Source of the DNA: Flaccisagitta enflata
Taxonomy: Eukaryota
Assembly: GCA_965153355.1 (NCBI GenBank)
Contig: OZ231126.1
Span: 9,114,001 to 9,178,000, forward strand
Length of the DNA: 64,000 nucleotides
Reading direction: 5' to 3'
Made by a program: the position numbers and the translations under genes. The stretch's first letter is position 1. Each line of letters starts with the position of its first letter. The notes beneath the pieces are model-generated. The model did not search any database. It saw only the letters and a list, made by a program, of their open reading frames with translations, and had not been told where the DNA came from. This document shows positions 1 to 64,000 of the stretch, piece after piece.

Positions 1-2315
1 TAGGAGAGGTTAGTGGCCTAGCAATGGCAACACAGCGCCAACGATACAAGATCACAACCATTCATCAATTCTAGGAGAGGTTAGTGGCCTAGCAATGGCA
101 ACACAGCGCCAACGATACAAGATCACAACCATTCATCAATTCTAGGAGAGGTTAGTGGCCTAGCAATGGCAACACAGCGCCAATGATGCGAGATCACAAC
201 CATTCACCAATTCTAGGAGAGGTTAGTGGCCTAGCAATGGCTACACAGCGCCAACGATACAAGATCACAACCATTCATCAATTCTAGGAGAGGTTAGTGG
301 CCTAGCAATGGCAACACAGCGCCAACGATACAAGATCACAACCATTCATCAATTCTAGGAGAGGTTAGTGGCCTAGCAATGGCAACACAGCGTCAACGAT
401 ACGAGATCACAACCATTCACCAATTCTAGGAGAGGTTAGTGGCCTAGCAATGGCTACACAGCGCCAACGATACAAGATCACAACCATTCATCAATTCTAG
501 GAGAGGTTAGTGGCCTAGCAATGGCAACACAGCGCCAACGATACAAGATCACAACCATTCATCAATTCTAGGAGAGGTTAGTGGCCTAGCAATGGCAACA
601 CAGCGTCAACGATACAAGATCACAACCATTCACCAATTCTAGGAGAGGTTAGTGGCCTAGCAATGGCTACACAGCGCCAACAATACAAGATCACAACCAT
701 TCATCAATTCTAGGAGAGGTTAGTGGCCTAGCAATGGCAACACAGCGCCAACGATACGAGATCCCAACGAGTCATCAATTCTAGGAAAGGTTAGTGGCCT
801 AGCAATGGGAACACAGCGCCAACGATATGAGATCACAACCATTCATCAATTCTAGGAGAGGTTAGTGGCCTAGCAATGGCAACACAGCGCCAACGATGCG
901 AGATCACAACCATTCATCAATTCTAGGAGAGGTTAGTGGCCTAGCAATGGCAACACAGCGCCAACGATACAAGATCACAACCATTCATCAATTCTAGGAG
1001 AGGTTAGTGGCCTAGCAATGGCAACACAGCGCCAACGATACGAGATCACAATCATTCACCAATTCTAGGAGAGGTTAGTGGCCTAGCAATGGCAACACAG
1101 CGCCAACGATACGAGATCACAACCATTCACCAATTCTAGGAGAGGTTAGTGGCCTAGCAATGGCTACACAGCGCCAACGATACAAGATCACAACCATTCA
1201 TCAATTCTAGGAGAGGTTAGTGGCCTAGCAATGGCAACACAGCGCCAACGATACAAGATCACAACCATTCATCAATTCTAGGAGAGGTTAGTGGCCTAGC
1301 AATGGCAACACAGCGTCAACGATACCGGATCACAACCATTCACCAATTCTAGGAGAGGTTAGTGGCCTAGCAATGGCTACACAGCGCCAACGATACAAGA
1401 TCACAACCATTCATCAATTCTAGGAGAGGTTAGTGGCCTAGCAATGGCAACACAGCGCCAACGATACAAGATCACAACCATTCATCAATTCTAGGAGAGG
1501 TTAGTGGCCTAGCAATGGCAACACAGCGTCAACGATACAAGATCACAACCATTCACCAATTCTAGGAGAGGTTAGTGGCCTAGCAATGGCTACACAGCGC
1601 CAACGATACAAGATCTCAACCATTCATCAATTTTAGGAGAGGTTAGTGGCCTAGCAATGGCAACACAGCGCCAACGATACGAGATCACAACCATTCATCA
1701 ATTCTAGGAAAGGTTGGTGGCCTAGCAATGGGAACACAGCGCCAACGATAGAGATCACGATCACAACCATTCATCAATTCTAGGAGAGGTTAGTGGCCTA
1801 GCAATGGCAACACAGCGCCAACGATGCGAGATCACAACCATTCATCAATTCTAGGAGAGGTTAGTGGCCTAGCAATGGCAACACAGCGCCAACGATACAA
1901 GATCACAACCATTCATCAATTCTAGGAGAGGTTAGTGGCCTAGCAATGGCAACACAGCGCCAACGATACAAGATCACAACCATTCATCAATTCTAGGAGA
2001 GGTTAGTGGCCTAGCAATGGCAACACAGCGTCAATGATACAAGATCACAACCATTCACCAATTCTAGGAGAGGTTAGTGGCCTAGCAATGGCTACACAGC
2101 GCCAACGATACAAGATCACAACCATTCATCAATTCTAGGAGAGGTTAGTGAGGTTAGTGGCCTAGCAATGGCAACACAGAACCAACGATGCGAGATCACA
2201 ACCATTCATCAATTCTAGGAGAGGTTAGTGGCCTAGCAATGGCAACACAGCGCCAACGATACGAGATCACAACCATTTACCAATTCTATAAGAGAAAAGT
2301 GGCCTAGCAATTCAA
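1..2315. repeat. 71-bp tandem satellite, about 32 copies, runs off the window start; probably inside a FUT8 intron
   Basis: Unit TAGGAGAGGTTAGTGGCCTAGCAATGGCAACACAGCGCCAACGATACAAGATCACAACCATTCATCAATTC recurs at 1, 72, 143, 214...; degenerates after about 2290. Confidence 0.97.
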
Positions 2316-3143
2316 GTGATCAGAAATAACAACAAGGCGCAAACGATATCACGATCAGAATCAATCAATCACAATCACCATTTGACAGAAATAACTCGAT
2401 ACAGTTACATTCGCTTGAATTGAGAGAGGTGAGTGCAGTACAGTTATTGTAGTAGAAAAGTCTTGAAGCTAAATAGGGCTCCCTTCTTTTCCAGTTGTTC
2501 AACCTTGATAGTGCCAAAATACCAAGCAGGCCACTAGTACGTCAAGGATGCAATATTGACCCGCCGAGAAAATGCTGGCAGTGACCATTTTCAGCTTGAA
2601 AGGGCTCTCATAGCCCTTTCCTGAGTAGCGCTCTTGAGCACGTTCCTGCAGAGAGCAGATCGAAGAAGCCTGGAAATCACGACTACCAACTTGGCGAATT
2701 TTCTTTATTTCTCATCATGAAGTATGTCGTTAACTCTAATAAACAAGTTTCCTTTTGCTTTCAAAAGAGCGAAGTCGAAAACTCATTAAAAATACTCTCA
2801 TAGCTAGTGTCAGTAGCACAAGTTGCTTAGCATTTGCTGAGTTTTGCTATATTCAAATGTTCTTGGGTCAATTTGAATAAAATACTTGGTTTACAACAAT
2901 ATGCAAATGAGGCTGTTTTTCCCTCGTTAATCTATCCTTGCACGCTAACCTTAATGCCAAGCGCCTTCAATATTTAGGTATGACCCACCAAAGCCAGTGC
3001 TATACAGCGATAATGTTGATGCTGCCGAGCGCGTTGTTCCAAGGAATACCACCTTGTATAATCTGTGATCCAATCGCCAGGGAGTTTAGGGATATCAGTG
3101 TAAGCCTTGCTGAGGGAATGTCTCGCTCTTTCCTCGAATCTAG

Positions 3144-6100
3144 GCTCATCATCTCGACAGCGGAAAAAGCGGTTACGAACCAACATTCCGTGGGGCGCGC
3201 CTGCGTTGCATCCAGAAGCCCTAGAAGTCGAAATTCCCATCATAGACTCCATCAATCCCAGACCCAACCAACTCCCACTCGCAGTCCCCGAGGATCTCAA
3301 GTACGAAATTATTTAGATTCTTTAGCATTTATGCAAATAAAGTATATGGACGTTGTCAACTTTCATGATTGTAATCGATCTCATTCTTCATCTTTCAGGC
3401 CCCGTTTGGAACGATTTCACGCGAGTCCACCCGTTTGGTGGATCGGTCAGTTGCTGAAGTTTTTACTCAAACCCAAACCGAAACTTTCCAAGCTCATCAA
3501 GGTACAAAAAGAGTCGTCTGAGGTCATTCTATCGATATTTCCTATCAAATATTGCCGAGCTGTTGATTAGTTTTGTCTCTCTCATTTATGATTGTCTATA
3601 GGATACCGGGGATCGTCTGGGCTTTTCCCATCCGGTTGTCGGGGTCCACGTTCGACGGACGGACAAAGTTGGCACGGAAGCCGCGTTCCACTCCATCGAG
3701 GAATATATGAGGCGCGTGGACGAGTGGTTCCAAAAGTATGAACTGCTTCATCCTCTTCCTCCGTCTTCTTCTGCCGGGAAAAGGAAAAGAAATGTGTTTC
3801 TCGCCACCGACGAACCGTTGCTGCTCGACGAAGCCAAAACTAAGTGAGTGTGAAGCTGGACAGCTCGTGAATCGGAGTGTATGGGACCTTTTATTTTGAT
3901 TGATAGATCTGTAGAGGTTTCTATTGTCAATGGTATGGTTGGAATCATGTAGACTAGATCATCTAGTCTAGATGATAAATCGAATTAGAATTTATTTCGG
4001 TAGCATCACATGGGTGTCAGAGGTGCCGATTCTATACGGCATGATAGCAATGCTACGCGAAAGACGAGCGTCAAAGGCGAAGGTGAAGGATGGAGCGGAT
4101 AAAACGAAAACAAGGCCGGATACACGGCCACCAGTTGCGGACGGGTGGGCAGAGGCGGATATGCGCGTTTTCTCACTTTTCGACTCGATCACCTCGACCG
4201 ACCGACCGACCGAACGACGGACGGACGGACAAAGCCTCTTATAGAGTTGCGTGTCCGCAACTAAAAAGGAACGAAGACAGAATGAAAGATAGGAATGAAG
4301 AAATAAATATTCTTGTGAATGTATTCATTTGACATAATCTACTGCAGCGCTCGCACATGTGGTTCTATGTTCTCGACTTTGGATGTATTCCTCATTTGCA
4401 TATTGCAGTTAGATTTCCATACGGGCCAATTTAGGTTTTTTCTTAACAAGAAGAGAATCTTTCTCAGCGTCAAATATCTCTTCATTCATTTGATCAAAGA
4501 AACTCGATATGACAATGCAAGCAAGCAAGTACAGTTAATTCAATTCTAAAATCTGTTTACTCAGAGACACGATTGCATTTAGTTTGATGGGATGATAATA
4601 TCGAAAAAACAGTAAGAAGAGGTTGATAATAATCACCTATTCAAACATCTTTGGAACGGGATTTACCAACTCCCGTGCTCTTTTTACCAGATAGACCTCA
4701 ATCTCGCTGAGACTCTTTGTCTCGTTGGGAAACGTTACAAGACAACAACATATCAAAGATTGGCTTATCTCCGTTATCTGATGGATGTTGCCATCATGTT
4801 GGGGCTGTATATATATCTTCTCACTTGCTCTCTTTAGATTTCCGGAGTACAACTTCATATCTGACAACAACATATCGAAGAGTGCTGGTCTGACTTCGCG
4901 CTACTCGGAGGAGTCTCTCCATGGCATCATTCTCGACATTCACTTTCTCGCCAACGCCGATTTTCTAGTCTGCACCTTTTCTTCGCAGGTCAGCGCGTCT
5001 GGGTTCTATATCTCATATTATATGTGTTAGGATCAGGCCTGTATATAATTGAGTTTACCCCCCTGTGGTTTTGGGAGATGGGGAAGGAAGTCAAAGGGGG
5101 GAAAAAAGAGAAAAGAAGAAAATTGTGGGAAAATATAACTTTTGGCAGAACTAATTCATAAAAACTGATTAGTAAAACACAATTTAACACTATTTAAACC
5201 ATAACTACACTGTTTTCATTGTCCTATGGGGAAGAAAATCATGATTTTAAAATGCGATGCGTCGCGTCGCGAGGAAGAAAATCAAAGGCAGGGGGGGGGG
5301 GGGAGAATCAAAAGCGACTCAATTATACCCCTCGTTAGGATACTTCTAATTTCTGTGTAGTTGTGGAAATTTTACCTTCTAGCAAAGGCGCTCATCTTGT
5401 CCTGTCTTAAGTCTAATCTCTACTCAATACACTCATCTGAAACCATCATAAAAATTTATAATTCCACGACCAGGATTTTACTCTGGCCCTGTAGAGTCAC
5501 CGTTAATTATCATAGGCAGATCGGCCAATTTTTTTGTTCAACATCAACTAGTTCAACAAATATTGACCTCACCAGGATTTTTAAATTTGATCCAAAAAGA
5601 TGCAATTATACTTATCATGCCCACTGATGCTGTTGCACTTTTTACTTGTGTCATAAGATTTTAAGAATTCATTCTCGTTTAGATTTTTGTTCCCCTGAAT
5701 AAAGTTAATGCATTTGAAACACAGTAATCATCCCAGGAATCGGGTCTTTCAATCGAAATGTATGCCTCTTATTGCATCATTACATGGATCATTACAATTA
5801 CATTATGGTATGTGGGCGTCGATTTCATAGGTTTGCCGGGTTGCTTACGAGTTGATGCAGTCTTTGCATCCGGATGCAAGTGAAAAATTCTCCTCACTGG
5901 ATGACATCTTTTACTTTGGCGGTCAAAATGCGCACAACGTTAGAGCCATCTACCCGCATCACCCTACCACCACCGACCAAATGGAGCTTCAGGTACATGA
6001 AACATTCATGAATGGTTTTGGAATATCAACTTATAGCAGTAGTTTACTCTTAGTTCGTTGCGCTTTAGTACTAAAATATAACGCATAATATGAAAAGACA

Positions 6101-6587
6101 AATGGGCTAGTGGACTTACATAAAGCCTTTAAGTACAATGGATATGGCCTTAGCCCCCTTAAGGCTTGAATGAAAGTCATTTGACTGTCATTTGATGACT
6201 GGTTGATGTTGTCCTCATTTTGCTGTCTTCTCATTTGATGATGTCCTTTTTTGACTGTCCTTTAATTTGATGATGTCCTCTTATGACTCTGTTAGTTTGA
6301 TGATGTCCTTGTTTGACTGTCCTTTGATTTGATGATGTCCTCTTATGACTTCCCTTTAATTTGATGATGTCCTCATTTGACTGTCCTTCAATTTGATGAT
6401 GACCTCTGACTGTCAGGTTGGTGACTTGATCGGAATCGCGGGCAATCATTGGGACGGATTCTCCAAAGGTCGTAATCGGCGATCAGATCAAACCGGACTC
6501 TTCCCATCCTTCAAAGTCCAAGACGCCGTCGACTGGGTTCCCTTCCCGAGATATGACGCAGCCAATAATCACACCACACTTCCTTAA
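3144..6587 (+). CDS. FUT8: Alpha-(1,6)-fucosyltransferase, 3' part (5' exons outside the window)
   Basis: Exons ~3144 (or 3161)-3300, 3399-3501, 3602-3843, 4838-4988, 5831-5992, 6417-6587, with GT-AG boundaries in phase. Motifs [76 protein letters not shown] and C-terminal SH3 [17 protein letters not shown] match FUT8. Confidence 0.95.
4109..4265 (-). mobile_element. Non-autonomous Helentron-type (HINE/DINE-1-like) element
   Basis: AACAAGGCCGGATACACGGC stem-loop end, subTIR AGTTGCGGAC, (GACC/GACG)n microsatellite, terminal hairpin AGTTGCGTGTCCGCAACT then AAAA. Confidence 0.8.
5034..5333 (+). mobile_element. hAT-type MITE (~300 bp)
   Basis: Begins CAGGCCTGTATA; 8-bp TSD GTTAGGAT at 5026-5033 and 5334-5341; homologous to copies at 40532 and 44829. 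Confidence 0.85.
6176..6416. repeat. ~30-bp imperfect tandem repeat abutting the last FUT8 acceptor
   Basis: TTTGATGATGTCCTC(T)TTTGACTGTCCTT-like units; the last unit ends TGACTGTCAG, which is the acceptor. Confidence 0.8.
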
Positions 6588-8746
6588 GAGGCCGTCATCG
6601 AATGAGCTTCATTATCGCGTTTCAGCTACGACCAAGACGAAGACGCATCGACTCTCATGATTTATTAGTCTAAGAGCTGCCACCTGGGACCCCCTCCTCT
6701 CTCTCCTTCTCTCTCTCATTCCATTCTTCCTTTTGTCTCGTCCCAATCCTCTTTCTCCTTTTCCCGTCGTCATCTTCTCAGCATCTCCTCAGCATCATCC
6801 TTTCTCCATCTCGATCACATACTCATACGGTCATACCAAAGTAGAAAACGCTCGGACGCTTTATTGCCATTTTTCCGTTTTAAGGAGGAATACCAATTCT
6901 CTATTTTTCTCAATAATCACATTATGAGGAGGAATATAAGTTCATTCTTTATCTCAATAATCACGTTATGAAATTCCGAGCTGCATACTGATTAAAAAAA
7001 GAATCTCTTTTTGTGTCGGTTCTCTTTGGCGTTTCTGCAGATATGGAGATCTGTTGAAGACAAATTTTCATCTGTAATGATTTGTGTACCAAGAAAAGGG
7101 CCCCATAGATGTCGGGTTATCGATTGGCCCATGAGCTTCATTCCAAATACAATTGGTAATTTGCCTTACCACAGACGAACGAAAGAGAATAATGCCAAAA
7201 TATAGAAGGTTGTCTGTTTCGATTTGAAATGTAGTTTCTAAACATCTTTTGAGATTTCACAGTGAAAATTTTTCGTCACACTGGGCTGACTAGAAGTGTG
7301 CTTCTCAAATATTTTGTGCTCTACTGTAGTGTTTTTCCGCCTAATTGTCAAACTTTTGTAAAATGACAACACTTCCCCTTTATCACTGATACTTTCAGCT
7401 GCTCTGCCAAAGAACAATTACTTGCCATATGATGATTGATATGACGAAATATCGCTTCTGTTTTTGTCAACCACTTTAGCCAACCCCCAGAGAGAATTGT
7501 ACTGCCACGTTCAAGTGGGCTCATCGCACCGTGTGGTTTGGGGGTATTGACTAGAATACACTGGTGGAGATTTACACTAATAGCAATAGTGCAACACTAA
7601 CTCAATAATTTTCTCTCTTAACCCATGACATACGCGTAGTACTCGTTAGTTTTCTTTATGAATCTTCCTCCTCCCTCTCTTCCCCCCAACAAAAAAGATC
7701 CCTCATAGGGTAAAATCCTATCGAAGGGTGATAGTATCGGTCGTCTCTTTCATTCCTATTCAATATGAAAATGCTTGTATGATGAATACACGCTTGTATG
7801 AAATGGTAATGATTTTAGGCCCAACTTATCAAACGAAAACTCACTTCCATTACGCGCTGTGATAATTTGCATAATGCATCGTGATGTGCTCCCCTGATGT
7901 AAAGAATGACTGGGTTGGTGTTGTGGTCGTCCGTTGGTCAGTTCTTAAAGACGCATCTCCTGCTTGACACCCAAAGAAAAAAAATTTCCACTCTATCGTT
8001 TTCTGCATCTTTCCCCCTGCTCTTCATCTATCTACACCCCTTCCCCCTGCTCTTCACCCATCTGCCCCTCTTTCATCTGAATCCCCTCTTCTCCCCTCCG
8101 CTTCCTCCTACTCCTCCTTAATCTTCCCAGTGCATGAATTAGTACTTGGAACGGTGAATTGCGCTTTCTCTTTGATCCCATTCACTCCCCATCATTATTG
8201 AAAATAATTACTGCCTGCGTAACCAGTTTGGAGTAACGAAGATTGTATCTCAATTTCGATGTTGTTGGGAGTCGTCCTGCCTGCCTGCCTGTCTCTCTGC
8301 CTGCCTGCCTGCCTGTCTGTCTGCCTGCCGGTACAACCAGTTTAGAGTATCAAAGATTGTATCTCAAATTCGCAACTTCGATGGTGGGGATCATCCGTCG
8401 GTTTTCGAGTCTTATTTTCCGATTATTTGTGGGCATTCAATTAACGTACATGGTTGTGTAGACAAGGTAAAAAGACCACTTTTTTTCGTCCCCGCGCGAG
8501 ATAGATATATAGATGCAGTTGAGGTACAAGAATATAAGTAACAACCACCCCCCCAAAAAAAAAAAGTGGCACCCCTTACAACTTATATCGTTTAGTTAAT
8601 AGGGGTAAATGAGCCTATAGATTAATGAGTGACAAATATGCAATTTTGCGATTTAATAAAAGAAATGTTATAATCTCATAATGTAGTTTTAAGTTAGGAT
8701 TTGGAAAGAGTTCAAAAATCATCTTAATGGTGTTGTTTATATTAAC

Positions 8747-8960
8747 CAGGCGTTTTTAAAGTTGAGTATTCCCCCTCTTTGGAGACGGGGAAGAGAATAA
8801 ATAAGGGTGGAAAAAAAGGGGAAAAAAAATTTTAGCAGTTTTTACACTGTTCTGACCATATTTATACTACTTATACTAATTATATTCTATGGGGTAATGA
8901 TTTCTCGACCGGACGGGGAAGGATATCAAAGACCAAGCCGCTCAACATTATACACCCCTG
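8747..8960 (+). mobile_element. Diverged hAT-type MITE
   Basis: CAGG... to TATACACCCCTG ends; near-TSD ATATTAAC/ATAATAAC. Confidence 0.55.
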
Positions 8961-9885
8961 ATAATAACCCAAATTGCATTTATCCTTTTACATTATACAG
9001 GTTGTAAGGGGGTTGCGGTTTTTTGCGGGATTAACAGCTTGTATTAATTGCGTCTATAATGTTATGTTTTTGATTTAAACAAAAAAAAGAATCATGAAGC
9101 CAAAATGACATTATTACAACTCTTTGTTGTTCTTCTTCTTTTGTTGGACGAAATCTGAATAAAAAATAACCCAAATTTTTCGTTGTTGGTGCATCCCAAT
9201 TGATCATCTGACTTCTGAGGGTGCTTTGATTTTTTTTGTTACTCGCATTCGCTTTTTGGTGGCCTCGAGGAATTGTGTCAGGAATGGTCGAGTATTGCTG
9301 CATCTTTATAGATGGTATTTTCTACAGAACTCAAATCATAATGGAATGAATCCTATGTATAATCAGCCTGGATTCGGACAGGGTATATTCACGTAATGAG
9401 CATCTTGAGCGTCTTAAGTTGAAGAGAAAAATCTTTGACCATTCCGTGACACTCCTGACTGATGGCCACCGAGGCACTGTTCGCTGTATATGAAATATGA
9501 TACAGTTACCGCGTCATTTTTATCAAAGCATTAGTGTCATTGGTTTATTTATTTAGTATTAGCTTTTTATACTTTTTAGTTTTCACATATATTTTGCTTG
9601 TTACTAACGGCTTGATTCATTGTGACATAAGTTTGTTTTTTTTTTCGGTTTTATATCATTCTTTGTATGCCATACAGATACGCCATTTTTTCATACTTAC
9701 TGGGATTGTCATATCTTGCGTTTTATCTGAACTTTGAAGTAAGATTTTCTCTGATTCCATTTAGAATTGAGATGGAAATGCATTGACCGTTGTTCTATTT
9801 AATTTAACCCTTTTTCAACAACTGTATTTATATCTAGTTGATATATATATTTACCGTGTCTAATGTCGTCTCTTTTAAGAAGGAA

Positions 9886-9936
<51 letters not shown>

Positions 9937-10346
9937 ATCGCAGATCTGTAGAAGCTATTAACGGGAGTCTTTGTTTATAACTTTATATCGTTACTTGGTC
10001 CATAGATTGCGATTCCCCTTTTCTCTGTCCCTCGCTATTTCTTTCTCTATTCCGTGTATCTACTCGATCGTACTCACTTTTTGACATGGCAGGTTAGTGG
10101 GAATGGTGGAATGTAAAACTGGTAGCCAACCTACCCTTGATTGCGCAAAGAACAAATGAATAATACCCAAAGGAAACTTGAACGAATCTCGTGAGAATAA
10201 GAGGAAGATCTAAAGAGATTTCGCCTCCGTCTGCTCGCCTTGAAACCATCAGCCTACAAAAACAGTTGATTTCCGGTTGACGCGCATGGAGATTGTGTCA
10301 AGTACCGAACGAGTGTTAGAAACAATAACATAAACAACCCAAAAAA

Positions 10347-10808
10347 ATGAGTGAGTCGTCGTCATCGTCTTTGTTGACTCGCGGCGGAAGCGACTCTTTC
10401 ACTTGCAAAGTGTCTTCGGTGTTGAATCGAGACGCGAAGCAGTTTGGCAAGAAGCATTTATTCGACGGCGACGAAGAGACTTGTTGGAATTCGGATCAGG
10501 GATCGCCGCAGTTCGTCGTCGTCGCCTTCCACTCGCCCGTGACCGTCGATCGACTCGATATTCGATTTCAAGGCGGATTCGTCGGCAGAGAATGCTCGTT
10601 TCAAGTGTTGTCCGACGATGATGATGGATCATCCTCGGAGTTTGAGACTGTGAATCGATTTTATCCCGACGATTCTAATAAACTGCAGACGTTTCCCGTT
10701 GAGGGGGAGAACAACCGTCCCACGACCAAAGTGCGAATTTCCTTCGATTCCAGCACTGACTTTTTCGGCAGAATCACCATTTATTCCATGGAATTGTTTG
10801 GACGCTGA
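10347..10808 (+). CDS. NR2C2AP: Nuclear receptor 2C2-associated protein, single coding exon, 153 aa
   Basis: KVSSVLNRDAKQFGKKHLFDGDEETCWNSDQG, IRFQGGF, FYPDDSNKLQTFP and STDFFGRITIY match the NR2C2AP family; uninterrupted ATG..TGA ORF. Confidence 0.95.
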   Translation: MSESSSSSLLTRGGSDSFTCKVSSVLNRDAKQFGKKHLFDGDEETCWNSDQGSPQFVVVAFHSPVTVDRLDIRFQGGFVGRECSFQVLSDDDDGSSSEFETVNRFYPDDSNKLQTFPVEGENNRPTTKVRISFDSSTDFFGRITIYSMELFGR

Positions 10809-10818
10809 TTCGATTCGA

Positions 10819-10962
10819 TTTTTAGTCCGTCCGTCACACTTTACTTTTTCGGCGTTAATGGGAGTTTTGGCCTTATTGCTCCTGCCCAAATGTTCCACTG
10901 ACCTCAATTATGGCGCCTGCCCACCCGCACGCGACTGGGGTAGCCGTGTATCCGGCCTTGTT
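10819..10962 (+). mobile_element. HINE-like element (5' hairpin deleted) just after the NR2C2AP stop
   Basis: GTCC repeats, CCCACCCGCACGCGACT subTIR, GCCGTGTATCCGGCCTTGTT end; the reverse complement matches the 41131 copy. Confidence 0.8.
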
Positions 10963-11205
10963 TGTGATAACGTGGGATTGATGTATACGATCATTTTGTT
11001 GACCTCGTTATTAGCAGCGCGTATGATATGATAGTTTCTATGGTTTTGTTATCACGTTTTCTCTTCGGACTTCTTTAGAAAAACAAAAAACAGGTTGACC
11101 GAATGTAAGCTGAAAAGGCGTGGAACTTGTTTTTCAGCGTCTGTCAGCTTCCGCCGGCGTTTGTGTAAGAGACTCACGTTAGCTTTTTTTTCCACGGCCA
11201 CCATC

Positions 11206-14200
11206 ATGGCCTCGACGCCATCGTCGACGGCGGCCGTGGCTGAGGAAGCGGCTGTCGGCGCCGCGTCCAAGCCAACTCCAACGCCGCGTCAGCGCGCCAA
11301 TCCCTCGCCCACCAACGTCGTCGGAGAAACCGACCAACGGCCCGCCAACTTGCCAGATTCCGAACCACGACAGCAACAACGTCTGCCTCAGCAACCGCCT
11401 CAGCAACCAAAACAGCAGCAGCAGCAGCAGCGTCCTGCCGCGAAAACGCGAACTTTACGACTGCGTGATCACGTTGGTTTCGACAGTCTTCCCGATCAAA
11501 TCGTCAGCAAAGCCATTTCTCAAGGATTCGCCTTCAATATTCTGTGCATCGGCGAGACCGGTTAGTCATTTCTCACATGAGGAAAATCCCATTCTCACTT
11601 AAGACAGTGGTCACTCCGATCAAGACCAAATATCAGCCCACGGAGGGCGAAGTTGATCTCACCAAGGGCAACTTAGGTCATCTCATCAAGGGCAAAGTAC
11701 ATCTCATCAAGGGCAAAGTACATCTCATCAAGGGCAAAGGTCATCTCACCAAGGGCAAAGGTCATCTCACCAAGGGCAAAGGTCATCTCACCAAGGGCAA
11801 AGGTCATCTCACCAAGGGCAAAGGTCATCTCACCAAGGGCAAAGGTCATCTCACCAAGGGCAAAGGTCATCTCACCAAGGGCAAAGGTCATCTCACCAAG
11901 GGCGAAGGTCATCTCAACAAGGGCAAATGTCATCTCAACAAGGGCAAATGTCATCTCATCAAGGGCAAATGGCATCTCATCAAGGGCAAATGTCATCTCA
12001 TCAAGGGCAAAGGTCATCTCATCAAGGGCAAAGGTCATCTCATCAAGGGCAAAGGTCATCTCATCAAGGGCAAAGGTCATCTCATCAAGGGCAAAGGTCA
12101 TCTCATCAAGGGCAAAGGTCATCTCATCAGGGGCAAAGGTCATCTCATCAAGGGCGAAGGTCATCTCATCAAGGGCAAAGGTCATCTCATCAAGGGCGAA
12201 TAACATTCTCATCATGAGCAATCATCATTCTCACCAAGGGCAAAGGTCACCTCACCAAGGGCAAAGGTCACCTCACCAAGGGCATAGCTTATTCTAACAT
12301 AGAACATAGGTCATACTCACAAAGGGCAAAGGTGATTTTCCTCCTCTTCCCCCTATTTCCCCTTCCTCCTCCTCCCCCCCTTCAACTCTCCACAGGCATC
12401 GGCAAGTCGACTTTGATGGAAACTCTATTCAACTCGTCATTCGGCGCATCTCCGGGTGATCACGACGCTGCCGGAGTACGTCTTCAGTCGTCGACGCATC
12501 GATTGAAGGAATCCAACGTGGATCTCAAGTTGACCGTCGTCGACTCGGTCGGTTTTGGGGATCAAGTCAACAAAGACGAGTCCTGGGCTCCCATCATCGA
12601 CTACATCGATGCCAAGTTCGAGGATTACTTGCAGGTTAGATGAAATGTCATGATGCGGGGGGAGTGGTCAAACGAGTATGAACGCCGTTGTGAGAAATTC
12701 TGTTGTGAATTGGATGATTTGTTGAGACGGATATGGACCACCAACGTTTGTCGACCTCTTTGACGAGCAAAACTAAATGACGCGCGCAAGCACTCTTCAG
12801 AGTCTCATCGCACATGGAGGTGCTTTTCGCGGACTGAATTTTAAATCGAAACTGAATGAATGAATGAATGAATGATTGATTGATTAATTGATTGAATGAA
12901 TGATTGATTGAATGAATGAATGATTGATTGATTAATTGAATGATTGATTGAATGATTGATTGAATGATTGATTGAATGATTGATTGAATGAATGATTGAT
13001 TGAATGAATGAATGATTGAGGTATGAATGAATGATTGATTGAAGGAACGAATGATTGAATAAATGATTGAATAAATGATTGAATAAATGATTGAATGAAT
13101 GATTGAATGAATGATTGAATGAATGAATGATTGATTGAATGAATGATTGATTGAATGAATGATTGAATGAATAAATGAATGATTGAATGAATAAATGAAT
13201 GATTGAATGAATGAATGATTGAATGAATGAATGAATGATTGAATGAATGAATGATTGAATGAATGATTGAATGAACATTAATGATTGTAATTGTAACGCA
13301 GGAAGAGCTGAAGATTCAGCGAAACCTGGTCGGGTTTGACGACTCTCGAATCCACGCTTGCCTTTACTTCATCTCACCAACGGGCCATTCCTTGCGAAGT
13401 CTCGACTTGCTGACGATGAAGCATCTCGACTCTCGCGTCAACGTCATTCCCGTCATCGGCAAAGCGGACATCATCGCCAAACAAGAGTTGAAGGCCTTTA
13501 AATCTAGGATCAAAGCCGAACTACTCAACAACGGCATCAAAGTCTATCAATTCCCCACCGGTAAGGAAGAAAACGATAAATTGTAACCTTTTTGAAACCT
13601 TTTTGAAAGAGCTATACTTATTACAAATATTACAAGTATTTTAATGTATGATTGCGCCGATGGTCGACTTGTTTTCGCCATTTGGCATGCTTACAGAATA
13701 CAGATATGTCTAGATCTCTCAAAACTTAATCTAACATCGTTTTTATTGATTGGCCATCGCATCATTTCTTTTGATGTTTGACAGACGACGAAGCTGTGGC
13801 GGCGTCCAATTCCAAGATGAACTCGGAAATTCCATTCGCCGTCATTGGCTCCAATGAAACCCTCGTCGTCAACAACAAAAAGGTGAATTGAGTGAATGGC
13901 TGAAAATTGGATGAATGGATGAATGAATGAATGAATGAATGGAACCCTCGACAATAACATAGAGGTGGATGAATGAATGAATGAATGAATGAATGAATGC
14001 TTGAATGGATCATTGAATGAATGGATGCCTGGTTTGATGAATGAAATCCACGTCATCGATGCCGATCGCGTGTCTCAAAATTTTTTCAATTTCCGATTGC
14101 TTTGTAGGTGAAAGTTCGTCAGTATCCGTGGGGAACGATTCAGATCGAGAACGAGGATCACTGCGACTTCGTGAAATTGCGCGAGATGTTAGTCAGGACC

Positions 14201-14425
14201 AACATGGAGGATTTAAGAGAGAAGACGCACGATCTGCATTACGAGACGTACAGGTAAATGTATTCGGTTTGTGATGGAATGTTTGTTTGGCTGCTGATGA
14301 TGGTGATGGTGATTATGAAGGTGTTATGTTGATGGTGACGATGATGATGATGATGATAATGATGATGATAATACTGATAATGATGATGATGAAGGTGATG
14401 AAGAAGGTGATGATGAAGGTGATGG

Positions 14426-14477
<52 letters not shown>

Positions 14478-16900
14478 GGTGAGGATGATGATGATGTTGA
14501 TGATGAAGGTGAGGATGTTGATGATGATGATGATGATGACGATGATGATGAAAGTGAAGAAGATGATGGTAATGATGATGATGATGAAAGTGAAGAAGAT
14601 GATGGTGATTGAGGTGATGACAACAATGAGGGTGACGATATTTTGCCTATCTTATACTTTGTACTTCGTATGTGATCAGACGGCGTCGATTGTTGGCCAT
14701 GGGTTTGGGAGACGAAAGCAAAGACGAAGACGGGAACCCGAATTTGTGCCAAACGGTGGAGAAGAAACGAGCAGAACATCTCCATCATCTCCAAGCCAAA
14801 GAAGATGAGATGAGACAACTATTTGTCCAAAGGTAATCAACTAGAATCGTAGGCCTATAAAAGACGAAAGTATTAGACAAAGTTGTCAGATGAATCTTTC
14901 ATCCGTTCAAAGCCATTGTCAATGGGTAATGATTTAACTTCTATTCCTCTTCCTCCTCTTTTGGGCAGCGGCCCCGGAGGGGCCGATGACCTATGATTCC
15001 ACATAGGGCAATTTTCTCCGGTGTCCGTCCGTCCGTCCGTCCGTCCCCCCCTCCCCCAAGCCTCAAATAAAGCCTCTCAGACCCCAAATCAGGCCTTTTC
15101 AACTCCAAATCAGACCTTTCTGACCCCAAATCAGGCTTCTCAGACCTCAAATCAGGCCTCCCAGAACCCAAATCAGACCTCCCAGACCCCAGATCAAGCT
15201 TCTCAGACCCCAAATTAGGCCTCTCAGATCCAAATCAGGCCCCAGACCCCATGTCAGGCTTTTCAGATCCCAAATTAGACCCCTCAGACCCAAATAAGGC
15301 CTTTCAGATCCCAAATCTAGCCTCTCAGACCCCAAACCTCGCCTCTTACACCCTAAATCAGACCTTTCAGAGCCAAAATCAGGCCTCTCAGCCCTCCAAA
15401 CCAGCCTCTCAAACCGGAGAAAATTGTCCTATGTGGAATCATAGGTCATCGGCCCCTCCGGGGCCGCTGCCCCTCTCACAATCTCATTCCCACATACACT
15501 AACTTAGGGGCATCGGGTACCGCTGACCATGTAACGCTTTTGCGACTATTTTCCTGTACATCCTCTCTCTCCTCCTCTTCCTCCTCTTCCCCTACCCCCT
15601 CCTTACCCTTCCACCTCCTTTTTCTCTTCCTCCTCCTTTGCCTTTCTTTCTCTTCCTTCTTTTCCTCTTCCTGTTTCTCCTCCACCCCCCTCCTTATCTC
15701 GTCCCTTTGACAGAGTGAAATCGAAAGAAGCCGAGCTGAAAGAATCTGAGAAGGAATTACACGTCAAGTTTGAAAAGTTAAAACGAGTTCACGCCGAGGA
15801 AAAGAAGAATTTGGAGGAGAGAAAACGAATGTTCGAGGAAGAGGTGAGGTTACACATTGCCGTACGACCATCAATGACTCATGAATTATCAGATAGTAGT
15901 ATTTAACATTTCATCAGTTAAGGCTTAAGTAGGCCTCGGCGGCGTCATTGATATGCGCGAATCCTTTTAGGCGCTGCATAAACGTTTGGAGAGACGCACC
16001 AGACAGATAGCCAACGAGATGGGCTGCCGTTATCCGGCAAGTTGTTCCTGCCCAGTTGGATGCTCCTGTACCGCTAGCTGTTTCTGTTCCAGTTGCTTTG
16101 GCCCGAAAGTCCTCGCCAAAGACAAAAAGAGCCGAAAAGATTGCTTTGTTAGGCTAGCTTTACCAGGAAAACTGTTAGCTTTCATTATCTCCTTCCCTCT
16201 CGCTGCGGTCATGGCTTACTCAACGTGGTTTTACTTCATGGTTTGGATGGCCTCCGCTCTGTTATAAATCTTTTAAAAAACTTGTGGCATGAAAGCCATA
16301 ATCTGTATTTTGGGGAGGGGGGTTACAAGCGTCATTAGTCAATTTGTATTATTACTAGGTTGTTGGAATACTTAGGGCTAAGCCGGATAATTATCTTATA
16401 TCTGCGTCAGTGTTTTTAACAATAACCGCGGTAAAAACGTCCAAAACGTAACGTTTTCGGCCTGTACATTGTGGTAGCTTAAAATACAACGTCATCATTT
16501 CTTTCTGCCTTCATAACAGTTTCAAAAATATTGATTGAATCGTTCTCATTGTTCCACTGTTCTATTCCCATCAAATTGCCGAAAAGCCAACTTGTTAACC
16601 GCACATGTTCACAATGAACTCATGTTCTCTTTCTCTTTTATTCTCTCGTTCGTATCTCAGTATCAAACCTTTCAGCAGCGCCGTGACGTTGATCGGGCTT
16701 CCGCTCTGCTGCGCAGTCAACAAGGCGGCGTCGGCGCCACTTTGGAGCCTCACATGGCATCCAACGCCAGTCTGGCGGGCGGCGGCGGCGTCCACGCTTC
16801 GGCTTCTTCGCTCTCCGTCGGAAAAACATTCTCTTCCACTCTCAAAAGATTCACTTCCAACAAAAACGTGGAAAAGTCTTCGCCGGAAATGCATCATTGA
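11206..16900 (+). CDS. Septin, SEPT6/8/10/11 group
   Basis: Exons 11206-11560, 12396-12634, 13302-13560, 13785-13882, 14108-14253, 14680-14832, 15714-15843, 16661-16900. [28 protein letters not shown] (G1), [43 protein letters not shown] and coiled coil [18 protein letters not shown] are diagnostic of the SEPT6 group. Confidence 0.95.
11655..12331. repeat. 21-bp tandem minisatellite filling septin intron 1
   Basis: (CATCTCAYCAAGGGCAAAGGT)n; explains the 7-aa periodic ORFs. Confidence 0.95.
12854..13275. repeat. (GAAT/GATT)n compound microsatellite
   Basis: Direct inspection; septin intron 2. Confidence 0.95.
14295..14640. repeat. (GAT)n-rich microsatellite
   Basis: Direct inspection; septin intron 5. 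Confidence 0.9.
14963..15472 (+). mobile_element. Inverted-repeat element with GTCC microsatellite and internal 21-bp tandem array
   Basis: 60-bp inverted repeats at 14963-15022 and 15413-15472 (1 mismatch); (GTCC)n; TCAGACCCCAAATCAGGCCTC-like units at ~15060-15410. Confidence 0.8.
15971..16267 (+). CDS. Candidate alternative terminal exon of the septin (Cys-rich segment plus hydrophobic C-terminal tail)
   Basis: Acceptor ATCCTTTTAG|GCG is phase 0, matching the exon-7 donor (GAAGAG|GT, 15843). Open for 98 codons: [46 protein letters not shown]...[31 protein letters not shown]. Confidence 0.55.
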   Translation, partial: ALHKRLERRTRQIANEMGCRYPASCSCPVGCSCTASCFCSSCFGPKVLAKDKKSRKDCFVRLALPGKLLAFIISFPLAAVMAYSTWFYFMVWMASALL

Positions 16901-17021
16901 CACACCGGAAGTGCATCTTGGAAACTGCTGTCGATTCTAAAACGATTCTCAAACTTCTGTCCCGAGACGCGTCTGCCTTCGATTCTCGCGGAATTTTTTA
17001 CCCAAGTGGGTCGTGGATATG

Positions 17022-17545
17022 CAGTAGATCTCGTCTAGACTTGAGATAACGGGGGCAAGCATTGTGGAAAAACAAATGAAGCGAAGGGGCTGATATTTGG
17101 AATAAAAATTAATAAAAAAATGATTTATTCCCTATGATGCTCGGTTGCCATGACAACATATTTCCATGTATTCTCGTTAAAATATCAATATTTTGAGAGA
17201 TTTTTTTAGGGAACATTGCTTAAAATCAAATTTGCGACAACTTTCCCACAATATCGTTCGTGTTACAACCCCTCGCAAGTGTAGAAACCGCTAAATGAGC
17301 GACATTCTTACACAACGTACTTTGGGAAAGTTATAGCAAGTTTTATTTAAAGCAATGTTCATTCAAAATATTTCTCAAAATGTTGATATTTTAGCATAAA
17401 TACATGGAAATGCATTTCCATGGCAACCAACATGAGCAATAAAGTATCGTTTTATTAGTCTTTATCCCAAATATGAATTCCCTGGTTTCATTAGTTTTCT
17501 TACAATGCTTGTCTCCGTTATCTCAAGTCTAGACGAAATCTACTG
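17022..17545. mobile_element. Foldback MITE, Tc1/mariner/pogo-type
   Basis: TIR CAGTAGATCTCGTCTAGACTTGAGATAACGG / CCGTTATCTCAAGTCTAGACGAAATCTACTG; arms pair over most of the length; TA at the right flank. Confidence 0.85.
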
Positions 17546-18020
17546 TATATAAACGTTAGGTCCACAGTTGTTGCCATGATCTGCAGATGACTTAGATTTC
17601 GAGATCGATCAGTTCTTGCCGTCTCTTACGTCGATAAAAATGAACACGACGTCAATGGACAAAAGAGACTCAATGAATTGATTGTGATGACATTTCCCAT
17701 TTAAGTAAAAGGAGATAATCTTTTTGCTCGCCATATTAAACCAAAGTCAGACCATATCCAGTTCTGTTCCCGGTCTGTTTCTATTGTGATCCAGCCTGGA
17801 TTCAATTTCGATTTAATTTGGATCCAGTCGTGATCCAGTTTGGATCCAGTTTGGAGCCACTTTTGATCCAACCAGTTGAAAAATGTCATTCAATTTAATA
17901 CATCGGTCAGCTGGTGGTCGCCTCATTTGTCTCATGTAAAAAATGAGACATTCAGCGAAATCCTCAAACGCATTCTCATACGGTCCTTTTTAAAACTTCT
18001 TCCAAAAATGTCAGGAGTGA

Positions 18021-18139
18021 TTTTTAGGTGCGACAAAGCACCTCTATAACTGGCTGTGTCTGTTGGTCGGTCGGTTGGTTGATAACGCATTCGTTCGACG
18101 ATCCACACGTCGCACCTTATTGGCCTACTTGGCCTTGTT
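18021..18139 (+). mobile_element. HINE-like element, divergent subfamily
   Basis: 5' hairpin AGGTGCGACAAAGCACCT, GGTC/GGTT repeats, 3' subTIR GTCGCACCT, GGCCTACTTGGCCTTGTT end. Confidence 0.7.
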
Positions 18140-19384
18140 TTTTGGTGTACCTATTTTTTCTTCCCCTAGACTGTATATTTTGATTGCCGGCATCTTACGA
18201 TGATATTCTCGGGACATCACGCTAAAACATGCCTAATTAGATGCAGGTTGTCAAAGCTGAGCGTTAAAATGAATTTATCGCTTTTTGTACTTTTTGATGC
18301 AATCACCATAGAAGAGGCTAGGATACATATACGGTCCGATCGCAATTCCACCAATAATTCATTTTCCTTTCCCTCTTCCACCTTTTCTGATCGTCATTTC
18401 GTAATCACATGATCACACACCTCCATTACCCCGAAACCCGCTCATTCGTTTCCATCCACTTATATTTCGTCTACATCATTTTCGTCATTTTGTCGATGGT
18501 TTTTAAAATGTCAACTGACAAGATTGATCTCGCTTCATATTCCACCTATTGTTGAGTTCTGGGGAACGCGATATATGTTACTGATTTTTTGGGACAGCAT
18601 GTTATGATATGTTATGATATGATACGATATAGTATGATGATATATTCAAAGAATTTTGTCGATGAACAACTTGTATTTTGTTAGGGGGAGCTTGGTTGGA
18701 ATTACCCCACCCTATATTTACTTATAATCTCGCAGAACTTTATATTACTGTTGTCTCAAGGATTCTGAAAGGTGTTTTTTAGTCTTTAACACTCAACAAA
18801 TCCATCCAGCTTTTTGGGTTTATATTCTGTCTCTCATTGCTCATTTGAATCTCTTGATCTGTCATTTTTGTTTTTGTTTTTACGCCTTTGATTCAACTCG
18901 ACATTTTTAAAGCTTTTTATGAGCGATGTGGGTCGTTGTCGCTGTTGGTTTGTTGCTGTTTTGATCTTTTTCTGGAATAATTTGGAAAAAAGTCGAAGAA
19001 TACCCTCGGTTTTTGAGACCTGCGGAGGAATTTGGATTTCTATCTTTCTCATGGGTCTTTTGGGGAAGTTGATCATTTTTTGGGTTCAAATCATGCTACG
19101 CATGAAATTAACAGCTGAAAAAAAGCTAATTCTCCTTTTTCAGGTGACGCCAAGCAGAATTCTGTCCTATCGATAGTTTTAGAGTTATAATTTTTAAAAA
19201 TTTTTTTTTATTTTCTCGCATTTTTTCTTTTTTTCCCAGTGATCAATATTTTTCATTCATCTTAATTTTAGGCCTTATGTAACAATGAATTAAGTCAAAA
19301 TGACACTAGCTTTCAAATCACTCATGCTCTGTCTGTCTGTCTATTTTTTTTTGTCTGTCTGTATTTCTCCCAGTATTTACGACT

Positions 19385-20545
19385 TTTTGTCCGCGACGGA
19401 ATACCATTCCGACGCGGACTATAATTCGAGGCGGGTGGGTGTCGTCGTCGTCGTCGTAGTCGTTGTCGTCCACACTTTTAAAAATGGGCTAACTTTTGAA
19501 CGCCTTGACCGATTTGCTTCATATTTGGAGGGAAGTTGTATTAGGGTAAGCCGCTTTGCAGCCTATGCGTATGTTATGATCCGACCCACCCAACCGGCCC
19601 AACCAGCCTACCAGCCTAAAAGTGAAAAACGTACATAACTTCGGCATTTTTCAACTGATTTGGTTAAAATTTGGTATGTAGTCCCTAAATGGAAGAACTC
19701 AACATATGTATTTGAATTGTAAAGATTTTAGCATGCTAACCGGCCAAACCGGCCTACCAACCAACCAGCCTACCAGCCTAAAAGTGAAAAACGTGCATAA
19801 CTTTGGCATTTTTCAACCGATTTGGTTAAAACTTGGTATGTAGTCTCTAAATGGAAGGACTCAACATATGTATTTGATTTGTAAAGATTTTAGCATGCTA
19901 ACCGGCCAAACCGGCCTACCACCCAACCAGCCTACCAGCCTAAAAGAGAAAAACGTGCATAACTTTGGCATTTTTCAACCAATTTGGTTAAAACTTGGTA
20001 TGTAGTCTCTAAATGGAAGGACTCAACATATGTATTTGATTTGTAAAGATTTTAGCATGCTAAACGGCCAAACCGGCCTACCACCCAACTAGCCTACCAG
20101 CCTAAAAGTGAAAAACGTGCATAACTTTGGCATTTTTCTACCGATTTGGTTAAAATTTGGTATGTAGTCCCTAAATGGAAGAACTCAACATATGTATTTG
20201 AATTGTAAAGATTTTAGCATGCTAACCGGCCAAACCGGCCTACTACCCAACCAGCCTAAAAGTGAGAAACGTGCATAACTTTGGCATTTTTTAACCAATT
20301 TGGTTAGGACTTGGTATGTAGTCTTTAAATGGAAGGACTCAACATATGTATTTGATTTGTAAAGATTATAGCATGCTAACTGGCCAAACCAACCAAACAG
20401 CCGTTTGACAATGCCGTTTGACAACGCCGTTTGACAACGCCGTTTGACAACGCCGTTTGACAACGCCGTTTGACAAGGCCGTTTGACAAGGCCGTTTGAC
20501 AACGCCGTTTGACAACGCCGTTTGACCCCAGTCGCGGACCCATAC
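19385..20545 (+). mobile_element. Helentron-type element with a central 162-bp tandem array
   Basis: 5' hairpin GTCCGCGACGGAAT..ATTCCGACGCGGAC; (GTC)n; about 5 x 162-bp units (CCAGCCTAAAAG at 19611, 19773, 19935, 20097, 20251); 13-bp repeats at 20400-20525; 3' subTIR GTCGCGGAC at 20531. Confidence 0.75.
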
Positions 20546-21455
20546 TCTTTCAAGATTTTTTCCTACGGCGATTAGCCAGCTTTATTGGTAGATTTTTCCT
20601 CCGGGATTTCTCATTCTTTCTTGACGTTTCTTGGAAGTTTCCAAGATTTTAGCGAAAGCATTCTCTGAATTGAAGAATACATAATCCATAACGCGACACG
20701 ACCTTTCTCGCTCGAGCTTCGGTCAGTTTATACTCATTTTTGCCTTAGTTGTAGTTTTAAAACCAAAAACTTTTATTTATTTACTAATGATTCACCAAAA
20801 ATACTGTCGAAAGTTTCCTTATTCAAATATGATAACGGGACTTCGTAGCTGGGGGCAAAGGTCATTTCAATACAAGAATAATCTTTCTGAGCTGGGTTCC
20901 TAGGTAAACAATAAGGTATGGAAACGTTTGAAAGTTTCTGGAAAGTTTTTGAAAGTTATATATTTTATTGACTAAATCCACATGATATTATCGCTTCGAT
21001 TCGAATTTAACGTGTTTTGTTTCAAATAGTTGGTATAATTGGGCAGACTTCTTTTGAATTCGTAACTCTGTCTTTTCTCAGTGATGTCATGATGCGGTTC
21101 TCAAGCAATAATAACTCGAATCTGTCTCATAACCGTAACACCGACGTAACTGCCGACACCTGCCACAGTGCCGCACTGACAATTCAATAAACTGAAACGA
21201 CCCCCGGGGCCCATTATTCTGAATTCAATAGACTGAAACGACCTCCGGGAGCCATAACGACTGACATTGCGGCTGCAAAACTCAGCATGCTCTAGATCTA
21301 CGCTCGGATTTGTAAATTGTGATGAGTCTCAATTCTGTAACCCGTAAGAAACAAAAGTAAAAAAGTAAAAAAATCTTTTTCCTCGACCTCAAAGTCAATT
21401 TGTTGTACTTCATTCTGCGGTCAAGGGACATTTAAAAATGTATTTTGGATAAGAA

Positions 21456-23664
21456 ATGGATTCGTCTCCGACGTCGATGACTTACGTCACCATGGACGAC
21501 TTCGGCAATGCCACACAAACCAACGACGGACATCGAGGTGACAGTTATGGCTTAGCGATTTAGAGCTTCGCTTTGCTATTGTTGGGTTTAAATTGCTTCG
21601 GCTTACTTACATGATATGGAGGGATTGAAAATTTGAAAGATACAATTGTTAGGAGCGTCGTCGCATTTCTATGAAGTCGTGTCCGTTTGTCGCAAACTTT
21701 TAAATCGCGAAATCCGAGTCTCTCTCATTCAAAAAGCAGAACCAATATGCTCTTTCACTCATTCTATCACTCACCAACTCTTTCACTTACTCACTCATTC
21801 TATCACTTATTTATTCATTCATTCATTCAATCATGAAAAAAAGACATTCATAAATGGCCAAAAACATTCATTGGCCTAGTTTTTTCTTTCTTTCAAAATC
21901 TACACCGTCTTTAAATCGAAATGGCAAATAGTAAATCTTTGTAGCTCTAAAACTACTACCGTCACACGGGGCTAATAGGGACAGCAGGGGTAAATAGGGA
22001 CAGTTCTACATTTCAAGTTTAAAACCACAAAAATGGTTATAAAACCATATTAACAGCCGTATGTCACCTCCTATAAACTGATTAATGATAAAATGTTGAG
22101 AGAAACAAAAAAAAGTTGAACGGGTTAAAGATATCACGTTTAACGTAAGTGTCCCTATTTGCCCCGGCTGTCCCTATTAGCCCCGTGTGACGGTAGCACA
22201 AAAGCCTTCAAATTTTCAGTGAATGTTGGCAACAACTGACCATTTTGTCATGCCAAAACTCAGATTTTGATACTGAATAGTTTGGGGGTCATTAAAGCAT
22301 TGAAAAGCTATCAATTTTATGGAAAAAAACAATTTCTCCCAGGTTTACTTTTAAGAATCTTTTTTGTTTATTGTTTTTTTCCTGATTAAGCAAGCTTGAA
22401 CCCTGGAGTTGGTCTTAAATTAAGAGTAAAAGATCATAAATATAAGTTCTGCTTGAAACTTTCATTATTTTTTTTGTATTTAAGAAGAATTGAATGATTT
22501 TCAAATGATTGACAGTCTGGATTTTAGCAATGATTTTCAAAAATCAATGATAACCTCAAAATATCACTAACTTTTTTCAATTTTTTTGGTAAAAGTGTAA
22601 TCTCTGAAAAATTTCCTATCATTTGAGACCAACCCCGGAGTGCTAGCTCAATTTTTTTGACCTCTGTATATTGATAAAGACAAGTCTTTTCAAATAAAGC
22701 AAGAAACAAAAATTCAACCCTAAAAATTGGGTATATTCCGTGTGTTTTACTGACCCCAAACTATTCAGTGATAAAATCTGAGTTTTTGCATGATAAAATG
22801 GTCAGTTGTTACCAAGATTCACTAAAAATTCGAAGGCTTTTGGGCAAGTAATTTTGGAGCAACAAAGGTTTACTATTTGCCATTTCGATTTAAAGACGGT
22901 GTAATCGTCTTTTGCTTTTGTTTTGCGGAAGTTTTGCTAATCTCGATTGATTGTGTCGATTGTCAGGCGTGCCGGTGCATACGGGAACACCTGTCAAGTA
23001 CGGTCCTAATTTCGATTGGTCATCTCTTTTGTCAGGCGTGCCGGTGCATACGGGAACACCCGTCAAGTACGGTCCTTTGGACGATGAAGAAGGCCACTTT
23101 GGCGAAGAATGGGGTCTCAGAGAAACCAGAGTTCAGGTTTCCTATTTGCATCCAGATCTTATTGAAACCCAAGGTAAGAGACGGTCAACTCGACAAGTTC
23201 GACCGCATCTGGCAGAAATTAACTTTAGATGACTGTTGTTTCCCATCCTGCTTTTGTCTTGATTCGCATATCATGTCTGTCTGTTTGCATGTTTTACACT
23301 TTACCTCGCAAAACTGTTCAGTTCAAAGTGTGAATTCTTTCCCTAAAACTGTTCTATCGCGCTTCTGTAGAGTTCGGCGATCTGGCTTATGAAAATCGGT
23401 TCAATTAGTTTCAATTAATAAATAAAAAATCGCGAGTATAGGTTCGGTTCGGATACTGCTATTACCGACTTCCGGTTGCGGTTATTATCGATTTTTATTT
23501 GCCTACTGACATTTTTTTTGCATGATGATTAAGTGTGGATCATTTGAGAACAGTATTGATTTTTTTCTTTTTTAAATCTTGCACTTTATTAGCTATTTAC
23601 TTTTACTTTTTTTTATTATTTATTGTTTTTTAGATGTGTCACTTTTTATCTTTTTTTAATGCTA

Positions 23665-23712
<48 letters not shown>

Positions 23713-26700
23713 AGAAGATAGAAAGAGTCAGGAGAAGGGGGATAGGGGATTAGGATAAGAGAAAAAACCGAGTCACTCGATCGGTTTATTGTTGAATTCC
23801 GATTTCCGGTCATTGATAAAATGGTAACCTAGTTTAGGTTATCATCGGGTACCCTTCGACCGTTACGCTTCTGACGTCGATGCCCAATATATCATATAAC
23901 AAGGCCGGATACACGGCTACCCCAGCCGCGTGCGGATAGGCAGGTTGACCTCAAAACCCCCAAAAAGTAAAGTGTGACCGATGGACGGACCGACGGACCG
24001 ACAAAGCAGGATGTAGAGTCGCGTAGCACGCGACTAAAAAGTCATTCAATGTTTTAGGCTCACAATTGCAAATACTCGCCAATTTTCTTCCAGAATCTGA
24101 CCAGGCCAATGAAGGCGCAGATTATGGGGACGGCGGCGTTGAAGCCGGAAATGCCAACGATGGCGATGACGTTGATGGCGAAGACGCGGCGCCCGAGAGT
24201 CGAAATAAGGAAATCGAGGCGCAGCGACGTCAAACGGAATTCCGAGAATCCGAACTGAGCTTCTTGGCCGTCCGCACAACCTGCGCCAAACTACTTCCGG
24301 TTTGTATATAGCGGTCGAGTTCATCTCAAAGATATGTCTTCGCCTTTAGTTGTAACTCGTAGCTATTTTGAATTTATTTATGTGATTGAATTTATACAAA
24401 TGATTTGGATGACGCTGCGAATTGATGAAATTAGATGAATCCTATATAATGGATTATCGGGGGTTCGCGTCTCGGAAGACATTCGCGCAAATCTCATGTG
24501 GCATTTGCTTGCTTGTTTTGTCTCGCGCTATAGAAACTGGATACATATTTTTCAGGTTGACGATTGTGGCAATCCGGTGGAGTTTCCGTCGATGAGCGCT
24601 GATCCCGCCGCAACAACAACCACGTCTGCCATTCCGGCGTCTAACACGTCGGCGTCGACGGTGGCGGCGACGGCGGCTGCGGTGGCCTACGTGCCCGTGG
24701 ATCACGCTGGAAACGTCATCACGCTGACTTCCGGCGGAGGCGCATTTCGTCCGGAAATGCTCACCGAGGACGAACTGGATTACGGCATCGCGCCAGACTC
24801 AACCTCCACGCCGCTGAAACCACCCGAAGAAGAGTACCTCAGAGTAAGCAAAGAGGGAGGGAGCTGAAACTGAAAGTAAACGAGTGTTAGGTTATTTGTC
24901 GACCAAGAATTTTTGTTAAAGGTGAATTTCTGTGTTTGCAAATAAGGTAGGGTCAAAGAAATGTTACCTGGATTATGATTTGTAGGTGGATTTGGATTTC
25001 CATTACTCTTGGTTCCGTTGAAACGAGCATTGACTTTCTATGATAAACCTTCTTCAGGAGCTGTATTCCCTTCACGCGCAAACTCCGCATTCTGGCAAGT
25101 ACGACGGCGTCTACGAAGATGGCGTTCGTTTCTATCCGCATCAACCACAACAATATCAACAACCGCAGGATTACAAACATTTACAACAACAACACCACCA
25201 CCAACAGGAATATCAACAGTTACCACAACACGAATATCCGCTCCCGCAGGAATGTCAAGACAACACCGCCCTCGTCGCGCCACCGGCTTCAGTAATCACC
25301 TGCGGGACACCGACCACGATAAATGCCTTTTGTAGCGACAACATTCCTACGGCCGAAACATTCCCAGTCTCAGATTCTACTTCCGCTCAGTCGAGTGTCT
25401 TCGTCGACCCTTTATCCCTCCGCCAAATGCTCGTGAATAATTCGCCTCTCATTCACCATCAACAACAACTACCGCAGCAGCAGCAGCAGCATCGGCAGTC
25501 TCCGTTGCATCAACTGCATCATCAGCAACTGCAGCAACCGCATCATCGTCAATCCCCTCAAAATGTTCCTCACGGTTCCAATCCGTCCACTCCGACGCCT
25601 TTTCTGAATAAAGATTCTCCGACTGGTTTTGTCCCTCTTCGATCGACGCCCTCTTTGGACTATCCGTCGACGCCATTTCAGCCTCCCTTATCTTCCACTT
25701 CCGGCGCTCCCGTGCGCGTCGGCACGCTGCTTTCCTTCTCCGACGGCGTCGTTCGGGACTTCTCACCGGCGCCTCCTACTCTCTACGCCACTCTCGCGAC
25801 GACGACTTCGGCGGCCACGCCACTGAGCGCCAACGTCGGTCATTCGCCGACGGCGGCGTCGGCGGCGCCGTTGGCCTTGGCCGAGAGCTTCGCCGACATG
25901 GATCTTGACTCGTTACGCGGGACGCCGGTTCATCATCTATCATCTCCGTCGACGTTGGAGGCGGGGAACGGCGGCGTTTCCGGCCAGTATGGCGTCAAAC
26001 AACATCAACCGACGTCTACTTTGCGGAACGGAGTCGATCCTCTGTTTCGATCGTCCTCTTCCATCGTCACTTGCGTCGCGGCGCCACCAGCCGGACCCAC
26101 GTCGCCGATCTCCGTCACTTCCTCTTCCTACGGCGTTGTTTTGAGCGGCGCTGGCGTGGCCAATTCGCCGACGCCGATGTTCAACGCCGGCGCCGCTCTG
26201 CATTCGCCGGATACTCAGGCCCCCGATGACGACAGCATCGCCTCTTCCGTCCATTCTTTGGCATCCTCCTCCGATCACCATCTGCCCAACCGGCGTCTTT
26301 ATCATCCTCCTTCCTCTCGCCAATCGACGCCGCGAAATGGCATCGACGCCGGGATGCCCAACGGTCATCAAAGAGCGGCGCCTTCGAATGTCGGACGAAG
26401 AAGCGGCGTCACGCCTCCCAACAGCCTCGGCGTGGTGGCGGCGCCTCACGCTGGACGCCGCGTCAACGGGGATGACGGCGATCTGTATCGGGATCCAACG
26501 CTGCCGGAAGTCGTTGAATATCTGAAGAGCGACGACGACAAAATCAAAGCTAACGCGGGAGCTTATTTGCAGGTTGGAAAAAAACATATGCTCGCTGTGT
26601 CATCATAATCATAATCATTCTAGTCGGAAAAATCCGATTGAATTTGCTGGGTAACGGATATCCCGGCTTGGTGTGGTGTGTCTCGCTCGTCGGCTGGTGG

Positions 26701-29700
26701 GTGGGCAATAACCTAATTTGCATATTGCAGTGAATTTCAAGTTGACTTTTATATCGACAACAGACGATGCTATTTCAATTGTTCATTTCATGAAGTATAC
26801 AGTCGCTTAGTTGTCTTTTGCGCGAATAACTAGAAAGAAAACCATTGTATTGACAGATGGAATCCACTTGGCTCTTGACGATATTATGCTTCAAGCTACT
26901 TAGATTGATCTGTGCTCATTAGTTTGTAAAAATCATTGAATTAGATATGATGGTTGGACATCTGGCATCGTTATGCCGGGACATGCAATCCTTGGATCCC
27001 CGGTACGCGCCCACGAGCAGCCCGGTCTTATTGAGAGCCGGGAGGAGGTCCCGGGCTGTTCCGTCCTGTCTATTCCGCTTAAGATGACCACCGATAGTCC
27101 AAAACGTACTCTCGCTTGTTCGTCAAAAAATCATTTCAGTCCGAAAATTCCAATTAAATATGCTTGGTAACGGATATCTTGGCTTTGTTCGGTGTGACTC
27201 AGCAGGCTGCGTTAGTATCGTTTGGTGGGAAGGGGAACAACCTAATTTGCATATTGCAGTTAATTTCAAGTTGACGTTCTCATCGACTTCAAACCATACA
27301 ACGATACATTTGTTCATTTCGTGGAATATACAGTCGCTAAGGTGTCTGAATCGCGAATTGTCAGCAGGAAAACATCTGCATTCACTCGGAATCCACTTGG
27401 CTCTTAATGATGTCATGCTTCAAGGTACTCAGATCGATCTGGGCCAAACAATTAGTAAAAATCTGCTGGCAATGCGTGATTGTGAGAGTGTCATCCCTTG
27501 GGATCCCTTGGGAATAGCTATCGGAACGGTATACGCAACAATTCCTGGCCGTAGTGTACACGCGCACGTTGAATACAACGTGAAGATTATGGAAAAGGTA
27601 TAGCACCCCCTCCCCCTTGCTCGTGTCACTAAAGCCACATGGTCGCGTAGGGTATCATTCGATAGGTTATCTCAATACAATTTACGTCACCGAGGCGAAT
27701 TTTGTATTTCGCCTCCGTTCTAGAGATAATCACTCCAAAAGGTGGATTTTTTTACCTACAAGGGGGTGTCCGCCGCCAATGTTTGGGGTAGAATTTCTCG
27801 AGAACGGGAGCGAAATTAAAAATTCGCCTCGGTGGCGTAAATTGTACTGTGACAAGCTACAGAATGATACCCCATATGATCCTGTGGACCTTTTGTCATA
27901 AGCTGTAGGTAGGGGTGCTAACCCTTTTTTACGGTGTTTGTAATCTTCACGTTGTATTACGCGTAGAGGTGTACTGGCTAAAGTTTGTCTAAGTGTCCTA
28001 TTCGAAAACCGCAAACTTTCAAGATCCACCACTCCCATTTTCCCCTCTCATTCATCTCAGCACTTGATGTTTAAGAACGAAGGCGTGAAGCGGGAAGTTC
28101 GGCTGAGCGGCGGCATTTCTCCGCTTCTCCTCTGCCTCGATTCCGAAGACGCCGTCGTTCGTAAAAACGCCTGCAAAGCCCTCAAGAATCTCTCGCACAA
28201 GGATAGACTCACCGAATCCACGGTAAACGAATACGCTGCTTAATTCAGGCAGTCGGATATGGATTGAAGTATAAGCTAAAGCTTTATTCACTCTTTGAAT
28301 CAGAGCTGGGTATTGAAGTTAGGTTATTGAAATATTGTAGTTTGGTTATTTCAATATTGAAGTTTGGTATTTGAAAGAAACCTTTGTCATTACACGATTA
28401 TATGTTCGCTGGTCGCGTGATTCCGCGAAGAACAATGATGTTACACCGCATCTTTATTCCATTCCATTCCTGTCCACTTTTGTTGTTCGTAGGTTGAATC
28501 TGAAGACGCCAACAAAGTGGCGATTTTCGACACCGGCGGAGTTTCTGTTTTGGCGGCGCGTTTAAAAACGGCGCCGGACCCGCAGGAAAGAGGACTCGTC
28601 GCCGCAGTGCTCTGGAATCTATCAGCCTGCGAAGAAATCAAACCGCATCTCTTGGAGGTATGGACCATGGACGCTATGGACCAGATGCGTGATGGAGAAA
28701 TGATGGCAGTGCGCGTTTGCGTGACAACTCGTGATATCTGTTTTAAGATCCTTCACTTCTGTACCACCTCGTATACCCATGGATTGGAAATAGCAAGGTT
28801 CAGTTGTTTAATCGAACTCTCTAACTTGTGTTAGGATGGTGAGATGCTGTGTAACGTGATCGATGGGATCATTCTATCACGCGCCCGCTACAACCGCGAC
28901 GTGTCATTCAACGCCAATCCAATTCCTGGTAAGTTAAAGTAGTTGATCGACCTTTCATCTCATCGTTGTTTTAGCATGTACAAGAGAGTTTGTCTCAGTT
29001 GCGTACTTGATCCATTTTCCGTCTCTTTTATCTTTATCATGCAAGTCCACTTTGTCAATAATCCTTCGTTTGGAAATCATCCAAATAATCTGATTTCATT
29101 TCTTCCCCATGCCTCTCCATTTCCTTCTCCTCCTCTTGCTTTTATTTCCTCTCTCTTCGTTTCTCTCCCTCTTCTTACTTCTGCTCCTCCGTTTCCTCTT
29201 CCTCTTCCTCTTCTTCCTCTTCTTTTTCCTGCTATTCCGTTTCTTCTTCCTGCTTCCCTTCCTCTTCTTTTTCTTCTTCCACCTCTTCATCCTGCTCCTC
29301 TCTTTCCTCTTCCTCCTTTTCTTCCTCTTTTTCCTCCATCGTCCACCTTCATTTCCAGGTCTTCCATTTCCGGAAGACTTGAAGAATTCCACCGGCATCC
29401 TTCGCAATTTGTCATCTGCCGGCGGTCGTGATCCCGAGACTCGCGCCCGCCTCCGTCGATGGCCGGGCCTCGTCGATTCGCTCGTCCGCGTCGTCAAGTC
29501 CGCCGTCGACGACTCGGCCGACGCCGGAGACGCCGCAGCGGCAGACCCCACCGGCGCCGCCGCCAATCTCCACTTCACGCCCATCAACAACAAAGTGGTG
29601 GAGAACGCCGCTTGCACGCTCCGAAATCTCTCGTACAGGATTCAGGAAATGCGGGACGGTCCAGACTATGATGAAGAGAGGTATACCAGAGTGACCAATC

Positions 29701-31625
29701 TGACCATCAGTTGAGCAAATAGGCGGCGTTTATACTCTTGATTAGTCAAATGATTTGTTTATGGATGGACGTTATTAGTATTATGAGGAAGTTATGTCAT
29801 CGTAACTCCGTATCACTAAATCCAAGCAAGTCCCTGCCGATCCGCAAGTCCCTTTCTACTGTTTGTGTCCTTGTTGATAAGTTTTCTTATCTGGATTTCC
29901 TGTTAAAAAAAGGTTCCTTGGCAAAGAAAACGGCGAGGAAAGTCAGAGAGGGAATCCTGATCAGTCTCTGATGATGGACACATTTTCGGAGGAAGGCAGG
30001 ACCAATAACTCAACTCTGATGACGTCATCTATTTCCACGACGACGACGACGTCGAAGAAGAGCTTCATCAAGTCACTCGACGCCACCATGGAGAAAAGGA
30101 GGAGGAAGAAGGACGAGGTAGAGGAGAATATTAAAATGTTTTGTTCGCGATTTAGCGTGGTTGTAAGACCTATTTTGACCTATATTATGTCAACTGATGA
30201 CAAATTTCTGTTACTCCACTTTGTACTTGTTGTTTCTCTGAGCTAATTTGCATAATGCCGTTCACAATAAAACATGGCGAGACAATGTGACCTGATCATG
30301 AGTGAGAAAATAACTGTCTGATTGAGTTGGTATGATGCTTCGGAGGGAAAGAAAATCGTTAAATCGAAATTAGTCGTGTTTTCCCATTTCCTCGGTTGAG
30401 CCGCAGTCTCAGGGTGTCTGGTTGAACAGTTGAAGCTGAACGGCGCCCAAGTTTCAACTCATTCAATCCCCACTTCGTGCCCCGCCCCCTTCTCTCAGCC
30501 CTTCTGTTCCTCCAAAACCCAGCCCGTGAATGCTCAGTTGTAGCAGAACGGCGCCAAAGTTTTCAATATTTTAACTCTTGCCCTCCTGTGTGTTTTCCGT
30601 CCTTGGTCCAGACTTACTCCTCCTCCAAATCTCAGCCCGTGGGTGCCGAGTTGCTATGGCATCAAGATACGATCGGTCTTTACGTGTCTTTGCTGGAGTC
30701 ATGCGTGAACGGGACCACTTTGGCTGCGGCCGGCGGGGCCATTCAGAACTTGTGCGCGTGCGCCTGGCGTCCAAGCGCAGAAATCAGATCGCTCGTGCGA
30801 AGGAAAATGGGACTACCCATGATCGTAGACCTATTACAGTTGCAGGTACAGTAGATGTCATCTAGACTAGGAAAAATGGGGGAATTCATTGCAGCTGTGA
30901 AGCTCTCAGCAACCGTCAAACGAGCAATATTTTTACAGAACATATTGTGAGAAGGATGTGAGAATGATTTTATTTAAAACAATTGTCCTTAAAGGAATTC
31001 TCAAAATATTGATTTTTTAGGGTCAATACATGGCAATGTGTTTCCATGGTGTTTGTCTTCTGGTAATGAATTCCCCCGCATTTCCAAGTCTAGACGATAT
31101 TTACTGTAGGTGTAGTGAGGAGTTGTTGGATTTGGAATATATATACCACGAATTAGACGACTAAAAGAAAAAAAAATTGATAGCTTGTGTTCATCTTATT
31201 ATCGCTTTTGTTGTTGGCGCGTAGGCTTCACTCTAAAAAAAGGGCGTCGTGGTTTTCAATTGTCAAGTGTGGTAATTGTTTTTTTTCATTTCTCCATGGT
31301 AATAAAAAAAACCACACATTTCTTTCAAATGGTAATGTTTTTCCAATGGTAATTGAACGGGAAAATATTTTGTCCTCCAGATGTCCGTGGTTTTTAAAAG
31401 TCGACGGAAAAACAAAATTTTTCCCATAATTTTCAGAAAACCATAGTTATTTTCCCATAATATTTAAAAACCATGACAAAGTTTAAATTGTAACAAAACT
31501 CTCAGTAGTCTTGAACTATCACACCAAGGACCATGGCCAAGGGGTTAAAGGACATCGCTTCACATTCAAGGGTACCAAGTTTGATTCTCACAACTACCAA
31601 GTAAATTAGATGATGTAAAATATAT

Positions 31626-31717
<92 letters not shown>

Positions 31718-33836
31718 AAAAAAACCAAATTTTTCCTTTCCCAGGGTTTTCAAAAACCACGGAGATAGATTACCATGGAATTTTCCAATGCTCGATCGGG
31801 GCCATATAGGGCAAAAACCATGGTTATTGGATACCACGATTTTTGGTTACAAAAACCGGATTTTTTAAAAGCCAGATAAAAACCACAGTGCCGATTTTTT
31901 ACAGTGTTCATCATAAATCTCAACTCTGTGCTTTTGTTTCTCAGAATGCGCAAGCTGTGTGCACGATGGCGTTGTCATCTCTTTGCTTTTGTTTTTCAGG
32001 ATGAGGGAGCTGTGTGCGCGATGTCTTTTATCTCATCACTTTTATTTATCAGGATAAGTGAGCTGTGTGTGCGATGGCGTTATTATCTTTTTGCTTTTGT
32101 TATTCAGGATGAGCGAGCTGTGTGCGCGATGTCTTATATCTCATCACTTTTATTCATCAGGATGAGCGAGCTGGGTGCGCGATGGCGTTATCATCTCTTT
32201 GCTTTTGTTTTTCAGGATGAGCGAGCTGTGTGCGCGATGTCTTATATCTCATCACTTTTATTCATCAGGATGAGCGAGCTGTGTGTGCGATGGCATTATC
32301 ATCTCTTTGCTTTTGTTTTTCAGGATGAGCGAGCTGTGTGCGCGATGTCTTATATCTCATCATTTTCATTCATCATGAGCGAGCTGTGTGCGCGATGGCA
32401 TTATCATCTCTTTGCTTTTGTTTTTCAGGATGAGCGAGCTGTGTGCGCGATGTCTTATGTCTCATCATTTATATCTCATCACTTTTATTCATCAGGATGA
32501 GCGAGCTGTGTGCGCGATGGCGTGGGCGTTGCGGAATCTGATCATTCAAGACGCGACGAATCGTCAACTTGTCGGCAAATACGGAGTCGCCAATCTCGCC
32601 GCTTTGCTCCCGGAAGAAAACGCAGCTGCCACTCCCGCAGCAGCAGCCGCTGCCGGCAGTACTCAAGGAAGGTGAGTGAGAGAGGGATTTATCTAAAACA
32701 TCTCTTGACCAAAATACCTGGGAAAAGGATCTGATGGAATGATGGAGTGTATGTTGACTGGGTGGATGAAGGCATGGTTGAATGATTCATTTGAAATGCC
32801 TTTGAAATGATGCATTTGCAATGATGCATTTGCAATGATGCATTGGAAATGATGCATTGGAAATGATGCATTGGAAATGATGCATGGGAAATGATGCATG
32901 GGAAATGATGCATGGGAAATGATGCATGGGAAATGATGCATTGGAAATGATGCATTGGAAATGATGCATTGGAAAAGATTCGTTGAAAAAAAAACTTAAA
33001 ATTACAAGAATAATTGAACGGAAAGATTTAGGCCAATCATTCCGTACTTATCATTTTAACCCTTCAGCTTAAAAAGGAAGAAGGAGCATCTGGAGGACAC
33101 AGTTTACGCGGCTTTGTCCACGCTTGCAGACGTTCTGCACAAAAATCCCAACGCCGCCCAACAGTTCCTCGAGAAGAAAGGAGTTGACAAAACGGTACAA
33201 CCTTATTTGCATGTTATCTGTTTCTTGTTTTAGCCATGATTTTTCCTAACTTCCATATTCGAAGCTTGTTCAAGCAGTCCATCGTCATCGTCAAAGTGAC
33301 TAAAAAAGAAAAAATCCCAATAAACAATAAAAAAACAAAAACAAAAACCAAAGACCAAGCAAAAAAACAAAAAACTGAAACGAACAAGCAAACAAACAAA
33401 CAAACACACAAAAAAGATCTTACTCTTGAGTCACCAATCTCCATTTTATCACCGAGCTTCCTACCTTTCCTCCTCCTCCTCTCCTCCCCTTTTGCAGATC
33501 TGGTTAACTCGCAGTCGCGGCGTTTACACGGAGCGGACTTTGAAGATGGCCGCTTTACTGCTGAGACGCGTCTGGCAGATCAAATCCTTACAAAAGACTT
33601 ACAAGAAACGCGGCTTTGGCCAAAAGGACTTCCACGTGACCAAACTCGAAGTGGCTCGTCAACCGGAAGCCGACGCCTTCCAGAGACGCAACGACACTCT
33701 CATCAGACAGAATAGACCCACCGAAAGCGACCGAGGAGGAGGGGTAGGAGGAGTTGGAGCCGCGAGAGTTCGGAGGAAGAGAGGGGAAAGGGCAAGAGAA
33801 GAAGACACTTCTCTTAGAGAAGAAACTCCAGTGTGA
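21456..33836 (+). CDS. p120/delta-catenin/ARVCF/plakophilin-family armadillo-repeat protein
   Basis: Exons 21456-21537 (tentative), 23036 (or 22967)-23173, 24094-24299, 24556-24843, 25058-26572, 28061-28222, 28493-28657, 28835-28928, 29359-29680, 29913-30117, 30612-30845, 32496-32671, 33068-33194, 33498-33836, with consistent phases. YRDPTLPEVVEYL..ANAGAYLQHL, VLWNLSACE, NSTGILRNLSSAG, KVVENAACTLRNLSYR, GAELLWHQ and AAGGAIQNL match p120-family ARM repeats. Confidence 0.88.
21903..22901. mobile_element. Long-TIR MITE with TA TSD
   Basis: CACCGTCTTTAAATCGAAATGGCAAATAGTAAA and its reverse complement at the right end; arms pair for more than 150 bp; flanking TA. Confidence 0.88.
21959..22193. 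mobile_element. Nested MITE (TA TSD) inside the left arm of the previous element
   Basis: TIR CCGTCACACGGGGCTAATAGGGACAGC / GCTGTCCCTATTAGCCCCGTGTGACGG, with TA on both sides. Confidence 0.9.
23898..24040 (-). mobile_element. HINE-like element
   Basis: AACAAGGCCGGATACACGGC ... GACC repeats ... AGTCGCGTAGCACGCGACTAAAAA. Confidence 0.8.
26618..26960. repeat. Dispersed ~330-bp repeat (further copies at ~27135-27470 and ~47790-48040)
   Basis: Shared blocks ACCTAATTTGCATATTG and GGAAT(C/T)CACTTGGCTC..GCTTCAAG(C/G)TACT. Confidence 0.7.
27559..27971. mobile_element. Foldback MITE with TA flanks
   Basis: AATACAACGTGAAGATTA / TAATCTTCACGTTGTATT and inner CACCGAGGCGAATTT / AAATTCGCCTCGGTG inverted pairs. 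Confidence 0.7.
30849..31106. mobile_element. MITE (same family as 17022) inserted in a splice donor
   Basis: CAGTAGATGTCATCTAGACT..GGGGGAATTCATT / AATGAATTCCCCC..AGTCTAGACGATATTTACTG; TA TSD at 30847-48 and 31107-08. Confidence 0.85.
31229..31906. mobile_element. Possible CACTA/CMC-type non-autonomous element containing an (AG)n tract
   Basis: Ends CACTCTAAAAAA / TTTTTTACAGTG, TT flanks, internal AAAACCA(T/C) subterminal repeats. Confidence 0.5.
31925..32520 (+). repeat. Tandem array (53+55-bp dimer) of the acceptor plus exon-start junction
   Basis: CAG|GATGAGCGAGCTGTGTGCGCGATG repeated about 11 times; the last copy (32496) is the true exon start. Confidence 0.92.
32806..32975. repeat. 14-bp tandem repeat
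   Basis: (AATGATGCATKGGA)n. Confidence 0.9.
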
Positions 33837-35455
33837 TTCTATGAAAGTAGTATGATCCAGATTTGCGAATAACGCAGCATCTACAGACTATAGTTGTCAT
33901 GTCGTGTGCACTTGACTTATTTCCGTTTCACTGTGTCGGTTCATCGGTATCGCCTTGTTTTTTTTTTTTTAGTTTTTTTTTTCCGGAATGCCCGAAGAGA
34001 CTCTTTATCAGTCTATCTCTCTACTTTTGTCCTATCGCTTTCTTTTCGACTGAAACTGGCAGACATTGACGGCCTCGTTCTTACGTTTACGCCTTTAGTT
34101 CGGGATGGACGCTTCTTACGCATGCTATGTGATGTCTTTACTTATCTGTTAATGTGTTGGATACGATATTGACGGAAACGAATGTCAAGTGGCTTAAAAC
34201 TCCGTTTAAAAAAGAAAACACTAAAAAAGCCTTGTGATCAACTGTACTGGACACTCACACACAAATATCGGACTGTCCGTTTTTCTTCCCACCACACCAA
34301 GTTTCTCTCGATCCGTGCGTTACAAATTGTCTGAAGTAGGTGTTGTGGAAATGTTTTCTTTTTATCACAAAGGATTCGCTCCTTGAAATATTTGACGCAT
34401 ACCATTGCTTCTCATAACTATCTGTCATCGCCCCCCTCACTGAAAGCCTTGCTCGCATGGGGGAGCGTGTCCATCTGTCTGTTTGTCTGGTTATTTTTTT
34501 CTTTCTCTATTCTTTAAAGTTTCTCTATGTGACGTAGTGCGCAACTTTTCATACTTTTGAATTTGAAAAAAAAATTCTGAAATTTGATAGCCTGCCTTCC
34601 TGCCTAGCCGGTCTTTAGTTTTCATATTCGTAACCGCAAAAACAACTCGCATTGGGCATCCAAATATACTCATCCTTTCTCCATCTGCCATGTCATTTTT
34701 TGTCGTTTTTGTACCCAGCTTATGATCTCTATTTTCAGTTTTCTTTTAACAATCTTAGATTTAGATGCGTCCTTAATTCTTGATCTCTCACATGAAACTC
34801 AAGATCAGGCAATCCGTAGGATAAATTATCAATCACCAGCAACCCCATAATTTAATGAACTGTGAAAGTCATATTTCCATCTTTAGTTAATGCCAAGTCA
34901 AGTATTTCTAGCAATATTCCAGGTCATATACTCTTAACAAGGGGGTGATGGTGAATTAGCATTCTTATCTTTAACGAAGCCAAAAGAATTAACGACGCAT
35001 TCTCGGGCCGTATTTCTCTTTCTCTCTGTCTCTGTTTGTTTACTGGTCTGACTTGCTTTATAAGGAGGATTCTTTCGACTGATCAATTACATAAAAGATG
35101 GTCTATGTAAAACTAACTCGCGGAATTAAAAAAAAAAGAAATTAATTCTCTATGCTTTATATACACAGATATTATATTGATATAATGTATTCCTTGTTTT
35201 TGTCGTTATTTTAGTCTTTTTGGAAAAAAAAAACTTCCATTCTTAGGTACTGATTTTTCCATGAACTCGTGTCAAATTCATGTCTCAAAAAAAGAATCCA
35301 ACGCTGCGACACCCTCCAATCCTGTCCTCTGTGATAAACTGATACTACATAAACAAAAGAAGCGAAAACAGCATTTGCATATTTGATTGTTTGATTATCG
35401 ACTTTTAAATACTCTGAACTTGAACAGAGAGTCGAGATCGGCTTTCATTGTTAGG

Positions 35456-36521
35456 ATGGCCGGTCATCAACCCATGGCTCATGGAATGCAAATGAGCGGC
35501 CCAAATCAGATCACTTCCTCAGGTTTGTCATTTCTAGTTCTACCTCTATCTGCAAGTTCTGTATGCTTTATCAGAGGGCGACGCGTTTTGTGTTCACGAC
35601 TGCAGATCTTGTTGCTTCGCAGTCATAGAAATTATTTTCCTACTCAGGCGTAACAACCGGCATGTCTCAAATGCCCGGTCAACCCATGACGACCCAGCAA
35701 ATCCCTGGTCAGCCAATGAGTGGTCAGCAAATGCCTGGCCAGCCAATGACTGGTCAGCAAATACCCGGCCAGCAAATACCCGGCCAGCAGATCCCAATGA
35801 CACAGCCGCAGGTAAATTTCTTTCAAACGCGTCACCAGGTGGTTGGATGCACGTCCCAGCGAGATGTCATCTCCACGCATTGGCATAACTGCAACTACAT
35901 CGGTTTCATCATTGTTTTCTCTTTTAGAAAATGATCCCTTCCCCTCAAGTTCAGCAGCAACAGCAACAACAGCAGCAACAGCAAATATCGGCTCATCCAG
36001 ACAATTCATCCATCGAGAAAATGAAAGCTTTGGTGCCCCACCTCAAAAAAGCTCTCGCGAATGTTATGCGGTAATAGAATACATCATTTATCTAACACGC
36101 TCCTCATATTTTACCCCATTCACTCATTAATTCATTCACTCATTAATTCATTCATTCATGTTTTCATTCATTCATGTTTTCATTCATTTATGTTTTCATT
36201 CATTCATGTTTTCATTCATTCATGTATTCATTCATTCATTCATTCATTCATTCATTCATTCATTCATTCATTCATTCAATCTCAGTTTGGCTGGTGAATC
36301 TCTCCGTCGCGATGACATATTCAGTCCGTCATCTTCTTCAGCGGCGCCTTCGGTTGAGAAGGCGTTGGAGGAGTTCTTCGCCATTTGCGACCAGTTGGAG
36401 ATGCACTTGGGTATCGCTCTTGAAGGGTTTAATCAAGTCATTCAGCACAAGAAGTACCTCAATCCAGGTGAGCTACGGGGGCGAGTGTGTGTGGGTGTGT
36501 TTGTTTTTTTGTTTGTTTGTG

Positions 36522-36600
<79 letters not shown>

Positions 36601-37486
36601 ATGTGTCTTTGTTTGTGTGTGTGTGTGTGTGTCCTTGTTTGTGTGTGTGTTCTTGTTTGTGTGTGTGTGTTCTTGTTTGTGTGCGTGTGTTCTTTTTTTT
36701 GTGCGCGTGTTCTTTTTTGTGTGCGTGTGTTTGTTTGTGTGTGTGTTCTTGTTTGTGTGTGTGTGTTCTTGTTCGTGTGTGTGTGTTCTTGTTTGTGTGT
36801 GTGTTCTTGTTTGTGTGTGTGTGTTCTTGTTTGTGTGTGTGTGTTCTTGTTTGTTTATGTGTGTTTGTTTATTTCTGCGAAAGCGAACTTTCGATATTTT
36901 ACGCAGAATGTATACGACATTCTTTCCCGCCTGGTCAAAACGCGGACGTGGTCCAACACTACAACGCCTTTTCCACCGTCATTCGATCTCAAGTCGCCCT
37001 CGCCTCCAGGTGAATGCGAGAAACAAAGAGTGTTCTGCCTTTTTACATGTTAGAGGGAAAATCTTAGCGTAGGGATTGTCGTCTTTCTTCATAATCTGCA
37101 AGGCCATATAGCTTATCTATTTCACTCTGATATAGTCTTTGATATTGTCTTTGATATTGTCTTATTGTTTAATACTGTCTGTTAAATCTGGAAAATGAAT
37201 CCATGTCCTTTTGGTATTTCGATTCAGTCTTCACGATGCGTTGATCAACTGCGCCGACCAGATAAGCACCGTCCCTTCTTCCTCCTCCTCCACTCCTGCT
37301 GGCGTCCCTTCCTCCTCCTCCTCCGCCGCAGCCGCCTCTCAATCTCATCGTTTCGTCCAGAATGGTCAGCCTCAACCGGGGACTCAGTTTTCCGCGGGTG
37401 GCCTGGCCGTCCCTCCGGCGACTACTGCCAACAACGCCCCGACCACTAATGCCACCCCAACCACGGCCACGAACACAACTTCATGA
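35456..37486 (+). CDS. MED29: Mediator subunit 29 (intersex-like)
   Basis: Exons 35456-35522, 35648-35811, 35928-36070, 36286-36467, 36907-37009, 37228-37486. KMKALVPHLKKAL..VEKALEEFFAICDQLEMHL..VIRSQV..LHDALINCADQI matches MED29; Q/M/P-rich N-terminus. Confidence 0.9.
36485..36870. repeat. (GT)n compound microsatellite
   Basis: Direct inspection; MED29 intron 4. Confidence 0.95.
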
Positions 37487-37656
37487 TTCACTCGATAATT
37501 GCGGTTCTCATCTCACCGTTCGGGAATAGACGGCCCAAGAGGACTCTTTCTGCAGCTGACTTTCGCAGAAAAATTGGATTATTCAGAAACCCGAAATTAC
37601 GCATCCCGTTACCTCGCCACTTACGTGGTCTTTCACGAGTTCGTCTATGATGTGAA

Positions 37657-37801
37657 AACAAGGCCGGATACACGGCAATCCAGTCGCGGACGGTTGGGCA
37701 GGAGCAGTTATGCGAAAACCGCTCGCAATTCAGAAATGTGTTACGGACGGACCGACCGACCGACACGGTAAGGTGTAGAGTCGCGTGTCCGCGACTAAAA
37801 A
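37657..37801 (-). mobile_element. HINE-like element
   Basis: AACAAGGCCGGATACACGGC, subTIR AGTCGCGGAC, hairpin AGTCGCGTGTCCGCGACT. Confidence 0.8.
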
Positions 37802-38205
37802 CTCACTTCTTTCTACTCGTCTTACTTCGAGACGAATCCACGATCCGTGCCATAAATCCCTCGTTGCTCCTTTTGTTATTCTCGCCTTGTTCAACTCGCT
37901 CTCGCGTAATATTTGTTCTTTTACGATCATCATTACTTTCTTTTCCAGTTCTCTAGTCATTCCTCTCCTTATCGGCATTATTTTACTGTTTGCTGCTGCG
38001 TGCGGCCAACTTACTCTTTTGACGCTTGAGGTCATATTAGAGAGCCTGCCTAAATTTCTAGTGGATTTCAGTTTGTCTCCCTCGTTACGAAGATTCGATG
38101 GCATAGACCCTATCCGTATTGAAATTATAAGCCGGAAGATTCTGTTTCTGCTGGCAGCGCGACGACGCGTTTGTTCATTTGTTTACTTTCTCATCCGACT
38201 CAAAG

Positions 38206-41200
38206 ATGGCGTCTACAACCTCTTCCTCCTCTTCCTCCTCTCTCGTGCCCGAGTTTCGTTTGGGCGAATCTCGTTACGACCAATCGAGTTTCCTCGGTCG
38301 CCTCCAACACTTCCTCGACGTCGTCGATCCGCGGACGCTCTTCGTTTCCGACGCCCAACTGCAAAACGCCGTGGATCTGCTTCGAGCCTTCGAAACCGGA
38401 AATGGACAAAAACTCGAAGGAGTCGTCGACGAAGATCTTTGGCAGGCGCAGAAGATCAAACAGGTGCGTCCATTGAGTCGTTGAGCCATTGTATTTGAGT
38501 CCATTGACTCTCCATGAAGTTTGTCAGATGGCAATGATATCAATGAAGCGTTAGAGAGCTCTTTTGCTATTTCTTCATTAGAGGTGCGGATTTTGCTATG
38601 CTGCTACATAGCATGGAAAATTCAGTACAAGCTGCCATATTTTTCACACGCACATTGGCTATGGACCGTATCAGTTAACTTCTTCCCGACAGATGCCCCT
38701 TTGTTTATCCGAATTGTTCAATCGGTGATGCTTATCAACGGAATTTTAGCAACTGTTAGTGTTACGGCCCTTCATCAGCTGCTTTATGTTGTCCAACTCA
38801 TGTAGAGCGCGGCAAAGTCTGTGAGGTAGCTAAGCATGAATGTAACCAGCTCAACGCATTCCGTTGCCGGGGTGAGCCGTGGCGTGCTAAATCGCTCAAA
38901 AAAAGAAAAAAACAAGCGAATACGGACATTAATCTCTCCTGTTTATGTGTCCTTGTGTCTATGTTTATCCCTTCGAAGAAAATGCAATTGTGTTGGAGTG
39001 AAAATCCTTCTGAAATAGAATTCCTGTTTTGCATTGTTATTACAAAGTCATCTAGCCTTTATTCGTTCATAAGAATGAAGAATAACCAACACTGAGAACG
39101 ACTTCATTTCTTATTCAAGAATGCTTATTGGCGTGTATGATTCCTTTAGCTGCATTATGCAAATGAGTATTTCATCCACTGAGACAAACAGAGCGGCAAA
39201 TGTCGATTTTGAATGTCATTCTTTTAGGCAAGCCTGCACCCTGTCATTTCTGTACAGGCCATCATTCCTGCTAACACTGGCGTGAAAGTGTTCATACCCT
39301 TCCGTATCTCTGGCTTCGTTCCGTTTGGAGCTTGCAATGTTCTGAATGTCACTCAATCAATCAAATAGTCACCTTGTCACATCTACACAGGCCATCATTC
39401 ACCCCGACACCGGCGAGAAAGTGTTGATGCCTTTCCGTATGTCCGGTTTCGTTCCTTTCGGCGCCCCCATCGTCTTTGGGATTTTGTTGCCCAATCCTTC
39501 GCTGCGCCAAATGGTCTTTTGGCAATGGCTCAATCAAAGCCACAACGCCTGCGTCAATTACGCCAACAGAAACGCGTCACAACCAACGCCAATGGAGAGA
39601 TTTCTGGCAGGGTAAGTGGCAATCGGACCATCACAGCAAACAAAATTTAAATCAATAACAAGCCGAAATCGAAACAACAAGGCCGGATACACGGCCATCA
39701 GTTGCGGACGGGTGGGCAGGGGCAGAAATGCGCGTTTTCCCACTTTTCAACTCGATCACCACGGACCGACCAACGGACGGACGGACAAAGCCTCTTATAG
39801 AGTTGCGTGTCCGCAACTAAAAACGAACAAATCAAAAATGAACAAAACAAAAACAAAAGAAAACAAAAATGAATTTAAGAAACTAGCAATAAAAAACAAA
39901 ATAACTAGCAATAAAAGATAAAATAAGAACCTAACTAGTTTGCAGCATTAACATCAGGGTGTCTAGATACAGTTGTCCAGTTCTGATATTTGTTGAAGGC
40001 TGCTTTGGCTCTAAATGACGAGGTTTCATCCTTATTTTCTTTTTGTCTCAGGTATGTTGGCGCCATCTCCAGCGCGTGTGGCATCGCCGTGGGTCTGAGC
40101 GTGTTGTTGCGCCGGGCGACATCATTCGCACCGACGACCCGTCTCATTGTGCAGAAGTTCGTGCCATTTCCGGCCGTGGCCACCGCCAGCGTCTCTAACT
40201 GCATCCTCATGAGATTCTCCGAACTCAAAGAAGGAATCGAAGTCAAGGACAAGAAAGGAAACGTCGTTGGCAACTCGAAAGAAGCAGCAAAGAAAGTATG
40301 AAATCATATATACATCTATCTATCCATCTATCTATCTAATGACTCCAAAATTTGAATAGCAGAGGTACCGATTCTATGCATGGTAGCAATCATACTTGGC
40401 AGGAAAGCGCCAAAGTGCGGCAGATGGGGGGGGCGGAGTGAAGGGAGAAACAGGAAAGAGCCGAATGTCAGGTTTTCGGTTAACCCTTCGTGAGCCTTGC
40501 GCCATTGTCTAAAATTGACAAAATAAGCGACCAGGGGTGTATATACTTCCATAACTGCCTTTGATTTTCTTCCTCGCGACGCATCGCGTCGCGTTACCAA
40601 ATCAATGTTTTTCTTCCAAATAAACCACAAAAACTGGGAGTTTAAGGTTTAATTAGTGTTAAATTATGTTTAACTTATCATGTTTTATGATTTTTTATTG
40701 CCAAAAGTTATATTTTCCCCAAGTTTTCTTTTTTTTCTCTTTTTTCCTCCTTACTTTTCCTTCCCTTTCTCCAAACCCTTTGACTATTTCCCCCCCCCAC
40801 CGGGGGGGGGGGAATACGGAACAATATACAGGCCTGTAAGCGACAGGCCGACAACACTTGCGCAGGTGATTTCATCTACCTCAAAACTTCCTGCCATTCT
40901 GTTGCTTTCGGTGGATGAAATCCTCATTTGCATATTGCAGTCAAAAGATTTATAAACGCTAATAAACGTTCTTGAAACGAAAACGAAATTCTCAGTGTTG
41001 AATATTTCCTCGCTTTTATGACCGACGTAGCGCTCGCGATGAATTTGTAATAACATTGCAAATGAGCAATTCTTTCTCAAAATGTTTTTCCCAGACACAA
41101 TCACGTTATGTGCGAAGGGATATTATAAATCAAGGCCGGATACACGGCTACCCCAGTCGCGTGCGGGTGGGCAGGGGCCATATTTGAGGTCAGTGGAGCA

Positions 41201-41453
41201 TTTGGGCAGGAGCTGTATCGCCAAAAACCCCATAAATGCTGAAAAAGTAAAGTGTGACGGACCAACGGACCAACGGACGGACCGACAAAGCGGGGTGTAG
41301 TCGCGTAGCACGCGACTAAAAAAAAGTCACCACTGGTTAATGTAATTCTATCCACTCCGGTACCGCTAGCGCCGTATGGGAGTCTATGATATTGGGGGTG
41401 CCACCTTCAATTTGTACCACGACAACTTCTTAGCGTCCTGACCAATCCTACCT

Positions 41454-41541
<88 letters not shown>

Positions 41542-44500
41542 CCTCTATCAAAGGTGTGTGTCCCAACAAGGGGCCGCCCTGGCGGCCCCTTGCCATACGG
41601 CCCTGGGTATCGCATTTACGCGGAGGCGGAATGAGTTGGCGTTTGTTCCAGAGTCAAAATGCCGGAGCTACAGTACGATGGGAGCAATGAGCTCCTCAGA
41701 AAGAGGGTCATTTCCTGCTTCCGTATTTCACTGAAGTGGCTCGTGCAATGGTTTTCCTGAAAGCTAGTGGGTCAGAGCATTGCGTGAATACAGTTATATG
41801 ACTCTAGCTGTAACTGTTGACCAAAAAGAAAAAAAGTCCATCACCCGTTCAGTTTCGAACCCGCTACTTAGAAGAGAAAATTCTCATCCCAAGTTCAACG
41901 CGCTACCAATAAAGCTACCGCGCCGCGGGTTATTGGAAAGTGCCAATCGTTGGTTTTGTTTTAACTGACTTGGTGTGTCTCACCCTGAGCTCGATATTAC
42001 GAGAATTAGTTTCGTTTGTTTGGCTTCGCCGAAGATTTTTATCTCTTGCATGTTTTATTTCATAAAATGGCTTAAAATTATCGTAGAAACTTTTTTAAAA
42101 AAAGGAATTAAAGGGTTTTAAAAGATCTATCAAACAGTGTTGGTTTCATGTCGATCACATTTGCACGACAAGGACAGGAGCGGATCAAAGACAAACTAAA
42201 AAAAGCTGGAAATTATTCAACCCCTTCGTCGTTGACTTAAGGTGCAGGTAATATGTCAGCAAATGTAGGGGTGTTCATGAACAATATTTTATTTGACTAC
42301 AGTTAAACCCCGCAATAACAGATGTCAAGGGACTAACAAATTTTACTCACTATAGGCGGATTTCCCTTATTGCCGATATAGAAATTAAAAAAAATTGACA
42401 TACAGGAACCAAGTTCTTAGATCTGTTATAGGCGGATTTTCCGTTACTCTTGGGTCCGTTATAGCGGGGTTCAACTGTATTTATAAATATGTAACAACAA
42501 TATTTAAGTAAACAGTTTTTTTATAAAAAGCTAAACAAAAGCATATTTATAAACAGCAAAAAAAAAAAATGTTTGTTTACGGATAATTTAATTGATCATT
42601 GATTTTATTTTTATTTATTTTCATTGCAAAAAATTTTTTTATTATGAACTTTTCATTAAAGATCTTTTTTTAAAAATTTTATTCAAACAAGAATTTCATT
42701 ATAACAAGGCTGGATACACGGCTATCTAAGTGGCGTACAGGTGGGCAGGGGCTATATTTGAGGTTGCTTCATCATTTGGGTAGGAGCAGTGAGGTTAAAG
42801 ACTGAAAATAAAACTCTAGAAAATATTGACAGACCAACAAACGGACGGATGGACCAATTAAGCGGGTTGTAGAGTCGCGTACCACGCGACTAAAAATCTT
42901 TGAAAAAATTAATGAAAGAAAATTATATAACTCAACAATCTTTATTCAAAAACATCAGAAAATTGACATAAAAATTTTTTTTTAAAAGTAAAGAATGTTA
43001 CTTCTTAGTAATAACAATATAAGTTTAGGAATGAATTTTATTGTTCATTTATGGACACACACTATTTACCCTTTATTATCAAAATTATTTAATGATAGCT
43101 ATTTTTATAGATTGATTAATTTTTCTATTAGACTGTTTATGAGCATGCCTTCATATCCCGTTCATGAACATCCCATAATTCGCTAACGGAATATCTCCAA
43201 CTTTTTTCCCCTGCGCTCCTCTTACATTGACTGCTGCTTACAAGCTGCGCCGAATATTTGGTCTAATGCTGCTGCTGTTGCTGCTGCTTCAGACTGAGGC
43301 CGCATCGCTACAGCTGACCAGATGAGTTCGTTGTTGGCTAACACCTAACAGTGCGCACTGGCAGCGAGCGCTGACAAAGATGCAATAGCGCCTCTAAAAT
43401 GCCAAAACACTGAATCAGTTCACGTTTTATATGTACAAGAAAATGGGTAGACATTGACCTAGAATCCGCTCTGTTTGTTCTATGAACTTGATTTGTTTCA
43501 TGGGTAGGCACTATGTTGGGAGAATGGTGTGTGTTAAATCTCATGATTCTATCATGAATTTTTTGTTAGTTATGAATATTTTTAGTCGCCTGCACGCGAC
43601 TCTACAACCCGCTTTGTCCGTCGGTCGGTTGGTCAGTTGGTCACACTTTATCTTTTTTATGATTTTATTACTATGACCTCCATGCTCCTGCCCAAATGGT
43701 CTGGAGACCTCAAGTATGGCCCCTGCCCACCCGCACGCGGCTTCGGTAGCTGTGTATCCGCTGTATCCGGCCTTGTTTTATTAAATCCTGACTTCAATAA
43801 TGTCCGAGAGAATGGTACAGCTTTCATGTCGATCGCGTAAGTTCAGGAAACTAAGTTGCGAACTGCGCGGGGATGAAAGATCGCCGCGCGGTTTCTACTT
43901 TCACACTTATTAAAAATGTTTATAAATTTCGAACGGTAAGAGATATCTGTGTGAAATTCTAAACTTGTAATATTTACACATCAGACCGCTCACTGACAAT
44001 TATTCAAGGTAGTCATGACTGGCAAACATATCAAAAAACTTCGATGAATTTCACGAGTGAAGGTTTATATCTAAAATGGACGTTTTGCTCGTTATGAAAT
44101 CAAATAAAATGTATCGAACCAATACTATTCGAAAGCCCTCGAAAAACTCTTTAATTCCTTTTTTTAAAAATGTTTCTACGATGAGTTTGAGCCATTTTAT
44201 GAAGGAAAGTATGCCAGGAATAAAATCTCCGCCGAAGCCGATCAAACAAGACGTATTTACGCGGCGTCGTCTGGGAGCTAAGTCGTGCAAACTGAATTAT
44301 GTTAAAAGTACGACTAACCTTGTCAAATTGCCTGTGGCGCGATAGCTTTATTGTTAGCGTGCTGAACTTGGGATAAGATTTTCTTTCCTAGGGTGCAGGT
44401 TCGAGACTGGGGAGATGATAGTATTTTTTTCTTTATGGTCAATAGTTACAGCTAGAGGATCATAACTATATTCACGCAACTCTCTGGCCCATCAGCTTTC

Positions 44501-45620
44501 AGAAAAACCATCACTTGAGCTACTTCGTTGAAATGCGTAAGCAGGAAATGAGCCTCTTTCTGAGGGGCTCATTGCTCCCATCGTACTGTATGTCATGGAC
44601 TAAACGGTTTTCGACTCTAAGCAGTGAAATTATGCCATGTTCGACTGCAAGCAGCGAATTTAGTGTACCTACTGGTACTGAGCATCCAGACAAAGAGAAG
44701 GCGGGAACAAATTCACGCACAGTGGTGTACATGTGAAAAATGCGGCAGCTTGTGCTGAATTTTTCATGCTACGCGGCGGCATAGCAAAATCGGCACCTCT
44801 GCACCTCAAAATCTGCACCTCATTCAAACAGGCCTGTATATTGTTCTATATTCCCCCCCCTGGTGGGGGGGGGGGGAAATAATCAAAGGGTTTGGAGATG
44901 GGGGAAAAATGCAAGGGGGAAAAATAAGAATAAAAGAAAATTTGAGGAAAAAAAAACTTTTGGCAGTACCAAATCATTAAAAATGATTTGTAAAACACAA
45001 TTTAAACCTTAAAAACACTGTTTTATTGCTATATGGGGAAGAAAATCATAGATTTTGTAATGCGACGCGTTGTGTCGCGGGGAAGAAAATCAAAGGCAGG
45101 GGGGGGGAAACTAATCAAAGATCATAGAACTATATACATCCCTGCATTCAAAGGAAGTCGTTTCATACCACCAAGCCGGAAAGGCGGACAGGATATCCAA
45201 CTCTCCTAAATAAGGAGTAAACGCAGTTACTTGACGGAGGGACGAGACAAGACGAGACAAGACTATACGTTTGTTTCCATTATAATCGTTTACCATTCTT
45301 CGTTCTTCTTCCCTCTTTTCCAGGCGTTAATGGAAACCGCGGTTTCTCGCGCTTTACTGCCGATTCCTTGCGTGGCGATTCCTCCTTTGATCATGACGTT
45401 GTTGGAGCGCGTGCCGTCCTTCGCTCGTCGGCCTCGACTGCACATTCCCGTCCTCGGCGTCGTGTCCTGCGTCTCTTTCGGCTTAGGACTTCCGGTCGCC
45501 ATCGCGCTTTTCCCGCAATTCGCCGAAATCGCCGCTGAGAAATTAGAACCCGAATTGAGAGCCAAACTCAATCTGGATGACGAGGATCAGAGAGTCCTCG
45601 TCTACAACAAAGGATTGTGA
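38206..45620 (+). CDS. SFXN5: Sideroflexin-5 (mitochondrial inner-membrane transporter)
   Basis: Exons 38206-38463, 39391-39611, 40052-40295, 45324-45620. [73 protein letters not shown] and terminal YNKGL; the residue pattern is SFXN5-like. Confidence 0.93.
39248..39332 (+). pseudogene. Partial duplicate of the SFXN5 exon-2 acceptor and first 25 codons
   Basis: [28 protein letters not shown] versus true [28 protein letters not shown], 133 bp upstream. Confidence 0.85.
39676..39823 (-). mobile_element. HINE-like element
   Basis: Closely similar to the 4109 copy (AGTTGCG subTIR type). Confidence 0.8.
40532..40836 (-). mobile_element. hAT-type MITE
   Basis: CAGGGGTGTATA / TATACAGGCCTG ends; perfect 8-bp TSD TAAGCGAC. 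Confidence 0.88.
41131..41322 (-). mobile_element. HINE-like element
   Basis: subTIR AGTCGCGTGC pairs with the terminal GCACGCGACT hairpin; GACC repeats. Confidence 0.82.
41367..41605. mobile_element. hAT-type MITE containing (CT)n
   Basis: TAGCGCCGTATGG / CCATACGGCCCTG ends; 8-bp TSD GGTACCGC/GGTATCGC. Confidence 0.7.
42300..42477. mobile_element. Tc1/mariner-type MITE
   Basis: CAGTTAAACCCCGCAATAAC / GTTATAGCGGGGTTCAACTG; TA TSD. Confidence 0.8.
42703..42896 (-). mobile_element. HINE-like element
   Basis: Diverged copy of the 41131 type. Confidence 0.75.
43579..43777 (+). mobile_element. HINE-like element
   Basis: TTTTAGTCGCCTGCACGCGACT ... GTCG repeats ... TATCCGGCCTTGTT. Confidence 0.78.
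44829..45144 (+). mobile_element. hAT-type MITE
   Basis: CAGGCCTGTATA / TATACATCCCTG; perfect 8-bp TSD CATTCAAA. Confidence 0.9.
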
Positions 45621-45809
45621 AATGGGTTGAGATTCAAAAAAATCCAACCGACAGCAAATCGACTCTGTTATGAGCAGTTCTTAAACAAGTGTCTCGGAGT
45701 TCAGATTCAAAGAACCTTGCCATGTCTACCGACAAGAGCACTTGAATGAATACGTGACCGACAGACAGATGGACAGCACCTCCTATTGGCATGGTAACAT
45801 GTAGTGAAA

Positions 45810-46110
45810 ACATGCATTCGAGGCTGCTGAGTATGACTTGTTAAACTGTTTTGATGACACTTAAGCTACACTCCGGGCTATGGACGGTCCAGGGGTTGAG
45901 TGGAGGAAGTTCTTAAGTGCAAACGAACTTTGAATAGTCTTGTTTAACATGAATAGCTGAAATTGGAAATTGTTAATTGTGTACCGCATGAGATATTAAC
46001 TGGTCCTGGTATCAAATATCCAACTCATTAGACCTAGCTGCTGGAGTGATTTAACGACGTTCTGGCTCATAAGACAGTGATGAAGTTTGTTGATGATAGA
46101 TTGTTCAGTA
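45810..46110 (+). mobile_element. Decayed non-LTR retrotransposon reverse-transcriptase fragment
   Basis: Ordered degenerate motifs YDLLNCFD (~DxSKAFD), WRKFLS, NCVPHEILTGP (~GVPQGSxLGP), FNDV..MKFVDD, with stops and frameshifts. Confidence 0.5.
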
Positions 46111-46246
46111 ACGGATTTCAATCGATTTTCATGTAGATCATGGGCATCCTGGGACTTGTATCAAACCCATGGCCTACGTTTGCGTTACTTGATTTGTCGC
46201 CTTGTACTTACTAAGGCTTTGTTGCGACTTATATACTACGGATCGG

Positions 46247-46835
46247 CAGCGGCGTAGGGGAGCTGGATTTCTTGGGACTTCAGCCACCAAACTAGTGTCC
46301 GACAAATCTGGTGTCCCAACAGACAATAATATGTAGTTTTTGCTTGAAAATTGTGAAAAATCGTAATACCTTCCATACTCTTGTTTTCTTTGAGATCTAA
46401 GATAAGTGGGATGGGGCCTAATCATGCCTGGTATAGGAGAAAATAGTTATTTTCTTTCTCAGCCACAGCTTGTGCGTTTTGAAGGTGGATGGGAGAAGGT
46501 GATCAGGAATTCAAGAGAGCAATATTTCTAACCTGTCACTTTCAATTTCTAATCTCTCATAGGCTTTATGAGTCCATGTATCAGTCTTTTTGTCTTTCTG
46601 TCGGTTTTACTATTTTTTTTTCTTTTTGTCTTCATCTTTTGTTTCATCTACTTTTCTTTTACTTTTTCACTTTTCCTGTTTGTCCGTCTGTCTGTATCTG
46701 TCTCTGTCTCTGTCTGTTTGTCTTTTTTTCTTCCTTTCTCTTTCTTTTTTTCTTCTTTGGTGTCCCGACAACTTTGGTGTCCCGACAGCAGGGACATCAA
46801 TTGATGTCCCTGATGTCCCTTGTCCTACGCCGCTG
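46247..46835. mobile_element. hAT-type MITE
   Basis: TIR CAGCGGCGTAGG / CCTACGCCGCTG; perfect 8-bp TSD CGGATCGG. Confidence 0.88.
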
Positions 46836-47240
46836 CGGATCGGTCATCGAAAAACCAATCAGATCCCCAATTTTGTTATTTCTATTCTCTAGTCTAATTA
46901 TACACTCAACTCGTTGATGTAATATTTACTTTCATGTTATTGTTGAATTACTTTTTTTTTGTATTTGAGGTCGAAATACAATTTTAACGAGAGATTGAGC
47001 GACTAATTTTATTTATGCAACGTGGACATTTTAGAAAATTGTGATGAAAAAACTCAATTACATGAGGAACCTAATGAATTTGTGGAGGTATGAGTTAATC
47101 AACAACTAAGCAGATTTCTCTGTGCATGTAGACGTTTGCAAATGAAGCCGTCAACCTCAGCCTAACTAACACGTGAGGTCTGAATGGGAGACTTGATATA
47201 AGCGCCTGATCGTGTGAGAGAGTTTCGTGAGTTAGGCGCC

Positions 47241-63918
<16,678 letters not shown>

Positions 63919-64000
63919 GTTTGGTCTCGTTAGAATTGAAATGAGTTTGCTTCTACTTATCCTTCTTCTTCTTCTTCTTCTTCTTCTTCTTCTTCTTCTT

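Follow-up and report, generated by a model that had tools for sequence, protein, structure and literature searches.

A candidate tail-anchored isoform of a SEPT6-group septin, encoded by an alternative 3'-terminal segment in Flaccisagitta enflata

How septins hold membranes is a standing question, and transmembrane septin isoforms have been proposed only recently. Transmembrane septins, including one with a C-terminal transmembrane domain (TMD) in SEPT10, are already described by Perry et al. (PMC10690161), according to whom predicted TMD-septins occur in 447 of 2,320 species and number about 700, most of them awaiting validation. The C-terminal TMD of SEPT10 from the tarsier (Carlito syrichta) is described there as driving membrane localization, and the tail alone as sending GFP to the endoplasmic reticulum and the mitochondrial outer membrane; the human orthologue is given as lacking the TMD (PMC10690161). 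UNC-61a of C. elegans is presented in the same paper as functionally important, with a role in vulval integrity. Of the 254 septins surveyed by Delic et al. (PMC11238149), those of Group 1, from animals and fungi, are listed with 0% transmembrane members.

Here we describe a locus at which an alternative terminal coding segment would exchange the usual septin tail for a candidate membrane anchor and a cysteine cluster; the splice into that segment is seen in RNA. The segment lies inside intron 7 of a septin gene, within a 64-kb window (the whole stretch of F. enflata DNA that was analysed, 64,000 nucleotides, to which all positions refer). It was first pointed out in an earlier note made from the sequence alone. 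Annotation can overlook isoforms of this kind when their coding segments lie within introns, a point of relevance to the 'sporadic' distribution of TMD-septins across the phylogeny.

The septin gene and its alternative terminal segment

In our gene model the septin has eight exons, with GT..AG ends at all seven canonical introns (Table 1). A septin-type GTP-binding domain (PF00735) is found in the open reading frames (ORFs) of exons 2 and 3. The named matches to exon 3 among the 120 listed are SEPT6-like, SEPT8, SEPT10, SEPT11 and SEPT14 of vertebrates, at 64–70% identity, and the Mytilus 'SEPT6_8_11' protein, also among the matches listed, is 66% identical to this exon. The Lys/Glu-rich exon 7 aligns with the coiled-coil region of SEPT6-group relatives. 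On sequence similarity, the gene is classed as a SEPT6-group septin with a C-terminal coiled-coil extension. The canonical last exon is real: proteins derived from mature mRNA in two related species (P0002; P0123, P0126 and P0127) have its homologue as their C-terminal end. Within the canonical tail, an amphipathic-helix-like 18-mer at residues 52–69 has a hydrophobic moment of 0.41 and a net charge of +4. The canonical septin model comprises 539 residues and the alternative isoform 558, with the frame open throughout.

Table 1 Features of the septin gene and of the alternative segment, in window positions
Feature	Positions	Strand	Basis or remarks
Septin exon 1	11206..11560	+	tblastn with P0002; GT..AG gene model; start codon, Pro/Gln-rich N-terminal extension, start of G domain
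Septin exon 2, G domain	12396..12634	+	Pfam PF00735 Septin, E 3.4e-18; 86% identity to P0002; boundaries from gene model
Septin exon 3, G domain	13302..13560	+	Pfam PF00735, E 1.7e-31; tblastn; gene model
Septin exon 4	13785..13882	+	tblastn with P0002; gene model
Septin exon 5, septin unique element region	14108..14253	+	49/49 residues identical to P0002; boundaries from gene model
Septin exon 6, C-terminal extension begins	14680..14832	+	tblastn; gene model; 3' end joined to exon 7 in X2 contig
Septin exon 7, Lys/Glu-rich coiled-coil part	15714..15843	+	donor GAG/gtgagg, phase 0; RNA-library contigs of X1 and X2
Intron removed when the alternative acceptor is used, 127 nt	15844..15970	+	GT..AG ends; joint in one X1 contig
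Alternative terminal coding segment	15971..16267	+	98 codons and TAA stop; in phase with exon 7; RNA contigs X1, X3
Residues 1–16, predicted helix extending exon-7 coiled coil	15971..16018	+	AlphaFold2 single-sequence model, helix 2–17, block pLDDT 57–59 (low confidence)
Cysteine cluster, residues 19–42	16025..16096	+	8 Cys in 24 residues, three CxC pairs
Polybasic linker KDKKSRKD (residues 50–57), then Cys58	16118..16144	+	sequence
C-terminal residues 68–98, all 31 uncharged and most of them hydrophobic, candidate tail-anchor transmembrane helix	16172..16264	+	hydropathy; model helix
Sequence 3' of the stop, at least 80 nt, 3' UTR or retained	16268..16347	+	colinear X3 RNA-library contig
Canonical last coding exon	16661..16900	+	79 codons and TGA; 78–81% identity to P0002 and P0121 tails

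The alternative segment is a stop-to-stop ORF of 98 residues that begins immediately after an AG. The earlier note had read from it an acceptor in phase with the exon-7 donor, a continued coiled coil, eight cysteines in 24 residues with three CxC pairs, a basic linker, 31 uncharged and mostly hydrophobic residues up to the stop, and a non-repetitive sequence, and these statements all check out. The acceptor (ccttttag/GCG, before 15971) faces the exon-7 donor (GAAGAG/gtgagg, after 15843); exon 7 ends in phase 0, and the frame therefore runs uninterrupted into the segment. The pyrimidine tract is short, and TTGAT at 15948–15952 is a branch-point-like match. For the continued coiled coil, the low-confidence model predicts helix in residues 2–17. 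The three pairs in the cluster are CSC, CSC and CFC; here model confidence falls further, with block means of 47–57 in the first half of the cluster and pLDDT below 50 for residues 28–33 and 39–63. Intron 7 matches only itself within the window, and Tandem Repeats Finder, at score 30, reported no tandem repeat in 15900–16400.

Tail-anchored proteins have a single hydrophobic helix in about their last 30–40 residues and no N-terminal signal sequence. The hydrophobic run here occupies residues 68–98 of 98 and ends at the stop, and the exon-1 translation is rich in Pro, Gln and Ala with no hydrophobic start. Kyte–Doolittle hydropathy averages 1.77 over the 31 residues and 1.93 over the best 19, and the single-sequence model places a helix at 66–97 with block pLDDT of 82–91. 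On the Hessa scale the helix is only moderately hydrophobic, with a marginal position-independent sum of +1.8 to +2.05 kcal/mol, and it contains Pro, Ser, Thr and Tyr.

The splice in RNA libraries

A single 205-nt contig from a marine metatranscriptome (run X1) follows the window from 15712 to 15841 and then continues directly at 15969–16029, skipping 127 nt. With the cut shifted 2 nt to the right, GT..AG ends are obtained and the joint becomes 15843/15971. On its shorter side the joint is covered by 61 letters; three letters are ambiguous and no extra ones are inserted. As only those three letters are shared, the joint is not a collapse on a common 31-letter word. The contig matches the window in 190 of 191 letters, the single difference being synonymous, and has a mean word depth of 3.14. 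The 15843/15971 splice, for which the earlier note had proposed a search in RNA, thus exists, on the thin evidence of one contig at a depth of about 3. The joint was found in one of the three runs that yielded contigs (X1–X3), and X1 is a metatranscriptome rather than a run of F. enflata. In a second run, X3, a contig covers 16139–16347 colinearly with six differing letters. Exons 6 and 7 are joined in an X2 contig and exon 7 and the tail in the X1 contig, with no single record covering the G domain to the tail. In X1 the alternative junction is the sole assembled continuation of exon 7; the canonical last exon has no contig in X1–X3, a hole that proves nothing. In about 6% of a raw-read run of 'organism A' (X5), no read matched the window, a blank that counts neither for nor against the splice. 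The word shares of runs X1–X4 are 0.05–0.08 and are uninformative on habitat.

The earlier note had called the segment an alternative last exon. Its splicing to exon 7 is borne out by the RNA contig, but its status as a separate last exon is not, with neither a poly(A) signal (AATAAA or ATTAAA) nor a GTRAG donor between 16265 and 16660. A transcript carrying the segment may just extend as far as the canonical poly(A) region.

Alternative readings of the segment

Given the ORF, its phase and the splice junction, the balance of evidence tips towards a segment that genuinely serves as an alternative 3' coding end of a SEPT6-group septin gene. Length contributes nothing to this: the window is repeat-rich, so that ORF length alone is no evidence, and 247 of 632 sampled 817-nt plus-strand windows contain a whole ORF of at least 98 residues. 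C-terminal hydropathy equal to that of the tail, reached by 26 of the 431 ORFs of at least 60 residues, is not rare alone either. At least eight cysteines in 24 residues occur in ten of these 431; of the nine besides the segment, six or more plainly read (CV)n, translated from dinucleotide repeats, and another is simply a run of Cys. The non-repetitive cluster of eight is accordingly unusual in this set. The decisive point against chance is the junction in the RNA library.

The strongest competitor, which we regard as possible though clearly less likely, is an idle splice: a genuine one, but without biological use, that reflects either a recent exonization confined to this lineage or a weak cryptic acceptor, is used only occasionally and yields a scarce or degraded product, so that the hydrophobic, cysteine-rich reading is what the intron stretch happens to encode. 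The frequency of such ORFs and hydrophobic C termini, the weak pyrimidine tract, the lack of a canonical poly(A) signal nearby and the low contig depth all favour it. Against it stand the sole assembled continuation of exon 7 in X1, with the caveat on the canonical last exon given above, the coverage of the ORF end in a second run, the unusual cysteine cluster, and a step-up in GC content that fits coding sequence (0.495 in the segment, compared with 0.417 and 0.369 for the intron on either side).

The lack of a detectable relative would also suit an idle splice. For the 98-residue tail and for its 82-residue form from an internal ATG, Pfam returned no family at E up to 10. Searches with the tail gave no relative among 1.84 billion representatives (phmmer), none at E 0.01 or better among 82 candidates from a word-index search of longer proteins, none confirmed among 597 pattern matches in JGI metagenome contigs, no usable match in the ESM Atlas and no chain among PDB sequences at E up to 10; nor did any annotated or called protein in the collections searched carry the tail. 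A matched control with the canonical tail, however, found only two relatives among 394 candidates, so that the blank searches are weak evidence and probably reflect, for the most part, a poorly sampled lineage. A scan of JGI contigs with the exon-7 peptide yielded one locus (L001) among 593 pattern matches listed; this SEPT6-like mRNA is more distantly related, ends in the usual Lys-rich way and was set aside as uninformative.

Variation and the nearest relatives speak on both sides. Four of the five coding differences in the X3 contig are non-synonymous (I73V, F75V, A79V and F89C, with P76 silent) and there is one difference in the 83 nt after the first base of the stop codon; nothing here points to purifying selection on the identity of the residues, which favours an idle splice. 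Against that reading, all four changes stay hydrophobic and the frame remains open. A related species supplies a further, weak argument against an idle splice: the read-through ORF of its orthologous intron 7 (P0121) has a hydrophobic stretch that matches the tail collinearly, with 9 of 29 residues identical. The BLASTP E value is 0.22, and the score of 37 is reached by 8 of 369 window ORFs of 60–140 residues. No cysteine cluster is present in the one frame of that intron that could be seen. We dropped the open 141-codon frame in P0121 as a sign of coding constraint; open frames are common and the caller evidently read TGA as Trp. Frames of 151 codons free of TAA and TAG make up 248 of 2,542 sampled in the window, and 1,262 of 5,384 given an open proximal part. 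In a more distant relative, one transcript-derived protein (P0009) shares the canonical sequence up to the same FEEE junction and from there continues in a hydrophobic stretch with a hydropathy of 2.02, the canonical tail being kept in three of its cluster mates. This too is a weak hint of an alternative tail; the P0009 tail gives no meaningful alignment to the segment's tail (score 23) or to the P0121 intron (score 21). Of the conservation that the earlier note had proposed to look for, the searches found no relative of the tail, and the hydrophobic resemblance in P0121 at best weakly hints that the alternative tail is conserved.

Much less probable still is an artefact, in which the joint contig was mis-assembled or came from another organism or a paralogue, and the X3 contig represents DNA or unspliced pre-mRNA. 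A joint carried by one low-depth contig, the DNA that RNA libraries can contain and the six differences in 209 letters of the X3 contig, which may be from another population or species, leave room for it. The joint nevertheless coincides to the letter with a GT..AG pair, keeps the phase and lies where the sequence alone had predicted it, its three shared letters are too few for a false join at a word length of 31, and the X1 contig is almost identical to the window; moreover, neither X1 nor X3 covers the flanking intron (15847–15944 or 16386–16973), which would be expected to be covered for genomic DNA or pre-mRNA.

An independent small gene nested in intron 7, with its own promoter and an 82-residue protein (MGC...) that starts at the ATG at 16019, opens on the cysteine cluster and ends in the anchor, would be compatible with an X3 contig that covers only the 3' part and is silent on the RNA start, but is the most improbable reading of all, as the X1 contig runs from exon 7 through the splice past this ATG to 16029, making the alternative region part of the septin transcript, while no contig starts in 15844–15970, the 82-residue form has neither family nor relative, and its N terminus presumably misfits the PROSITE N-myristoylation pattern because of Pro at position 6.

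A possible splice switch and its comparison with known systems

If the segment is a real alternative terminus, a single donor would give rise to two septins. Splicing from the donor after 15843 to the acceptor before 16661 would yield the 539-residue protein, whose soluble tail bears the amphipathic-helix-like motif, and splicing to the acceptor before 15971 would yield the 558-residue isoform, in which coiled coil, cytosolic eight-cysteine cluster, polybasic stretch and C-terminal hydrophobic helix would follow one another. We infer that this isoform would be translated, would insert into a membrane with the topology given below and be acylated, and would affect filaments. As it appears to have no signal peptide and its sole hydrophobic helix lies in the last 31 residues, we propose post-translational insertion as a tail-anchored protein, which would leave the whole septin in the cytosol, riveted to the membrane. 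The membrane-adjacent cysteines, including Cys58 about ten residues before the helix, would most likely be S-acylated, which could reinforce the anchor or direct its sorting; metal binding is the second choice. A subunit at the SEPT6 position would provide two fixed anchors per septin hexamer or octamer.

A genuine two-way splice switch at the SEPT6 position in this marine animal lineage, between a reversible amphipathic-helix-type tail and a permanent anchor with a multiply S-acylated or metal-loaded eight-cysteine block, is a tentative proposal that we hold more doubtful than otherwise. Were it true, splicing would let cells select either sliding or riveted septin filaments, and the hydrophobic tails of the P0121 intron and of P0009 would be the same device, evolving fast; hidden intronic anchor exons would then account for some of the patchiness in how TMD-septins are distributed. 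On the whole, the interpretation in the earlier note is partly supported.

For the cysteines, the nearest parallels lie outside the septins. Metallothionein-type clusters have repeated CxC spacing, and only this spacing of the segment resembles them: no metallothionein profile emerged among Pfam families or PDB chains at E up to 10. The CYSTM profile (Pfam PF12734) was likewise absent from the Pfam search with both forms at E up to 10. Acylated cysteines close to a tail anchor occur in SNAREs, for example. In tail-anchored MAVS, acylated at Cys508, a single C-terminal helix is likewise preceded by nearby cytosolic cysteines (PMC11348129). Proteins of the MAVS type have one or a few cysteines, whereas the present isoform would have a cluster of eight within 24 residues, some 26 residues ahead of the helix, and one more about ten residues ahead of it. 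CYSTM/CYSPD proteins have a Cys-rich C-terminal membrane-associated module, a resemblance rather than membership; as described, the CYSTM cysteines lie within the C-terminal motif itself, whereas here they lie outside the hydrophobic helix (PMC10840359).

Among septins, Groups 6A and 7 of the non-opisthokont lineages combine a G domain with a predicted transmembrane helix, as here, but these are algal and ciliate proteins for which the survey text indicates no alternative exon (PMC11238149). The earlier note had cited UNC-61a as a reported transmembrane isoform. It is indeed in print, and it shares with this locus an isoform-specific TMD in a SEPT6-like subunit whose isoforms differ only in a terminal extension; as a model it fits less well, its TMD being N-terminal, supplied by an alternative upstream start rather than by alternative 3' splicing, and described with no Cys cluster (PMC10690161). 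By analogy, the C-terminal TMD of tarsier SEPT10 is the closer precedent: a SEPT6-group septin with a C-terminal hydrophobic helix and the rest cytosolic, although its TMD lies in the last 106 residues, which open with the ordinary SEPT10 tail motif (PMC10690161), whereas the present segment takes the place of the entire canonical last exon. That comparison is by description, and the words 'cysteine' and 'palmitoyl' do not occur in the text of the paper; among the papers listed in our literature searches on septins, tail anchoring, palmitoylation and transmembrane domains, none combined a septin tail anchor with a cysteine cluster. With a cluster that goes unmentioned in the text of PMC10690161, the locus would extend the recently described group of transmembrane septins by a further member.

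The septin gene and its alternative splice

The septin gene has eight exons on the + strand with GT..AG ends at every intron, as modelled by a boundary search and by tblastn with P0002, a protein of a related species (511 amino acids (aa), JGI record; 87% identity over exon 3). Among the matches listed for exon 3, the named relatives are those of the SEPT6 group, vertebrate SEPT6-like, SEPT8, SEPT10, SEPT11 and SEPT14 at 64–70% identity, with Mytilus 'SEPT6_8_11' at 66%. Exon 1 encodes, within 11269–11562, a Pro/Gln-rich N-terminal extension with a 13-residue insertion relative to P0002, its closest relative. As nuclear DNA of an animal the window is unremarkable, with FUT8 exons, an open reading frame (ORF) with an F5/8 type C domain, Med29, an exon of a sideroflexin and an RRM protein around the septin. 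The FUT8 (alpha-1,6-fucosyltransferase) pieces match consecutive FUT8_N_cat profile positions 313–499 (E 3.6e-07 to 2.6e-27), and the 159-aa ORF, on the strand of the septin and with galactose-binding-fold matches at E 2e-07 to 1.5e-06, stops only about 400 nt short of the septin start codon.

Septin exons and other coding features of the window
Feature	Position	Strand	Basis
FUT8 3' exons, upstream of septin	2911-6085	+	four ORF pieces, Pfam FUT8_N_cat
Uninterrupted 159-aa ORF	10329-10805	+	weak F5/8 type C, NedA-like and Sad1/UNC-like galactose-binding-fold matches
Septin exon 1	11206-11560	+	tblastn with P0002, boundary search
Septin exon 2	12396-12634	+	tblastn with P0002, boundary search; Pfam Septin PF00735, E 3.4e-18
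Septin exon 3	13302-13560	+	tblastn with P0002, boundary search; Pfam Septin PF00735, E 1.7e-31
Septin exon 4	13785-13882	+	tblastn with P0002, boundary search
Septin exon 5	14108-14253	+	tblastn with P0002, boundary search
Septin exon 6	14680-14832	+	tblastn with P0002, boundary search
Septin exon 7	15714-15843	+	tblastn with P0002, boundary search
Septin exon 8, canonical last	16661-16900	+	tblastn with P0002, boundary search
524-aa uninterrupted ORF, longest in window	25034-26605	+	no Pfam family at E 0.001
Med29 match	36131-37069	+	E 1.3e-08
Sideroflexin C-terminal exon	45210-45617	+	E 1.6e-25
Two RRM_1-bearing ORFs	51172-53990	-	E 1.6e-14 and 4e-11

The exon-7 donor (GAAGAG|gtgagg, phase 0) can be joined to an acceptor inside intron 7, ccttttag|GCG, which opens a 98-codon stop-to-stop frame (15971–16267). 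A run search gave, besides one raw-read run (X5), four marine metatranscriptome runs of two studies with 5–8% of the 121 words sampled. Contigs of three of the four, X1, X2 and X3, were compared over 15700–17150, as were reads from about 6% of X5, of which none aligned, a result with no bearing on the junction. One X1 contig (205 nt, mean word depth 3.14) covers 15712–15841 and then directly 15969–16029 with zero letters between; 127 nt are skipped, and a 2-nt rightward shift of the cut gives GT..AG ends at 15843|15971. The shorter side of the joint is 61 letters, only three letters are ambiguous, and 1 of 191 letters differs from the window, synonymously, in exon 7. The junction that the earlier note had proposed looking for in RNA is therefore present in spliced RNA and is real, on the thin support of a single contig, covered some three-fold, in an environmental sample. 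In an X2 contig the end of exon 6 runs straight into exon 7, and the contig stops where that exon does. An X3 contig (210 nt, 16139–16347; six differing letters) spans the last, hydrophobic part of the ORF and continues for 80 nt past its stop. Depth is zero over intron parts 15847–15944 and 16386–16973 in all runs compared, disfavouring genomic DNA or pre-mRNA as the source. The canonical last exon is without a contig in X1–X3, though coverage holes prove nothing.

With frame, phase and splice observed, the serious rival is that the segment is an idle or young exonisation, which we hold to be possible and not the favoured reading. Four of the five coding differences in the X3 variant are non-synonymous (I73V, F75V, A79V and F89C), all changed residues remain hydrophobic and the frame remains open; such differences would suit a fast-evolving membrane helix and neutral sequence equally. 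An assembly or contamination artefact is improbable, because the X1 joint falls precisely on canonical splice sites and keeps the phase. A nested 82-aa gene that would start at ATG 16019 is likewise improbable, as the X1 contig crosses that codon from exon 7.

The alternative tail and the end that it displaces

From start to stop, the segment encodes a short helix-compatible start, a cluster of 8 Cys in 24 residues including three CxC pairs, the basic stretch KDKKSRKD and 31 uncharged, mostly hydrophobic residues. Each of these elements, together with an acceptor before GCG in phase with the exon-7 donor, was as the earlier note had described, and its description of the segment as non-repetitive also held: the segment occurs once in the window and no tandem repeat was found in it. 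In GC content (0.495) it exceeds both adjoining intron parts (0.417 and 0.369).

Short tandem repeats fill septin introns 1, 2, 5 and 6 (11469–12297, 12648–13368 on the - strand, 14239–14818 and 15060–15420) and keep several frames of either strand open over very long distances (the translations are, for example, His-rich or of the GKGHLIK and SFIH types), so that the length of an ORF says little in this window. In 247 of 632 sampled 817-nt windows of this repeat-rich DNA, the + strand holds an entire ORF of at least 98 aa, and the length by itself is no more than chance. Nor is the hydrophobic C-terminus rare by itself (26 of the 431 window ORFs of at least 60 aa have an equally hydrophobic one). 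A dense Cys cluster is found in 10 of these 431; the other nine include at least six (CV)n microsatellite translations and one Cys run.

P0002 passes from the common FEEE residues at the end of exon 7 into a homologue of 16661–16900, as do P0123, P0126 and P0127 from a more distant relative, which indicates that the canonical tail is real as well. Two ends therefore compete for one donor, with products of 539 aa (canonical) and 558 aa (alternative) in the gene model. Neither AATAAA nor ATTAAA occurs from 16265 to 16660, where only AATACA (16483) and AATGAA (16613) are seen, and a GTRAG donor is likewise absent. It may be that the segment is a terminal exon whose poly(A) signal is unusual, or that the alternative acceptor just makes the last exon longer, as far as the canonical poly(A) region; both readings give the same protein. 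About 120 nt 3' of the septin stop, 17022–17080 draws matches from dozens of unrelated contigs of the metatranscriptomes, loose-ended on either side (summed depth up to 1042 in X1 and 90 in X3). It resembles a repeat or conserved element of wide occurrence and not a part of the septin mRNA signal.

Searches for relatives of the tail

No relative of the alternative tail was found in Pfam, by word-index search among longer proteins, by phmmer against 1.84 billion representatives, in JGI metagenome contigs, in the ESM Atlas or among PDB sequences. This is weak evidence, because the lineage is hardly sampled: the canonical tail, as a control in the same word-index search, retrieved only two proteins. 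One of them, P0121 (twin P0122; 250 aa, ENA records), was called naively as an ORF on a contig of genomic DNA from the P0002 species and runs through exon 7 out of frame, the whole intron 7 of about 424 nt and the last exon, with the septin stop read as Trp; the pair illustrates the misleading 'proteins' that arise from eukaryotic contigs in metagenome assemblies. In its single visible frame, a hydrophobic intron-7 stretch shares 9 of 29 residues with the alternative tail (BLASTP E 0.22 for the pair) and no Cys cluster is present. Of 369 window ORFs of 60–140 aa, 8 score at least as high in local alignment (37), as do 6 of 431 C-terminal 41-mers, and the likeness is a hint, no more. The openness of the P0121 intron frame was rejected as evidence because such frames are common in the window (248 of 2542).

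P0009, a transcript-derived JGI record from the more distant relative, departs from the canonical path directly after FEEE into a tail of 45 residues with a strongly hydrophobic 19-mer (hydropathy 2.02), while three cluster mates keep the canonical tail. It does not align with the alternative tail; it might be a chimera of the assembly, or septins might have a second hydrophobic tail as an alternative. Its 90% cluster also includes P0124, P0125 and P0128 (57 aa, basic in the N-terminal half, with a hydrophobic helix at the C-terminus), which have nothing obvious in common with septin and may be grouped through a clustering oddity or a link via a contig.

A predicted tail anchor among transmembrane septins

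Proteins without a signal peptide whose single hydrophobic helix lies in the last 31 residues are inserted post-translationally, leaving the N-terminal bulk cytosolic. The earlier note had proposed a switch between soluble and membrane septins; the splice is seen in RNA, and by analogy we infer that the alternative isoform would be inserted in this way as a tail-anchored protein. An AlphaFold2 single-sequence model of the tail gives a low-confidence helix at 2–17, an unstructured Cys region and a helix at 66–97 (block pLDDT 82–91). The hydropathy of the tail helix, 1.93, is above the Kyte–Doolittle rule of thumb; its position-independent sum of +1.8 to +2.05 kcal/mol (Hessa scale) makes it only moderately hydrophobic. 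The eight clustered Cys and Cys58 would face the cytosol beside the bilayer, flanked by the polybasic stretch, and would most likely serve as S-acylation sites, with metal binding as the alternative.

The canonical tail contains an amphipathic-helix-like 18-mer (hydrophobic moment 0.41, net charge +4), and human SEPT6 and UNC-61 are reported to have amphipathic helices (PMC11238149), from which we propose that splice choice may decide between a reversible sensor of the membrane and an anchor that is fixed. This is an idea rather than a result, because a moment of 0.46 is also reached in exon 7, common to both isoforms.

The tail belongs to neither the CYSTM nor the metallothionein family, as no Pfam profile matches. 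Among septins, transmembrane domains (TMDs) are described mainly in non-opisthokont groups (Delic et al., PMC11238149). Perry et al. (PMC10690161) report at least one predicted TMD-septin in 447 of 2320 species, a functional N-terminal TMD in UNC-61a through an alternative start, and a C-terminal TMD in tarsier SEPT10, of the SEPT6 group, that directs GFP, and likewise human SEPT10, to the ER and to mitochondria. Like these TMD-septins, the septin here is of the SEPT6 group, with an isoform-specific, C-terminal predicted anchor. Unlike the cases described there, the anchor takes the place of the canonical last exon, the tail is without a sequence relative, and a Cys cluster accompanies it; 'cysteine' and 'palmitoyl' occur 0 times in that paper, its supplementary list apart. 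The locus thus adds to the recently described transmembrane septins, and its cysteine cluster is, with the same proviso on the supplementary list, possibly a new feature among them.
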